Source: an uncultured Planctomycetia bacterium | GTDB lineage: Bacteria > Omnitrophota > Gorgyraeia > 2-02-FULL-51-18 | Assembly (NCBI GenBank): GCA_964402785.1 | Contig: CAYODQ010000006.1 | Span: forward strand, 1 to 60,940 | DNA length: 60,940 nucleotides | Direction of reading: 5' to 3' | Shown here: in pieces, positions 1-60,940 of the stretch | Position numbering within the stretch: position 1 is the first letter of the stretch | Layout: each line of letters opens with the position of its first letter | Position numbers and translations under genes: made by a program | The notes under the pieces: model-generated | Databases searched by the model: none | What the model was told of the DNA's origin: nothing | The model's input: only the letters and a program-made list of their open reading frames with translations

Positions 1-128
1 TTATCCATAGCCGAGGGGGCAAGAAGAGCGAGGTGCCTCGCAGGGGCACCGGAGCGTGCCGGTAGAAGGTTGTCCCCTGTCGGCTTGTGCAAGCATCTCT
101 CATCTAAGGCCTTGGATTCTTGGTGAGT
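1..128 (-). repeat. Partial inverted copy of structured palindromic element A (cut by window start)
   Basis: Reverse complement aligns to 6863-6985 (CCAAGAATCC-GGCCTTAGATGAGA...CAAGCCG...ACGCTCCGG...CCTGCGA...CCTCGCT...CTATG). Confidence 0.85.
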
Positions 129-171
129 GAAAGGTTTTAAATGGGGGGAATATGTGATAAATTAATCCGTT

Positions 172-840
172 ATGAGTTCACTGTCTAAAAAATATGTGAT
201 GGCGCTTACGGGTGTCATGCTTTTTGGTTTTGTGTTGGCCCATTTACTTGGGAATCTGCAGATCTTTTTGGGGGCACAGTGGCTTAACGATTATGCTAAG
301 CATCTGGCAGAGCTACCTCTGGTGTTGTGGCCGGCTCGCGCTATTCTTCTGGCCGTTCTTATCGTCCATATGTTTTTAGCGATCCGTCTTTCGGTGGAAA
401 ATAAAAATGCTCGGCCTATTGCTTACGATCAATCAGCTACGGTTCGGGCGAGCTTCGCGTCACGCACCATGCTACTTTCGGGTTTTGCGATATTCTTCTT
501 CATTATTTTTCATTTGTTGCATTTTACCTTTGGGAAGACACATCCTCAATTTTATTCGCTTGTGACGTCGGACGGTCACCATGATGTTTATTCAATGGTG
601 ATCTTGAGTTTCCGTGATCCCTGGGTTGCCGTGAGCTATGTTTGCGCGGTCGCTTTTTTAGCGCTTCATCTTAGTCATGGGTTATCCAGTTTTTTGCAGA
701 GTCTGGGTTTATTGAATGAAAAAAATCTGCCGTGCGCCAGAAAAGCTGCAAAGATCGCAGCGCTTCTGATTTTTTTGGGCTACAGCTCGATGCCGATCTG
801 TTCGATCTTGGGCATTTTAAAGCCCACACAAGGACTGTGA
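172..840 (+). CDS. sdhC: Succinate dehydrogenase/fumarate reductase cytochrome b subunit
   Basis: Five hydrophobic segments with heme-ligand His motifs (AHLLGNL, VHM, FHLLHF, LHLSHG); directly upstream of the flavoprotein subunit. Confidence 0.92.
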
Positions 841-841
841 T

Positions 842-2755
842 ATGACATTGGATTCCAAAATACCTGCAGGGCCCATATCAGAGAAGTGGGATAAGCGTAA
901 GTTTGAGCTCAAACTCGTAAACCCTGCTAATAAACGCAAATATCGCGTCATCGTCGTGGGTTCAGGTCTTGCCGGGGCCTCCGCTTCAGCATCTTTGGCT
1001 GAGCTGGGATACGAAGTGCAGTGTTTTTGTTTCCAGGATAGCCCTCGTCGTGCGCATAGCATCGCTGCGCAGGGTGGTATCAATGCCGCCAAAAATTATC
1101 AGAACGATGGCGACAGCGTGTACCGCCTTTTTTATGACACTATCAAGGGCGGCGATTTCCGTGCACGCGAAGCCAATGTGTATCGTTTGGCGCAGCTGAG
1201 CACACAGATCATTGATCAGTGCGCAGCACAGGGCGTGCCGTTTGCCCGTGAATACAGCGGGATGCTTTCAAATCGATCCTTTGGTGGCTCACTTGTTTCT
1301 AGGACTTTTTATGCTCGAGGCCAGACAGGCCAGCAGCTTCTACTTGGAGCTTATCAAGCTTTGTCCCGTCAGATCGGTATCGGCAAAGTGAAGATGTTTT
1401 CTCGCACCGAAATGTTGGATCTGGTTGTGGTTGATGGGCATGCCAAAGGGATCGTGACGAGAGATCTAGTTACCGGCAAGATCGAGTCTCATGTCGCGGA
1501 TGCCGTAGTTTTGGCCACGGGCGGATACTCCAATGTTTTTTATTTGTCCACCAATGCGGTCGGTTGCAATGTCACCGCGATCTATCGTGCTCACAAAAAA
1601 GGCGCCTTTCTTGCCAACCCTTGTTACACACAGATCCACCCGACCTGTATTCCTGTGAGCGGGGATTATCAATCAAAACTTACACTCATGTCAGAGTCGC
1701 TGCGTAATGATGGCCGTGTATGGGTTCCCAAGAAAAAAGGTGACAAGCGCGCACCGAGCGACATTCCCCAAGAAGAACGAGATTATTATCTGGAAAGAAA
1801 ATATCCTAGTTATGGCAATTTAGCTCCGCGCGATATTTCTTCCCGAAGCGCCAAGGAAGTTTGTGATGAGGGTCGGGGTGTGGGGGAATTCGGGCGCGGG
1901 GTTTATTTGGATTTTTCAGACGCTATCAAACGGTTGGGCGAGGATGTGATCCGTGAGCGGTATGGAAATCTTATCGATATGTATGAGCGCATCACGGGTG
2001 AGGATCCTTACAAAGTCCCGATGCGTATTTATCCTGCGCTTCATTACACGATGGGTGGTTTGTGGGTGGATTACAATTTAATGAGCAATTTGCCGGGACT
2101 ATTTGTTATCGGCGAGGCTAATTTCTCGGATCATGGCGCCAATCGCTTGGGAGCAAGTGCGCTCATGCAAGGATTGGCGGATGGTTATTTTGTGTTGCCG
2201 TATACGATAGGGGATTATTTATCGACTTCCGCAAAGAGCAGGCCTTCTCAGGATCACGCGGCTTTCAAACAATCTGTTTCCAGCGTCGCGGATCTGGCGA
2301 CAAAGCTTTTATCTATCAAAGGAAAGAGGACAGTGGATTCGTTTCACAAAGAACTTGGGCTTCTCTTGTGGGAAAATTGTGGTATGGCTCGCACGGATGC
2401 ATCGCTCAAAGCTGCTTTGGCGCGCATACCGAAGCTGCGAGAAGAGTATTGGAAGAATGTGAATGTCCTTGGCGGCGGGGAAGGCATGAATAAATCTTTG
2501 GAAAGAGCGGGTCGTGTGGCTGATTATCTGGAATTTGCGGAGCTTCTGTGTCAGGACGCGCTTCACCGGCAAGAATCTTGCGGCGGACACTTTCGCTCGG
2601 AGTATCAAACCGAAGAAGGTGAGGCCAAGCGCGACGATGCCAACTTTGCTTATGTCGCCGCCTGGGAATATCAAGGCACAGGCAAAGCGGCAGCGCTGCA
2701 CAAGGAGCCACTTTCATTTGAGAATATCAAGCTCGCCGAAAGGAGCTATAAATAA
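842..2755 (+). CDS. sdhA: Succinate dehydrogenase/fumarate reductase flavoprotein subunit
   Basis: FAD motif [44 protein letters not shown]. Confidence 0.96.
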
Positions 2756-3498
2756 TGAAGCTCAAGCTTAAAGTTTGGCGCCAAAAAAGCGCTCAGGATA
2801 AAGGCCGATTTGAATTTTATGATGCGGACAATGTGAATCCGGAGATGTCGTTTCTGGAGATGCTCGATACGGTGAACGAAGCTTTGGCGACGCAGGGCAA
2901 AGAGCCTATTTCCTTTGACAGCGATTGCCGCGAAGGCATTTGTGGGATGTGTTCTCTTGTTATCAACGGCACTCCGCACGGCCCCAACAAAGCGACGGCT
3001 ACCTGCCAATTGCATATGCGATTTTTTAAAGATGGCGAAACAGTTACCATTGAGCCTTGGCGTGCAAAAGCTTTTCCTTTGATCCAAGATCTCGTCGTAG
3101 ATCGATCTGCGTTCGATCGCGTGATCCAAGCGGGTGGGTTCGTGTCGGTCGGTACGGGAGGCGCTCCTGATGCCAACGCTTTACTTATCCCCAAGCCTGA
3201 TGCGGAGAAGGCCATGGATGCCGCTGCTTGTATAGGCTGCGGCGCTTGTGTAGCCGCCTGCAAAAATGCTTCTGCGATGCTTTTCGTGGCGGCTAAAGTA
3301 TCTCATCTATCTTATTTACCTCAGGGCCAAGTAGAGGCGTCTGAGCGCGTGTTGAATATGGTCTCTCAGATGGATAAAGAAGGTTTTGGAAATTGCACCA
3401 ATCAGTTCGAATGTCAGGCAGTGTGTCCAAAGGAGATCAGCGTATCTTTTATTGCCAATATGAACCGTGAGTATTTGAAAGCGAGGGTGACATCATGA
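2755..3498 (+). CDS. sdhB: Succinate dehydrogenase/fumarate reductase iron-sulfur subunit
   Basis: [20 protein letters not shown] and [12 protein letters not shown] Fe-S motifs; TAATG coupling to sdhA. Confidence 0.96.
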
Positions 3499-3920
3499 GT
3501 GACGTTGTGAATGTACCGGCCAGAAAACCGGTCGTAGTGATCGTTGTTTCGATCCTTCAGTTTTTGTCCGCAGCTACGATGTTGCTGATATCTCTTTTTT
3601 GTGTCTTGGGGCTGATATTCGGTGCCAGCTGGAACCTGGACGAAGTGGCAGCCAAAATGATGACACAATATGGCAGTGACCCGAACATGTCTTTTGGTAT
3701 CACGGTATTTTTTGGCGTCATGTTGGTGATGTGCCTCATCATGTCGGTTTTATTTTTACTTTTGGGTCTGGGTTTGCTGAAGGGCAACAAAGCGGCCTGG
3801 TATATACAGATATCACTCAGTATTTTGGGGCTCCTGGCTTTCCCGGTGGGCACGATCATAAACGGCGTTATTCTCTTTTTCTTTTTTAAACGAGAAATAC
3901 GCGATTATTATAGGACTTAA
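3495..3920 (+). CDS. Hypothetical multi-pass membrane protein
   Basis: Three to four hydrophobic helices; ATGA overlap with the sdhB stop. Confidence 0.75.
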
Positions 3921-3923
3921 TGT

Positions 3924-4772
3924 ATGGCATTGGTCAAAGCAAAGATTCGAGTGGGGCATAGTCCGGATCCGGATGATGCGTTTATGTTTTATGCGATCGC
4001 GCATGACAAGATCAAGACGGATGGTATGACCTTCTCTCATGTGATCGAGGATATTGAGACGCTGAATAAGCGAGCGATGAAGGCTGAGCTTGAGGTGACT
4101 GCTGTTTCTGCGTTCACTTTTTTTCAGATCTGCGACAAATACGCGCTTATGCCTTGCGGCGCTTCTATCGGCGAGAATTATGGGCCGGTGCTGGTCTCTA
4201 AAAAATCGATGTACGCCAAAGAATTGTCCGGGAAGACGATTGCTGTGCCGGGACTCAATACGACAGCTTACCTTCTGCTTAAGCTTTTTTTGCCCAAATT
4301 CACACCAGTCGTCATTCCTTTTGACAAGATCCTGGAGGAAGTGGATAAAGGTGAGGTGGCAGCAGGCCTTATCATTCACGAAGGCCAGCTGACTTACAGC
4401 AGCTTGGGATACAAAAAAGTGGCTGATCTAGGCGAGTGGTTCTTTGAGATGACCAAGCTTCCGATCCCTTTGGGCGTGGACGTCATCCGAAAAAATTTAG
4501 GCAAGGATGTGATGAGAAAAACAACGCGTATTCTCAGGGATAGCATCGTTTACGGTCTCAAAAACCGAGATGAGGCGCTCAAATACGCGATGAAATTCGG
4601 ACGCGGTATCGAGACGCCCACGGCGGATCAGTTCGTCGGTATGTACGTCAATGATTACACAGTGGATATGGGCAAGAAGGGTAAAGAAGGCCTTTTGACG
4701 TTGCAAAAAGCCGCTGTGAGCGCCGGGCTTGTTAAAAATAAAGCGGACATTGAATTTGTTTCAATGAAGTAG
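3924..4772 (+). CDS. mqnD: 1,4-dihydroxy-6-naphthoate synthase (futalosine menaquinone pathway)
   Basis: GHSPDPDDAFMF, DIETLN, GENYGP, IIHEGQLTY, DLGEW...LPIPLG and MYVN motifs. Confidence 0.88.
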   Translation: MALVKAKIRVGHSPDPDDAFMFYAIAHDKIKTDGMTFSHVIEDIETLNKRAMKAELEVTAVSAFTFFQICDKYALMPCGASIGENYGPVLVSKKSMYAKELSGKTIAVPGLNTTAYLLLKLFLPKFTPVVIPFDKILEEVDKGEVAAGLIIHEGQLTYSSLGYKKVADLGEWFFEMTKLPIPLGVDVIRKNLGKDVMRKTTRILRDSIVYGLKNRDEALKYAMKFGRGIETPTADQFVGMYVNDYTVDMGKKGKEGLLTLQKAAVSAGLVKNKADIEFVSMK

Positions 4773-4801
4773 ATTGCTTCGCCCTTCGGGCTCGCAATGA
4801 C
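4772..4801. repeat. Short REP-like palindrome GATTGCTTCGCCCTTCGGGCTCGCAATGAC
   Basis: ATTGC...GCCC-TTCG-GGC...GCAAT hairpin just after the mqnD stop; resembles the widespread GTCATTGCGAG...GAAGCAATC intergenic repeat type. Confidence 0.6.
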
Positions 4802-4821
4802 CAGAGGAGAAAAAGCTCTAC

Positions 4822-6609
4822 ATGGGTGTGCAGGCTACGTTCGTACAAAAGACGACTGAGTGGGTTCGTAAGCCCAAGTCTATTGAAGCCAACCTCAAAG
4901 ATTATTTTAAAACCTACAAATCTTTTCGCTGGGCGTCGGTCGAAAAAGAATTCGACTGGCACAAAACCAAAAAAGTAAATATCGTCCACGAGATGATAGA
5001 CCGACACGCAGCCGGTGTGCGTAAAAATAAAGTGGCGCTTTATTTTTGGGATCCCACACCGTCCGCTGAGCATCCCAAGGGCCGGGATGAAAAATACACC
5101 TTTCTTGACCTAAAGCGTGAGTCTTCAAAATTCGGAAATGTGTTGAAGAGGATCGGTTCTAAGAAAAAAGACCATATGGCCGTATTTTTGCCTCGCACCC
5201 CGGAGCTTTACATCGCGATCTTGGGCATGCACCGCATAGGCGCAGTACCCGTGCCGCTTTTTGAGGCGTTTATGGAGGCGGCCGTCGAGGATCGTATGGC
5301 CGATAGCGAGTCATCGGTGATGGTCACGAGTGCCGAGCTTTTAAAGCGCGTGCCGTTCGAGAAATTACCACATCTTAAAAAAGTGATCCTCGTGGGCGAG
5401 GCCGAGCCCAAAAATAGCTTGGCCGCCAACCATGTGCAAATTTATCATTATGAGGACGAGATGCGTCTAGCATCGGACCAACTCGAACCTGCCTGGCTCA
5501 CCAAAGACGATGGGCTCGTCATACACTACACATCGGGCTCCACCGGCAAATCCAAAGGCGCTTTACATCGCCAATATGCCATGGTGGGCCATTATCAAAC
5601 CGCCAAATGGTCTCTGGATCTGCGGGATGACGATGTGTATTGGTGTACAGCAGACCCTGGGTGGGTGACGGGAACGTCATATGGGATTTACGGACCATGG
5701 ACTTTGGGTGTTTCGAGTTTGGTGCTGGGCGGCCGATTTTCAGCTGAGCGTTGGTATCAGGCGATAGAGAAATATCAAGTGTCTGTTTGGTACAGTGCGC
5801 CGACGGCTTTTCGTATGTTGATGGCGCAAGGCATTGAGTTTACGAAGAAATTTAACTTTAAGAGTATACGGCACATCTGTTCGGTGGGTGAGCCGCTCAA
5901 CCCCGAAGCGCTTCGATGGATCAAAAAGATTACCGGACAAGCGCCGCATGAAACCTGGTGGATGACAGAAACCGGGATGCATATTATTTGTAACTTCAGA
6001 AGTTTGGATTTCAAAGTGGGTGCTACGGGACGGTCATTTCCGGGGACTTATGCATCCGTGATCGATGATAAGGGTAAAGAGCTTCCTCCCAATACCATGG
6101 GGCATCTGGCTGTGCGCGCAGGCTGGCCATCGATGATGAAAGAGATCTACAAAAACCCAGCAAAGTATCAAGAGTATTTTAGGATCAAAGGCTGGTATTT
6201 GAGCGGGGACAGCGCCTACAAAGACAAAGACGGTTTTATTTGGTTCGCCGGCCGTGCAGATGATGTCATCAAGACAGCTGGTGAGCGGGTAGGGCCCTTT
6301 GAGGTCGAAAGCGCTTTGGTTCAGCATCCGGCGGTGGCAGAGGCAGGTGTTATTGGTAAGCCCGATGAAGTGAGAGGGCAGATCGTAAAGGCATTTATCA
6401 GTCTTCGCAAAGGTTTTGAGCCATCCGATGTCCTAAAAAAAGAAGTTTCGGAATACGTAAAAAAGAATCTCGCCGCGCATGCAGCGCCGCGCGAAGTAGA
6501 GTTTGTAGAAAAAGTACCCAAAACCCGATCAGGCAAGATCATGCGACGAGTTCTTCGCGCATGGGATCAGGGTTTGCCAGTGGGCGATATTTCAACAATG
6601 GAGGAATAA
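4822..6609 (+). CDS. acsA: Acetate--CoA ligase (AMP-forming)
   Basis: YTSGSTGKSKG, WCTADPGWVTG, VGEPLNP, TWWMTETG, GRADDVIK, PKTRSGKIMRR. Confidence 0.92.
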   Translation: MGVQATFVQKTTEWVRKPKSIEANLKDYFKTYKSFRWASVEKEFDWHKTKKVNIVHEMIDRHAAGVRKNKVALYFWDPTPSAEHPKGRDEKYTFLDLKRESSKFGNVLKRIGSKKKDHMAVFLPRTPELYIAILGMHRIGAVPVPLFEAFMEAAVEDRMADSESSVMVTSAELLKRVPFEKLPHLKKVILVGEAEPKNSLAANHVQIYHYEDEMRLASDQLEPAWLTKDDGLVIHYTSGSTGKSKGALHRQYAMVGHYQTAKWSLDLRDDDVYWCTADPGWVTGTSYGIYGPWTLGVSSLVLGGRFSAERWYQAIEKYQVSVWYSAPTAFRMLMAQGIEFTKKFNFKSIRHICSVGEPLNPEALRWIKKITGQAPHETWWMTETGMHIICNFRSLDFKVGATGRSFPGTYASVIDDKGKELPPNTMGHLAVRAGWPSMMKEIYKNPAKYQEYFRIKGWYLSGDSAYKDKDGFIWFAGRADDVIKTAGERVGPFEVESALVQHPAVAEAGVIGKPDEVRGQIVKAFISLRKGFEPSDVLKKEVSEYVKKNLAAHAAPREVEFVEKVPKTRSGKIMRRVLRAWDQGLPVGDISTMEE

Positions 6610-6610
6610 A

Positions 6611-6862
6611 ATGTTCGGCGGTATTAAAAATATGGCAGCGCAAATGCAGATGATGCAGAAGCTCATGAAAGATGAGAATTTTAGGGCGTTTGTTTCTCAT
6701 CCCAAAGTCCAAGAATTATTTCGCGATCCCGAATTCAAAGATGTTGCGAAATCCAGGGATTTTTCTCAGATCATGACCAATCCAAAATTCGCTTCGCTTA
6801 TGAAGGATCCTGAGCTTTCGAATCTTCTTATGAAGATTAATCCGGCCCAATTCAAAATCTAA
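6611..6862 (+). CDS. Small helical STI1/DP-repeat-like protein
   Basis: GAGG RBS; repeated [DNH]P-x-[FLV] units (HPKVQELFRDPEFK, NPKFASLMKDPELS). Confidence 0.65.
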   Translation: MFGGIKNMAAQMQMMQKLMKDENFRAFVSHPKVQELFRDPEFKDVAKSRDFSQIMTNPKFASLMKDPELSNLLMKINPAQFKI

Positions 6863-7073
6863 CTCCCCAAGAATCCAGGCCTTAGATGAGATAAGCTCGC
6901 AAGCCGCCAAGGGATATCTCCCCTCGGATACGCTCCGGCCGCCCTGCGAGCGGCCTCGCTTCGCTCACCCCGTCGACTATGAAACAAATGACGTTCCATG
7001 CGTCTCCGGGGTTTCGGAGACTCCTCAGGGAGATATCCCTTGTCGGCTTGAGATGCTTTTCTTACGAAAGGCT
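6863..7073. repeat. Structured palindromic element A (~200-nt multi-branch hairpin)
   Basis: CAAGCCGCCAAGGGATATCTCCC (6900-6922) pairs with GGGAGATATCCCTTGTCGGCTTG (7028-7050); inner stem GGCCGC-CCTGCGA-GCGGCC; homologous copy at 1-128. Confidence 0.85.
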
Positions 7074-7327
7074 GTATCCATGACTCGTTTCCCCAAGTAT
7101 ATGAAAGTAATTCATCCTGGTGAAGACGAAGTCTTGCTTATGGCTCAAATGACGGAAAGCACCCTCGGAGGGACGTTAAATCGACGAGCGGCCAGGGTGT
7201 CTCCGCTATTTAAGAACAATTAGTTTCCTAATTATAGAAGGACGAGCGAGGAGATTTTCGAGCCCGATTTTTCTCGGCGGGGAAAATCGGGCGGTCCTGG
7301 AGAGGGTGCTTTCCGGCATTTGAGCCT
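7069..7327 (+). repeat. Structured palindromic element B with 5' flank, copy 1
   Basis: 25-bp terminal inverted repeat GGCTCAAATGACGGAAAGCACCCTC / GAGGGTGCTTTCCGGCATTTGAGCC; inner hairpin GCCCGATTTT...AAAATCGGGC; highly similar inverted copy at 60616-60872. Confidence 0.9.
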
Positions 7328-7416
7328 CAATCTATGTGAGCAAGATTTCATTTGCGCTTCATAATTTCGTAACAATGATTTGGCATCCTGTGGGCGTAAC
7401 TAAACAGGAGGATGTT

Positions 7417-7557
7417 ATGAAAATGATGCCCATATGCCCGGAGGGCCGGGACGAGATGTTGGATGAGTCAACGATAGAGCTTTTTCGTCAATACCTTAAA
7501 GAGGCTTTGACCAAGAATGCTCGCAAGGTCGCCACGCTCGCATGGTTTGATAATTAA
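7417..7557 (+). CDS. Small hypothetical protein, 46 aa (MKMMPICPEG...LAWFDN)
   Basis: Strong CAGGAGG RBS just upstream of ATG 7417, followed by an intrinsic terminator. Confidence 0.6.
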   Translation: MKMMPICPEGRDEMLDESTIELFRQYLKEALTKNARKVATLAWFDN

Positions 7558-7577
7558 GCTCAAACCCCGCTCTACCG

Positions 7578-7603
7578 GCCACCCCTAAAAAGGTGGCTTT
7601 TTT
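7578..7603 (+). terminator. Intrinsic terminator
   Basis: GCCACC-loop-GGTGGC followed by TTTTTT. Confidence 0.75.
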
Positions 7604-7627
7604 GTTGCCTATCCGCGTTGATTAGAC

Positions 7628-7656
7628 TTGATTTTTAGAGAGAAAAAACGTAGATT
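7628..7656 (+). promoter_or_regulatory. Candidate sigma70 promoter
   Basis: TTGATT-17 nt-TAGATT upstream of 7691. Confidence 0.45.
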
Positions 7657-7690
7657 GTTGTTAATAACCGCTTAAAGAAGATAAAGGGAG

Positions 7691-8857
7691 ATGTTGATGG
7701 TTCTTAGGAAGAGCTTGTTGCTTTTTCTGCTCACAATTTTCGTCGCGGCTCAGGCTTACGCTGACTCCGAGTTTTACGGAATTCAGATGCGTGATGAGCG
7801 CGTTGCCAAAAGCTTAGTTCTTGCCGAAGTTAGACTTACGCCCGAAGAGATCTCTCAGGGCAACCTGTTCAATAAAAACGTTTACGCCACGGCCTCTTTG
7901 AAAGAAGATGCGGATCAGAAAGCTAATTTCAGCGTTAATATCTTCAACAATTCAGACAAGGCTATATCGGCGGATTATCAATATCGTGATTTTTATTTGG
8001 TAGCGAAGGATGGACGCAAATATCCCTTGTACGATCCCGAAACACAATTTGATATCGATGAGATCCCTCCCAAGACTAATGTAACTTTTCAGCCTTCACT
8101 TGGAAATTTAGTGATCTCCAAAAAAAATATCAAAATGATCGTTTGTTCGTTTGATCTGGGGCGAACCACTCTGGTCTTGTTCTCATCATCCCGCAAAGCC
8201 ACGATTGAGGGTGTGGCGGTTCCTCCAATGCCCGCAGAGCCTCTTTTGGCCGAAACCAAAAGAAGCGGAAATTCCTTATCCAACTTATTCAAAGGTAAGC
8301 GAGCAAGATCGGGCGAGGTTGTTCCTGACGCCAAAAAAGCAGAACCGGCGAAAGGCGCTTTGCTTCAAACAGACGATCGGACGCTCTTGAATGCAGAGAC
8401 CCAGCAGTCATTTGCGTGGCCAAAAGACAACCCCACAGCCAACACGCAGGCTGCGGTTCAGCCAGCGCCCACTGATAATCGCGTGGCTTCCGCGATCAAA
8501 AATTTTGTTTATGTGCCAGCCTCCGGCCTAGAAAACGCAGTGACCAGTGTTTTTCATCCGCCCGCGGGTAAGGTCGAGTCTACTGCGCCATCTACGGGTC
8601 AAACGTTTGTACATTCGGGTGCACCCCGAGCAGACGCCCAAGTCCTTCAGTACAACCCAGCCTACAAGTTCATTACCCTGAATGCTGGAACAAAAGATGG
8701 GCTCAAAAAGAATATGCTGATCTATATTTTAAGAGACGGTCGCACCGTAGCGCAGGCACGAGTTAAGCAGATACGAGAGGCGGTGGCTGCTGCTAGTGTC
8801 ATACCGGATTCGGTTATTTCCGAAGTGCGTACCGGTGACAAAATCAGTCTTGCCTGA
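7691..8857 (+). CDS. Exported hypothetical protein with C-terminal beta-barrel (FlgT-C-like), paralog 1
   Basis: Signal peptide ending AQAYA; C-terminal FITLNAGTKDGLKKNM...V.TGDK pattern; paralogous to the next ORF. Confidence 0.75.
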   Translation: MLMVLRKSLLLFLLTIFVAAQAYADSEFYGIQMRDERVAKSLVLAEVRLTPEEISQGNLFNKNVYATASLKEDADQKANFSVNIFNNSDKAISADYQYRDFYLVAKDGRKYPLYDPETQFDIDEIPPKTNVTFQPSLGNLVISKKNIKMIVCSFDLGRTTLVLFSSSRKATIEGVAVPPMPAEPLLAETKRSGNSLSNLFKGKRARSGEVVPDAKKAEPAKGALLQTDDRTLLNAETQQSFAWPKDNPTANTQAAVQPAPTDNRVASAIKNFVYVPASGLENAVTSVFHPPAGKVESTAPSTGQTFVHSGAPRADAQVLQYNPAYKFITLNAGTKDGLKKNMLIYILRDGRTVAQARVKQIREAVAAASVIPDSVISEVRTGDKISLA

Positions 8858-10304
8858 TCTTGTGCGAACTATTCGGATCAGCGCCCTCATTCTGTTTGGC
8901 TTAGCCCTGGCATCAACTCGTGCATTTGCGACTGCGGATTTTTATGGTGTGCAGATGAAAAGCGAGGATTTTGCGAGAGACATCGCCGTCCGTGAGAATA
9001 ATCTCATTCCCGATTTTACCAATGACCGCCCTGGTACCAATAAGCAGATCTACGCGCAGGCCTACACGTCGAGCATGATCGGGGCCGGGCGCGGTGTGAG
9101 TGTGCATGTTTTTAATCATTCTGATCACCCGCTTGCCACCGAGAAGCTTTACCGCGAGCTTACATTGGTCACAAGGGAGGGCGAGCGTTATGATCGCAGC
9201 GAGTCCGAGATGATGTTGACGCGCGATCAGATCGAGCCCGGCAAAGACGCGACGTTCAATTTTACTTTCCCGGGTATTCGCGTTCCGCGCGATGAGGTGG
9301 CGATGATCATTTGTTCATTTGGATTGGGCGAGACAAAAATATTTCTATTTCCGATGCCTCGCGAAGAAGAGGTGATGACTCCTGTCCAAAAAGATAATCA
9401 ACCTTCATTTAAGGATGTTTTGACCGGTTGGAATTTCTTAAAAGGCAAGCCTAGGGTTCAACAAGAAGCGAAGCAAAATTTTTCAAAGGGTCCTGTCTCA
9501 GCAAAGCCGGAATTTAAAACAGAAAAGAAGATCGTCAAAAAAACCATCAAGAAGAAGGTTCGCAAGCCGATCTATGACACTGCGCCTGTTGTTTCGGATG
9601 AGACCAAGCCCTATGATGCCGAGCATCCCATCACGGTTGCTTGTCAGACGCCTATTAAGGTCGTGCAAAATTTTTTCAGGGGGGTGGGTCGTAAAGCTCC
9701 ATTTCAAGGCAAAAAGATCCTTCGGTATGAGGATGTTGAAGTGGAGGAAGTCGTGGATGAGGTGGTTTATGAGAAAGTCGAGATCCCATCCAAAGCCAAG
9801 CACGTGTCATCCACGGAGGATCGCACACAGTTTTCTGTCACAAAAGAACAGATGGACAAAGAGCTGCCCAAAGTTTATCCTTTGGTGAAATCCGAGCAGG
9901 TCGTCGAAGGCGTTAGCTACAATTTTGGGCCCGACGCAAAGAGGGTGGTGAGGGATGCCGAAGCCGAGACGAGACGTATCGTTGCAACCGAGAGGCCTTG
10001 GACGCTTGAGGCTCCGCCCGCAAGGTGGGAGCGTAAGCAGCGAGTAGATCTGCGCAAGGATTTTCAGCCTAGGGCTCGTGCGGAAGTGGTGGTGTATGAT
10101 GCCGCGCATAATTTTATTATTTTCAATGCAGGGCTGGAAGACGGTTTTAGTAAGGACATGCTGGTAGATGTGTTGCGTGGTGGCAAAATGATCGCCAAAG
10201 CAATGATCGTTAAGCCTCGAGATCATATTTGCGGCGCTCTGCTTCTACCCGAATGGCGTACAGCTGAGACCGTCAAGGTGGGTGATTTGGTTGGTATCAA
10301 CTGA
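8850..10304 (+). CDS. Exported hypothetical protein, paralog 2 (start uncertain: TTG 8850 or GTG 8862)
   Basis: Signal peptide ending RAFA; shares FYG[IV]QM, [IV]FN.SD, MI.CSF.LG and C-terminal FI..NAG..DG motifs with 7691-8857. Confidence 0.75.
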   Translation: MPDLVRTIRISALILFGLALASTRAFATADFYGVQMKSEDFARDIAVRENNLIPDFTNDRPGTNKQIYAQAYTSSMIGAGRGVSVHVFNHSDHPLATEKLYRELTLVTREGERYDRSESEMMLTRDQIEPGKDATFNFTFPGIRVPRDEVAMIICSFGLGETKIFLFPMPREEEVMTPVQKDNQPSFKDVLTGWNFLKGKPRVQQEAKQNFSKGPVSAKPEFKTEKKIVKKTIKKKVRKPIYDTAPVVSDETKPYDAEHPITVACQTPIKVVQNFFRGVGRKAPFQGKKILRYEDVEVEEVVDEVVYEKVEIPSKAKHVSSTEDRTQFSVTKEQMDKELPKVYPLVKSEQVVEGVSYNFGPDAKRVVRDAEAETRRIVATERPWTLEAPPARWERKQRVDLRKDFQPRARAEVVVYDAAHNFIIFNAGLEDGFSKDMLVDVLRGGKMIAKAMIVKPRDHICGALLLPEWRTAETVKVGDLVGIN

Positions 10305-10305
10305 T

Positions 10306-10542
10306 ATGATCAAGTTTTTTTTCTTTTTGTTATTGATGTTTTGTTTGACCGCTTTTGTATTTTTAAAAAGCGGAGCTTTGCAGTTTGAAAAAAGGACTTT
10401 TGGGCAGACGGAGCTCGCTGAGCGCGTTAAGATGGTCCCGGTTTTTTACGGATATCGCCTGCAGGCTTATCTGGGACAACAGCTTGAAGCTGTCCAAGAG
10501 TGGGTTCGTTACACATCACAAGCAATACGAAAGCCTGCTTAA
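10306..10542 (+). CDS. Small hypothetical membrane-anchored protein
   Basis: ATG 2 nt after the upstream stop; N-terminal hydrophobic helix; fills the gap to the next RBS. Confidence 0.55.
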   Translation: MIKFFFFLLLMFCLTAFVFLKSGALQFEKRTFGQTELAERVKMVPVFYGYRLQAYLGQQLEAVQEWVRYTSQAIRKPA

Positions 10543-10548
10543 GGAGGA

Positions 10549-11025
10549 GTGGTTATGGGTGGGATATGGGATGCGATCCGCAATTTTTTTACGGGTGATC
10601 GCGAAAGTCAGGGAAATGGGGAGGGTGGCAACAGGATCTATGTGGGCAATTTAAGCTACAAAGTCAAAGAGGAAGAGCTGAAGAGTCTTTTTTCAAAATA
10701 CGGCAAGGTTCGAGCGCTTCATCTGATCCGCGACAAGATGACAAGGCGGCTCAAGGGGTATGCGTTTGTGGAGCTAGAGTCTTCCGACAATACTAAGGCG
10801 TTAGAGTTGAACGGCAAAGAATTTCTTGGGCGAAAATTGGTCGTCTCGATCGCCAAAGTTAAAAATACCGGCCGTCCTTTCTCGCCACGCCGCTCTAGAG
10901 GAGGCGCTCCGTCAGGAACTGGCGGCCAAAACAGCCGTTGGAATAAAAAGCGTCGCAGCGGGCCTCGCGTGTATGGAGCCGGTGAGACAGCGAGCGGTGA
11001 TACGCCTATTCAGCGTTACGAATAA
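10549..11025 (+). CDS. RNA-binding protein (single RRM) with basic Gly/Arg tail
   Basis: RNP2 IYVGNL and RNP1 KGYAFVEL; AAGGAGG RBS. Confidence 0.9.
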   Translation: MVMGGIWDAIRNFFTGDRESQGNGEGGNRIYVGNLSYKVKEEELKSLFSKYGKVRALHLIRDKMTRRLKGYAFVELESSDNTKALELNGKEFLGRKLVVSIAKVKNTGRPFSPRRSRGGAPSGTGGQNSRWNKKRRSGPRVYGAGETASGDTPIQRYE

Positions 11026-11039
11026 ATCATAGGAGATTT

Positions 11040-12419
11040 ATGAAATATAGATGCTTAGCGTTATTTCTCGTTGCGTTTATTTTTTTAAGCCCTGTTGCCA
11101 ACGCCGAAGATTTTTATTGTGAAGTGTTGGGCGTGGAGGGGAGCGCCACATTGACACGTTCTTCCGATGCGCCAAAAGCGATCGAAGAAGGTGATATTCT
11201 TCAAGTGGATGATGCGATTGAAGTGGCCGAAGGCGGATATGTGGATATTTCTTATGATAAGGATTGGAGCAATGTCACTCGCGTGGAAGAAAAGTCCAAG
11301 ATCGTCATCAAGGCGATTTACCCAACGACGATAGACCTTGAAGAAGGTGGGGTTTACGCAAAATTAAAGGCTCTACCAAAAGACTCCACGTTCGAGGTTA
11401 AAACGCCCACAGCAATTGCCAGTGTACGCGGGACAGAGTATCGCACCACCGTTATTAGCGGAGAAACCGAGATCTACAACCTGTCAGAGTCCAATGTTTA
11501 TGTTTATGGTTTTGATCAGGCGGGAACAAGGCAGGCGGAGCCAGTCGTTTTAGCTAATTCCCAAAAAACACATGTTGTGCAAAAGGGTCATCCGCCGGTG
11601 GCTCCTCGAGCCATGGAGCAGAGGGATTTTAAGCCTGCCGAGATGTTGCGACAAGGTGTCGAGCGGAAGATCCAGGATAATGTGTCTCGAGGGCGCGTTG
11701 GAAAGATCCAAGACGTTAAGGCTGTCGAGCAGTTTCACCAAAAGCAGCATCTTGAAGGTAGACAGGGCGAGAGTAATAAAGTATTCACGGATAAGGATAT
11801 CCAATCTGGTCGATCCGAAGCTTTGCGCTCCGATGGGCCGAGTGATGGTTCGCGCGCAAAGCGAGAGCCGCTTGAGCCGATGTCTGCTGATGCCGCGCGT
11901 GATCGTGTCCAACAGATGACCGGATCTGGGCATGGCGCCTCTGACCGGGAAGGTATTGGGCAAGCTCCGGAGGAGTCCCGCAGCACGAACGCTAATAAAT
12001 TTAATGAGGGTCGCAGTGTTTTTGCCGGTGAAAGATCGCATGAGGGATCTGATCGTTCTGAGAGAGGTGAGTCATTTGAAGGGCGCGGTCTTGGCCAGCC
12101 GTATTTTCCGAGCGATGAACATAGTCGATCGGGCGGGCCTGAGCCGGCCGGATTTCCTTCAGATAGATGGAAAAGTGGATTTGAAGATAAAGGAAAAGAA
12201 GCTTCCGTTGGACAGAATTTTGATGCAAATCGTGAGCGCCACGAACCTATGGGCTCTGATGGATCCGGTGGGCCCGGGCGAGTTCATGACGGCGGGCAGC
12301 AGAACCAGCATAATCGCCAAGGCGGATCGGGTCAAGAAAACCGCCAAGGTGGCGGCCAGAAGCAGGGCGGCGGACAAAATCGTGGCGGTGCAGGTCGTCC
12401 GTCAGGACCAAGAAAATAA
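11040..12419 (+). CDS. Exported FecR-domain protein with low-complexity C-terminal tail
   Basis: Signal peptide ending VANA; FEVKTPTAIASVRGT FecR motif; G/Q/R/S/E-rich tail. Confidence 0.8.
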   Translation: MKYRCLALFLVAFIFLSPVANAEDFYCEVLGVEGSATLTRSSDAPKAIEEGDILQVDDAIEVAEGGYVDISYDKDWSNVTRVEEKSKIVIKAIYPTTIDLEEGGVYAKLKALPKDSTFEVKTPTAIASVRGTEYRTTVISGETEIYNLSESNVYVYGFDQAGTRQAEPVVLANSQKTHVVQKGHPPVAPRAMEQRDFKPAEMLRQGVERKIQDNVSRGRVGKIQDVKAVEQFHQKQHLEGRQGESNKVFTDKDIQSGRSEALRSDGPSDGSRAKREPLEPMSADAARDRVQQMTGSGHGASDREGIGQAPEESRSTNANKFNEGRSVFAGERSHEGSDRSERGESFEGRGLGQPYFPSDEHSRSGGPEPAGFPSDRWKSGFEDKGKEASVGQNFDANRERHEPMGSDGSGGPGRVHDGGQQNQHNRQGGSGQENRQGGGQKQGGGQNRGGAGRPSGPRK

Positions 12420-12438
12420 GTTTGTGCATATCTATCCC

Positions 12439-12467
12439 TTGACAAGCTTTGTTCAGGGTGATAGAAT
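12439..12467 (+). promoter_or_regulatory. sigma70 promoter of rplM-rpsI
   Basis: TTGACA-17 nt-TAGAAT with extended -10 TG. Confidence 0.8.
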
Positions 12468-12491
12468 CTGCGCTTTTCTGTGAGGAGAACT

Positions 12492-12929
12492 GTGAAAACA
12501 TATTTTGCAACGGATAAAGAATTTAGCGTTAAGAAGTGGCAGGTTGTCGATGCCAAGGGTCAGGTTGTGGGCAGGCTCGCAGCTCGTATTTCGCGTATTT
12601 TGATGGGGAAGAACGAACCCACTTTTACTCCTCATGTGGATACGGGCGCAGGTGTCATCGTTGTCAACGCGGCGCAGGTGCGCATGACGGGTGATAAGCC
12701 CAAGACAAAGCTTTACAAGGCATTCTCGGGATTTCCTGGCGGCTTGAAGGAAAGAACTTTTGAGCGCGTCATGAAAGAGGATCCAACGTATGTGATCAAG
12801 CATGCGGTCAAAGGAATGTTGCCTAAATCTAGGTTGGGAATGAAAATGATCACGCATCTTCTGATCTATGCTGGTGAGCAGCACCCGCATGAAGCGCAGA
12901 AGCCAAAAAAGCTCGCCATAAAGGATTAG
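12492..12929 (+). CDS. rplM: 50S ribosomal protein L13
   Basis: W.VVDA.G.VVGRLA, PTFTPHVDTG, AVKGMLPK; GTG 12492 follows the GAGGAG RBS. Confidence 0.96.
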   Translation: MKTYFATDKEFSVKKWQVVDAKGQVVGRLAARISRILMGKNEPTFTPHVDTGAGVIVVNAAQVRMTGDKPKTKLYKAFSGFPGGLKERTFERVMKEDPTYVIKHAVKGMLPKSRLGMKMITHLLIYAGEQHPHEAQKPKKLAIKD

Positions 12930-12932
12930 TCT

Positions 12933-13325
12933 ATGTCAGAAGTGAAATTTACAGCTACAGGCCGCAGAAGGGAAGCGACCGCCCGAGTGAAGATTCAAAA
13001 AGGCACAGGGCAGGTTCAGGTTAATAAGAAAAATTTGGTGGATTATTTTACGAGACCCACACTGCGCATGCTTGTAAAACAGCCGCTGGAAGCTGTCAGT
13101 CTGACGCAGAAAGTTGACGTAGTTGCCAACGTTCGAGGGGGCGGTCTCGCTGGTCAAGCAGGCGCCGTTCGCCATGCAATTTCACGCGCCCTTGTAGAAT
13201 ACGATATCACCCTCAAAGGTCTTTTGCGCAAGGGCGATTTCTTGACACGCGATCCCCGTATGAAAGAACGTAAGAAGTACGGTCAGCGCGGTGCGCGTCG
13301 TCGCTTCCAGTTCTCGAAGAGGTAG
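12933..13325 (+). CDS. rpsI: 30S ribosomal protein S9
   Basis: ATGRRREATARV, GGGLAGQAGA, LTRDPRMKERKKYG, QFSKR. Confidence 0.97.
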   Translation: MSEVKFTATGRRREATARVKIQKGTGQVQVNKKNLVDYFTRPTLRMLVKQPLEAVSLTQKVDVVANVRGGGLAGQAGAVRHAISRALVEYDITLKGLLRKGDFLTRDPRMKERKKYGQRGARRRFQFSKR

Positions 13326-13369
13326 GCACAATAAGGACAAGTCTAAAAAAATATATTTTGTTGTAAGTG

Positions 13370-13412
13370 TAATAAAGGCCGAGACTTGTGCTCGGCCTTT
13401 ATTATTTATTTT
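13370..13412. terminator. Intrinsic terminator, potentially bidirectional
   Basis: TAATAAAGGCCGAG-loop-CTCGGCCTTTATTA followed by a T-rich run. Confidence 0.8.
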
Positions 13413-13440
13413 TGACACAGAAGTTAATTGGCACTATAAT
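13412..13440 (+). promoter_or_regulatory. Perfect-consensus sigma70 promoter of the arg-dap-pan cluster
   Basis: TTGACA-17 nt-TATAAT. Confidence 0.9.
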
Positions 13441-13487
13441 ACAGCCTTCGTTTTTTAATATAAGGATATTTAGAAAAAAATAGCCAA

Positions 13488-14516
13488 ATGATCAAAAAAG
13501 TTAAAGTCGGTGTTGTGGGTGCGACCGGTTACACTGGCGAAGAACTTGTACGCATACTCTCCAATCATCCTCACGCGGAGCTCTCTTACGTATCTGGAAA
13601 AGAAGACCGTGATATTCGTATCCAAGAAATTTTTCCGTATTTAAAAAACAAAGTCGATCTTGAGTGCAAAGCATTTTCAGTGGATGAGGCCATTGATAAA
13701 TGTGATCTTGTTTTTTTGTCGCTACCACATACGGTGTCTATGCAAGTTGCGCCACTTTTTCTCAAGGCCAAGAAAAAAGTTATCGACGTGAGCGCTGATT
13801 ATCGCCTTAAAAGCGAGTCGGCGTATGAAAAATTTTATAAGACAGAGCATAAAGATAAGGTCAATCTAAAGCATGCGGTCTATGGGCTTCCTGAGGTCAA
13901 CCGCGAGAAGATCAAAACAGCAAGCTTGATAGCCAATCCGGGCTGCTATCCCACAGGATCTATTTTGGGTGCGCTGCCAGGTGTTAAAAAAGGCTTGTTC
14001 GATCCGTTCGGTATTATTATAGACGCCAAGAGTGGCGTGACCGGCGCCGGCCGGAAGGCTGAGAAATCTTTCATGTTTCCTGAAGTCAACGAGTCGTTCA
14101 AGGCATATAAATTATTTCAGCATCAGCATGTGCCCGAGATCGATCAGGAGTTGTCGCGCGCAGGCAAGAAAGATGTGAGTGTTGTGTTTGTGCCGCATCT
14201 TCTGCCGATCAATCGCGGGATCCTGAGCACGATGTACGCTCCTATGAAAAAAAAGATGTCGACCGAGGAGTTGATCGCGGTGTACCAGAAATTCTATGCA
14301 GGAGAGCCATTCGTTAAAGTTTATCCGGGGGGCGCGCTACCGGAGATTAAGCATGTCGCTTACACTAATTTTTGCGATATGGGTCTCAAAGTCAATTCAG
14401 AGAAAAATCTAGCCGTGATCGTCACAGCGATCGACAATCTTGGCAAGGGCGCTGCTTCGCAAGCGATCCAGAATATGAACATCATGTGCCGCTTTGATGA
14501 GAGAGCTGGATTCTAA
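13488..14516 (+). CDS. argC: N-acetyl-gamma-glutamyl-phosphate reductase
   Basis: GATGYTG, IANPGCYPT, SGVTGAGR, IDNLGKGA. Confidence 0.96.
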   Translation: MIKKVKVGVVGATGYTGEELVRILSNHPHAELSYVSGKEDRDIRIQEIFPYLKNKVDLECKAFSVDEAIDKCDLVFLSLPHTVSMQVAPLFLKAKKKVIDVSADYRLKSESAYEKFYKTEHKDKVNLKHAVYGLPEVNREKIKTASLIANPGCYPTGSILGALPGVKKGLFDPFGIIIDAKSGVTGAGRKAEKSFMFPEVNESFKAYKLFQHQHVPEIDQELSRAGKKDVSVVFVPHLLPINRGILSTMYAPMKKKMSTEELIAVYQKFYAGEPFVKVYPGGALPEIKHVAYTNFCDMGLKVNSEKNLAVIVTAIDNLGKGAASQAIQNMNIMCRFDERAGF

Positions 14517-14518
14517 GA

Positions 14519-15736
14519 ATGAAAAAGATCAATGGCGGCGTGACGGCGCCCACAGGATTTAAAGCGAGCGGCGTTTATTGCGGCATCAAAAAATCCAAAA
14601 AGAAAGATCTAACTCTGATCGTGTCTGAGCGGCTCTGTGATGCGGCCGGTACGTTCACGTCCAACAAAGTGCAGGCGTCCTGTGTGGTCATCAATAAGGA
14701 TCGTCTCAAAGATGGTAAGGCGCAAGCGATTATAGCCAATTCGGGCAACGCCAATTGTATGACCGGTGAAGCGGGTTTTGAAAACAGCCGAGCCATGGCT
14801 CTCACGGTCTCTCGCGCTTTGGGTATCCAGAAAAAAAACGTTTTAGTGGCGTCTACGGGTGTTATTGGAAAACCCCTTCCGATCACCAAGATCGTCAAAG
14901 CCGTGCCCCAACTACTGAATGATCTCAGTAAAAAGGGCAGTGAGGCCGCGGCTGCAGGAATCCTTACGACTGACCGAGAGATCAAGGAAGTGGCAATGGA
15001 GTTCATGGTTGGAAAGCGTCGCGTGCGCGTTGGGGCTATAGGTAAGGGTGCCGGCATGATCCACCCTCAGATGATATTGCATCGACATGCGACCATGCTT
15101 TGTTTTGTGACCACAGATGCGGCTATAGCGCCAAATGCGTTACGCGATGCCCTCGATAAAGCAGTGCAAAAAACTTTTAATATGATCACGATCGATGGTG
15201 ATATGTCGACGAACGATATGGTGTTAGTGTTGGCCAATGGTATGGCCCAGAATAAGAAGATCGTTGAGAAGACCAAAGAGTTTCGTACATTCACCAAGGT
15301 GCTTGAGACGATATTTCTGGAGATCTGTAAGAAAATGATCCAGGACGCAGAGGGAGCCACAAAATTTGTGGAGATCTTGGTTAAAAATGCTCAAAGTAGA
15401 GAGGATGCGCGGATTGCAGCCAAGTCCGTGGCTAGCTCAAGCCTGGTGAAGTGTGCTTTGTTCGGCTCGGATCCTAATTGGGGTAGGATCGCAGCGGCTA
15501 TCGGATATTCGGGGGCACATGTCGATCCCTGGAAGATGATCATTTATCTAGGCAAAGAGCCTGTCTTGAGAGCCGGTGGACGTGTAAAGCAGAACGCCGC
15601 TTTGCTCAATCGTGTGTTCGCGCAAAAGAATATTAAGATCACGGTCGATTTAGGTTTGGGTAGCTATAGCAGCAGCGCTTATACCTGTGATCTGTCCACC
15701 AATTATGTACGCATCAATTCTGCGTACCGTACTTAG
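14519..15736 (+). CDS. argJ: Glutamate N-acetyltransferase/ornithine acetyltransferase
   Basis: NSGNANC.TG, STGVIG, KGAGMIHP, ATML autocleavage site, DGDMSTND, DPNWGR. Confidence 0.95.
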   Translation: MKKINGGVTAPTGFKASGVYCGIKKSKKKDLTLIVSERLCDAAGTFTSNKVQASCVVINKDRLKDGKAQAIIANSGNANCMTGEAGFENSRAMALTVSRALGIQKKNVLVASTGVIGKPLPITKIVKAVPQLLNDLSKKGSEAAAAGILTTDREIKEVAMEFMVGKRRVRVGAIGKGAGMIHPQMILHRHATMLCFVTTDAAIAPNALRDALDKAVQKTFNMITIDGDMSTNDMVLVLANGMAQNKKIVEKTKEFRTFTKVLETIFLEICKKMIQDAEGATKFVEILVKNAQSREDARIAAKSVASSSLVKCALFGSDPNWGRIAAAIGYSGAHVDPWKMIIYLGKEPVLRAGGRVKQNAALLNRVFAQKNIKITVDLGLGSYSSSAYTCDLSTNYVRINSAYRT

Positions 15737-15762
15737 TTCGGAGTTCGGAGCGGGGAGTTCGG
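15735..15762 (+). repeat. Four-unit AGTTCGG heptamer array
   Basis: AGTTCGG AGTTCGG AGCGGGG AGTTCGG between argJ and argB. Confidence 0.85.
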
Positions 15763-15769
15763 AGGATTT

Positions 15770-16633
15770 ATGGAAGAGATGATCAAAAAAGCAGACGTCC
15801 TTATCGAGGCGCTGCCGTACATACAGAACTTTTACGATAAAACCATCGTTATCAAATACGGTGGCGCTGTTCTCACAGATATCGACATCAGGCGGGACGT
15901 GTTGGAGGATATCGTTTTCTTGAGCTACGTCGGTATGCGGCCGGTATTGGTGCATGGTGGTGGACCTTATATTTCCAAAAGACTTGAAGAGATGGGCAAA
16001 GAGCCGAAATTCGTCAAAGGTTTTCGGGTCACGGATGAAGAAACGATGGAAGTGGTGGAAGAGGAGCTCTTCAAAGTAAATCGTGAAATAGTCCGGCAGA
16101 TTATATCTTTGGGCGGCAGCGCTATTTCTTTGTCGGGCAAGGACGATCATTTGATCGAGGTCAAGAAGCATGCGGAGATCGATGGCCAGGATATTGGTTT
16201 TGTCGGGGACATCACAAAGGTCAATGCAGATATCATCCAGCGCATGATCACAAGTGACATTATTCCGGTCATCACACCTATCGGTATCGGAAAAGACGGG
16301 TTTACTTACAATATCAACGCCGATCAGGCATCGGCTGAAATTGCGCGGGCACTGGGAGCGATCAAGCTGGCTCTCCTGACCAATGTGCATGGTGTTTTGA
16401 GGGATGCGGCTGATCCGACATCCGTTATCTCACATATCAATATTGCGGAGATCGAGGATCTGATGCAGAAACAAATTATTTCAGGCGGTATGATCCCTAA
16501 GGTCAAGGCTTGCATGCGCGCCTTGGAGAAGGGTGTCAAAAAGATCCACATCATCAACGGCAAGATCCCGCACGGGCTGCTGTTGGAGATCTTTACGGAT
16601 AAAGGTATTGGTACTGAGATCGTGAAGCGCTGA
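15770..16633 (+). CDS. argB: Acetylglutamate kinase
   Basis: EALPYI, VIKYGG, VHGGGP, NINAD, GGMIPK. Confidence 0.96.
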   Translation: MEEMIKKADVLIEALPYIQNFYDKTIVIKYGGAVLTDIDIRRDVLEDIVFLSYVGMRPVLVHGGGPYISKRLEEMGKEPKFVKGFRVTDEETMEVVEEELFKVNREIVRQIISLGGSAISLSGKDDHLIEVKKHAEIDGQDIGFVGDITKVNADIIQRMITSDIIPVITPIGIGKDGFTYNINADQASAEIARALGAIKLALLTNVHGVLRDAADPTSVISHINIAEIEDLMQKQIISGGMIPKVKACMRALEKGVKKIHIINGKIPHGLLLEIFTDKGIGTEIVKR

Positions 16634-16635
16634 CC

Positions 16636-17853
16636 ATGGATTTTCGCAAAACCATCAGACTTTATTATGATTACGTTGTCCCATCTTATGCCAAATTTCC
16701 TTTGGTCATGGAGCGCGGGAAGGGCTGTCGTGTTTGGGACGCTCAAGGTGACGAGTATTTGGATTTCTTTCCGGGTTGGGCGGTCAGCGGTTTAGGCCAC
16801 TGCCATAGACGGGTTGTCGAAGCCATTAAGCGCCAGGCCGAGAGACTGATACACGTTTCCAATAATTATTATCATGAGCAGCAGGCGCTCTTGGCGGAGA
16901 CGATCATTCGGCATTCTTTTCCGGGAAAAGTATTCTTCTGTAATTCAGGTGCCGAGGCCAATGAGGCGGCTTTTAAACTCGTGCGCAAATTGGGAAACCC
17001 GGCGCGCAACGAGATCATTGCCATGGAGAAGTCTTTTCACGGCCGCACCATGATGGCTATAGCGGCCACAGGGCAGCAAAAGTTTCAGGACGGATTTCAG
17101 CCTATTCCGCAGGGTTTTAGTCATGTGCCTTTCAACAATATCCAGGCCATCGAAAAAGCCATTACGTCCAAAACGATAGCGGTCATTTTGGAGCCGATCC
17201 AGGGTGAGGGTGGAGTGCGGGCGGCGGATCAGGCTTATATGACCGCTCTCAGACGGCTTTGTAACGACAAAAAGATCTATTTAATATTTGACGAAGTCCA
17301 GACGGGCATGGGGCGAACGGGGCGTATGTTCAGTTTCAAAAATTACGGCGTTGAGCCGGATGTTATGACGCTCGCCAAGTCTCTGGGCGGAGGATTTCCG
17401 ATAGGGGCGATGGTGGCACGTAAGGAGATAGCGGATACGCTCCAGCCCGGTACTCATGCTACGACTTTTGGAGGAGGGCCTTTGGCATGCGCGGCTGCAT
17501 TGGCAGTGTTTGAAGCGATCGAAAAGGAGAAGCTTTTAAATCAAACAGTTGTGCAAGGCGCTTATTTGCTTAAAAAACTTCAGGCGCTTAAGAAAAAGTT
17601 CAGCATCATTCATGAAGTTCGCGGTACCGGGCTTATGCTGGGTGTCGAGCTTACCATCGAAGGCAAGTCGATCTATGAGGAATGCGTCAAACGGAAATTG
17701 TTGATCAATTGCACACAAGGAAATGTGCTGCGTATTATGCCGCCGCTGGTGGTGAAGGAGAAGGAGATAGACCGCGCGCTTGAAATACTGGAAGAAGTGC
17801 TTGCCGCGGAACAGGACAAATGTTTGACCAAGGAAGGGAGCAAGTCCAAATGA
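16636..17853 (+). CDS. argD: Acetylornithine aminotransferase
   Basis: NSGAEANE, SFHGRT, DEVQTGMGRTG, LAKSLGGG (PLP Lys); arg cluster context. Confidence 0.93.
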   Translation: MDFRKTIRLYYDYVVPSYAKFPLVMERGKGCRVWDAQGDEYLDFFPGWAVSGLGHCHRRVVEAIKRQAERLIHVSNNYYHEQQALLAETIIRHSFPGKVFFCNSGAEANEAAFKLVRKLGNPARNEIIAMEKSFHGRTMMAIAATGQQKFQDGFQPIPQGFSHVPFNNIQAIEKAITSKTIAVILEPIQGEGGVRAADQAYMTALRRLCNDKKIYLIFDEVQTGMGRTGRMFSFKNYGVEPDVMTLAKSLGGGFPIGAMVARKEIADTLQPGTHATTFGGGPLACAAALAVFEAIEKEKLLNQTVVQGAYLLKKLQALKKKFSIIHEVRGTGLMLGVELTIEGKSIYEECVKRKLLINCTQGNVLRIMPPLVVKEKEIDRALEILEEVLAAEQDKCLTKEGSKSK

Positions 17854-18821
17854 GCAATAAGACTAAATCTAAAAGCAAGGCCGGAAAGCTTTGGCAGTTC
17901 AAGGATTTTCTGAGCATGAAAGAAATCCAGGCCTCTGAGCTCGAAGAGCTTTTTAAGCTTGCCGATAAAATGAAGAAAGCGCCCGACCAGTTCCTGGGCA
18001 AGCTGAGAGGCAAGGCTTTAGCGATGTTATTTCAAAAACCATCGATGCGGACTCGTGTTTCGTTTGAGGTGGGTATGCAAAGCCTGGGCGGTTCGGCTGT
18101 GTACATGGATCCGCAGGAAAATCCGCTCGGTGAGCGCGAGTCTCTGAAGGACATCGCAAGAGTACTTTCTCGTTATTGCGACGGAGTGGTGATCCGGACG
18201 TTTTCGCACGGTGATCTTGAGGAATTTGCCAAACACTGCGCATCACCCGTGATCAATGGCCTAAGCGACTCCTATCATCCTTGCCAAACGTTGGCAGATC
18301 TATTTACGATCCGCGAGAAATTCAAGGCGCTGGATAAGGTGAATATTGCCTATATTGGTGATGGTAACAATGTGCTAAATTCTCTTTTGTACGGCGCGGC
18401 CAAGGTGGGTGCCAATCTAGCGATAGCGCTTCCTCGTGGGTATGAGCCCAGCGAAGAGATCCTGAAAGATATCAAGCTGATATCCAAGGATAGCGGAGCC
18501 AAGATCACTCTATCCAATAACCCTTTTACTGCGATCAAGAATGCACATGTGATCTACACCGATGTGTGGGTGAGCATGGGTCAGGAAAAACAGCGCGATC
18601 AGCGCTTGCGCGATTTCCAGCCTTTTCAGGTAAATGGCGCGATCATCAGCAAAGCACCCAAGGATTCTGTGTTTATGCATTGTCTTCCCGCACATCGCGG
18701 CGAAGAGATCACCGATGAGGTGATCGAGCATCCACGCTCAGCGATCTTCGACCAAGCTGAGAATAGGCTGCACACACAGAAAGCATTGTTGTATTTGCTA
18801 ATGACGGCAAAGCGCAAATAA
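17850..18821 (+). CDS. argF: Ornithine carbamoyltransferase
   Basis: SMRTRVSF, HPCQ, DVWVSMG, HCLP; ATG 17850 overlaps the argD stop (ATGA). Confidence 0.95.
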   Translation: MSNKTKSKSKAGKLWQFKDFLSMKEIQASELEELFKLADKMKKAPDQFLGKLRGKALAMLFQKPSMRTRVSFEVGMQSLGGSAVYMDPQENPLGERESLKDIARVLSRYCDGVVIRTFSHGDLEEFAKHCASPVINGLSDSYHPCQTLADLFTIREKFKALDKVNIAYIGDGNNVLNSLLYGAAKVGANLAIALPRGYEPSEEILKDIKLISKDSGAKITLSNNPFTAIKNAHVIYTDVWVSMGQEKQRDQRLRDFQPFQVNGAIISKAPKDSVFMHCLPAHRGEEITDEVIEHPRSAIFDQAENRLHTQKALLYLLMTAKRK

Positions 18822-18861
18822 CTTTAAACTTCAAACTTCATTTTTAACGAGAGAGGATTCA

Positions 18862-20031
18862 ATGAGGAAAGTCGTTTTAGCGTACTCGGGCGGTTTGGAT
18901 ACATCGGTTGCCATTAAATGGCTAAAAGATAAAGGTTATGAAGTTGTTGCCTACATGGCAGATGTTGGTCAGGAAAAAACGACGAAGGCTGCGATCGAGC
19001 GCGCCAAAGTAGCGGGTGCGGCTAAGGTGGTCGTCCGGGATCTCAAAAAACGATTTGTAGAAGAATATATTTGGCCGGCTCTCAAGGCAGGCGCTGTTTA
19101 TGAAGGTCGATACACGCTGGCAACGGCGCTTTCTCGGCCTCTCATCGCAGCCGAGCAGGTAAAAGTTGCTCATGAAGAAAAGGCAACCGCTGTGGCGCAT
19201 GGATGCACGGGAAAAGGCAATGATCAGGTTCGCTTTGAGGTGACCACGCAGGCGCTGGATAGCTCGCTCGAGATCTGGGCGCCGGTGCGCGAATGGGAAT
19301 TTAAATCACGTGATGAGGAGATCCAGTACGCCGAAAAGCATGGGATTCCGATCGATGTGTCCAAAAAAAGCCCATTTTCCATTGATAAGAATATTTGGGG
19401 TGTCAGCGTTGAAGCGGGTGTTCTAGAAGACCCGAACACCGAGCCGCCCGTCGAGTCATTTCAGTGGACGCGCGGCGCCGAGAAGCGCAATCCTAAGGAG
19501 CGCGTGATCGAGATCGGATTTGAAAAGGGCGTGCCCGTAAGTCTCAATGGACGCAAAATGGAGCCGCTTAAGCTTATTCTTGAGCTCAATGATATGGGTG
19601 CTGAGTACGGCATAGGCCGTATGGATATGATCGAAAACCGCTTGGTGGGTATCAAATCACGCGAAACTTACGAAGCGCCTGCCGCGACGATGCTTTTACA
19701 GGCGCACAAGGATCTGGAGTCTTTGGTTCTCGATCGTGAGCTGCTTCATTATAAAGAGGGCATCTCTCACAAATATGCGGAGCTCGTCTATTATGGTTTG
19801 TGGTTTACGCCGCTGCGCGAAGCGCTCGATGCGTTCATCAATACCACGCAAAAAAAGGTCACAGGACACGTTCGACTCAAATTAAGGAAGTATTCGTCGC
19901 ATGTGGTTGGACGGCGTTCGCCTTATTCGCTGTACAATGAGAGCCTGGCAACATATAGCGCCAAAGACAAGTTTGACCAGAAATTGGCCAAGGGTTTTAT
20001 TGATCTGTGGGCATTGCCGTATAAAAAATAG
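18862..20031 (+). CDS. argG: Argininosuccinate synthase
   Basis: AYSGGLDTS, HGCTGKGNDQVRF, ENRLVGIKSRE. Confidence 0.97.
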   Translation: MRKVVLAYSGGLDTSVAIKWLKDKGYEVVAYMADVGQEKTTKAAIERAKVAGAAKVVVRDLKKRFVEEYIWPALKAGAVYEGRYTLATALSRPLIAAEQVKVAHEEKATAVAHGCTGKGNDQVRFEVTTQALDSSLEIWAPVREWEFKSRDEEIQYAEKHGIPIDVSKKSPFSIDKNIWGVSVEAGVLEDPNTEPPVESFQWTRGAEKRNPKERVIEIGFEKGVPVSLNGRKMEPLKLILELNDMGAEYGIGRMDMIENRLVGIKSRETYEAPAATMLLQAHKDLESLVLDRELLHYKEGISHKYAELVYYGLWFTPLREALDAFINTTQKKVTGHVRLKLRKYSSHVVGRRSPYSLYNESLATYSAKDKFDQKLAKGFIDLWALPYKK

Positions 20032-20051
20032 TTCGGAGTTCGGAGAAAAAA

Positions 20052-21428
20052 ATGGCTAAGATGTGGGGTGGGCGGTTCAAGAAAAAGATAGATCCTGAAT
20101 TTGAAAAATTCAGCGAGTCTTATCAATGGGATAAAAGGCTTTTGCCTCACGATCTCGAAATCGACGCTGCCCATGTAAAGGCACTTAAAAAATGCGGTGT
20201 TTTGAGCGCGGCAGAGGCGCTCAAACTACAATCCGCTATCAGAGCCATGCAAAACGCCTATAAAAAAGGTGATTTGAAGATCTCGAGCACCGAAGAGGAT
20301 GTGCATACGGCTATTCATCTGGCTTTGAAGGAAAAGGTGGGCGCTGTTGCGGATAAGCTTCACACAGCCAGGTCTCGAAATGATCTTGTGGCTCAAAGCA
20401 GTCGTCTCTACTGCGTCAAACACACGACCACTATACTTGGTCTTTTGCGGCAGCTGCAGCTTGAGATCACATTGAAAGCCGAGAAATGCGCGGATATTTT
20501 AGTGCCGGGTATGACGCACCTGCAAAATGCGCAAGTGGTCTCACAAGCGCATATTTTGATGGCCTATGTGGAGATGTTGGAGCGGGCTGTTGGGCGGTTT
20601 GAGGGAGCTCGCATTTTTTGTGACACCTGCGTCCTGGGAAGCGGTGCTTTGGCTGGTGTCACGTTCAAGCTAGACCAGCAGATGATCGCGCGTGAGCTGG
20701 GCTTGAGCTCTGTGACACGCAATAGTTATGATGTGTCTGGCGACCGTGATTATTTGCTCAACGTGCTATCTTCGATCTACTTTACTGGCATACAACTTTC
20801 TCGTATTGCTGAGGATATCATGATCGGGCAAACGCACGGGTTTGCTTATGTGGATGTAGATCAGGCTTTTTGTACCGGCAGCTCCATGATGCCTCAGAAA
20901 AAGAATGCCGATTTTATCGAGCTTCTCCGCGGAGCGTGTGGCGTTTTTGCGTCGAATTTTACGGGGTTTGCTTCTACGCTCAAGGCGCTGCCCACATCGT
21001 ACAATCGAGACCTGCAATGGGACAAAAAATACCTTTTTGACTCAGTGGAGACAATGGAGTCGGTGCTCAATATGCTGGCTAAAGTTTTTAAAACCATCGA
21101 ATATCGCCGCGCAAGGGCTCAAGAGATGGTTAAGGACGAGAGTCTATATGCGACAGATTACGCGGACTATTTGGTCACCAAGGGCGTGCCTTTCAAAGAA
21201 GCGCATGACCAGGTTGGAAGCATCGTTCATTTTGCAGAAGAAATAAAAAAACCGCTTTCTAAGATCGGTTTGGATCTGCTCAAAAAAATGGCGCCAAAAA
21301 CAGAGGGTGATGTTTATGATCTATTTGATGCCAAGCATTCAGTGCGCATGAAACGCACACAGGGCAGCACACACCCGTCCGAGGTGGCAAAGCAAATAAG
21401 TTTTTGGAAGAAAAAACTGAGAGGCTAA
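20052..21428 (+). CDS. argH: Argininosuccinate lyase
   Basis: MWGGRF, HTARSRND, GSSMMPQKKN. Confidence 0.95.
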   Translation: MAKMWGGRFKKKIDPEFEKFSESYQWDKRLLPHDLEIDAAHVKALKKCGVLSAAEALKLQSAIRAMQNAYKKGDLKISSTEEDVHTAIHLALKEKVGAVADKLHTARSRNDLVAQSSRLYCVKHTTTILGLLRQLQLEITLKAEKCADILVPGMTHLQNAQVVSQAHILMAYVEMLERAVGRFEGARIFCDTCVLGSGALAGVTFKLDQQMIARELGLSSVTRNSYDVSGDRDYLLNVLSSIYFTGIQLSRIAEDIMIGQTHGFAYVDVDQAFCTGSSMMPQKKNADFIELLRGACGVFASNFTGFASTLKALPTSYNRDLQWDKKYLFDSVETMESVLNMLAKVFKTIEYRRARAQEMVKDESLYATDYADYLVTKGVPFKEAHDQVGSIVHFAEEIKKPLSKIGLDLLKKMAPKTEGDVYDLFDAKHSVRMKRTQGSTHPSEVAKQISFWKKKLRG

Positions 21429-21429
21429 G

Positions 21430-22701
21430 ATGCATCGTTTTCATTACAAAGGCAAAGAGCTATTTTGTGAGAACGTGGCTGTCAAAAAGATAGCCGCGGA
21501 GGTCGGAACCCCATTTTATTTGTACAGCATCCAGACTTTTTTGGATCATTTTCTGAAGCTCAAGAAGGCATTTAGTTCGGTGCCAACAACGATCTGTTTT
21601 TCGACAAAAGCGAATTCTAATCTCACGGTGCTTAAGGCGCTGGTGAATCACGGCGCCGGGCTTGATATTGTTTCGGGCGGCGAGCTGGGCCGTGCTAAAA
21701 AAGTGGGGGTGGATCCCCAAAAGATCGTGTTTGCGTCCGTTGGAAAAACGGTACAGGAGATAGAGGATGCTATTCGCACGGGCATCCTGATGTTCAACGT
21801 GGAGTCGTCTCAAGAGCTTGAAGCCATCAATGCCGTGGCGACCCGTCTCAACAAAGTACAAAAGATCGCGATCCGCCTAAACCCGGATGTGAACCCGGAC
21901 ACCCATCATTACATCACGACGGGTTCTAAGCAGAATAAATTTGGGATGGACATGAAATCCGCTTACAAACTTTTTATGCAGGCTTATCGGTACCGGTTTT
22001 TACAGTTTGCCGGTGTTCATATCCATATCGGTTCGCAGATCACCAAGCCAAAACCATTCCAGGAAGCAATCCGCAAATGTCTCGAATTCATTGATAGCGT
22101 CAGTTACACGGGCAATTTAATCGAATATCTGAATATAGGTGGCGGCCTGGGTATCGTTTATTTGGATGAGAAGCCGCAATCTGCGGATCAGTTCGCAAAA
22201 GCCGTTCTGCCGCTTTTAAAAAATCATCGTCGCCTCAAGATTATTCTTGAGCCGGGACGCTTCGTCTCCGGTAACAGCGGAATTTTAGTCACAAAAGTGC
22301 TTTACGAGAAGAAGGGTACGGCCAAAACATTTTTGATCGTGGACGCCGCCATGAACGATCTGATTCGGCCTGCATTTTATGGCGCTTATCATGAGATAGC
22401 GCCCGTTACCAAGCATGGCACGGCTGGAAAAAAAGTCAAAACTGACATCGTGGGCCCCATCTGCGAAAGTGGTGACTTTCTTGCCAAAGATCGTAAGATC
22501 GCGTCTGTGAAGCCGGGCGAGCTTCTGGCGGTCATGTCTTGCGGTGCGTATGGATTTGTTATGTCGTCTAATTATAATTCTCGGCCACGAGTCCCTGAAG
22601 TGGTTGTTCGCGGCAGCCGTTTTTTTGTGGCTAGACAGCGTGAGACGATCGAGGAGATATTATCCAAGGAAAAGATCGTACGGGAAGTGGTGAGTGTTTA
22701 A
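21430..22701 (+). CDS. lysA: Diaminopimelate decarboxylase
   Basis: KAN PLP Lys, HIHIGSQ, EPGR, GPICESGD, GAYG...SNYNSR. Confidence 0.96.
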   Translation: MHRFHYKGKELFCENVAVKKIAAEVGTPFYLYSIQTFLDHFLKLKKAFSSVPTTICFSTKANSNLTVLKALVNHGAGLDIVSGGELGRAKKVGVDPQKIVFASVGKTVQEIEDAIRTGILMFNVESSQELEAINAVATRLNKVQKIAIRLNPDVNPDTHHYITTGSKQNKFGMDMKSAYKLFMQAYRYRFLQFAGVHIHIGSQITKPKPFQEAIRKCLEFIDSVSYTGNLIEYLNIGGGLGIVYLDEKPQSADQFAKAVLPLLKNHRRLKIILEPGRFVSGNSGILVTKVLYEKKGTAKTFLIVDAAMNDLIRPAFYGAYHEIAPVTKHGTAGKKVKTDIVGPICESGDFLAKDRKIASVKPGELLAVMSCGAYGFVMSSNYNSRPRVPEVVVRGSRFFVARQRETIEEILSKEKIVREVVSV

Positions 22702-22704
22702 GTT

Positions 22705-23520
22705 ATGAAAATAGTGCCATTCACCAAGATGTCCGGAGCCGGTAATGATTTTGTGATGATCGATAATCGTCGCAAAGCAATAACGAGCAACCCCTCTAAG
22801 TTGACAAAAAAACTGTCAGAGAGGAGGCTTTCGGTTGGAGCTGACGGTATGATCCTTTTGGAGTCGTCCAAGAAGGCCGATCTTCGGATGCGATATTTCA
22901 ATGCTGATGGTTCGGAAGCGGATATGTGCGGAAATGGTATCCGATGTTTGGCAAAATTTGCCGTTGATAAGAAGATCGCTAAGCCAAAGCATACCATTGA
23001 AACACCTGCGGGTATTTACAATCTCGAAGTTAAAAAAAATATTGTTCGTGTCCAAATGGTTGAGCCCAGTGATCTTAAGCTCCATATTCCTATCCTTGTG
23101 GATGGAAACAAATACGATGCGAGTTTTATCAATACCGGCGTACCGCATGCGGTTTTGATGGTCAAGGACTTGGAGGCTGTCGATGTCGATGGTTTGGGCC
23201 GCAAGATACGATTTCATGAGGCGTTCAAACCCAAAGGGGCTAATGTTAATTTTGTAAAGTTGGGTCATGGGAGCAACATCGAAGCTCGTATTTATGAACG
23301 CGGAGTGGAGGCAGAGACGCTGGCTTCCGGGACAGGGGCGACTGCGTCAGCATTGATCGCGGTGCTTCATATGAACATGAAGTCACCTGTTAAAGTTCAC
23401 ACGAGAAGCGGCGAAGTTATTACGATCTATTTTAAGAGAGCGGGGACGCATTTTCTAGACGTAGAAATGGAAGGCCCCGTGACAACTAGTTTTGAAGGTA
23501 AAGTGGAGGTATCAGCATGA
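22705..23520 (+). CDS. dapF: Diaminopimelate epimerase
   Basis: GAGNDF, NADGSEADMCGNG, TGVPH, YERGVEAETLASGTG. Confidence 0.93.
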   Translation: MKIVPFTKMSGAGNDFVMIDNRRKAITSNPSKLTKKLSERRLSVGADGMILLESSKKADLRMRYFNADGSEADMCGNGIRCLAKFAVDKKIAKPKHTIETPAGIYNLEVKKNIVRVQMVEPSDLKLHIPILVDGNKYDASFINTGVPHAVLMVKDLEAVDVDGLGRKIRFHEAFKPKGANVNFVKLGHGSNIEARIYERGVEAETLASGTGATASALIAVLHMNMKSPVKVHTRSGEVITIYFKRAGTHFLDVEMEGPVTTSFEGKVEVSA

Positions 23521-24401
23521 AGTTTCATGGTTCGATCACAGCACTGGTCACACCGTTTAAAAAAGGTAAAGTGGATGAGGCGGCTTTGATTCGTCTGGTG
23601 AAACGCCAGATCGAGCAAGGTACGGATGGGTTGGTTCCGGTGGGTACTACGGGTGAGTCGCCTACGTTGACACATGATGAGCATGAGCGAGTGATCCAGA
23701 TCGTGGTTCAGGCGGCCGCTAAAAAAGTGCCCGTGATCGCAGGCACAGGATCCAATTCAACCGATGAAGCCATCTCCTTGACCCGTTTTGCCAAAAAGGT
23801 CGGAGCGGATGGGGCGCTACTGGCAGCGCCTTATTACAATAAGCCCACGCAAGAGGGTTTGTACCGTCATTACGAGGCAGTTGCTAAGTCCGTGGATATT
23901 CCCATCGTGCTTTACAACATCCCCGGCCGCTCGGTGGTGAATATCGCCCCGGAGACGATAGCAAGGCTTTCAAAGATACCCAATATCGTGTCTGTTAAAG
24001 AAGCTAGCGGATCCATGGATCAAGCATCGCACATTCGATCGCTGTGCGATATAGAGATATTGAGCGGAGATGATTCGTTGACTTTGCCCCTGATGGCCTT
24101 GGGCGCAAAAGGGGTTATTTCGGTGCTTTCCAATGTATTGCCCGGCGAAGTTTCCAAGATGGTGGACGCTTTTTTTGCGGGCGACCATGATAAAGCGCAG
24201 AAGCTTCATTATAAGATCTTCCCGCTTTGCCGGGCGATGTTCATTGAGACCAATCCGATCCCGATCAAGCGCGCGATGAAGCTGATGGGTTTGTGTGAAG
24301 ATGAGATCCGGCTTCCGCTATGCGAAATGCAGCCGCACAATGAAAAGCTTCTGATCAAAGCCATGAAGGATTTTGGTTTGCCGATGAGGACAAAAGCGTG
24401 A
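23517..24401 (+). CDS. dapA: 4-hydroxy-tetrahydrodipicolinate synthase
   Basis: GTTGES, PYYNKP, YNIPGR, VKEASG, ETNPIPIK. Confidence 0.96.
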   Translation: MKFHGSITALVTPFKKGKVDEAALIRLVKRQIEQGTDGLVPVGTTGESPTLTHDEHERVIQIVVQAAAKKVPVIAGTGSNSTDEAISLTRFAKKVGADGALLAAPYYNKPTQEGLYRHYEAVAKSVDIPIVLYNIPGRSVVNIAPETIARLSKIPNIVSVKEASGSMDQASHIRSLCDIEILSGDDSLTLPLMALGAKGVISVLSNVLPGEVSKMVDAFFAGDHDKAQKLHYKIFPLCRAMFIETNPIPIKRAMKLMGLCEDEIRLPLCEMQPHNEKLLIKAMKDFGLPMRTKA

Positions 24402-25189
24402 TCAAGATCGGTGTGAATGGCGCATGCGGGAAAATGGGGCAGCGTATTTTGGCGTTGGCAGCGGAGGATGCCGGTTCTTTTCAGATCGCACATGCATTTG
24501 ACGCGGGTTCAGGGATCGGGCAAAAAACAGCACAGGGTCAAGCGGTCGAGAGTTTGGCATCTTATGCCAGCGGGCAGACCATTTTAAAGTGTGATGTGCT
24601 TATCGATTTCTCCGGCCCCGAAGGCACTCGCTCGTGTTGCGCCGCGGTTGGTTTTTCAAAAAAAGCATTGGTGGTAGGGAGCACGGGGCTTGACGATGCG
24701 ATCACAAAATCCTTGGAGGCAGCAGCCGCAAAAGTTCCCGTTGTGGTGTCGGCCAATATGAGTATCGGCGTCAATCTCGTGGTTCAGCTTCTAGAGCAGC
24801 TTTCCGCAAAAGCACCAGATAATTTTGATATAGAGATCACAGAGGCTCATCACAAACATAAAAAGGACGCGCCCAGCGGCACAGCCTTGATGCTGGCCAA
24901 AGCAATTGCAGCGGTCAAAGGATGGGATATTAAGAAATGTTTGAACTATCGTCAGGAAGGAAAAACAGAGAAAGATCGTAGCTCTCGTGAGATCGGTATG
25001 CAGGTGATCCGTGCAGGTGAGATCGTTGGCGATCATACGGTTTTATTTGCGGGGCCGGCGGAGACCATTGAGATCACGCACCGAGCGCAGTCGCGCGACA
25101 CCTTCGCACGCGGAGCGCTGACAGCGGCCTCGTTTGCTCACAGCGCTAAACCCGGAAAAATTTATTCAATGAAGGATGTGCTCAAATGA
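24398..25189 (+). CDS. dapB: 4-hydroxy-tetrahydrodipicolinate reductase
   Basis: GACGKMG, EAHHKHKKDAPSGTA, FARGA. Confidence 0.95.
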   Translation: MIKIGVNGACGKMGQRILALAAEDAGSFQIAHAFDAGSGIGQKTAQGQAVESLASYASGQTILKCDVLIDFSGPEGTRSCCAAVGFSKKALVVGSTGLDDAITKSLEAAAAKVPVVVSANMSIGVNLVVQLLEQLSAKAPDNFDIEITEAHHKHKKDAPSGTALMLAKAIAAVKGWDIKKCLNYRQEGKTEKDRSSREIGMQVIRAGEIVGDHTVLFAGPAETIEITHRAQSRDTFARGALTAASFAHSAKPGKIYSMKDVLK

Positions 25190-26364
25190 ACCCATTTTTT
25201 TTGGAAGAAGCCAACCGGCTTAAGGCATTGCCGCCGTATTTATTTTTGGAGATAGATCGCGCTAAGCGAGCTGCTATCGAAAAAGGGGTGAAGGTCATTG
25301 ACTTTGGTATTGGCGATCCCGACCAGCCAACTCCCAAATTTATAATTGATGCCATGGCCAAAGCCATCAAAGATGGCAAACACCATCATTACCCGCTTGA
25401 TCGTGGAAGTTTGGTATTCAGGCAGGCGATCTCTGTTTGGTGTAAAAAGCGTTTTGGCGTCAATTTTGACGCGGCCACTGAGATATTGCCGCTGATCGGT
25501 TCAAAAGAGGGGATCGCTCATTTGCCGCTTGCATTCATCAACCCCGGGGATACGGTTTTGATCCCCGACCCCTGCTATCCTCCTTATAAGAGCGGGACAC
25601 TGTTTGCCGGCGGGAAATCGCATTTGATGCCTCTCAAAGAAGAAAATGGATTTTTGCCGGACTTTACTTCGATTCCCGATCAGGTGATTCAGAGCTCAAA
25701 GATCATTTTTATCAATTATCCCAATAACCCCACAGGCGCGATCGCGCCTAGAAGCTTTTATGAGAAATTGGTCAAGTGGGCAACTCACCACAAGATCCTC
25801 ATTGCTTCCGATGTAGCGTATTCGGAGGTTTATTATGGACAGCAAAAGCCGCTGAGTATTTTTCAGATACCGGGCGCAAAGGACGTGGCCATCGAATTTC
25901 ACTCGCTATCCAAAACATGCAATATGACGGGTTGGAGAGTCGGTTTTGCAGTTGGCCGCGCAGAAGCTATATCGGCGCTTTTACGTGTGAAGAGCAATAT
26001 GGATTCAGGTGTTTTTACGGCGATACAAATGACAGGTGTGGAAGCGCTGAATAACAGCTTTGGTTTCTCCAAAAAAACCAATACAATGTACAGGAAGCGT
26101 CGTGATCTTTTGGTGGCGGGACTGAAGTCGCTGGGGTTTCCGGTGACACCTAACCCCGCTACTTTTTATGTTTTTACGCGCCTTCCGTATGGCTCGCAGG
26201 ATTCGACAGCTTTTTGTAAAAATCTTTTAGAGAAAGCCGGGATTGTGGCGACGCCGGGTGTCGGTTTTGGGCCGGCCGGCGAGGGGTATATACGGTTTGC
26301 GCTCACCGTCCAGGAGCCGGAGATCAAAGAGGCGTTGGTTCGTATGAAAAAGGTATTAGCATAA
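25186..26364 (+). CDS. dapL: LL-diaminopimelate aminotransferase (class I PLP enzyme)
   Basis: GIGDPD, GSKEG, NYPNNPTG, SLSKTCNMTGWR; dap cluster context. Confidence 0.85.
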   Translation: MNPFFLEEANRLKALPPYLFLEIDRAKRAAIEKGVKVIDFGIGDPDQPTPKFIIDAMAKAIKDGKHHHYPLDRGSLVFRQAISVWCKKRFGVNFDAATEILPLIGSKEGIAHLPLAFINPGDTVLIPDPCYPPYKSGTLFAGGKSHLMPLKEENGFLPDFTSIPDQVIQSSKIIFINYPNNPTGAIAPRSFYEKLVKWATHHKILIASDVAYSEVYYGQQKPLSIFQIPGAKDVAIEFHSLSKTCNMTGWRVGFAVGRAEAISALLRVKSNMDSGVFTAIQMTGVEALNNSFGFSKKTNTMYRKRRDLLVAGLKSLGFPVTPNPATFYVFTRLPYGSQDSTAFCKNLLEKAGIVATPGVGFGPAGEGYIRFALTVQEPEIKEALVRMKKVLA

Positions 26365-26858
26365 TGGCTATTGTTTATCTGGCGATCGGCTCTAATTTAG
26401 GCAATCGAGAAGAGCATATCCAAAAAGCCATGACTCTACTGAAAGAGAACGAAGGGATCGAAGTTCTCGAAGTCTCCGATCTCATTGAAACAGAGCCCGA
26501 GGGCGTTCTGGATCAGCCCAAGTTTTTAAATGGCGCCATCAAAATAGAGACGCAGATCCTGCCTATAGATCTTTTGACACAGTTAAAGACGATCGAGCGT
26601 CGTTGCGGCCGGGTCAAAAGTGATGTCGTTAATGGTCCCAGAGCTTTAGATCTCGACATTTTGTTTTACGACGATGTCGTGATCGTAGAAGGTAAAACGC
26701 TGAGCGTGCCCCACCCGAGGCTGACCGAAAGATTATTTGTTCTGAAGCCATTAGCGCAGATAGCGCCTGACATGATCCATCCAAGAGTCCAAAAGAGTGT
26801 CCGTGAGCTTTTGGAAGAATTGACTCGTGATAGTCCTACGCAGTCGCAACTCGCTTAA
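26364..26858 (+). CDS. folK: 2-amino-4-hydroxy-6-hydroxymethyldihydropteridine diphosphokinase
   Basis: IGSNLG, GPRALDLDIL, PHPRLTER. Confidence 0.94.
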   Translation: MAIVYLAIGSNLGNREEHIQKAMTLLKENEGIEVLEVSDLIETEPEGVLDQPKFLNGAIKIETQILPIDLLTQLKTIERRCGRVKSDVVNGPRALDLDILFYDDVVIVEGKTLSVPHPRLTERLFVLKPLAQIAPDMIHPRVQKSVRELLEELTRDSPTQSQLA

Positions 26859-27687
26859 AAGATATATTCAAGGCCTAAAAAAGTCCGGCAAGACGATCGG
26901 TTTTGTGCCCACTATGGGTTATCTCCATGCCGGCCATTTATCACTGCTCAAAAAAGCATCTCGTGAAAATGATATCGTTGTCGCAAGTTTATTTGTAAAT
27001 CCTTTACAATTCGGGCCCAAAGAAGACCTGAAGCGATACCCTCGTGATTTTAAAAGAGACCGAGCATTATTTAGAAAAGAGGGCGCGGACGCGCTCTTTG
27101 CGCCCGAGCCGGGAGAGTTTTATCCGAAAGATTTTCAAACCCAGGTTCAAGTGAGGGAGGTTTCTCAGGGCTTGTGCGGACTCAGCCGCCCGCATCATTT
27201 TGGCGGAGTCGCTACGGTGGTGCTTAAGCTGTTGAACTTAGTGCAGCCGGATAGGCTTTATTTGGGCCAAAAGGATTTTCAGCAAGTTCGTGTGATCGAG
27301 CAAATGGTTTTAGATATGGATCTGCCCATAAAGATCGTCCGATGCCCGACCTTTCGAGAGCCGGATGGCTTGGCAATGAGCTCGCGCAATGTGTTTTTAA
27401 GCCCCAAAGAAAGGCTTCAAGCACCGTATTTGTACAAAGCGCTAGAGAGTACCGCCCAGTTGATAAGGGCGGGTCAAAAAAGCACAAAGGTCCTTAGGAA
27501 ACATTTTATGGAGCACCTAAAGAAGGCGTCCATGGCCCAAATTGACTATGCGGAAATAGTCGATGCTGCAAGCCTTAGGCCTATGGTAGAATTGACGGAA
27601 TTGCCCAGGAAATCGAATGTGCTGATAGCAGCTGCGTTGATCTTCCCCAAGGCAAGGTTAATCGACAATCTGATTGTAAAGGTGTGA
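26827..27687 (+). CDS. panC: Pantoate--beta-alanine ligase
   Basis: [38 protein letters not shown]. Confidence 0.96.
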
Positions 27688-27688
27688 T

Positions 27689-28039
27689 ATGCTCAGAGTT
27701 TTGATGAAATCGAAGATCCATGGCGCGACGGTCACCGAGGCCAATCTCAGATACACGGGGTCTATCACGATCGATAAAAATCTACTCAAGCGTTCCGATA
27801 TGTGCGCATTTGAGCGCGTCCAGATCGTGAATTTAAACAACGGCTCACGAGTTGAGACGTATGTATTGGAAGGTGAGCCGGGGTCCGGGACTATCTGTAT
27901 GAACGGAGCTGCTGCTCGTTGGGCCGAAGTGGGCGACAAAGTTATCATCATATCCTATGCACTTTGCACGCCTCAAGAGATGAAAAAGCATCGTCCCAAA
28001 GTCGTGTTCGTCGACGATAAGAATCGCGTTAAAAAATGA
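27689..28039 (+). CDS. panD: Aspartate 1-decarboxylase
   Basis: [17 protein letters not shown] (G-S pyruvoyl cleavage site), NGAAAR. Confidence 0.96.
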
Positions 28040-28845
28040 TCAAAGTAGGGGTGATCGGCTGCGGAACAATAGGGCGAGAGTTGGCTTATGCCTGTCAGAA
28101 GCAATTTGCGGATGAGGTCAATTTATTTGCGATCGCCGATCAAGACCCGTCGCATGCCCGCAAACTACAAAAAGATCTTAAGCCCAAGCCTCAGATCTTA
28201 TCCATAGAGCAGCTTATCCGCCAATGTGATCTGGTGGTCGAGGCTGCCTCAAAACACACGGCTTACGAGATCGCCAAAAGTGCTTTATCGCAGGGCAAGG
28301 ACGTGTTGATCATGAGTGTGGGTGGTATTATCGGCAAGGAAAAAGAGATATTTAGGCTTGCTAAAACGCATCGCTGCTGTTCGTATTTTCCCAGTGGGGG
28401 TGTGGTGGGGATCGACGGGCTTAAGGCGGCGAGAATGGGTAAGATCCATCGCGTGACGCTTACGACCCGCAAACCGCCGCAAGGCCTGGAGGATGCGCCT
28501 TATATCATCAAACACGGCATCAATCTAAAAAATTTGAAACAAGAAAAGTTGATCTTTGAGGGCAATGTCGTGGACGCTGTTCGCGGATTTCCTAAAAACA
28601 TCAATGTCTCCGCAACACTTAGCCTTGCCGGGATAGGTGCCAAACGCACGCGCGTCAGAATATTTGTCTCGCCTCATATGCTTGTCAATGTACACGAAGT
28701 GTACGTTGTCGGCGATTTTGGCTCATTTTATACGCGCACAGAAAATTTTCCATCGGAGCAAAACCCCAAAACAAGCCGCCTGGCGATCTTGTCAGCCGTG
28801 GCCACACTTGAGCGCATCCTTAAGAACGTCAAAATCGGGACTTGA
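28036..28845 (+). CDS. nadX: L-aspartate dehydrogenase (NAD biosynthesis)
   Basis: GCGTIG, VVEAAS, FPKNINV, NPKTS. Confidence 0.88.
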
Positions 28846-29432
28846 TCAAGACCCATTTAGATCCCTTATCGGACGAAGAGATCATAACCGGCTGTCGGGC
28901 AGGACGAGACAGTGCCTGGCAGAGCTTTGTTGATCGCTTTTCGGGCTTGGTGCATTGGTCGGTGTGGAAATACACACAAGATCTCCCTCAAGCCGAACGC
29001 GAAGACGTGGGGCGGGAAGTGTTTCAGGATTTTTTTCTGCAATTGGTCGAAAAGCGATCATTGGATCAGCTAAAAGATGCCGCCAAAATTCGTAAATTTA
29101 TCGTCGTGTCGGTGACGCATTTGGCGCAAAACAAGCTTCGTCAACGCCGCCGAGTTAGCTCCTGGGAGCAGCCGCTTGACGAAGCCGTGACGGCGGACGA
29201 AGTGGCTGATCCTGCGTTTCAGGAGGCCGTGGTGAAACAGTTAGATTTATTGGCCAGTGTGTATGAGGATCTGGATCCCAAAGAGAAGGTGATCATGGAT
29301 TTTTGTTATGCCGAAGGCATGACGCATGGGGACATAGCGATCCTGTTGGGCATCCCGCAAGATACGGTTTCGACGGTGATCAGGCGCTCTAAAGAGAAGA
29401 TCCGAAAAAAAATGATGGAAAATGACAAATAG
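28842..29432 (+). CDS. ECF (sigma-70 group 4) sigma factor
   Basis: Region 2 (AWQSFVDRF, EDVGREVFQDFF) and region 4 HTH (GMTHGDIAILLGIPQDTVSTVIRR); TTG start overlaps the nadX stop. Confidence 0.85.
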   Translation: MIKTHLDPLSDEEIITGCRAGRDSAWQSFVDRFSGLVHWSVWKYTQDLPQAEREDVGREVFQDFFLQLVEKRSLDQLKDAAKIRKFIVVSVTHLAQNKLRQRRRVSSWEQPLDEAVTADEVADPAFQEAVVKQLDLLASVYEDLDPKEKVIMDFCYAEGMTHGDIAILLGIPQDTVSTVIRRSKEKIRKKMMENDK

Positions 29433-29478
29433 TTTGAACGAAAACGGTGGGGGTCGGTGTCTAGTATAGTGGGGATTT

Positions 29479-30003
29479 ATGGATAATATTGATCAGATCG
29501 TAAAACAATACATGTCCCGCAGGAGCACCGCGGGCGCTGACAGGGGTGTTTTTGTGCCAGACCAGGAGCTGTGGCATGGTTTTTTTGACAACAGCCTGCC
29601 TGAGCAAGAGCTGGCACAGATGACCGTTTATTTGCTCAAAGACCGAGAGGCTAGGGAGTTTGCACTCAAAACCCGCAGAATTTTGGCTGAAGCAGCTTCA
29701 GCGACTAATTCCGCGCCCAAAGCTTGGGTGGATGAGACCAAAAAGAGCCTATCTTCTAAATTGGCAAAACCCAAAAAGAAGCAGATATATTGGCTGTGGT
29801 ATGCGCTATCTATCGCAGCATTTGCTTTATCTTTTCTCATGCCGAGGTATTACATGCAGTTTTTGGTCCTCACCGCTCTTGCCGGAATAAAAGGTATTGT
29901 TGATCAGAGGCAGGCGAAGATGCAGATACTGATCTATCAAGTGTTGGAAAGCGGGAAGACGGTTGATTCAAACCGGCTCAAGCAGATGGGTATCAAACAG
30001 TAG
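29479..30003 (+). CDS. Probable membrane-bound anti-sigma factor
   Basis: Directly downstream of the ECF sigma; soluble N-terminus and two TM helices. Confidence 0.55.
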   Translation: MDNIDQIVKQYMSRRSTAGADRGVFVPDQELWHGFFDNSLPEQELAQMTVYLLKDREAREFALKTRRILAEAASATNSAPKAWVDETKKSLSSKLAKPKKKQIYWLWYALSIAAFALSFLMPRYYMQFLVLTALAGIKGIVDQRQAKMQILIYQVLESGKTVDSNRLKQMGIKQ

Positions 30004-30015
30004 CTATTCGCTGCC

Positions 30016-30044
30016 TTTACTTCCCCGGATAGCTCATTTATACT
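30016..30044 (+). promoter_or_regulatory. sigma70 promoter for tRNA-Pro
   Basis: TTTACT-17 nt-TATACT. Confidence 0.65.
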
Positions 30045-30072
30045 GTTGCGCACTATTGGATCGGCAAGATGA

Positions 30073-30147
30073 CGGGATGTAGCGCAGCTTGGCTAGCGCG
30101 CCTGGTTCGGGACTAGGAGGCCGTGGGTTCAAATCCCACCATCCCGA
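30073..30147 (+). tRNA. tRNA-Pro(CGG); CCA not encoded
   Basis: Acceptor stem CGGGATG/CATCCCG, D arm, anticodon arm CCTGG-TTCGGGA-CTAGG, T loop GGTTCAAATCC. Confidence 0.96.
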
Positions 30148-30181
30148 TGTTTTGACACAAAAGGGGGGCGATGGTTTGTAC

Positions 30182-30535
30182 ATGAAAAAGCATACTGCAG
30201 CGCTTCTGGTTCTGAGTTTTTTCATACCCTCTACTTTGTTTGCCATGGGCCGAGAACCCAAGGAAAAAAAATCGTCACAAGCTGGTTTTGCCCAAGTTTC
30301 CGCTACAGGTTCCAAACGCGTTGAGCTTTACGTCACTTCTTGGTGTGGTTATTGTAAAAAATTAGAAAAACATCTTAAGGAACGGGGCATTTCATATGAT
30401 CGGTATGACATTGAAGCCGATCAGCATGCTGCAGATGTGTTTCATTCTATTGGCGGCACAGGCGTGCCGGTTACCCGTATAGGCTCAGATGTGGTGTACG
30501 GCTATGATCCGGACCGCATTGCCGAGCTTCTCTGA
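30182..30535 (+). CDS. Glutaredoxin-like protein with signal peptide
   Basis: TSWCGYC and GVPV motifs; ATG 30182 chosen because the longer ORF overlaps the tRNA. Confidence 0.82.
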   Translation: MKKHTAALLVLSFFIPSTLFAMGREPKEKKSSQAGFAQVSATGSKRVELYVTSWCGYCKKLEKHLKERGISYDRYDIEADQHAADVFHSIGGTGVPVTRIGSDVVYGYDPDRIAELL

Positions 30536-30541
30536 TATTTA

Positions 30542-30982
30542 ATGTCTTCCGGAAAGTATAAGATCGCCAGAAGTGCCGGCGGCGTTGTCATTAATCCTAA
30601 AGGTCTCATCCTTGTCGTCAACCAAAACAACAATTCCTGGTCTTTGCCCAAAGGTCACCTGGACCAGGGCGAGACGGCTCTTGAGGCAGCGCAGAGAGAG
30701 ATATACGAAGAGTCGGGGGTGCATAAGTTAGAGTTTATCAAAGAGTTGGGTAGTTATGAGCGCCCTAAGATAGGGCTTCATGGCGGCGATGATAAAACTG
30801 AGATCAAGCATATAACGCTTTTTTTATTCAAAACCACTCAGACGATCTTGAGGCCCGTAGATCCGGACAACCCGGAAGCAAAGTGGGTGTCACCCGAGGA
30901 GGTTGCGGGATATCTTACACATGATCTAGATAAGAAATATTTCTTATCTCTCATGCCAACTCTCAAGAATTATCTGAGATAA
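30542..30982 (+). CDS. NUDIX hydrolase
   Basis: Nudix box GHLDQGETALEAAQREIYEESG. Confidence 0.9.
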   Translation: MSSGKYKIARSAGGVVINPKGLILVVNQNNNSWSLPKGHLDQGETALEAAQREIYEESGVHKLEFIKELGSYERPKIGLHGGDDKTEIKHITLFLFKTTQTILRPVDPDNPEAKWVSPEEVAGYLTHDLDKKYFLSLMPTLKNYLR

Positions 30983-30984
30983 CA

Positions 30985-31314
30985 ATGCTCACGGTCGGGC
31001 TTTTGATCGTTTCTAATGTTTTTATGACGGTCGCCTGGTATGGCCATCTGCGTTTCAAGCACGAGCATTTATGGAAAGTTATTTTGATCAGCTGGCTGAT
31101 CGCATTTGTGGAATATTGTTTCCAAGTGCCGGCCAATCGCCTTGGGCACGCTCAATTTTCCGCGGCCCAGCTTAAGATGATCCAGGAAGTGATCACGCTG
31201 GTGGTTTTTTGTATATTTTCTATTGTCTACCTAAAAGAACCCTTGCGTTGGAATTATCTGGCTGGTTTTGCGTGTCTTTTGGCAGCTGTGTTTTTTATTT
31301 TTCAGAAGGGCTGA
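30985..31314 (+). CDS. DMT-superfamily small membrane protein (DUF486-like)
   Basis: SNVFMT.AWYGHL, EYCFQVPANR, QLKMIQEVI. Confidence 0.88.
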   Translation: MLTVGLLIVSNVFMTVAWYGHLRFKHEHLWKVILISWLIAFVEYCFQVPANRLGHAQFSAAQLKMIQEVITLVVFCIFSIVYLKEPLRWNYLAGFACLLAAVFFIFQKG

Positions 31315-31367
31315 ACGGCTCTTTTTGCGTAGGCAAGAACGTTGTATACTGGTTCTCAGAGGGATCT

Positions 31368-31670
31368 ATGAAAAAAAAGCAGACATTGGTCAGCCATCGC
31401 GCCCATATTCTTTATACGGGACGTGTCCAAGGCGTTGGTTTTCGTCACACGGCCGAAGGTATTGCGTTGGAAATAGGCCTTAAGGGCTGGGTTAAAAATC
31501 TACCTGATGGCCGAGTGGAGATCGTTTGTGAGGGCATGAAGCCGCAGATCGACGAGCTGCTTTTAAAGATCTCGGAGAGCGTGGTTGGGCGTCATATTCG
31601 TAGCTGCGACGTAAGCTGGGAGAAACCCACTCAGGAATTTACCGATTTCCGCGTCGAATTCTGTTACTAA
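31368..31670 (+). CDS. acyP: Acylphosphatase
   Basis: GRVQGVGFR and GWVKNLPDGRVE; ATG 31368 after GAGGG. Confidence 0.92.
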   Translation: MKKKQTLVSHRAHILYTGRVQGVGFRHTAEGIALEIGLKGWVKNLPDGRVEIVCEGMKPQIDELLLKISESVVGRHIRSCDVSWEKPTQEFTDFRVEFCY

Positions 31671-33680
<2,010 letters not shown>

Positions 33681-33695
33681 AAGAGAGAGGATGTT

Positions 33696-34199
33696 ATGCC
33701 CAAAAAAATATCAACCCTTCTGCTTCTTTGCGCCGTCTTGATGGTCAGCGGCTGCGAGACGCTTCCGAGAAAGTTTGTGCGCAAGAAAAAAGAGCCGGCG
33801 CATGTCTCGGCTGTGATGTTCACGGACGAGGGTCCATCGGAAAAAGCCTATTCCAACGAGTATTATTACAAGATGCATTATACGCTTTGGAAAACCTGGC
33901 ACGATGACATGATCTTAAATTTGACCGGCAACGCCAAAAAGCTCATGCGATGCACGGATGAGGCATACAGCCACTTGGATCAAATGCAGGGATATCTCAA
34001 GCCCGAGAAGGCGGTTGAACTCAAAGCGTCTTTGGACGAACTGGGTCAATATCGCTCGCGTATAAAGGCTCACTCCCTATCTCGTTCTGAAGCGGCCACA
34101 TTTAAATCGGACCTCGATCGGGTGCGTCGCCAGGTGGTGAATAATTTTTATTATGATAAGGTCAAGGACTCCGTTCTACCGGACGCCGTAGCTCTTTGA
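33696..34199 (+). CDS. Hypothetical lipoprotein
   Basis: Lipobox VSGC after a hydrophobic stretch; GAGAGG RBS. Confidence 0.7.
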   Translation: MPKKISTLLLLCAVLMVSGCETLPRKFVRKKKEPAHVSAVMFTDEGPSEKAYSNEYYYKMHYTLWKTWHDDMILNLTGNAKKLMRCTDEAYSHLDQMQGYLKPEKAVELKASLDELGQYRSRIKAHSLSRSEAATFKSDLDRVRRQVVNNFYYDKVKDSVLPDAVAL

Positions 34200-34213
34200 C
34201 GCGAACATAGCGC

Positions 34214-35101
34214 ATGAAAGACCTGTGCCGACTTTTTTTGGATAGCTTGGCTATTGAAAAGGGTTTGTCCAAGAACACTTTGATGGCCTATGGGCAGGAT
34301 CTTGATCGATACACAGCTTTTTTAGAAAAAAAGAAGATCAAGGCGTTCGACGTAGTCACGCGTCAGGATATCACAAGCTTTCTTCTATTCGAAAAAGACA
34401 GGGGGCTTGAGCCGGCTTCGATCGCAAGGCTGCTTGTGGCTGTGCGCATGCTGCACCGTTTCCTGGCCGAAGAAAACAAGATCAAAGAAAATATCACCGA
34501 TGCGCTTGAGTCCCCCAAGCTTTGGAAACATCTACCCAACTTCTTGACGGTTTCCGAAGTAGAACGCATACTGTCGTCTCCCAATACTCGCAAAGAAACG
34601 GGGATGCGGGATCAGGCGGTGCTGGAGCTGATGTATGCGACGGGACTCAGGGTGTCCGAAGCCTCAGCGCTTAAATTGTCCCAAGTGGATCTCAACACAG
34701 CGACTCTACGAGTGGTCGGCAAAGGTTCAAAAGAGCGCATGGTGCCGGTGGGTCAGAAGGCTATTGCAAGTGTTCGGCGTTATTTAGACAAGGTTCGCTC
34801 TAGCCAAAAAACGGCTTCTCCGACAGAGCCGCTTTTTGTGAACAAGCAAGGCAAGGCTTTATCTCGGCAAGCAATATGGGGACTGCTCAAGAAATACGCC
34901 AAAAAAGAAGGGGTGCGAAAAGAGGTTTATCCGCATATCCTGAGACATAGCTTTGCGACTCATCTTTTGGAGGGCGGGGCCGATTTGCGCGTGGTCCAGG
35001 AGTTGTTGGGGCATTCGGATATTGTGACGACGCAAATTTATACACATGTGGACAAATCACGATTAAAAGGAATACACAAAAAGTTTCATCCAAGACCATA
35101 A
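34214..35101 (+). CDS. xerD: Site-specific tyrosine recombinase XerD
   Basis: YATGLRVSE, GKGSKER, HILRHSFATHLL, LLGH, TQIYTHV, FHPR. Confidence 0.92.
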   Translation: MKDLCRLFLDSLAIEKGLSKNTLMAYGQDLDRYTAFLEKKKIKAFDVVTRQDITSFLLFEKDRGLEPASIARLLVAVRMLHRFLAEENKIKENITDALESPKLWKHLPNFLTVSEVERILSSPNTRKETGMRDQAVLELMYATGLRVSEASALKLSQVDLNTATLRVVGKGSKERMVPVGQKAIASVRRYLDKVRSSQKTASPTEPLFVNKQGKALSRQAIWGLLKKYAKKEGVRKEVYPHILRHSFATHLLEGGADLRVVQELLGHSDIVTTQIYTHVDKSRLKGIHKKFHPRP

Positions 35102-35111
35102 GGGAGTTGAA

Positions 35112-35465
35112 ATGAAGCAGCGAGCGAGTAGGGTGGCAGAAGAGTTGAGAAAGGTTGTGACAGAGATCTTATATCGCGACATCACGGATCCTCGTTTAGG
35201 GTTTTTGACGATCACGCATATCGAAGTCGCGGACGACCTGCGATTCGGACGTATATATTACAGCGTGCTGGGCAGTGAAGAGGATAAAGAGTTCACGGCC
35301 GAAGCGCTGGACGAGCATTTGTCTCAGATACGCCGGTTGTGTGCAGAGCGCATCCAGATGAAATTTGCCATGGAGATCAAATTTGAGCTCGACCGCTCCA
35401 TCGATGAAAACTTTAAAATTGATTCGATCCTACGAAAGATCAAGAAACCCGATGAACCCAAATAA
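35112..35465 (+). CDS. rbfA: Ribosome-binding factor A
   Basis: R..RVAEEL, DPRL...TIT..EV..DL; upstream of truB. Confidence 0.9.
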   Translation: MKQRASRVAEELRKVVTEILYRDITDPRLGFLTITHIEVADDLRFGRIYYSVLGSEEDKEFTAEALDEHLSQIRRLCAERIQMKFAMEIKFELDRSIDENFKIDSILRKIKKPDEPK

Positions 35466-35472
35466 TCCTTAT

Positions 35473-35506
35473 CCGACTCCAAATTCCGACCTCCGAACTC
35501 CGAACT
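35473..35506 (-). repeat. AGTTCGG heptamer array on the minus strand
   Basis: CCGACT CCAAATT CCGACCT CCGAACT CCGAACT between rbfA and truB. Confidence 0.8.
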
Positions 35507-35511
35507 ATTAA

Positions 35512-36192
35512 ATGGACGGACTTCTTCTTTTTGATAAGCCGAAGGGCTGGACCAGCCACGACGCGGTGGACTTTTTTCGATCGCGCCTTGGTGTCAAAAA
35601 AGTAGGCCACGCCGGCACGCTCGACCCTGCTGCGACAGGGCTTCTTGTAATGCTGATGGGCGCTTGGACCAAAAAATCAGTGGAGCTTACCGGTCTCGAT
35701 AAAGAATACACCGGATCCATACGCCTGGGCACGGAAACAGATTCTCAAGATCTTGAGGGCAAAATCATCCGCCAGTCCGAGGTTGGAGAGTATTCTGATG
35801 GCCTTATCCGTGAACAATTAAAAAGTTTTGAGGGCGATCTGACGTTTATCCCACCCGTGTATTCAGCCATCAAGGTGGGTGGTAAAAGAGCGCACGCCCT
35901 TGCTCGTTCGGGCCAGGCGGTTGTGATGGAGCCTAGGCAGGTTCGCATTGACCACGTGGAGTTGTTGCGGTACGAAAAGCCCGAAGTTTATTTTGTGCTG
36001 AAATGCTCCAAAGGCACCTACGTGCGTTCGGTCGCGGCATTGTTGGGAGAAAAGCTGGGCTGTGGCGGGACGTTGTCCTCGCTGATCCGCACCAAAATTG
36101 GCCCCTATGATCTCAAAGACGCGCTGAAGGAGGATGATGTGCGTTCGGGCGATAGGGCCAAGATTCAAACGAGACTGATTACAAAGTTATGA
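35512..36192 (+). CDS. truB: tRNA pseudouridine(55) synthase
   Basis: DKPKGWTSHD, GHAGTLDP, CSKGTYVRS. Confidence 0.95.
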   Translation: MDGLLLFDKPKGWTSHDAVDFFRSRLGVKKVGHAGTLDPAATGLLVMLMGAWTKKSVELTGLDKEYTGSIRLGTETDSQDLEGKIIRQSEVGEYSDGLIREQLKSFEGDLTFIPPVYSAIKVGGKRAHALARSGQAVVMEPRQVRIDHVELLRYEKPEVYFVLKCSKGTYVRSVAALLGEKLGCGGTLSSLIRTKIGPYDLKDALKEDDVRSGDRAKIQTRLITKL

Positions 36193-37097
36193 AAATATAC
36201 CGATCTTTGACAGATAAAGCGCTTAAAGCAAAGCCTCGTTCATTGGCTATCGGTATCTTCGATGGGGTGCATTTGGGGCATCAAAGAATTCTCAAGGACG
36301 CGCTAACGCAAGCCCGCAAAAACAAATTAAGTTTTTGCGTGGTTACATTTGATCCGCATCCTGAAAAGGTTTTGAATCCAAAAGACGGCGCACCCAAAAT
36401 TCTCATGTCGCTTGAACATCGCCTAAGTTTGTTAAAAAGCTTTGGCGTGCAAGAAGTGGTGGTGATCCCATTTACTATGCGGACTGCGCAAATATCTCAT
36501 GATGATTTTTTGTATACGCTATTGATCGGCAGGCTGGGCATGCGATCGCTTTCGGTGGGCGAAGATTTTCGCTTTGGAAAAAAGGCGATGGGGGATATCC
36601 ATTATTTGCGGAAGCGGGCGCGGGAAGCGGGTTTTCGTTTTCACGCCTCGAAGCATGTGCTTTATCAAAAATCAACCATCTCTAGCACCCGCATTCGCCG
36701 GGAGATCGAAGCCGGAAATTTAAAAAAAGCCTCCAATATGCTAGGCCGCCCCGTTTCGGTTTCGGGTACGGTTGTGCGCGGGCATGGGAGGGGTAGATCC
36801 ATCGGGTTCCCCACAGCCAATTTAAACCCGCATCATGAGACCTTGCCGCCGCCAGGTGTGTACGCCGCTTATGGTTTTGTGGGGGATAAAAAATTAAAAG
36901 GTGTTGTGCATATTGGCGAGAGACCCACGTTTGAAGAAAAAGATCCTTCCCTTGAAGTTCACTTCTTAAAATTTCATCGCAATATTTACGGCAAAACGGT
37001 GGAGCTTTTTTTTGTCAAACGCCTGCGCGGTATCCATAAATTTGGCTCCCAGACAGAACTCAAAAAAGCCATCCAAAAGGACATTTCTCAGGCCTAG
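36189..37097 (+). CDS. ribF: Bifunctional riboflavin kinase/FAD synthetase
   Basis: FDGVHLGH, ISSTRIR, GFPTAN. Confidence 0.95.
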   Translation: MKIYRSLTDKALKAKPRSLAIGIFDGVHLGHQRILKDALTQARKNKLSFCVVTFDPHPEKVLNPKDGAPKILMSLEHRLSLLKSFGVQEVVVIPFTMRTAQISHDDFLYTLLIGRLGMRSLSVGEDFRFGKKAMGDIHYLRKRAREAGFRFHASKHVLYQKSTISSTRIRREIEAGNLKKASNMLGRPVSVSGTVVRGHGRGRSIGFPTANLNPHHETLPPPGVYAAYGFVGDKKLKGVVHIGERPTFEEKDPSLEVHFLKFHRNIYGKTVELFFVKRLRGIHKFGSQTELKKAIQKDISQA

Positions 37098-37099
37098 CT

Positions 37100-37142
37100 C
37101 ATCGGCGCCAGGCTCGTGCCAGGCTCGAGCCTGGCACCGATG
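37100..37142. repeat. Three-armed palindrome after ribF (possible terminator or REP-like element)
   Basis: CATCGGCGCCAGGCTCG / CGAGCCTGGCACCGATG (17 bp, 1 mismatch) with a nested perfect 22-bp palindrome at 37116-37137. Confidence 0.8.
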
Positions 37143-37229
37143 CTTAAGTGTGCTTAAAAGGGTTTATGGGTGAATATTTTTTGTTTCATCGAAGAGCTAA
37201 AATAATTCCAAATAATCGAGTTTTGACTC

Positions 37230-37258
37230 TTGCCAGGCGCTTGGACGTCGGGTAATAT
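37230..37258 (+). promoter_or_regulatory. Candidate sigma70 promoter of the giant gene
   Basis: TTGCCA-17 nt-TAATAT; GAGGT RBS before TTG 37317. Confidence 0.5.
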
Positions 37259-37316
37259 CTAGATACGTTTCTTAGGCTGATTTCCGTTCGATCGCATCTT
37301 ATAAAATGAGGTTCAA

Positions 37317-40300
37317 TTGAAGAGAGTCCGAGTTATTTTACGCTCTGTTTCCATCATCCTTTTGCAAAGTTTCATTCTGCAGCAGATCTCGTTTGCAGAT
37401 GTCATCAAACCCGTCGTCCAGAATCCTTTATCTAGAGCGGAGGTGTCTCTCGAATTGCCGGAGACGGTAGCAACGATAGAAGATGCATATAACGCGAACC
37501 AGAGCACCAGCGCACCGGCGCACCAGAAAACCATCTACCTTCTCCAAGACGCCCACACGAATGAATCTGCTCAATATAATCTGGCTAAGGCGTTGGACAT
37601 CATTTTAAAAAAAGAGAATTCTAGTTCGGAGTCGGGAGTTCGGAGTTCGGAAAAAACCTCATTTACTCACTCCGAACTCCGAACTCCCAGCTCCGAACTG
37701 AAGTTCGTCTTCACCGAAGCCGGTATCGGAGACAACTCTCTGTCTTTCCTTCGTCCCTTTAGACCTCTATCTGAAAGAACCCGTCTTGCCAAGATGTACA
37801 CCAAAAAAGGTATTCTTCATGGAGCTGAATACCTAGATCTAACATCGGATCATTCCTTTATTCTCTGGGGCGTTGAGAATCCAGATCTTTATCTTAAGAC
37901 CATAGAAGACTATAAGCATGTGGCTAAAGAGAGACCTCGATTTGAACTGTATCTCAAAAAGATAGCCGCCACTCTAGACACCTTAAACAATAGATTTCTT
38001 AATCCTTCTCTCCAACAGTTCCTTAAAGAATCCAAGCTCTATCATTCTGATAAGCTCGCTCTCACCGAATACTTCCAGGCTCTCCAACGAGAAGCCACAA
38101 TCCACAACCTAGACCTTAAAAAATACCCCCACTTAACCAAACTCAAGGACTTAAAAGATAAAGAAGAGAAGATAGACTTCCAAAAAGCCAATGAACAGCA
38201 TCAAAAAGCTGTTCAGTCTTTATCGCCCAAAGCACAACAAGAGCTAAAAGATATTTCCTCAGTTAAAGCAGGAAAGGTATTACAAAACAAAAAAGAAGAA
38301 CGTGCTTACTTCCAATACTTAGAAGAGATGCTAGGGCACCAGAGCACCAGTGCGCCAGAACACCAGAACTACACCGAGCTCAACAAATACTTTTCATACC
38401 TCAAGCTGGCCAAAGCCATCCAAGCCAAAGACATCCTGAGCGAACTCAAAGCTTTTGAAATAGACGTCTTCAAAGCCTTAGCCAAAACAGAAGACGAGAA
38501 GAGCTTGATCCAATCCGAAGAGACTCTACGCTATCTCAATAAACTTTTTACCTTCACCCTGACCCCTGAAGAGTTCGGAGTCATGAGTTCGGAGTTCGGA
38601 GCCAATAAAGGCCTCGAGCACTTAACCGGCTTCTTAAATAAAAAGATCATGGATCTTGAAACATACTACGAGAGATCACTCTTTTTAGAAAAAGGCTACG
38701 AAGAGATGATAGAAAGAGCTCTTAACTTCTATAAGCTCACCTTTGAGAGAGACCAATACTTCTTAGATCAAGCCCTATCCAAGATGGACCAAGAGAACCA
38801 AACCAAAGCTGCTCTCATAACAGGTGGATTTCACACCACAAACCTTAAAGAACTCCTTAAGAAGAAGAACATCTCTTATATCTCTATTACTCCTCAAGCT
38901 CTTCAAGAAACCAACTTAAAGAAATACGAATCCATATTACTCAACCAAATCCAAGATATCAAAACACCACAACTTACCATGAAACCTTCGATGTCGACGG
39001 CTATGCCTGTACAGTTGGCTGCATTCGCGGGTGGGTTGCCCGTGCAAGCTGGCGCAAGATTAGCGCTCGATGATCTTGCGGCAGGTAATCCTTTATTAGT
39101 TTTAGAGATCGACGGCCGCACCGCTAATCAGCGGGCTTTGCTTGATCACCTTATACGCAGGGAAGCCTCAGGGTTGGTGGTATTGCCCGCAACTCCAGAC
39201 GTTGTTTCCGAGCCTTCTTTGGATTTAACCGTGCCCGTCATAGACGCCGATCTCTTAAGGATGGGATCCGGTAATGAAGCAGTCTCTCCAAATAAAGTTG
39301 CCACCACTCCTGTTCAATTAAGCCGTAAAGATCGCGAAGTTCTTGAAGCAAGCGCCTCGCGTCAGCGCGAAGCTCGAGCAAGAAAGCCTGGCCAAGTGTT
39401 TCGTGGAGATATCATCAGAAATAGGGGAGCGAGGTTATCCGAATACGATCCATCAAGGTTTTTACGTGCTCTGGGAGTGGATCGCCCAGATACTTCATCT
39501 GCATCATCTGCAAAAGATAGGCCTAAGTGGGTTCCTGGAAACAGCGCCGCCAATGAATTGGCAGGGGTTGAAGCCGAAAGGTTTGTAGGATTTCAACAGA
39601 CGGTAGACCGATTTGAAGGCGCCTGGAATTCTTTCAGGAAAGCTTTCTTTGGAGCGAGGTTGGCAGGGGAAAAAGAGGATCGTGGATCGTGGATGGTGGA
39701 TGGTAAAAATCCCACACAATCCACAATCCACAATCCACCATCCGTCGCTGAAAGCGACCTCTCCGGCGCGCGGCTGGCAAGTGCAATAGTTTGGGGCGTT
39801 GCTGCTGTGACTGTATTTACGGGCTCTTTTTTCTTGTTTAGAAAATTTCTTAGTAAATATGATCAAATTCCTGCTGCATTGGCTAAGCCCTCCATTGTCC
39901 GCTTTACAGTGGTTGGCATGGTTACTTCGCAAATACCTGTGGCGTTTCTGATATATCAAATGTCAAAAATCGATTCGCTTACTAACCTACCGAGTCCCGG
40001 TAGCGCCGAGGAGTGGGCGCTGGTTGAGCCCATATTTGTAGCTATGATAACCGGGCTAGTTTCTGCCGCGTGGTTGCTTGCACCGATAAAGTCTTACGCG
40101 CGAGTCCAGTTCTGGCAGAATTTTTCGAACGCAGTATCTATGCAAAGACGGGGAGACCTTGACAGATTAGAGCAGATCAACCAATTACTAATAACCGGAA
40201 GCATTTTTAAAAAAGTAATTCGGTTCTATTTTCCAGAATTGGAAGATGCGGTGTTGCGGGCCATTCTTCTAGACATCGTTCAATTTGATTTGGCAGTGCG

Positions 40301-43300
40301 GAATTCTGTTCATCATAACAGCACAACATCTTTGAGATTTCTGCTTTCCAGACTGGCTGATAATCTAGACCGATGGCCCTATGGGCGATTGCCTTCATAT
40401 GTTTTTGACTCAAACTCCTATCAGAGCATGGCTTCCTGGTTGGAACAAAACCCAGATTATATATCTGAATTAAAACCTTTGCTAACAAGAGTATTATTGG
40501 ATCCACCTGTGCTTGACTCTAAAGCTGGCGCACGGCTTGCAGGAAGTCCAATCATAGCGACCGTTCGCTTTTCAGAAGAAGCCGGAACTCGCAAATGGGT
40601 TAATGGCGAAGTATCCATCGTGGCGCCATTGCAAGGTCTTGACGAATTTACTCAGCGTCGCATTGACAGATGGATGGGCTCGACCCAGTTTGACCGGAAC
40701 GCTGTATACGCCCTCCTTTTTATGGCTGGGGAGAGATTCGGTCTAGCAAAAATAACGAACAGTTTACCAACAGGCAAAAAAATAGAAGTAGTGCCATTTG
40801 TTTCAAGAGAAAGTTGGACAAGTGAAGACGTTTTGCGCGTACTAGCGCTCAACCTGCGTGTGCATGACCAAGCCCTTTCGCAACCAGAACTTCTTAACCC
40901 AGCTTCCAATATCGGTCTCAATATTAAACATGTGATAGGTGACGCTTACACCGTTGAAATTGCTTTCGGGGCTAGGTTGGCAGGGAAAGAAAGGTCACAA
41001 AGTCAAAAAGTCACAAAGCCACAAGTAGGATCACGTGTGACGGGTGACCTTGTGACCTTGTCGCCCGATGTTGCCGCTTCCTCCGGCGCGCGACTAGCAG
41101 AAAATCACGAAACATTATTAAACAATTTTTTTGGTAGCTATATCAATAACAATGAAGCTATTCACTACAATGATTATGAGGGCGCATCTGGTCGGGTGAA
41201 CTTATCTCTGAAGCGTGTCAATCAAGATGTTCCTTATCAAACTTCGCCAGGAATTTTTATATCCAAGAATTATTCAAGCGATGGCGCTTTTACGATTATC
41301 ATTGAATATAATCCCAGCCAAGAAGGCTATCATGTTTCGCGTCTTCTGTATCGTATTTCTGGTGAGCTATCACGTTTAGTTATAGTGTCAAATGAGTCTG
41401 AGCCTGTTTGGTATGTTGAATCTTCGGAGTCATTTTTTAAGAATTGGAAAAACCTATTTTTCAACATCATGTTTAGCAGTTTACATGAGACGGATCGGAT
41501 TATAGATAGTGCCACTATGGATGCATATCGCGATTGGGAAAGGCGATTAGGCCAGAGTGAGGAGCAGGAAAGTCTCGATGCATCTGCGCAAACGTTGCTA
41601 GCCGCAATAAAAAATAATTATTATTCTCATCCCTCTTTTCGCGATCAGTGGAAAATTAATTTATTGGTAGAATTATTTGAAAGTGTATTTAACTACGCTC
41701 GCATGTCTCGTTTAAAGCCAAGAGGTGTGCACGACTACTGGAACGTGTTGGGGAGAGCGCCTGCAGGTGCAGCTGTTTCTTCCGAAGCGCCTGTGCATGC
41801 TGGTATATCCAGTGACACCGAGACCAGCTCGCGATCTACGCCCCCATGGAGCACGATAAGCGGTCTTTTTGCTCATCAAAACAATTTGACGCCGACGGAG
41901 CTTGTGACCTTACTAGAATCTGCTCGCACAAAGTTGATGGAAGGTGGTTTCCAAGAGCTTTGGGTCAATATGCGTTTGGTCGACAGCAGAACCAAGGTCA
42001 TCACCGACACCCTCGGTGGATCGGGACTGGTTGAGCTTGGAAAATTTTTGGCCTCTCAAGAAGGTGGAGCGCATCGTTACCAAATTGTTTCTGATTTTAA
42101 TGACACCAGAACGCCGGATTTCAACGCAACCAACTACTACGTATTTATAAAACAATTACCTGTTAGCACTGTTGGAGCGAGGTTAGCAGATACGCGTAGA
42201 GAAAATCCAGTCCAAGCGCTAGTAAGGCGATTGCTCCGTCAGCCAGAGGTGTTGCCATCTGCCGAGCTTGATCGGGTCAATATTTCTCGTGTACGAGCTG
42301 TGTTGAATGCCGAGCCGGATCAGAATATTGTCGGGATTCTTGTTTCGCGCGGACAGAACGAGCTTGCTTCCGGAGAATGGGACTATCTCATCATAAAAAA
42401 AGATGGAAACGCTTTTTTTATGATACCGGATGAGGCTATATCTGATTACAGGTTACGTGACGAATTACAGAAATTGGGATTCTTGAATGGCGGACCCCTA
42501 AGTCCGATTATCTTAGCGGATACGCTTATGGCGGTTACAATGTTTTTGGCCACACCGGCTAAAATGAAAGGAATTCAAGTTTTTGGCGCCGATAACAATC
42601 GTCCGGTGATGCCAGATTGGACCGTTATTGCCCGATCGAAAAAACTAGACGCAGAAATTACGGCGCAGCTAGAGAAGGACATTAGGCAAGCCGAATCCGG
42701 CGCGCGGTTGGCGGCTAGAGAACTCTTAGGTGAGCGGACAGTGTACGAGCAAGTTCAAGCGGTTTTTGATGCGTTTGACGGCGACGTAACCGATAGCTAT
42801 GGAGGTGTCCTTTCTGCTCCCAGGAATGATTTAGCTTCGAGACTTTTTATTTTGGGCGTACCCCAGGACGATATTTTTGATTTAGCAGAATCCTTTCTAA
42901 GCACTGACCTAAGTGTTCATGACCTCCGAGACAGCATCGAATATATCTTAGAAGATTCTCCTATTGAGCTAACGGATGAGGTAATAGAGAAGATCCTAGC
43001 GGAAATTTTTAAACAAATGACCACTCAATCGGGTCGAAATTTTGAGACCTTTAGCGCCTCAGTGGATGCTTTGACCAAGATGCTTATCGGTCTCGGCGAT
43101 ACAGCGGAGGATGCTTCCGGTAATGCTGAATCGCTAATGGATGTGCACCCAACCTACGCTCTCATTAATCACGTGGTGGATACGCTGAGAGATTACAAAG
43201 ACGATGCTTTGGATTGGCAGTATGTGTCTGATGATGCAGATAGTGATGGGGAATTCGATGAGCCTGTAAGTGTATCTGCGCCTGCTGCGTTTGATCAATC

Positions 43301-46300
43301 AAGATCTTCTGCCGCCACCTACACATCTCCTTCATACCAAGGCACAGAAGGGCTTTCGGCAAACCAGGTGGTTACGGGCTTTCTGGTGTTGGGGGGGATA
43401 GGTGCTGCTGTAGCGTATCTATTGTCAAACAGCGAACAGCGAGAGATGATCTGGCAGTTCATTCAAAATATTAAATTTAATTTTTTTGGCGCGAGACTTG
43501 CCGTGACCAGAGAGCAAATGGCCGAAATTCATGCGATCGCGGAAGAAGAGGCGGCTCTGGATAGTGTTGCTAGATGGAACAGCACAGATGCTAGAAGAGA
43601 TCGCGAAGAGCAAAGTCGCGCTAGCGAGAGGAATGTGCGAATGGCGGAAGAGGAGAGAGCAGAGCGTCGAATCGATGATTGGAAAGCGCGTAGGCATAGG
43701 GGGGCTCGAATAGAAGTTCTCGGCGCGCGGCTTGGTTGGTGGGATCGGTTTCTAGAGAGTGTGGACTGGCTTGTGGGAAGTCTTGCGGATAGCTGGATTG
43801 TGGAAAAGAGAATTGAGAAGGCTGCGTCGTTGGGGATAGACGTTACATTTGAAACCGCTTCTTTGCGCAGAAAGTCAGGAGTGCTTATCTACGGCGGCCT
43901 TAAAACAGGTGATTTTGCTGACATTTATGTGCAGCTGGGCCGCAAGATCCGACATCACTCGCGCGCTGTTGTGCCGCAGGGCGCGCGATTGGGCGTGACC
44001 TTTTTTGGGCATCCAGCGGGCTTTCTTGAGAAGTGGAGCCTGGATCGGGTGATGGGTGTTGTGCGCAGATCTATAAGAACAAAGGCTACTTTTGAGCATG
44101 ATCCTATTACTCGGCTCTCAAATGTCTTTCAATCAGGATATACGTTTTATGATGACAATGACAAATATTGGGAAGTTGCCGTAGAACACGGTGAGGGTGA
44201 CAGGCTAAAAGCTCTTACGGTGCGAACCAAAAAATCAACGCCGAGTCTTGATGGGAGCCGTCGTCGCGATGTTCAATGGTTTGAAAAAGAATTTCTCCTT
44301 GTTTTTGGCTCAAGGGATGAGCTTTTGGCGAGACAAATTGTAAGCGAGCTTAGTGAGCAGGCTCTTGGAAGCAGTTTGCGCGAGCAAGAGACACAATATC
44401 GGGTCATTCTTAATGGGATCAGTATCTTATACGCAAATAACTTAAGCAGCCTTCTAAGCCAGCTTAGATATTATGGATATCGAGTGATGCTAAGCGGTGG
44501 CTCGGTTGTGATCAATGATGAACATGTTATAAGTGGCGACGATATCTCTTCCGAAGATATTCAGAGTATATTGGATTTGATTCAGTTTAGAAACGATGTG
44601 AAAAAAGTTAAGGGTTGGGCCGGAGCGATGTTGGGCTGGGCTGCGGATTACAGTCCTGCGGAAGCGACTTATCCGGCATTTATTTTATTTTTCAAGGTAA
44701 ATGCGCGCCAGATACTCACGAAGTGGATGCTTCGTGCTCAAGGTATCAGAGCCCCAAGCTCAATCGGTTCATCCGTTCGGATAACCAATCTCGAGGATTA
44801 TTCCCGATTCGGCCGTGATCGTCGTCGCGTCCACATGGAATCCCCGCTGATGGATGAGATCCATCAGCTCAGAGGTGCCAGGCTATCCGCGATTCCCAAC
44901 TTGTGGCAAGTCATTGAGTTGCGTGAGCCCAATCCCGCTTTGCGCAAGTCTGGGTATTTCAAAGTAGGGGATATCATAGGTGTGCATATCTCAGAGGAGA
45001 AAGGGTTTACAGAAAAAGCTCTTTTGTTTGTAACAAGTCTCGAAGCCTTGAGCGCCTTTAGGGTATATGTTAAGCGCGGGCAAGTTTTTAAAGCCATTGT
45101 TGTTCAAAATAAAGCCGAAGATGTTGCAGGAGTAGTTCGTTTTGCGTATTTAGGTCAGGACGGACTGCCGCTTGCGGTCAAAGGTAGCCCTGTTCAAGGT
45201 AGGGGCTCGGTGAAAGATCCCTCGATTGGTAAATGGAAAGAAGTAGCACCTGCCGGTGACGACTCCACCCAATCCTCTCCTGAGGAAGAAAAAACTCCTG
45301 AAAATTTTCTGCGCACGGTACGCGACAGCGGTGTGATTGGATACAAAGGCAGAGAATTCACCATCGGCTTGGGGTATGCGCGGAAGCAGGTGAAAATAAT
45401 CGAAGTTAGCGGCGGTTTTGAAATCCAGACACCGGAAGGTGTTTTGATCAAAAGATACACATTGACTGACAAGGGCTACCGAGTTTCTACAAAAGGCCCT
45501 AGTCCAATCGCATCCTCCGAGCCGACGGGCGCCCGTCTTGCAAGGCATTATCAACAAACATCCGATGGCAATTTTAGCAATCCAAACCGGTTGCCGGTCA
45601 TCATCTACGCCGAAAGTGACAATTTGATAGAGGTCAATATGCGTCATGATCTCATGGATCATGCCGAGCGCTTGGGTGTGCTGATCGTCCGCGCGCGGTC
45701 GCTGTATGCGGCGATCGAGGCAGCCAAAACAGCCGGTAAAAAATTAAAAGCCATCGTGAGCTCGGATCAATTGGCCAAATTGCCGAATGAAGAAGGATTG
45801 AAAGCGACGATCCAAAAGTTAGAGCATCCTTTGCTGGGCCCAAGAGATCCAGCCGGAGCGAACGCTGTCAAAGAGTTGGTTTACCGTGCGAAAAATACAC
45901 TTCACGTTCCTGTGGCTGTTTACGGCGAAGAGGCGTTTGCGGGCGGCGCATTTTCCACGCCGGATCAGTCCCTCATATTTGATGACACAAAATATATGGA
46001 CGAGAAGATAGCCGAATTCATCAGAACATCGCTCGGCGCAAGGCTTGCTGGAAGAATTTCAACGATCGCGCTGATATCATTGGCAGCGATTTTGCCGGGC
46101 GCATTTGTTGCAGCGAACGCAGGGTCTTGGGGATCGTGGCAGGTAAATGGTGTCCTGGCTTTGGCTACGATCCTGGTTGTGGCGGGCTCCAAACGCATGT
46201 TTCTCCCAAGCGCACCGAGCAATTATTCGTTGCCACACGCTTCGGTCGGCAGAGTTTATACAGCCGAAGAAGTTCGTATTTTAGTGTTAGAGGTTGTTGC

Positions 46301-49300
46301 AAGTGTGGCGAAGAAAGATGCTCCCTCTGTTGCGGTGGATACAAATTTAAAAAGTTTGGGATTGGGCGAAGCTGAGCTTCGAGATATCGCCGATCAAATA
46401 GATCTGAGGGTTGTTCCGGATGGCGGAGTATCATTCTCACTGAAGGCCGACCAAACTGCTTGGAGAACGCCTCAGGACATTATCCATACCCTCGAATCGT
46501 ATTTACGCGCCTCATCGCAGCTGGAGGGTGCGCGGCTGTCCTATGGGGTCGAGGGCATCCAGCATAAAACATTAAACCCTGTTTTAAAAACGGAACTCGC
46601 CGCCAGGATCGATCAGCTTATTTCTGAACATGCATCTAACTCTGACAGCAAAACCAGACAAGTTAACATTCGCGTGGATGAATTTGGAAATAGCCGCCCT
46701 ATACTTCTTGCTGCTGCATCTGTTCAAAGAGGAAAAACGCTTGGCAAAGAGACGCTGGGACGCAAGGCTGCAAGTGCGGTTAGAAATGCAGGCCCATTCA
46801 TCATCACCGAGCTCAGTGCCACGGAGTATTTGGTGACATTGTCAGGCGCTTCCAGTAAGACGCGCGGGGAAGCAGCTCAATTCTATCAGATATATATCCC
46901 GGGTGCAGCGCTATTAAGAGTGCAGAAGTCTGTGGTGGCAGGCTCCAAAGAGTATGTTCGGGGCACTGTGTCATTCACCCGTCACACCCAAGGGCCTGAT
47001 CAAGTTATCGAGGTGCCTTACGAATTGCCCGCATCAGAAACACCAGAACAAAGCGTTCGAAGAATTGCCCATTATTTGACCAGCACCTTTAACCTTTGGG
47101 ATAGGATGTACGGCGACCTATCAAAAGGGCCGGAGCTTTTAAATACCATGCCGAGGGATTATGCGATGCCGCAGGGCGCGCGGTTGTCAGAAGAGACGCA
47201 AAAAGAAAGAAGTTTGCTGTCGCAATGGCTGACCAGCGTTGCCATGGATCATTTAACTGTGTTGGATAGGGTGGCATTCGCAGTGTGGCAAACATCAAGA
47301 ATTTTGGGGCTGGGGTTTTTCGTGATAGTCGGCGGCCTGTTTATTTCAGGCCCGGGGATTGTTCTTCTTATACCGATAGCTTTCATGCTTGAGAAAGTTT
47401 ATACATCGATCGATTTCATGAGCATGTTTGCATACAAATGGCATGTGCTTCGTTTTCTTGGCTATAGCAGCCTGGCGATCACAGTATTTTCCTCGATCAA
47501 GTTTTTGCTCCAACGTTCCAACGAAGCTGATAGCTCAGGTGAAAAGATACCCATCAATAAAACGGGTGCGCGGTTGGCCGGGGAAGTGAGTTACCCCAAC
47601 TTTGTTCGAGAGCTGGAGTTATTTGTGGCGCAATCCGCCAAAGATGACCGAATTCTTTTGTATCTCATGAGCATTTTGGATAAATACGAGACTATCCCTC
47701 TGTTGAGCAGATCCAGAGATGAATTGGCGGAAGCGCTTCTAGATATTTCGCAGAGACTGGCTGAGGTAGATGCGCCAAGGGCGATGCGTTGGGATGCCGC
47801 AGATCTGGTTCGGCAAATTAGATTGTTGCAGGGGTATAAACAAGGGGATGAGTTTAGGGCACAGCTTTCGGATGCGGTCGGTATCGTTTCGCGTCTTCTC
47901 CCGCAACAAAATATTCGTTTGAGAGCCAATGGGCATCGCTGGGCGATCATTTACCCTGGAATGGAGAGGGCGGAGGCGCTTGAAGAAAAGGTGGACTCTG
48001 CTGCCAAGGAGCTTCTAAAGCGTTTATATGGATTGACCGAAGCAGATTACGATAAGGTCGCTCTCAAGGCAGATGCTTATTATAGTGAACTGCGAATATT
48101 TACCTCAAATCCATGGTTGTTTCGAGCTTTGGTCACAAAAGAGCGGGTTCCTGAGGCGCTGAAAAAAGCCGCAGCTTATTTGGCGAGCCGTGGTATTAAA
48201 AAGATCACCGTGAGTGTCAAAGATGGATCGATCACACGCGCTCAAGAGTTTGACCTTAGAGACTTTTGGAAGATCGAATATTATGCGGATGGGCTATGGG
48301 GTGGGATCCAAAGTGATCGAGATGCAATTTATGCCGTGTCTGCAAATGCGGATGGGTCTATTGCGTTTCAGAAGATCCATCATATAGGCGTCCCAAGAAA
48401 AATAAGTTCGGCAACGCTAACGAGGGCACAAGAAAATATTTCAGCCCAGCGCGCATCCAGCTCCCAAGCACCGCAAGTCGTCAGGGCGGAGCTCAACGGG
48501 AGCAATGTCTATGAACTCAGAGCCGGCGCAGAGGGAAAAGTAATAGGCCGTGTCAATCAGGCGGATAAATTGGCAACTCGATTGAATGGTTGGGTTCGAG
48601 AAGGGGTGTTGCCGAGTCTTCAATTTGAGGCAAGTTTTGCCCGTGGCAGCTGGTTCTTGGCTATAAAAGATGATCGGGGAGAAAGGACGTCCGTTCTGGC
48701 GGATGATTACCCGGCTGTCGCCCAAATGATCAATCAAATGATTGCAGGTTCGTCTGCGGCTAAACGTATAGCTGAGGAGCCAGTGCAAACAGTTTCTATT
48801 CCCACACAAGTTGCGGCACCTGTAACGGCGAGTGTAGATTTACCGCTCTTTGTGCTGGGAGCGGATTATGTAGAGTTAGCCAAGACGCTTGTCCAAGAAG
48901 CGGTCAAATCACCCGATGTGAAGATCTCTTTCGTGACGCCATATGGCCAAGCTGTGAATGATATCGCATCTTTAGGTGTGTTGAGATATCAGCTTAGCTC
49001 GCAAATGGAAGCCGGGGCACACACAAACGATCTTTATTCTCGCGGCTTACCTCGCGATCCTTATCGCTTTGAAGCGACCAGCACAACACGCACTAAGCCA
49101 GAGCTAGATCAGATTTTAAGCTCTCTCGTTAGGATTTTACGTGAAGGCGGGGCGATTGAAGGGTCTAGACTATCTTCGGATCAAGATTTGGCCGATCTTT
49201 CTAGGCGAGCTTTGAAGGAGAGGCTTTTGGCGGCGTTGGGGGAAAATCCCAGGATCCCAGTCGATGTGGATGCTTATAATTCTTACCCACAAGTGACATC

Positions 49301-51998
49301 TATAATCACGGATCAAGCCTCCGTGGAAGCGCTCATAAAGTCCCTAGCCGACAGACACCCGCGCGATCTTGTGTATTTAAATAATCCCGATGGAGCTGAT
49401 CTTTTAGGCTTGCATGTATCCTTCACAAATACCCCAGTGGATAAGGGTGCGCGGTTGGCGGGTAGTCCGATCGTAGTGAGTATTCGCGTCTCAGAAGCCG
49501 CCGGGACAATCAAGATGGTGGATGGTGTCCGATCCATTGTTGCTCCATTGGAGGATCTTGATGAGGTCACGCAACGTCGCATAAATAGATGGATGGGATC
49601 AACCAGGCCTACAAAAGATGCTGTATATGCGCTTATTGTCATTGGCGATGTCAGGCTTGGCTTAGCAAAAATATCCAACGCGACGCCGAGAGGCAAATAC
49701 GTGGAGGTTGTCCCATTTGTATCCAGAACCGAATGGACCAGTGAGCAGGTGTTGCGCTTGCTTGCGCTCAGCCTACCCGTTCATGATCCGTCGATTACAG
49801 AGATGGAACTACTTGACCCAAGATCCAACATGAATTTCAATGTTGAGGCGGTAACGAGTGATGCTTATAAAGTTACCATCAATTTTGGCGCAAGACTATC
49901 CGCACTCACTCAATCATCTACTCTTCTTCAGACCGAAGCTTCCTCAAATCTCCAAAATATGGAAAAAGACCGGTTCAAGGCCTATCTCGATGAGCGCGGT
50001 GTTTTTGCAGGTTTGGTTCGCGGCCTCGACAAAAATGATGTTCATAAACCCGTATCCGTTTTGGCGCGAATTGTGAGCGGCATGGTGTTGAGCTATGAGC
50101 TATACGAAGAAGTATCCGCTGCGGATGATTCAGTTGTTAAAAAAAGACTTTTCTTTAGGGCGCGCCCAGCCAATCATCCTTTTACTTTAAATATTGCGCT
50201 TCCTACGGGAGAAGCCGCGCGGGATCAAGAGCAATCCCTGGCGCCATTTTTGATGGGGACTCATGACTTTTTTTATTTTATCGGAGCCATGACCCTGGAT
50301 AGCATCGCGGACGAAGTTAAAGCTAAAGGCCGTGTCAGCGAATTGGATAGAACGATAGAAGGCTTGCTTGCGTCGTATTCGCTTAGGATCCCCACTGCAG
50401 CCCCAGTCACAGTTCTGCAGTCAGCCGAGGTGGTAAAGGGTGACTCCGTGACCCCGCGCCGGGCACGCGAGGCAGTTTCTAGATCCGATGATGCAGAACG
50501 TTTCCGAAATCGAACTGATCTTATATTGTCGTACGTCGCCACAAACGAAGCCTATAAAAAAGGATTTTCAACAGCCGCATTAGCTCATGACACTAAGCTG
50601 GTTATTCCGGCATATGGAGCGGTAGCGCAAACTAGCAATCTGACGGGTTTAAGCTCCCGCTATTTGGCAATTCACAAGGTATTATCTTGGGCCTTAACTA
50701 ATGGCCGAATAGGCGCTTTGCCGGACTCATCGCCGCAGATATATATTCTAAAAGATGTCAAAGCCTCGGAGGTTGGCGCGCGGTTAGCTGGCAAGCAGTT
50801 CGGAGTAGGGAGTTCGGAGTTCGGAGCGCGTGAATTTCGTGCATCAAGAGTTAACGTTGCAGGTCTTTTTGGCCGCGCATCAGAAAATCTGGTGCCTGGT
50901 GCGTTGGTGTCTGGTGCTCTCGGCGAAGCCGATGGTGCGCGTGAATTCCGCGGCTCAAGATTGTCGGTGGCACAGCTTTTTGGCCAGAAGTCTAAATCAC
51001 TAAGCCCAACTCAGTCACCCGTCACCAGCCACCAGACACCAGTTGCTGCGCAGGGTAACTTGCTTCGCCAAGTCGGCGGTTTCTTGGTCGGAACGGCCCA
51101 CGCAGGTCTTGTAACCCAGCCTTCTCAGTCCATATCAATCTTGTTGGATCCCTCTCAAGCCACGATCTTTGAGTTATCCCTAAACAGAGATGAGCTCATT
51201 GTGAATCTAAAGGGTGGTGAGAAGTTGGGTGTATTGAGTGCATCCAGTGCCGATGTTGAAAGAAATGATCAAGGCATACCCCAGTCTGTCAAAGTTGATG
51301 TCGCGGAAGCTCTTTCACTGCTCAATATGAGCAGTCAATCCATGGAGTCAGCCCTTTCGGATCGCTTGGCTAATATCGAGACCTTAACTCCCACACTCCT
51401 CATTGCTCATCTTGAGACGTTTGGAGACATTAGAATCAACCCTATTACATTAGACGCCTTTATTCTAGGGGTAAGCCAGTTAGCCGACAAACTAAACAAG
51501 AAGGGCAATAGAGATGTTCTAAGGGTCACTTTATATAGCCGTGATCAAGAGCTGTCTGCTATTGCCGGCGCAAGGCTTGCAGCTCTTCAGAAAAAACATC
51601 CGTTTGTTGTCCGCAGTTTTGTTTTGAAAACAACTCTTGCAGGATTCATTGCCGTGAACGCCCTGGTGCCAGGTTCCCAAGCGGCCGAAGCCTCACAAAG
51701 ACTTCTTCCTGTTCAAGCTCTACAGCCAGGTGATGTATTCAGCCCGGCCCTTTCAACTCTCTTATCCGTAGGAATTGCCCAGGAAGCCCAAGGTCAGCCT
51801 ATCAGCGATAGCACCGTCAAGGGCTTTGAAGTAGCCACGGGCATTAAGGCAGATAGGGGAGAGTTGCAAGAAGTGATCTTTGACGGCACTAAACTCTCTC
51901 TCATGCAAAAATACGCCATCAAGCCCATCTTGCAGCAAATAAGCCAGTATTTGCAGGTTCTTAAAATGCAAATGAAGCAGGTTGCGCAGGCGGCATAA
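37317..51998 (+). CDS. Giant modular protein (4893 aa): signal peptide, putative TraB/Tiki-like N-terminal domain, modules delimited by GARL[ASG] motifs
   Basis: Uninterrupted 14.7-kb frame; 22 exact in-frame GARL motifs; duplicated 147-aa module; several TM segments. The ORF is well supported; the functional labels are inference. Confidence 0.9.
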   Translation: MKRVRVILRSVSIILLQSFILQQISFADVIKPVVQNPLSRAEVSLELPETVATIEDAYNANQSTSAPAHQKTIYLLQDAHTNESAQYNLAKALDIILKKENSSSESGVRSSEKTSFTHSELRTPSSELKFVFTEAGIGDNSLSFLRPFRPLSERTRLAKMYTKKGILHGAEYLDLTSDHSFILWGVENPDLYLKTIEDYKHVAKERPRFELYLKKIAATLDTLNNRFLNPSLQQFLKESKLYHSDKLALTEYFQALQREATIHNLDLKKYPHLTKLKDLKDKEEKIDFQKANEQHQKAVQSLSPKAQQELKDISSVKAGKVLQNKKEERAYFQYLEEMLGHQSTSAPEHQNYTELNKYFSYLKLAKAIQAKDILSELKAFEIDVFKALAKTEDEKSLIQSEETLRYLNKLFTFTLTPEEFGVMSSEFGANKGLEHLTGFLNKKIMDLETYYERSLFLEKGYEEMIERALNFYKLTFERDQYFLDQALSKMDQENQTKAALITGGFHTTNLKELLKKKNISYISITPQALQETNLKKYESILLNQIQDIKTPQLTMKPSMSTAMPVQLAAFAGGLPVQAGARLALDDLAAGNPLLVLEIDGRTANQRALLDHLIRREASGLVVLPATPDVVSEPSLDLTVPVIDADLLRMGSGNEAVSPNKVATTPVQLSRKDREVLEASASRQREARARKPGQVFRGDIIRNRGARLSEYDPSRFLRALGVDRPDTSSASSAKDRPKWVPGNSAANELAGVEAERFVGFQQTVDRFEGAWNSFRKAFFGARLAGEKEDRGSWMVDGKNPTQSTIHNPPSVAESDLSGARLASAIVWGVAAVTVFTGSFFLFRKFLSKYDQIPAALAKPSIVRFTVVGMVTSQIPVAFLIYQMSKIDSLTNLPSPGSAEEWALVEPIFVAMITGLVSAAWLLAPIKSYARVQFWQNFSNAVSMQRRGDLDRLEQINQLLITGSIFKKVIRFYFPELEDAVLRAILLDIVQFDLAVRNSVHHNSTTSLRFLLSRLADNLDRWPYGRLPSYVFDSNSYQSMASWLEQNPDYISELKPLLTRVLLDPPVLDSKAGARLAGSPIIATVRFSEEAGTRKWVNGEVSIVAPLQGLDEFTQRRIDRWMGSTQFDRNAVYALLFMAGERFGLAKITNSLPTGKKIEVVPFVSRESWTSEDVLRVLALNLRVHDQALSQPELLNPASNIGLNIKHVIGDAYTVEIAFGARLAGKERSQSQKVTKPQVGSRVTGDLVTLSPDVAASSGARLAENHETLLNNFFGSYINNNEAIHYNDYEGASGRVNLSLKRVNQDVPYQTSPGIFISKNYSSDGAFTIIIEYNPSQEGYHVSRLLYRISGELSRLVIVSNESEPVWYVESSESFFKNWKNLFFNIMFSSLHETDRIIDSATMDAYRDWERRLGQSEEQESLDASAQTLLAAIKNNYYSHPSFRDQWKINLLVELFESVFNYARMSRLKPRGVHDYWNVLGRAPAGAAVSSEAPVHAGISSDTETSSRSTPPWSTISGLFAHQNNLTPTELVTLLESARTKLMEGGFQELWVNMRLVDSRTKVITDTLGGSGLVELGKFLASQEGGAHRYQIVSDFNDTRTPDFNATNYYVFIKQLPVSTVGARLADTRRENPVQALVRRLLRQPEVLPSAELDRVNISRVRAVLNAEPDQNIVGILVSRGQNELASGEWDYLIIKKDGNAFFMIPDEAISDYRLRDELQKLGFLNGGPLSPIILADTLMAVTMFLATPAKMKGIQVFGADNNRPVMPDWTVIARSKKLDAEITAQLEKDIRQAESGARLAARELLGERTVYEQVQAVFDAFDGDVTDSYGGVLSAPRNDLASRLFILGVPQDDIFDLAESFLSTDLSVHDLRDSIEYILEDSPIELTDEVIEKILAEIFKQMTTQSGRNFETFSASVDALTKMLIGLGDTAEDASGNAESLMDVHPTYALINHVVDTLRDYKDDALDWQYVSDDADSDGEFDEPVSVSAPAAFDQSRSSAATYTSPSYQGTEGLSANQVVTGFLVLGGIGAAVAYLLSNSEQREMIWQFIQNIKFNFFGARLAVTREQMAEIHAIAEEEAALDSVARWNSTDARRDREEQSRASERNVRMAEEERAERRIDDWKARRHRGARIEVLGARLGWWDRFLESVDWLVGSLADSWIVEKRIEKAASLGIDVTFETASLRRKSGVLIYGGLKTGDFADIYVQLGRKIRHHSRAVVPQGARLGVTFFGHPAGFLEKWSLDRVMGVVRRSIRTKATFEHDPITRLSNVFQSGYTFYDDNDKYWEVAVEHGEGDRLKALTVRTKKSTPSLDGSRRRDVQWFEKEFLLVFGSRDELLARQIVSELSEQALGSSLREQETQYRVILNGISILYANNLSSLLSQLRYYGYRVMLSGGSVVINDEHVISGDDISSEDIQSILDLIQFRNDVKKVKGWAGAMLGWAADYSPAEATYPAFILFFKVNARQILTKWMLRAQGIRAPSSIGSSVRITNLEDYSRFGRDRRRVHMESPLMDEIHQLRGARLSAIPNLWQVIELREPNPALRKSGYFKVGDIIGVHISEEKGFTEKALLFVTSLEALSAFRVYVKRGQVFKAIVVQNKAEDVAGVVRFAYLGQDGLPLAVKGSPVQGRGSVKDPSIGKWKEVAPAGDDSTQSSPEEEKTPENFLRTVRDSGVIGYKGREFTIGLGYARKQVKIIEVSGGFEIQTPEGVLIKRYTLTDKGYRVSTKGPSPIASSEPTGARLARHYQQTSDGNFSNPNRLPVIIYAESDNLIEVNMRHDLMDHAERLGVLIVRARSLYAAIEAAKTAGKKLKAIVSSDQLAKLPNEEGLKATIQKLEHPLLGPRDPAGANAVKELVYRAKNTLHVPVAVYGEEAFAGGAFSTPDQSLIFDDTKYMDEKIAEFIRTSLGARLAGRISTIALISLAAILPGAFVAANAGSWGSWQVNGVLALATILVVAGSKRMFLPSAPSNYSLPHASVGRVYTAEEVRILVLEVVASVAKKDAPSVAVDTNLKSLGLGEAELRDIADQIDLRVVPDGGVSFSLKADQTAWRTPQDIIHTLESYLRASSQLEGARLSYGVEGIQHKTLNPVLKTELAARIDQLISEHASNSDSKTRQVNIRVDEFGNSRPILLAAASVQRGKTLGKETLGRKAASAVRNAGPFIITELSATEYLVTLSGASSKTRGEAAQFYQIYIPGAALLRVQKSVVAGSKEYVRGTVSFTRHTQGPDQVIEVPYELPASETPEQSVRRIAHYLTSTFNLWDRMYGDLSKGPELLNTMPRDYAMPQGARLSEETQKERSLLSQWLTSVAMDHLTVLDRVAFAVWQTSRILGLGFFVIVGGLFISGPGIVLLIPIAFMLEKVYTSIDFMSMFAYKWHVLRFLGYSSLAITVFSSIKFLLQRSNEADSSGEKIPINKTGARLAGEVSYPNFVRELELFVAQSAKDDRILLYLMSILDKYETIPLLSRSRDELAEALLDISQRLAEVDAPRAMRWDAADLVRQIRLLQGYKQGDEFRAQLSDAVGIVSRLLPQQNIRLRANGHRWAIIYPGMERAEALEEKVDSAAKELLKRLYGLTEADYDKVALKADAYYSELRIFTSNPWLFRALVTKERVPEALKKAAAYLASRGIKKITVSVKDGSITRAQEFDLRDFWKIEYYADGLWGGIQSDRDAIYAVSANADGSIAFQKIHHIGVPRKISSATLTRAQENISAQRASSSQAPQVVRAELNGSNVYELRAGAEGKVIGRVNQADKLATRLNGWVREGVLPSLQFEASFARGSWFLAIKDDRGERTSVLADDYPAVAQMINQMIAGSSAAKRIAEEPVQTVSIPTQVAAPVTASVDLPLFVLGADYVELAKTLVQEAVKSPDVKISFVTPYGQAVNDIASLGVLRYQLSSQMEAGAHTNDLYSRGLPRDPYRFEATSTTRTKPELDQILSSLVRILREGGAIEGSRLSSDQDLADLSRRALKERLLAALGENPRIPVDVDAYNSYPQVTSIITDQASVEALIKSLADRHPRDLVYLNNPDGADLLGLHVSFTNTPVDKGARLAGSPIVVSIRVSEAAGTIKMVDGVRSIVAPLEDLDEVTQRRINRWMGSTRPTKDAVYALIVIGDVRLGLAKISNATPRGKYVEVVPFVSRTEWTSEQVLRLLALSLPVHDPSITEMELLDPRSNMNFNVEAVTSDAYKVTINFGARLSALTQSSTLLQTEASSNLQNMEKDRFKAYLDERGVFAGLVRGLDKNDVHKPVSVLARIVSGMVLSYELYEEVSAADDSVVKKRLFFRARPANHPFTLNIALPTGEAARDQEQSLAPFLMGTHDFFYFIGAMTLDSIADEVKAKGRVSELDRTIEGLLASYSLRIPTAAPVTVLQSAEVVKGDSVTPRRAREAVSRSDDAERFRNRTDLILSYVATNEAYKKGFSTAALAHDTKLVIPAYGAVAQTSNLTGLSSRYLAIHKVLSWALTNGRIGALPDSSPQIYILKDVKASEVGARLAGKQFGVGSSEFGAREFRASRVNVAGLFGRASENLVPGALVSGALGEADGAREFRGSRLSVAQLFGQKSKSLSPTQSPVTSHQTPVAAQGNLLRQVGGFLVGTAHAGLVTQPSQSISILLDPSQATIFELSLNRDELIVNLKGGEKLGVLSASSADVERNDQGIPQSVKVDVAEALSLLNMSSQSMESALSDRLANIETLTPTLLIAHLETFGDIRINPITLDAFILGVSQLADKLNKKGNRDVLRVTLYSRDQELSAIAGARLAALQKKHPFVVRSFVLKTTLAGFIAVNALVPGSQAAEASQRLLPVQALQPGDVFSPALSTLLSVGIAQEAQGQPISDSTVKGFEVATGIKADRGELQEVIFDGTKLSLMQKYAIKPILQQISQYLQVLKMQMKQVAQAA
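37623..37699. repeat. Heptamer hairpin, 4x AGTTCGG / 4x CCGAACT, inside the giant ORF
   Basis: Mirror arrays at 37623-37650 and 37672-37699. Confidence 0.9.
39677..39743. repeat. Heptamer hairpin, 4x GGAT[CG]GT / 4x AC[AC]ATCC, inside the giant ORF
   Basis: Arrays at 39677-39704 and 39716-39743. Confidence 0.85.
40993..41065. repeat. Octamer hairpin, 4x AGTCACAA-like / 4x TTGTGACC-like, inside the giant ORF
   Basis: Arrays at 40993-41024 and 41035-41065. Confidence 0.8.
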
Positions 51999-52054
51999 TC
52001 ACATCTACGCACATACCAAAAAGTCTGTATCACCGGTTTTGCGACCCTTTTTCC

Positions 52055-52083
52055 TTTACAAGCCATCTTTTTACACGTATAAT
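52055..52083 (+). promoter_or_regulatory. sigma70 promoter of rpsO-pnp
   Basis: TTTACA-17 nt-TATAAT. Confidence 0.8.
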
Positions 52084-52100
52084 CACAGGATTCGTTCATT

Positions 52101-52125
52101 GTAGGGGCGCCCCTTGCGGGTGCCC
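52101..52125 (+). repeat. GTAG-type REP palindrome in the rpsO leader
   Basis: GTAG followed by the imperfect palindrome GGGCGCCC-CTTGC-GGGTGCCC, the form of RAYT-associated REPs. Confidence 0.65.
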
Positions 52126-52173
52126 ATTGTTTGTCTGTTTTGTAAGTTCAGTCAAGAGGAGAAGTTAGAGCAA

Positions 52174-52443
52174 ATGTCAGTTACTAAAGAGAAGAAGAAG
52201 CAAGTCATCACCACCTTCAAAAAACATGAAAAAGACAGCGGATCCGCACCGGTGCAGATCGCTGTTTTGACCGAGCGCATCAACAATCTCGGACCTCATT
52301 TTAAGTCGCAGCCCAAGGATCATTCTTCACGCCGCGGCCTTTTGAAACTCGTGTCCCAGCGTCGTAAACTTTTGGATTACCTCAAGCGCGAAGACGAAAA
52401 AGCCTACTTTAATTTAATCGAGAAACTAGATCTCAGAAAATAA
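52174..52443 (+). CDS. rpsO: 30S ribosomal protein S15
   Basis: DSGS..VQIA.LT.RI..L..H....PKDHSSRRGLLKLV; ATG 52174 gives the canonical 89 aa. Confidence 0.96.
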   Translation: MSVTKEKKKQVITTFKKHEKDSGSAPVQIAVLTERINNLGPHFKSQPKDHSSRRGLLKLVSQRRKLLDYLKREDEKAYFNLIEKLDLRK

Positions 52444-52449
52444 AATCAC

Positions 52450-54612
52450 ATGAAAAAATACGAAGTAAAGATAGGACGTAACACATTCAGTTTTGAAACC
52501 GGCCGTTTGGCCAAGCAAGCAGATGGCGCAGTTTTAGCTCAATACGGAGACACGGTTGTTCTCGTTTCCTGCTGTGTGGCGCGCGAACCCAAAGAATCCC
52601 AGGATTTTTTTCCTCTCACCGTGGATTACACAGAGAAAGCTTATGCCGGCGGCAAGATTCCTGGCGGTTATTTCAAGCGTGAGGGCAAGGCGACCGAGAA
52701 AGAAACGCTGACTTCTCGTCTCATCGATCGTCCTTTGCGCCCGATGTTCCCGGATGGTTATTTCAATGAAGTGCAGGTCACGGCCACTGTTTTGGCGGTC
52801 GACAAAGAAAACAATTCCGATATCGTGGCCATGAATGCCGCTTCAGCAGCCGTGATGTTGTCGGGAGCGCCTTTTATGTCGCCTGTTGCAACAGCACGTG
52901 TCGGTGAAGTTGATGGCGGGTTTATTTTGAACCCCACATTTGCCGAGCTTGAGAATAGCAAGTTGGACATGGTGGTCTCGGTGACGAATCAGGGTATCAT
53001 CATGATCGAAGCCGGTGCTGAGATCATAGCCGAAGAGCGCGTGGCGGCAGCCGTTGAGTTTGCGATCAAAGAGCTCAAGCCCTTGCTTAAGCTTCAAGAG
53101 ACGATGAAAAAAGAGTGTGGTAAGCCGGAGCGCGAGTCGCAGATCAATATGTTGCCCGAGGCATTTGTCGAAGAAGTGCGTACACTCACCGTCAAAGAAT
53201 TTGATCGGATCAACAAATCCGAAAAAACCAAAGAATCCCGCGACAATGCCATCAAAGCACTTTTCACCAAAGTCGCTGAGAAGCTTATTGTCGAGGGTGG
53301 CGAATTCACCAAAGCTCATTTAAAACGCGCATTTGAAGAGATCGAGTACGATGAAGTCCGTAAGTTCATTCTCGACAACAAAGTGCGCACCGATGGACGT
53401 AAATACGATGAGATCCGTCCCATCACATGCGAGATCAATGCTCTTCCGAGAGTGCATGGATCAGCGGTGTTCACGCGCGGTCAGACGCAGTCCTTGGGCG
53501 TAGTGACGCTTGGAACTAGTAAAGATGAGCAGTTCACGGACTCGGTGGACGGAGATTCCTACAAGTCATTCATGCTTCACTACAACTTCCCATCATTTTC
53601 TGTGGGCGAGATCAAGCCGAATCGCGGTCCCGGTCGTCGTGAGATCGGTCACGGAGCATTGGCTGAACGTGCGCTACGTCCCGTGGTTCCTTCAAACGAA
53701 ACATTTCCGTACGTGGTTCGTATTGTTTCTGAGATCCTGGAGTCCAATGGTTCGTCCAGCATGGCCAGCATTTGCTCAGGTACGCTTGCGATGATGGATG
53801 CCGGCGTGCCGATCAAAGCGCCTGTTAGCGGTATTGCCATGGGTTTGGTGAAACAAGGCGATCGTTATGCGGTTCTTTCGGATATTGCCGGAGTGGAAGA
53901 TCATCTGGGTGATATGGATTTTAAAGTGGCCGGAACCTCTGAGGGGTTAACAGCGATCCAGTTGGATCTCAAGCTTAAAGATTCCATTGATATTGCGACC
54001 TTGCGTAAGGCGCTTGAACAAGCCCGCGCAGGACGTTTGCATATACTCAAGAAAATGACGGACACGTTGGCATCTCCTCGTGCGGAGCTGTCCGACTTCG
54101 CCCCACGCATCACAACCATTAAAGTGGATCCCGACAAGATCCGTGAGATCATAGGGCCCGGTGGTAAGATGATCCGCAAGATCACATCCGAGTCCGGTGC
54201 TGAGATCGAGGTAGAAGATGATGGTACAGTTCGTATCGCTTCGGCCGACGGCGAGTCGACCAAAAAAGCGATCGAGATCATCAAGGGGATCACAGCAGAA
54301 GCAGAAGTGGGTAAGATCTATGATGCCACGGTTACGCGTATCATGAATTTTGGCGCTTTCTGTGAGATCTTGCCGGGCAAAGAAGGTTTGGTCCATATTT
54401 CCGAGCTTGATGAAGCAAGAGTCGAGACCGTTGAAAGTGTGGTGAAGGTGGGCGATCAGATTCGAGTGAAGTGTATCGAAGTTGATTCGCAGGGACGTAT
54501 TAATTTATCGAAGAAGCAGTCTGTCAACGATGATCCACCCGTGGTAGCCAAACGCAGCGAAAAACGAAGTGAAAACGGTAGAAGTTTTAATAAAAAGAAG
54601 TCCTGGAACTGA
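52450..54612 (+). CDS. pnp: Polyribonucleotide nucleotidyltransferase
   Basis: RLIDRPLRP, FTRGQTQ, RREIGHG, ESNGSSSMAS, GDMDFKVAG; KH and S1 domains. Confidence 0.97.
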   Translation: MKKYEVKIGRNTFSFETGRLAKQADGAVLAQYGDTVVLVSCCVAREPKESQDFFPLTVDYTEKAYAGGKIPGGYFKREGKATEKETLTSRLIDRPLRPMFPDGYFNEVQVTATVLAVDKENNSDIVAMNAASAAVMLSGAPFMSPVATARVGEVDGGFILNPTFAELENSKLDMVVSVTNQGIIMIEAGAEIIAEERVAAAVEFAIKELKPLLKLQETMKKECGKPERESQINMLPEAFVEEVRTLTVKEFDRINKSEKTKESRDNAIKALFTKVAEKLIVEGGEFTKAHLKRAFEEIEYDEVRKFILDNKVRTDGRKYDEIRPITCEINALPRVHGSAVFTRGQTQSLGVVTLGTSKDEQFTDSVDGDSYKSFMLHYNFPSFSVGEIKPNRGPGRREIGHGALAERALRPVVPSNETFPYVVRIVSEILESNGSSSMASICSGTLAMMDAGVPIKAPVSGIAMGLVKQGDRYAVLSDIAGVEDHLGDMDFKVAGTSEGLTAIQLDLKLKDSIDIATLRKALEQARAGRLHILKKMTDTLASPRAELSDFAPRITTIKVDPDKIREIIGPGGKMIRKITSESGAEIEVEDDGTVRIASADGESTKKAIEIIKGITAEAEVGKIYDATVTRIMNFGAFCEILPGKEGLVHISELDEARVETVESVVKVGDQIRVKCIEVDSQGRINLSKKQSVNDDPPVVAKRSEKRSENGRSFNKKKSWN

Positions 54613-55021
54613 AGACTTAGGGCTGCCGGCCTACAAGACTGAAGGCTCGGCAGGCCTAGATTTGTGCGCAGATATCCCCGGGGATACGATCTTGTATCCC
54701 GGGGATATTCGTCTTATTTCGACCGGTATTTCCATCCATTTGCCGATCGGATACGAAGGTCAAGTGCGTCCACGGAGCGGTTTAGCACTAAAACACGGGA
54801 TTACGCTTGTGAATACACCCGGTACTATCGATAGTGATTATCGTGGGGTGGTCGGTTTGCCGCTCATCAATTTGGGTAAAGAGCCATTCAAGATCGAGCG
54901 AGGCATGCGATTGGCTCAGCTGGTGATCCAAGAAGTGGTTCGGGCGGATATTCGTTGTGTGGATGAGTTGGAAGAAACGACCCGATCGTCCGGTGGTTTT
55001 GGCCACACTGGCATCAAATAG
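54569..55021 (+). CDS. dut: dUTP diphosphatase
   Basis: SAGLDL, RPRSGLA, GTIDSDYRG, RLAQLV, R..GGFGHTG. Confidence 0.95.
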   Translation: MKTVEVLIKRSPGTEDLGLPAYKTEGSAGLDLCADIPGDTILYPGDIRLISTGISIHLPIGYEGQVRPRSGLALKHGITLVNTPGTIDSDYRGVVGLPLINLGKEPFKIERGMRLAQLVIQEVVRADIRCVDELEETTRSSGGFGHTGIK

Positions 55022-55030
55022 GAGTCTCAT

Positions 55031-57355
55031 TTGGACGAGAGAAAAAAAAGTGAAGCGCTGGCATTTGCCTGGTTCGCACTTTCTATTCTGCTTTTGGTCT
55101 CGCTCGTGTCTTACACGCGGGATGACATCGCTTATGAAGTCTCTTCTCCAAATTCGCCCGTCAAAAATTTTGTAGGCCCGTTCGGTGCATACGCGGCGTG
55201 GTCGCTTCGTATTTTGTTCGGCAAGACCGCTTACTTTTTAGTGCCCGTTTTCTTATTGTGGTCTTTGGCCAAATGGTCCGGCAAAAAAGGCCAGAAAGTC
55301 TGGCTTCGTTTTTTTTCAGTCGTTATCTTCTTAACATCAGCCTGTGCGCTTTTTTCGCTTGTCGGAGCATCTGTCCCGGCTCTTCGCTTTGATAACGGCG
55401 GCATCATTGGATATTTTACATCGGTTTTTTTGACCAATGTATTCGGCCATGCGGGCATGTTCGTAGCGCTTTCTTTGTTTCTTCTTTCCGTTATTTTGGC
55501 TACCGAGCTATTGGTTCTCCAGATCGCAACCGAGCTGTTTCACAGGGTCAAGCCCGGGCTGACGGGGCAGCTTTCAGAAGAATCTGACGACATCAAGAAA
55601 GCGCCAAGAGTCGCCGTAAAGCCCAAAGAGCAGCCCAAGAAACCTGCTTTGCCGATCAAAGAAAAAATTGCAGATATGAAGCAGCAGTTAGCGGAAAAGA
55701 TCAAACCTACACCGGCGGTGGCCGCAGCTAAAGAACCACCCGCCAAACCCACGATCAAGCTGTCGACGCCAAAACCGGATCTTGCCAAATCTGAGAAGTC
55801 CGGCGCTAAAGAGGCGCCCAAGGTTCTGGAGTACGCCGCCAATGCCGAAGAGGGCAATTATAGGCTTCCGTCACTCGATCTTCTCAACACAGCGCCTGTC
55901 TTAGATCAGGGGAAGGCTCAGATGGATATTGAGGAGAGCTCTCGCATCCTTGAGGCAACGCTACAGGATTTTGGGATCGAGGCCAAAGTCGTGGAAGTTG
56001 AGCAGGGGCCCACGATCACGCGGTACGAGCTTCAGCCTGCAGCAGGCGTCAAAGTGCAAAGGATCACATCGTTAGAAAACGACATCGCGCTTGCCATGAG
56101 CGCCACGAGTGTCCGCATTGTGGCGCCTATACCCGGTAAATCTCGAGTGGGTATCGAAGTGCCCAATCGCGCCATGGCCGTGGTTTCTCTTAAAGAGGTG
56201 CTGGAGTCCAATGAATTCCAAGGTGAGCGCTCACCGGTTGCCATCGCCATCGGCAAGGACACAGCCGGGGCTCCGATGGTGCTGGATCTAGCTTCTATGC
56301 CGCATCTTTTGATCGCAGGTGCCACGAATACCGGCAAAAGCGTTTGTATCAACAGCATCATCATGAGCATGCTTTTTCGTTCATCGCCGGATCAGCTCAA
56401 GTTTTTGATCGTCGATCCCAAGATGGTAGAGCTGCATTTTTATAATGACCTTCCGCATCTTATTTGTCCCGTGATCACAGATAAGTCCAAGGTGCCAGGC
56501 TCGCTGACATGGCTTCTTGGTGAGATGGAGCGCCGATATAAAGTGCTATCGCGTGTGGGAGCCAAAAATATTGTAGGGTTCAATGAAAAGGTAGAAAAAA
56601 AGCAGATTACGCCGGAGTCGCTTAAGCCGCAAGCTGAGGGCGAAGAGAATCACGAGCCTATTTTGGTCAAAAAAATGCCTTACATTGTGCTGATCATTGA
56701 TGAGCTCGCTGATCTTATGATGGCCTCCGCAAACGAGATCGAAGGCTCAATCGCGAGACTGGCGCAGCTAGCCCGCGCCGTGGGTATCCATATGATCTTG
56801 GCAACCCAAAGGCCATCTGTGGATGTTATAACCGGTATCATCAAAGCGAATTTTCCTGCTCGCATTGCTTTTCAGGTGGCTTCGAAAGTTGATTCTCGGA
56901 CCATCTTGGATGAAAACGGCGCTGATAAATTGTTGGGCCGGGGCGATCTACTCATCATGGATCCTCGCAAATCCAAAGTCATCCGTGCGCAAGGCGCTCT
57001 GGTTCAAGACTCGGAAATCGAAAAAGTCACCAGCTTCATCAAAAAACAAAATATGCCCATCCATCACGAAAGTGTTACACAAGAAGGTCAAAAGAAAATG
57101 GCGATGGGCGATTTTAAGAAGGATGAGATCTATGAAGAAGCTAAGCGAGTGGTGCTCGACTCGGGCCAGGCTTCCGTTTCGATGGTGCAAAGACGTTTGG
57201 GAGTGGGTTATACGCGTGCGGCCAGACTTATCGATATGATGGAAGAAGAGGGTATTGTCGGGCCTTATCGCGGCGCCAAGCCAAGGGATATCTTGGTTGA
57301 GAGGCCTTCCGCGGCGCCCGTCAATACATCCGAAGAGAATAAGGAAAACACATGA
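55031..57355 (+). CDS. ftsK: DNA translocase FtsK
   Basis: N-terminal TM domain, PHLLIAGATNTGKS, IIDELADLM, ATQRPS, gamma domain QRRLGVGYTRAARL. Confidence 0.95.
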   Translation: MDERKKSEALAFAWFALSILLLVSLVSYTRDDIAYEVSSPNSPVKNFVGPFGAYAAWSLRILFGKTAYFLVPVFLLWSLAKWSGKKGQKVWLRFFSVVIFLTSACALFSLVGASVPALRFDNGGIIGYFTSVFLTNVFGHAGMFVALSLFLLSVILATELLVLQIATELFHRVKPGLTGQLSEESDDIKKAPRVAVKPKEQPKKPALPIKEKIADMKQQLAEKIKPTPAVAAAKEPPAKPTIKLSTPKPDLAKSEKSGAKEAPKVLEYAANAEEGNYRLPSLDLLNTAPVLDQGKAQMDIEESSRILEATLQDFGIEAKVVEVEQGPTITRYELQPAAGVKVQRITSLENDIALAMSATSVRIVAPIPGKSRVGIEVPNRAMAVVSLKEVLESNEFQGERSPVAIAIGKDTAGAPMVLDLASMPHLLIAGATNTGKSVCINSIIMSMLFRSSPDQLKFLIVDPKMVELHFYNDLPHLICPVITDKSKVPGSLTWLLGEMERRYKVLSRVGAKNIVGFNEKVEKKQITPESLKPQAEGEENHEPILVKKMPYIVLIIDELADLMMASANEIEGSIARLAQLARAVGIHMILATQRPSVDVITGIIKANFPARIAFQVASKVDSRTILDENGADKLLGRGDLLIMDPRKSKVIRAQGALVQDSEIEKVTSFIKKQNMPIHHESVTQEGQKKMAMGDFKKDEIYEEAKRVVLDSGQASVSMVQRRLGVGYTRAARLIDMMEEEGIVGPYRGAKPRDILVERPSAAPVNTSEENKENT

Positions 57356-58155
57356 CGGCTACCATCGGCGCAACACTAAAAGACGCACGCACCAAAAAAG
57401 CAGTTTCTTTGGATGATGTACATGCCAAGATCAAGATACATCCACGTGTGTTGCAGCTCTTAGAAGAAGATAAATTCGAGAAGCTGCCAAGCCCTCTTTT
57501 TGCTAAAAGTTTTTTGAAAAGCTACGCAGAATTTCTTGAGCTCAACACGGATTCTCTCATCGAAATATATGACCGGGAGAAGCAGAAGGAGCCGGATCAG
57601 GTTCTCTTCATACGTCCCGCAGATCCCACAGCCAGTCATCACAAAAACATCAAAGTTGAGCCCAAGAAGATTTTGGGTATTGTTTTGGCCGTAGCCGCTT
57701 TGGCGCTCTTTTTGGCGGGGGTGCCCCAGAAGGCAGTTGGTTTGTGGGCGATGAAAATGAAGCCCGCAAAGACGGTCAAGAAGGAGAAAAAAGAAGATGC
57801 GCAGCCAGCTCAAGCAGTCGCTATTCCTGAAAATAAAGCGGATTGGCTCAATTCGGTTGCGCTCGGAAATTTCCCAAAAATATCCAAAAAAACTCCGCTT
57901 GATCTTGAGATAAAAGCGCTGGACGCTGTTTGGGTGCACATCACAGGTGACGGCTCAGTGCTCTTTCAAGGTATTTTGAAAAAAGGGAATTCCGGAAAAT
58001 ATTCAGCCAAAGATATGCTGGAGGTTTGGACCGGCAACGCAGCCAACATGTCGCTATCTCTTAATAAAAGCCCTTTGGGTTCGCCAGGTAAGGGCTTTGT
58101 CAAAAAAATGCAAATATCCCGAGAGGGTATCCGGGTCGCCCAGGCATCTTCTTGA
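57352..58155 (+). CDS. rodZ: RodZ-like HTH membrane protein
   Basis: N-terminal HTH (IG..LK.AR..K..SL), one TM helix, C-terminal W...GNA domain; ftsK-rodZ-rimO-pgsA synteny. Confidence 0.8.
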   Translation: MTATIGATLKDARTKKAVSLDDVHAKIKIHPRVLQLLEEDKFEKLPSPLFAKSFLKSYAEFLELNTDSLIEIYDREKQKEPDQVLFIRPADPTASHHKNIKVEPKKILGIVLAVAALALFLAGVPQKAVGLWAMKMKPAKTVKKEKKEDAQPAQAVAIPENKADWLNSVALGNFPKISKKTPLDLEIKALDAVWVHITGDGSVLFQGILKKGNSGKYSAKDMLEVWTGNAANMSLSLNKSPLGSPGKGFVKKMQISREGIRVAQASS

Positions 58156-59483
58156 AAGTAGCGCTTGTCAGTCTGGGATGTGCCCGCACCTTAGTTGATT
58201 CCGAAGTAGCTCTCGGGTCGCTATCGGCTCATGGGTACTCCATCGTCAAAGATGTCAAGAATGCAGACATCGCTATCGTTAACACCTGCGGATTCATCGA
58301 AGAAGCCAAAGTAGAATCGATCGAAACTATTTTGGGTCTATGTGAGCTCAAGAAAAAAGGAAAGCTCGAAGCTGTGGTCGTATTGGGCTGTCTGGCTCAG
58401 CGCTATGGCCCAGATCTTCAAAAGCAGATCAAAGAAGCAGATGCCATCGTCGGTACTAACAATTTTGGTGATCTTGCTAAGGTTTTGGAGCCTATCCAGA
58501 AGAGAAAGAAGATCTATAAAGTAGAGCCAAGGCCTTATTATTTGCTGGATGAGCACACGCCTCGATATTCATTGACACCCAAATACACCTCCTATGTAAA
58601 GATATCTGAGGGCTGCTTGAATGCCTGTTCGTACTGCGTCATCCCTAAGATGAAGGGGCCGCATCGCTCTCGAACCATTGACTCCATCGTAAAAGAGATC
58701 CAGCAGTTGACCCTCACACGAAAAGTCTCCGAGGTTAATTTGATAGGGCAGGACACGGCTGCTTTTGGATATGATTCGGACAGAATTTTTAGGATCCCCG
58801 AGCTCTTAGAGACACTGGCACGCGAAACGCAAGTGCCATGGTTAAGGCTTTTGTATGCTCATCCGGCGCACGTAAGCGAAGAGATGATCAATGTGATCGC
58901 CCGATATCCGAATATTTGTAAATATTTGGATTTTCCGATCGAGCACAGTCATGATGCGATGCTTCTGCGCATGAACCGCGCGGTCACTCGGGCGAAGATG
59001 GAATGGGGCCTTAAAACCATGCGCAAAAAAATTCCTCATGTCGGGATCCGCACAACGGTGATCGTTGGGTTTCCGGGAGAAACGGAGGAAGAATTTGAGG
59101 ATCTGTTGGCGTTCTTGAGGGAATATCGATTTGATCGATTGGGGACCTTTATGTTTTCGCCCGAGGAAGGCGCAAAAGCATTTGATATGCCGGATCCTGT
59201 CCCACAGCCGCTTATACAAGAGCGCTATAACCGCGTGATGGAGCTGCAACGCCAGATCTCTTCGGAGATCAATGAGTCTTGGGTTGGAAAAAAGGTTCGC
59301 GTATTGATCGATGAACCGCAAAAGGGCGAGCCGGGTACCTATATTGGCCGCACCGAGCGAGATGCGCCGGATGTGGATGGTCAGGTGATCGTGCATGCTT
59401 CCAATAAGCTGTCCGCGGGAGATTTTGTGGATGTCCAGATCACTGATGCCTTGGAGTACGATCTAGTGGGGGATGTGTGCTGA
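58152..59483 (+). CDS. rimO: Ribosomal protein S12 methylthiotransferase
   Basis: SLGCA..LVDSE, NTCGFI, radical-SAM CLNACSYC, DAPDVDG, TRAM domain. Confidence 0.94.
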   Translation: MKVALVSLGCARTLVDSEVALGSLSAHGYSIVKDVKNADIAIVNTCGFIEEAKVESIETILGLCELKKKGKLEAVVVLGCLAQRYGPDLQKQIKEADAIVGTNNFGDLAKVLEPIQKRKKIYKVEPRPYYLLDEHTPRYSLTPKYTSYVKISEGCLNACSYCVIPKMKGPHRSRTIDSIVKEIQQLTLTRKVSEVNLIGQDTAAFGYDSDRIFRIPELLETLARETQVPWLRLLYAHPAHVSEEMINVIARYPNICKYLDFPIEHSHDAMLLRMNRAVTRAKMEWGLKTMRKKIPHVGIRTTVIVGFPGETEEEFEDLLAFLREYRFDRLGTFMFSPEEGAKAFDMPDPVPQPLIQERYNRVMELQRQISSEINESWVGKKVRVLIDEPQKGEPGTYIGRTERDAPDVDGQVIVHASNKLSAGDFVDVQITDALEYDLVGDVC

Positions 59484-60040
59484 ATCTGCCCAATTGTATC
59501 ACTTTGTCACGCGTGGCGTTGTCAGGCATGGTCGCTGCTTTTATTTTTGCTCCTCAATCTTGGGGTAAATCAGCAGCACTAGCTGCATTTATCTTGGGCG
59601 CTGCTACGGATTATTGGGATGGGTATTTTGCGCGCAAAATGGGGCTTGTGAGCCAATTTGGAAAGCTTGTTGACCCCATCGCCGACAAAGCGCTTACGTT
59701 GACAGCTTTTTTTTCATTCGCTGCGCTGGGGCTTGTTTCGATATATTGGGTGCTGATCATTGCTGTGCGCGAGATATATATCACAGCGCTGCGTCTTTTT
59801 TTCCCCAACAGGATACCGCTGGCTGCCAAGCAAAGTGGAAAAAACAAAACTTTTATTCAGATGGCCTATATAATTTTTGCATTGTCATACATGGTCGCTG
59901 CCGAAGCGGGTTTGGTATCGATCTCATGGTCCAAAGCCATCGAGCAAGCTTTGCGTGTGGGGATCGTCATGGTCGTGATCATGACCTTGTGGAGTGGTTT
60001 ACGTTTGGCCAATAAAGGCAAGGCGGCGGGGATCGCTTAA
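59477..60040 (+). CDS. pgsA: CDP-diacylglycerol--glycerol-3-phosphate 3-phosphatidyltransferase
   Basis: NLPN.IT..R and D..DG..AR.......G...DP.ADK. Confidence 0.9.
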   Translation: MLNLPNCITLSRVALSGMVAAFIFAPQSWGKSAALAAFILGAATDYWDGYFARKMGLVSQFGKLVDPIADKALTLTAFFSFAALGLVSIYWVLIIAVREIYITALRLFFPNRIPLAAKQSGKNKTFIQMAYIIFALSYMVAAEAGLVSISWSKAIEQALRVGIVMVVIMTLWSGLRLANKGKAAGIA

Positions 60041-60043
60041 AGA

Positions 60044-60487
60044 ATGATGAGCTTTCTAACCAAGCTAATCATTAGTGCGGGCGGTGCTGGTTTTTTGTTT
60101 TGGCCGGGTTTTTGGGGGAGTTGGGTTGGTTTTGGATTGGCTTGGATGGCCCCTGAGTATTTTAACGCGATCTTCTTGAGTGCAGTTCTGCTTGGTTATG
60201 CCATGTGTCTTCCAGCGCAAAAGGTTTGCAATAGCTCCGATCCTCAAATATTCGTCTTGGATGAAGTGTGTGGGATGATGCTATCTGTCTGGATGTTGCC
60301 GTACAACATTTGGGTTTATGTGGCGGCTTATATTTTATTTCGAGTTCTTGATGTGTTAAAGCCCGGATTCATAGGCTTACTGGAAAAAAAACACCACCCC
60401 TTTTCCATCATGAACGACGACATCGCCGCAGGTCTCACCACAAACATTCTCCTGCGAATTCTTTTCCTCTTTTGCCCAGCATTTTGA
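60044..60487 (+). CDS. pgpA: Phosphatidylglycerophosphatase A
   Basis: PG.WGS, DP...VLDEV.G, FR..D..KP, M.DDI.AG. Confidence 0.88.
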   Translation: MMSFLTKLIISAGGAGFLFWPGFWGSWVGFGLAWMAPEYFNAIFLSAVLLGYAMCLPAQKVCNSSDPQIFVLDEVCGMMLSVWMLPYNIWVYVAAYILFRVLDVLKPGFIGLLEKKHHPFSIMNDDIAAGLTTNILLRILFLFCPAF

Positions 60488-60615
60488 AGTCTGGCTTACA
60501 AAATTCACTCGCTCATACCACGCAGCCGCTAAGAGTTGTCGCTTTTGTTCGCCCTTACCCATTTGGCTGCATGATCTTGTCGTAAGCGGCATGGACCCTC
60601 GGCTCGCCTAGATTC

Positions 60616-60872
60616 AGGCTCAAATGCCGGAAACCACCCTCTCCAGGACCGCCCGATTTTCCCCACCGAGAAAAATCGGGCTCGTAAATCTCCTCGCTCA
60701 TCTTTCTATATAAATAGAAAAAAAGGACGTAAAGTCTAGCGGAGATACCCTGGCCGCTCGTCGATTTAACGTCCCTCCGAGGGCGCTTTCCGGCATTTGA
60801 GCCTTAAGCAAGTCTCGTCGCCACGATGATTTCTTTTCATATACTTGGGAAAACGAGTCACGGATACAGCCT
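60616..60872 (-). repeat. Structured palindromic element B, copy 2 (inverted)
   Basis: Reverse complement aligns over ~255 nt with 7069-7327; the central A/T-rich loop is the main diverged part. Confidence 0.9.
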
Positions 60873-60940
60873 GGAACTGGATAATATCCAGTAAACCGTC
60901 AACCGAAGGCTTTCGTACGGTCGTTGAGACTCCGGAGCCG

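Follow-up and report, generated by a model that had tools for sequence, protein, structure and literature searches.

A TraB/Tiki-like head domain and a recurrent GARL motif mark a candidate polyprotein-like precursor in Omnitrophota

Giant open reading frames (ORFs) characterise the Omnitrophota; their roles are described as poorly understood in the part of PMC10066038 consulted. Some of them have been suggested to be cleaved after translation, by way of C39 and S8 peptidase domains, with the cleavage points unknown (10.1101/2023.11.21.568195, in the sections consulted). The window analysed here, a stretch of 60,940 nucleotides from the genome of an uncultured freshwater member of Omnitrophota, carries a giant ORF of this phylum and raises the question of whether, where and by what such a chain is cut. 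The original prediction was that its N-terminal domain resembles a TraB/Tiki/EreA-ChaN-fold hydrolase and acts as a built-in processing protease. The main features of the ORF are as follows.

37317..51998, plus strand: giant ORF, 4893 amino acids (aa), TTG start, without cysteine
37317..37397, plus strand: signal-peptide-like or membrane-anchor start by sequence reading, aa 1-27 (KRVR, hydrophobic helix, SFA followed by D)
37449..38960, plus strand: conserved N-terminal (head) domain, aa ~45-548, an alpha/beta core interrupted by ~300 aa of inserted helices (aa 189-492)
39051..51581, plus strand: body with 22 GARL sites by motif count
51567..51995, plus strand: conserved C-terminal domain, aa 4751-4893, opening at the last GARL and ending in ...QAA

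The N-terminus reads KRVRVILRSVSIILLQSFILQQISFA and then DV, which resembles a signal peptide, as the original prediction had proposed. A27 was retained in 124 of 142 homologues in the family alignment, and the AlphaFold2 model placed a helix at residues 2-26 followed by a low-confidence linker at 27-39. The neighbouring genes are ligA, an integrase-family gene, truB, ribF, pnp, ftsK, rodZ, a radical-SAM/TRAM enzyme and pgsA; no dedicated secretion or protease gene was found among those adjoining the ORF. The 2-Mb source genome contains a dozen head-domain giant genes scattered among housekeeping genes, and this putatively hydrolase-headed family accounts for approximately 8% of it. The protein of the giant ORF itself matched nothing above a curated threshold in Pfam, NCBIfam, PADLOC, PHROGs or PDB sequences, and no toxin domain was recognised in it by profile scans. 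A search of sequencing runs returned four DNA runs, all from a single freshwater study, and no RNA run. Three of these gave thin, fragmentary cover that carried no information on variation in repeat number; loose ends at tandem arrays reflect only the recurrence of the arrays elsewhere.

The head domain contains five conserved elements.

37548..37556, plus strand: D78-A79-H80, acidic-x-His at the end of strand 72-78; D78 and H80 invariant in 142/142
37716..37718, plus strand: E134, end of strand 130-133 in the AlphaFold2 model; 142/142
37875..37877, plus strand: E187, end of strand 182-186 in the AlphaFold2 model; 141/142
38748..38753, plus strand: R478-D479 in helix 461-492; R in 142/142, D in 141/142; on TraB R-N by hhalign
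38823..38834, plus strand: G503-G504-F505-H506 (GGxH), end of strand 497-503; G, G and H in 142/142; on TraB GAGH by hhalign

All five motifs named in the original prediction were located exactly where it had placed them in the ORF: IYLLQDAH at aa 73-80 (H80 at nt 37554), FVFTEAG at aa 130-136 (E134 at nt 37716), LWGVE at aa 183-187 (E187 at nt 37875), FERDQ at aa 476-480 (R478 at nt 38748) and ALITGGFHT at aa 499-507 (H506 at nt 38832). The key residues are conserved beyond chance, with H80, E134, R478 and H506 invariant in all 12 paralogues of the same genome as well as in the 142 family domains. N82, Q86, Y192, Y472, P526 and Y537 are further invariant residues of the family. The AlphaFold2 model (33-sequence alignment, mean pLDDT 82.7, pTM 0.74), from which pLDDT and secondary structure were used, agreed with the long helical stretch described earlier, placing about 300 aa of helices at 189-492, and this insertion is itself conserved (E283, Y358, Y361, E376 and E381). 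The head is also motif-free, as had been claimed; GARL is absent from the domain and first occurs at aa 579. One further element lies in frame within the head.

37616..37706, plus strand: palindromic element with 36-nt arms consisting of (AGTTCGG)n and its complement

Its predicted folding energy is -58.5 kcal/mol (z -10.2), and it codes for a loop insertion at aa ~101-130 that, among the 12 paralogues, is common only to C25:19911. Genes of the head family carry many 7- and 8-nt tandem arrays, which could switch individual genes on or off.

The residue order of the head is that of the TraB/PrgY/GumN-Tiki-ChaN-erythromycin-esterase superfamily (PF01963, PF04187, PF05139), and its catalytic-type residues are invariant. 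The collinear signature D78-x-H80, E134, R478, G503-G504-x-H506 falls on the expected structural elements, and the predicted order of His, Glu, R-[DN] and GxxH is shared by a genuine TraB from the phylum (PF01963, E 6e-68), which reads LLGSIH / VLEAN / RNREM / VGAGHL. The superfamily is defined, in the part of PMC6254334 consulted, by a parallel sheet, two His and two Glu, and an Arg 29 residues ahead of the second His; R478 sits 28 residues ahead of H506. The same source describes the MARTX effector RRSP as a Tiki-fold endopeptidase, and E3900-x-H3902 of RRSP parallels D78-x-H80 of the head. As in the superfamily, the head follows what looks like a signal peptide, making an extracytoplasmic location plausible, and a helical segment between the core halves is also present in the TraB of L109. 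Unlike the superfamily, the head has a conserved helical insertion of about 300 aa with extra invariant residues, and it carries thousands of cargo residues in the same chain.

Profile comparisons gave links at low or sub-threshold scores. The protein of the giant ORF had no gathering-score match to PF01963, PF04187 or PF05139, and PF01963 did not match the head family. The best score of PF04187 (ChaN, "Tiki superfamily") in distant relatives was 27.5 bits vs a cut-off of 27.7, and the same place scored 28.0, over the cut-off, in a six-frame genome search. Of 16 PF04187 matches across 151 genomes from the phylum, 13 fell in the C-lobe of the head family. When head relatives were rescanned, PF04187 matched 10 of 10 (E 3.7e-6 to 1.4e-3) on the R...GGxH block, which includes the GGxH region of the head, and one relative also matched Erythro_esteras (0.0024). 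Alignment of the whole head with TraB by hhalign gave P 0.027 with R478 and H506 on the R...GxGH block. Against 120 TraB sequences, the C-lobe gave P 0.0021 with the R and H aligned, and the N-lobe gave 0.15, no better than reversed-alignment controls (0.14 and 0.022).

Fold membership was judged by a parallel beta-strand core with flanking helices, superposable on 2G5G, 3B55, 5T09 and RRSP. For homologue P0048, four of six ESM Atlas neighbours outside its own family clusters were TraB or DUF5694 (TM by row 0.47-0.51, both lobes spanned, rows flagged "under the bar"); the window's own fragment retrieved only unnamed clusters of the family. The original prediction had proposed AlphaFold and Foldseek as a check of the fold. 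Foldseek against PDB gave 0 matches at E<=0.001 for the whole head domain, with no Tiki-superfamily chain among the ranks listed, and likewise 0 at E<=0.001 for the N-lobe fragment, with no such chain among its 24 matches. The fold claim gains some support from the residue order, the PF04187 signal of relatives, the C-lobe alignment and the Atlas neighbours, and none from the PDB searches or the curated cut-offs. Several weak but concordant lines therefore give partial support to the head as a distant TraB/Tiki/ChaN-superfamily member. The resemblance could instead be convergent or due to chance, with the head having another fold or being non-enzymatic, such as an anchor or export module. Unmet curated thresholds, the two empty PDB searches, the low hhalign probabilities with an N-lobe at noise level, and the flagged Atlas rows would all suit that explanation, which we nevertheless regard as quite improbable. 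Thirteen positions are invariant across 142 sequences and are mostly polar or charged (D, H, E, E, R, H, Y), as in an active site, and independent methods converge on one superfamily while aligning the same residues.

The head family is large and lies mostly in Omnitrophota. The head matched 6199 representative clusters (50% identity clusters) at E<=1e-3. Of 23 near-length relatives, 22 had no Pfam domain, and the 3 named ones were "hypothetical protein". Five homologues from five genomes are stand-alone heads of 548-558 aa that keep QD[AI]H, E134, E187, R478 and GGFH and stop about where the first GARL site would fall. The ORFs downstream of them are separate, 921-3304 aa long, and show no enrichment of GARL-type motifs, each holding 0-1 relaxed motif and no more than 1 GARL. 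Catalytic residues are therefore kept in a clade lacking the downstream motif, which indicates a conserved enzyme role independent of the sites. An apparent split elsewhere, on contig C1, where a 763-aa head ORF precedes a 5377-aa GARL-rich ORF, was rejected as an assembly gap of ~100 N with duplicated flanks.

Beyond the head, the body is marked by the GARL motif at the following places.

GARL sites 1-11, starting at aa 579, 704, 779, 817, 1071, 1218, 1257, 1620, 1795, 2058 and 2136
GARL sites 12-22, starting at aa 2222, 2520, 2738, 2907, 3071, 3287, 3417, 4044, 4191, 4487 and 4751
Near-variants: GARI at aa 2129, GAML at 2436, GSRL at 3949 and GSRL at 4546
39051..39065, plus strand: first GARLA site, aa 579-583, ~30 aa past the head domain in a low-confidence linker

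The residue at position +5 of the sites is A, S, T or G. In 2000 same-residue shuffles GARL averaged 0.22 copies and never exceeded 4, compared with the 22 sites in the body. Within the source genome, GARL[ASTG] was counted 131 times in head-bearing ORFs (56,133 aa), 9 times in the remaining ORFs of at least 700 aa (117,302 aa; 7 of the 9 in one contig-end fragment) and 12 times in shorter six-frame ORFs (808,176 aa). The 123 family bodies together held 998 relaxed sites vs 122 expected. As to co-occurrence of this head with a repeated short motif in other giant ORFs, 82 of the 123 bodies exceeded all 200 shuffles, as did none of 8 giant control ORFs lacking the head; 7 of 123 fused relatives had at most one site, and 5 of 5 stand-alone heads examined had no motif-bearing neighbour. 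The family consensus is [G/A]-[A/S/T]-R-[L/M/A]-[A/S/G/T], with the Arg invariant and the flanks unconserved, and the variants GARL, GSRL, GARM and GARA are mixed inside single proteins and genomes. A DNA-level role, such as a recombination site, is unlikely, as the 22 sites use five different codons for Arg and five for Leu; these synonymous differences indicate that selection acts on the peptide. Nothing relevant to a GARL motif was found among the literature matches listed.

The placement of the motif follows the borders of the chain. In loci from other assemblies, the first site was at most 100 aa past the head end in 62 of 70 (median 42.5 aa), and family tails often carry the motif again 8-15 aa ahead of the C-terminus. 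As in an autoprocessing polyprotein, a short conserved site lies between modules and at the end of the candidate protease. A duplicated unit within the body illustrates the borders.

40527..40967, plus strand: 147-aa module copy 1, aa 1071-1217, running exactly from GARL to the next GARL
49446..49886, plus strand: 147-aa module copy 2, aa 4044-4190, again from GARL to GARL

The two copies are 60.5% identical over 147/147 residues, and the module was not found in 400 other genomes of the phylum with the query used. The C-terminal domain was found by jackhmmer in 55 of 142 large family proteins, ending at most 8 residues from the C-terminus. BLAST of all body segments against the 142 other large family proteins returned essentially nothing beyond the head and tail. 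A Kyte-Doolittle scan (window 19, threshold 1.6) identified hydrophobic helices in the body.

39783..40088, plus strand: three hydrophobic helices, aa 823-841, 860-878 and 906-924
Plus strand: other hydrophobic helices, aa 1728-1746, 2018-2036, 2914-2932, 2945-2963 and 3334-3352

We tentatively favor, as a real possibility, the reading that the giant ORF is an exported polyprotein-like precursor with a divergent TraB/Tiki-type head, that the chain is cut at the motifs, and that the head is the best candidate protease. The signal-peptide-like start would be followed by a head of about 500 aa that appears to be a very divergent, catalytically intact hydrolase of the TraB/PrgY/GumN-Tiki-ChaN-Ere type, with acidic-x-His, Glu, Arg and GGxH carried on an alpha/beta core with an unusually long helical insertion. 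The remaining ~4300 aa would comprise about 25 modules, 7-532 aa in length, that are unrelated to one another and evolve fast, some of them containing membrane helices; the linear motif G-A-R-L-[A/S] would set them apart, and the conserved C-terminal domain would end the chain. Cutting at the motifs is the most likely mechanism and would free the head first, at a site ~30-50 aa past it, and then the modules, with the head domain as the best candidate for the cutting enzyme. The hydrophobic helices argue against such a precursor, as they would leave many sites cytoplasmic if the head is outside the membrane. Complex prediction with head aa 40-550 and 45 aa around the first GARLA gave "no answer" (score 0.01). 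That the head is the processing protease and cuts the GARL sites, as originally predicted, is plausible but unproven.

These results fit more than one scenario. A trans-acting protease, for example a housekeeping or envelope endopeptidase specific around the invariant Arg, could cut the motifs, and the head, still a hydrolase, could serve a different purpose, for example by acting on envelope components of prey or host, on another part of the precursor such as the C-terminal tail, or on an ester substrate as in Ere. The stand-alone clade, with all catalytic residues and no downstream motif, would suit this scenario, as would hydrophobic segments that put sites in two compartments; the mixed motif variants suit one tolerant trans enzyme as well as a cis one, and the superfamily includes non-proteases, namely Ere esterases and haem-binding ChaN (Pfam description; PMC6254334, in the part consulted). 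We consider it unlikely, however, given that the motif in the source genome is essentially confined to head-bearing ORFs and is not enriched in the controls, that a site lies right behind the head in most relatives, and that no second-protease candidate was found among neighbours that are housekeeping genes (truB, ribF, pnp, ftsK).

Alternatively, the product could be an uncut giant surface or membrane protein in which G-A-R-L-[A/S] is an inter-module linker or docking motif for folding, secretion or binding, with the head acting on external substrates. Omnitrophota giant ORFs are generally viewed as adhesin- or coat-like in the portions of the literature consulted, and the 7 relatives with at most one site manage without the motif. 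However, a stretch of five residues that holds an invariant Arg and lies between flanks that are not conserved is what a recognition site, unlike a structural linker, typically looks like. The motif also delimits the duplicated unit to the residue, stands right behind the head and right ahead of the C-terminal domain as well as near the C-terminus, and is absent where separate genes come after the same head, which is expected if the motif replaces gene borders. We therefore hold an uncut protein to be rather unlikely, and return to the precursor cut at its motifs as the preferred reading.

A precursor of this kind would have partial counterparts in known systems. Like MARTX toxins, it would be a very large secreted chain of unrelated modules freed by a built-in protease. 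The MARTX processing enzyme differs in being a cysteine protease domain, which cuts after Leu; RRSP is cargo there and not the processing enzyme, and a five-residue punctuation motif of the GARL kind is absent. Viral polyproteins likewise have a protease in the same chain as its substrates, with short sites at product borders and at the protease's own end, cleavage being only proposed in the present case; they differ from this cellular genome with a dozen such genes and orphan modules of no recognisable function. Gingipain-type bacterial polyproteins also combine protease and substrates in one chain, with short conserved border sites.

The giant ORFs published for Omnitrophota, as far as the sections consulted describe them (10.1101/2023.11.21.568195; PMC10066038; 10.64898/2026.06.07.730766), are likewise of great length, have little annotation and contain many membrane helices. 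At 2-11 thousand aa, the head-family ORFs fall short of them in size, and their head and tail domains set them apart as a family of their own. The terms "polyprotein", "GARL" and "TraB" were absent from the parts of these texts searched, and "protease", "cleav" and "repeat" from the parts of PMC10066038 searched. No paper dealing with Omnitrophota together with polyproteins was found by literature search.

A broader proposal, which we regard as possible but doubtful, is that many Omnitrophota regularly use virus-style polyproteins containing up to about 25 lineage-specific soluble or membrane proteins, with a Tiki-type protease cutting [G/A]-[A/S/T]-R-[L/M]-[A/S], a lone head before separate genes in sister lineages, and the 7-/8-nt arrays as possible switches. 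Missing information on cleavage points has blocked domain-wise analysis of giants, according to the part of 10.1101/2023.11.21.568195 consulted. The present family supplies a conserved, probably enzymatic head, a conserved tail and a simple motif that predicts product borders, and with these in hand, whether, where and by what the giants are cut becomes directly testable. To our knowledge, few members of the TraB/Tiki superfamily have a known substrate. The head family would add a large unannotated branch of 6199 clusters to this superfamily.

The interval singled out by the original prediction comprises the opening 558 codons of a giant open reading frame (ORF), and the motifs and residue positions it had listed were correct: H80 at nt 37554, E134 at nt 37716, E187 at nt 37875, R478 at nt 38748 and H506 at nt 38832 (residues are numbered as in this ORF).

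37317-51998, + strand: giant ORF, 4893 aa, TTG start
51567-51995: conserved C-terminal domain (tail), 143 aa (about 120-143), beginning at the last GARL motif

The ORF lies in a housekeeping setting, with ligA, an integrase-family gene, truB and ribF upstream and pnp, ftsK, rodZ, a radical-SAM/TRAM enzyme gene and pgsA downstream. An inverted repeat at 37100-37142 (21-nt arms, 90% complementary, 1 nt between) immediately follows the ribF stop, 175 nt upstream of the ORF start, and looks like a terminator. No cysteine is present among the 4893 residues. Each of the 12 ORFs of the genome bearing the conserved N-terminal domain (head) has 0-5 cysteines (at most 0.11%), attached body fragments included, compared to 0.3-2.1% in several other large ORFs.

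The source assembly (2.05 Mb, 77 contigs, 91% complete; the window is contig C6) contained 11 more copies of the first 578 aa by BLASTP, at 25-64% identity, all of which open giant frames of 2076-6738 aa. Head-bearing ORFs total 56,133 aa, or 168 kb, about 8% of the genome. A copy on contig C1 was considered as a separate short gene of 763 aa and rejected, its frames of 763 and 5377 aa being a single gene interrupted by a scaffold gap of about 100 N with duplicated flanks (locus L012, 2275-2374). A 4062-aa frame on C36 and a 7299-aa frame on C13 are probably one gene of about 11,300 aa, because the final 22 aa of the former agree with the opening 22 aa of the latter at 20 of 22 positions. A full HMMER scan of 1.84 billion representatives returned 6199 clusters at E<=1e-3, of which 3874 reached E<=1e-10, with the head nearly always N-terminal in proteins of 2000-6900 aa. 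Of 169 candidate stretches taken from a collection of genomes at species level, 151 proved to be head domains and 80 were kept; these came mostly from assemblies named Candidatus Omnitrophota/Omnitrophica or "uncultured Planctomycetia", several copies per assembly, with one labelled Auribacterota and one Eisenbacteria. Of 401 genomes sampled from the phylum, 218 had the head at E<=1e-10. A precomputed Pfam domain was absent from 22 of 23 near-length relatives, and the 3 with names were each a "hypothetical protein". The literature searched held no account of the head family, the GARL motif or an Omnitrophota polyprotein model.

Short tandem arrays inside coding sequence, built of 7- or 8-nt units and mostly about 4 copies long, were concentrated in these genes: 80 of 162 fell within the 168 kb, a density of 0.48 per kb compared to 0.044 per kb elsewhere in the source genome (11-fold). 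Perfect (GGTCACCA)x4 runs occurred in variable loops of the head in paralogues. Since neither unit length is divisible by 3, gain or loss of copies would alter the reading frame, and the arrays are possible slippage or phase-variation sites.

37494-37526, 37623-37651, 37669-37699, 38336-38367, 38571-38601: tandem arrays, window
39677-39743, 40990-41024, 50797-50826, 50889-50917, 51012-51043: tandem arrays, window
L006 1378-1410; L007 1667-1702: tandem arrays, other loci

At 37616-37706 an inverted array pair forms a near-perfect 35-bp hairpin, with 36-nt arms that are 86% complementary and a loop of 19 nt; its predicted RNA folding energy is -58.5 kcal/mol (z -10.2). It is in frame in the head and codes for a 30-aa loop insertion (aa ~101-130) that, among the 12 paralogues, was found only in the window copy and its closest paralogue, C25:19911. 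It resembles the in-frame palindromic elements of Rickettsia.

Across 142 aligned heads, D78, H80, E134, G185, Y192, E283, Y472, R478, G503, G504, H506, P526 and Y537 were invariant, and E187, N82, D479 and T532 each had a single exception, which is the conservation pattern of an active site. In an AlphaFold2 model of the head (pLDDT 82.7, pTM 0.74), H80, E134, E187 and GGxH506 were placed at the C-terminal ends of four strands, R478 was on the helix preceding the last of these, and a helical insertion of about 300 aa (189-492) separated the two halves.

The original prediction had assigned this domain to the TraB/Tiki superfamily from motif order. According to PMC6254334, the superfamily has a parallel sheet with two His and two Glu, exemplified in RRSP, a MARTX effector endopeptidase, by E3900-x-H3902, E3930 and H4030, plus R4001; the counterparts in the head would be D78-x-H80, E134, H506 and R478, with a nearly equal Arg-to-His spacing (28 compared to 29 in RRSP). 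The matching series LLGSIH, VLEAN, RNREM and VGAGHL is found in a genuine TraB/GumN member (PF01963, E 6e-68) from the same phylum. When 151 genomes of the phylum were searched with PF04187 (ChaN, "Tiki superfamily"), 13 of the 16 places matched were head-family members (E 1e-22 to 1e-91 with the family's own HMM), all within the R...GGxH region. On protein rescan, PF04187 was found in 10/10 at E 3.7e-6 to 1.4e-3, a count that carries no weight because the ten were picked for a prior match; the best score, 27.5 bits, fell short of the 27.7-bit cut-off, and Erythro_esteras matched 1 of the ten at 0.0024. The Pfam evidence comes, rather, from the clustering of matches within a single short segment of a single family. 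Alignment of the 142 heads to 120 TraB proteins with hhalign paired R478/H506 with the TraB Arg and His (P 0.027), and a separate, weaker match paired H80 with the first TraB His (P 0.26). With the lobes taken singly, P was 0.0021 for the C-lobe and 0.15 for the N-lobe, compared to 0.14 and 0.022 for the reversed-alignment nulls; therefore, the C-lobe alone stands out.

Structural links were mixed. The AlphaFold and Foldseek check proposed for the head returned no PDB match at E<=0.001, either for the whole model or for the separately modelled N-lobe. In the ESM Atlas, the first three neighbours of a head homologue (P0048) were clusters of the head family itself, and 4 of the next 6 were DUF5694 or TraB_PrgY_gumN (TM 0.49, 0.47, 0.51, 0.47), the remaining two having TM 0.31 and 0.25. 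The DUF5694/TraB alignments extend from about residue 65 to about 515, taking in both lobes but not the insertion. The sequence links were sub-threshold. We consider it quite probable that the head is homologous to the TraB/Tiki/ChaN/Ere superfamily, most likely as a new, deeply divergent, catalytically intact branch that falls short of the curated threshold and has no PDB fold match. In a related genome, a large open frame of 1733 aa (L093, G135:C1:442250-445549) has an internal ChaN-like stretch (PF04187, 28.9 bits; GEEH, VLEID and GFAGSRH by eye). This stretch gave no match to the head-family HMM and so represents another type of Tiki-like domain within a giant protein.

The giant ORF contains 22 GARL compared to 0.22 expected (maximum of 4 in 2000 shuffles), and four near-variants besides. 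At 141 sites in source-genome family members, the +5 residue was A in 89, S in 37, T in 7, G in 3, V in 3 and P in 1; the flanks were otherwise not conserved, although small or polar residues were somewhat commoner nearby. Constraint acts on the peptide, because synonymous codons vary freely. There is also a mild nucleotide bias beyond it: the Arg codon ends in G (AGG/CGG) in 16/22, CGC occurs in 0/22 compared to 19% of Arg codons across the ORF, and Ala is GCG in 14/22 compared to 28%. Within the source genome, head-bearing ORFs had GARL[ASTG] at about 150 times the density of the remaining six-frame ORFs. In 123 family bodies (the chain beyond the head) of at least 800 aa, the relaxed motif [GAS][AST]R[LMAIV][ASTG] occurred 998 times compared to 122 expected; 82/123 bodies exceeded all 200 shuffles and 89/123 had at least 5 sites, whereas 0/8 control giants without the head were enriched and 7/123 fused bodies had at most one site. 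The commonest 4-mer was a piece of the motif in 80 of the 87 bodies whose top 4-mer occurred at least 4 times. AARL, GARM, GARA, GSRL and GTRL predominate in some family proteins, and variants occur mixed within single proteins and within genomes.

The motif also marks borders. The first site in the window (aa 579) lies in a low-confidence linker of the model past the head; for 62 of 70 loci in other assemblies, the median distance from head to first site was 42.5 aa, and in the representative set it was 49 aa. Residues 1071-1217 and 4044-4190 share 60.5% identity over exactly 147/147 residues, from one motif to the next, and the similarity stops there; a search of 400 other genomes did not recover this module. 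By jackhmmer, the tail was present in 55 of 142 large family proteins, ending at most 8 residues from the C-terminus, and had 0 matches in PADLOC and PHROGs. An extra site was common in tails, 8-15 aa before the terminal ...AA (e.g., ...GSRLAALLQAA), the pattern often being a final motif, 4-10 residues and AA. Against the 142 other large family proteins, 130 of 132 BLAST matches of window segments were to the head; bodies between head and tail are unrelated.

The family includes a clade of stand-alone heads; the five members examined (548-558 aa, from five genomes) all retained QD[AI]H, E134, E187, R478 and GGFH.

L112 4279-18544; L113 3095-15477; L114 11473-15882; L115 4526-16092; L116 13286-14947: stand-alone head loci

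Downstream of each, on the same strand, are separate ORFs of 921-3304 aa that contain 0 or 1 relaxed motif apiece; the next ORF in L114 ends ...SSAA, as in the family tail. This clade cuts both ways for a built-in protease: the motif vanishes where gene borders replace it, yet the heads are retained, and motif cutting therefore cannot be the sole conserved role of the enzyme. A simple hydrophobicity scan also gave about nine membrane-helix candidates along the body. If the head is exported, it could not reach cytoplasmic sites unless cutting comes before insertion or the chain is delivered elsewhere.

Taken together, what the original prediction had observed is real and highly non-random, and of the readings considered, a polyprotein accounts best for the motif. 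On these sequence patterns we lean towards cleavage at the GARL motif; that the head would be the protease responsible is a tentative proposal, which we hold at somewhat less than even.
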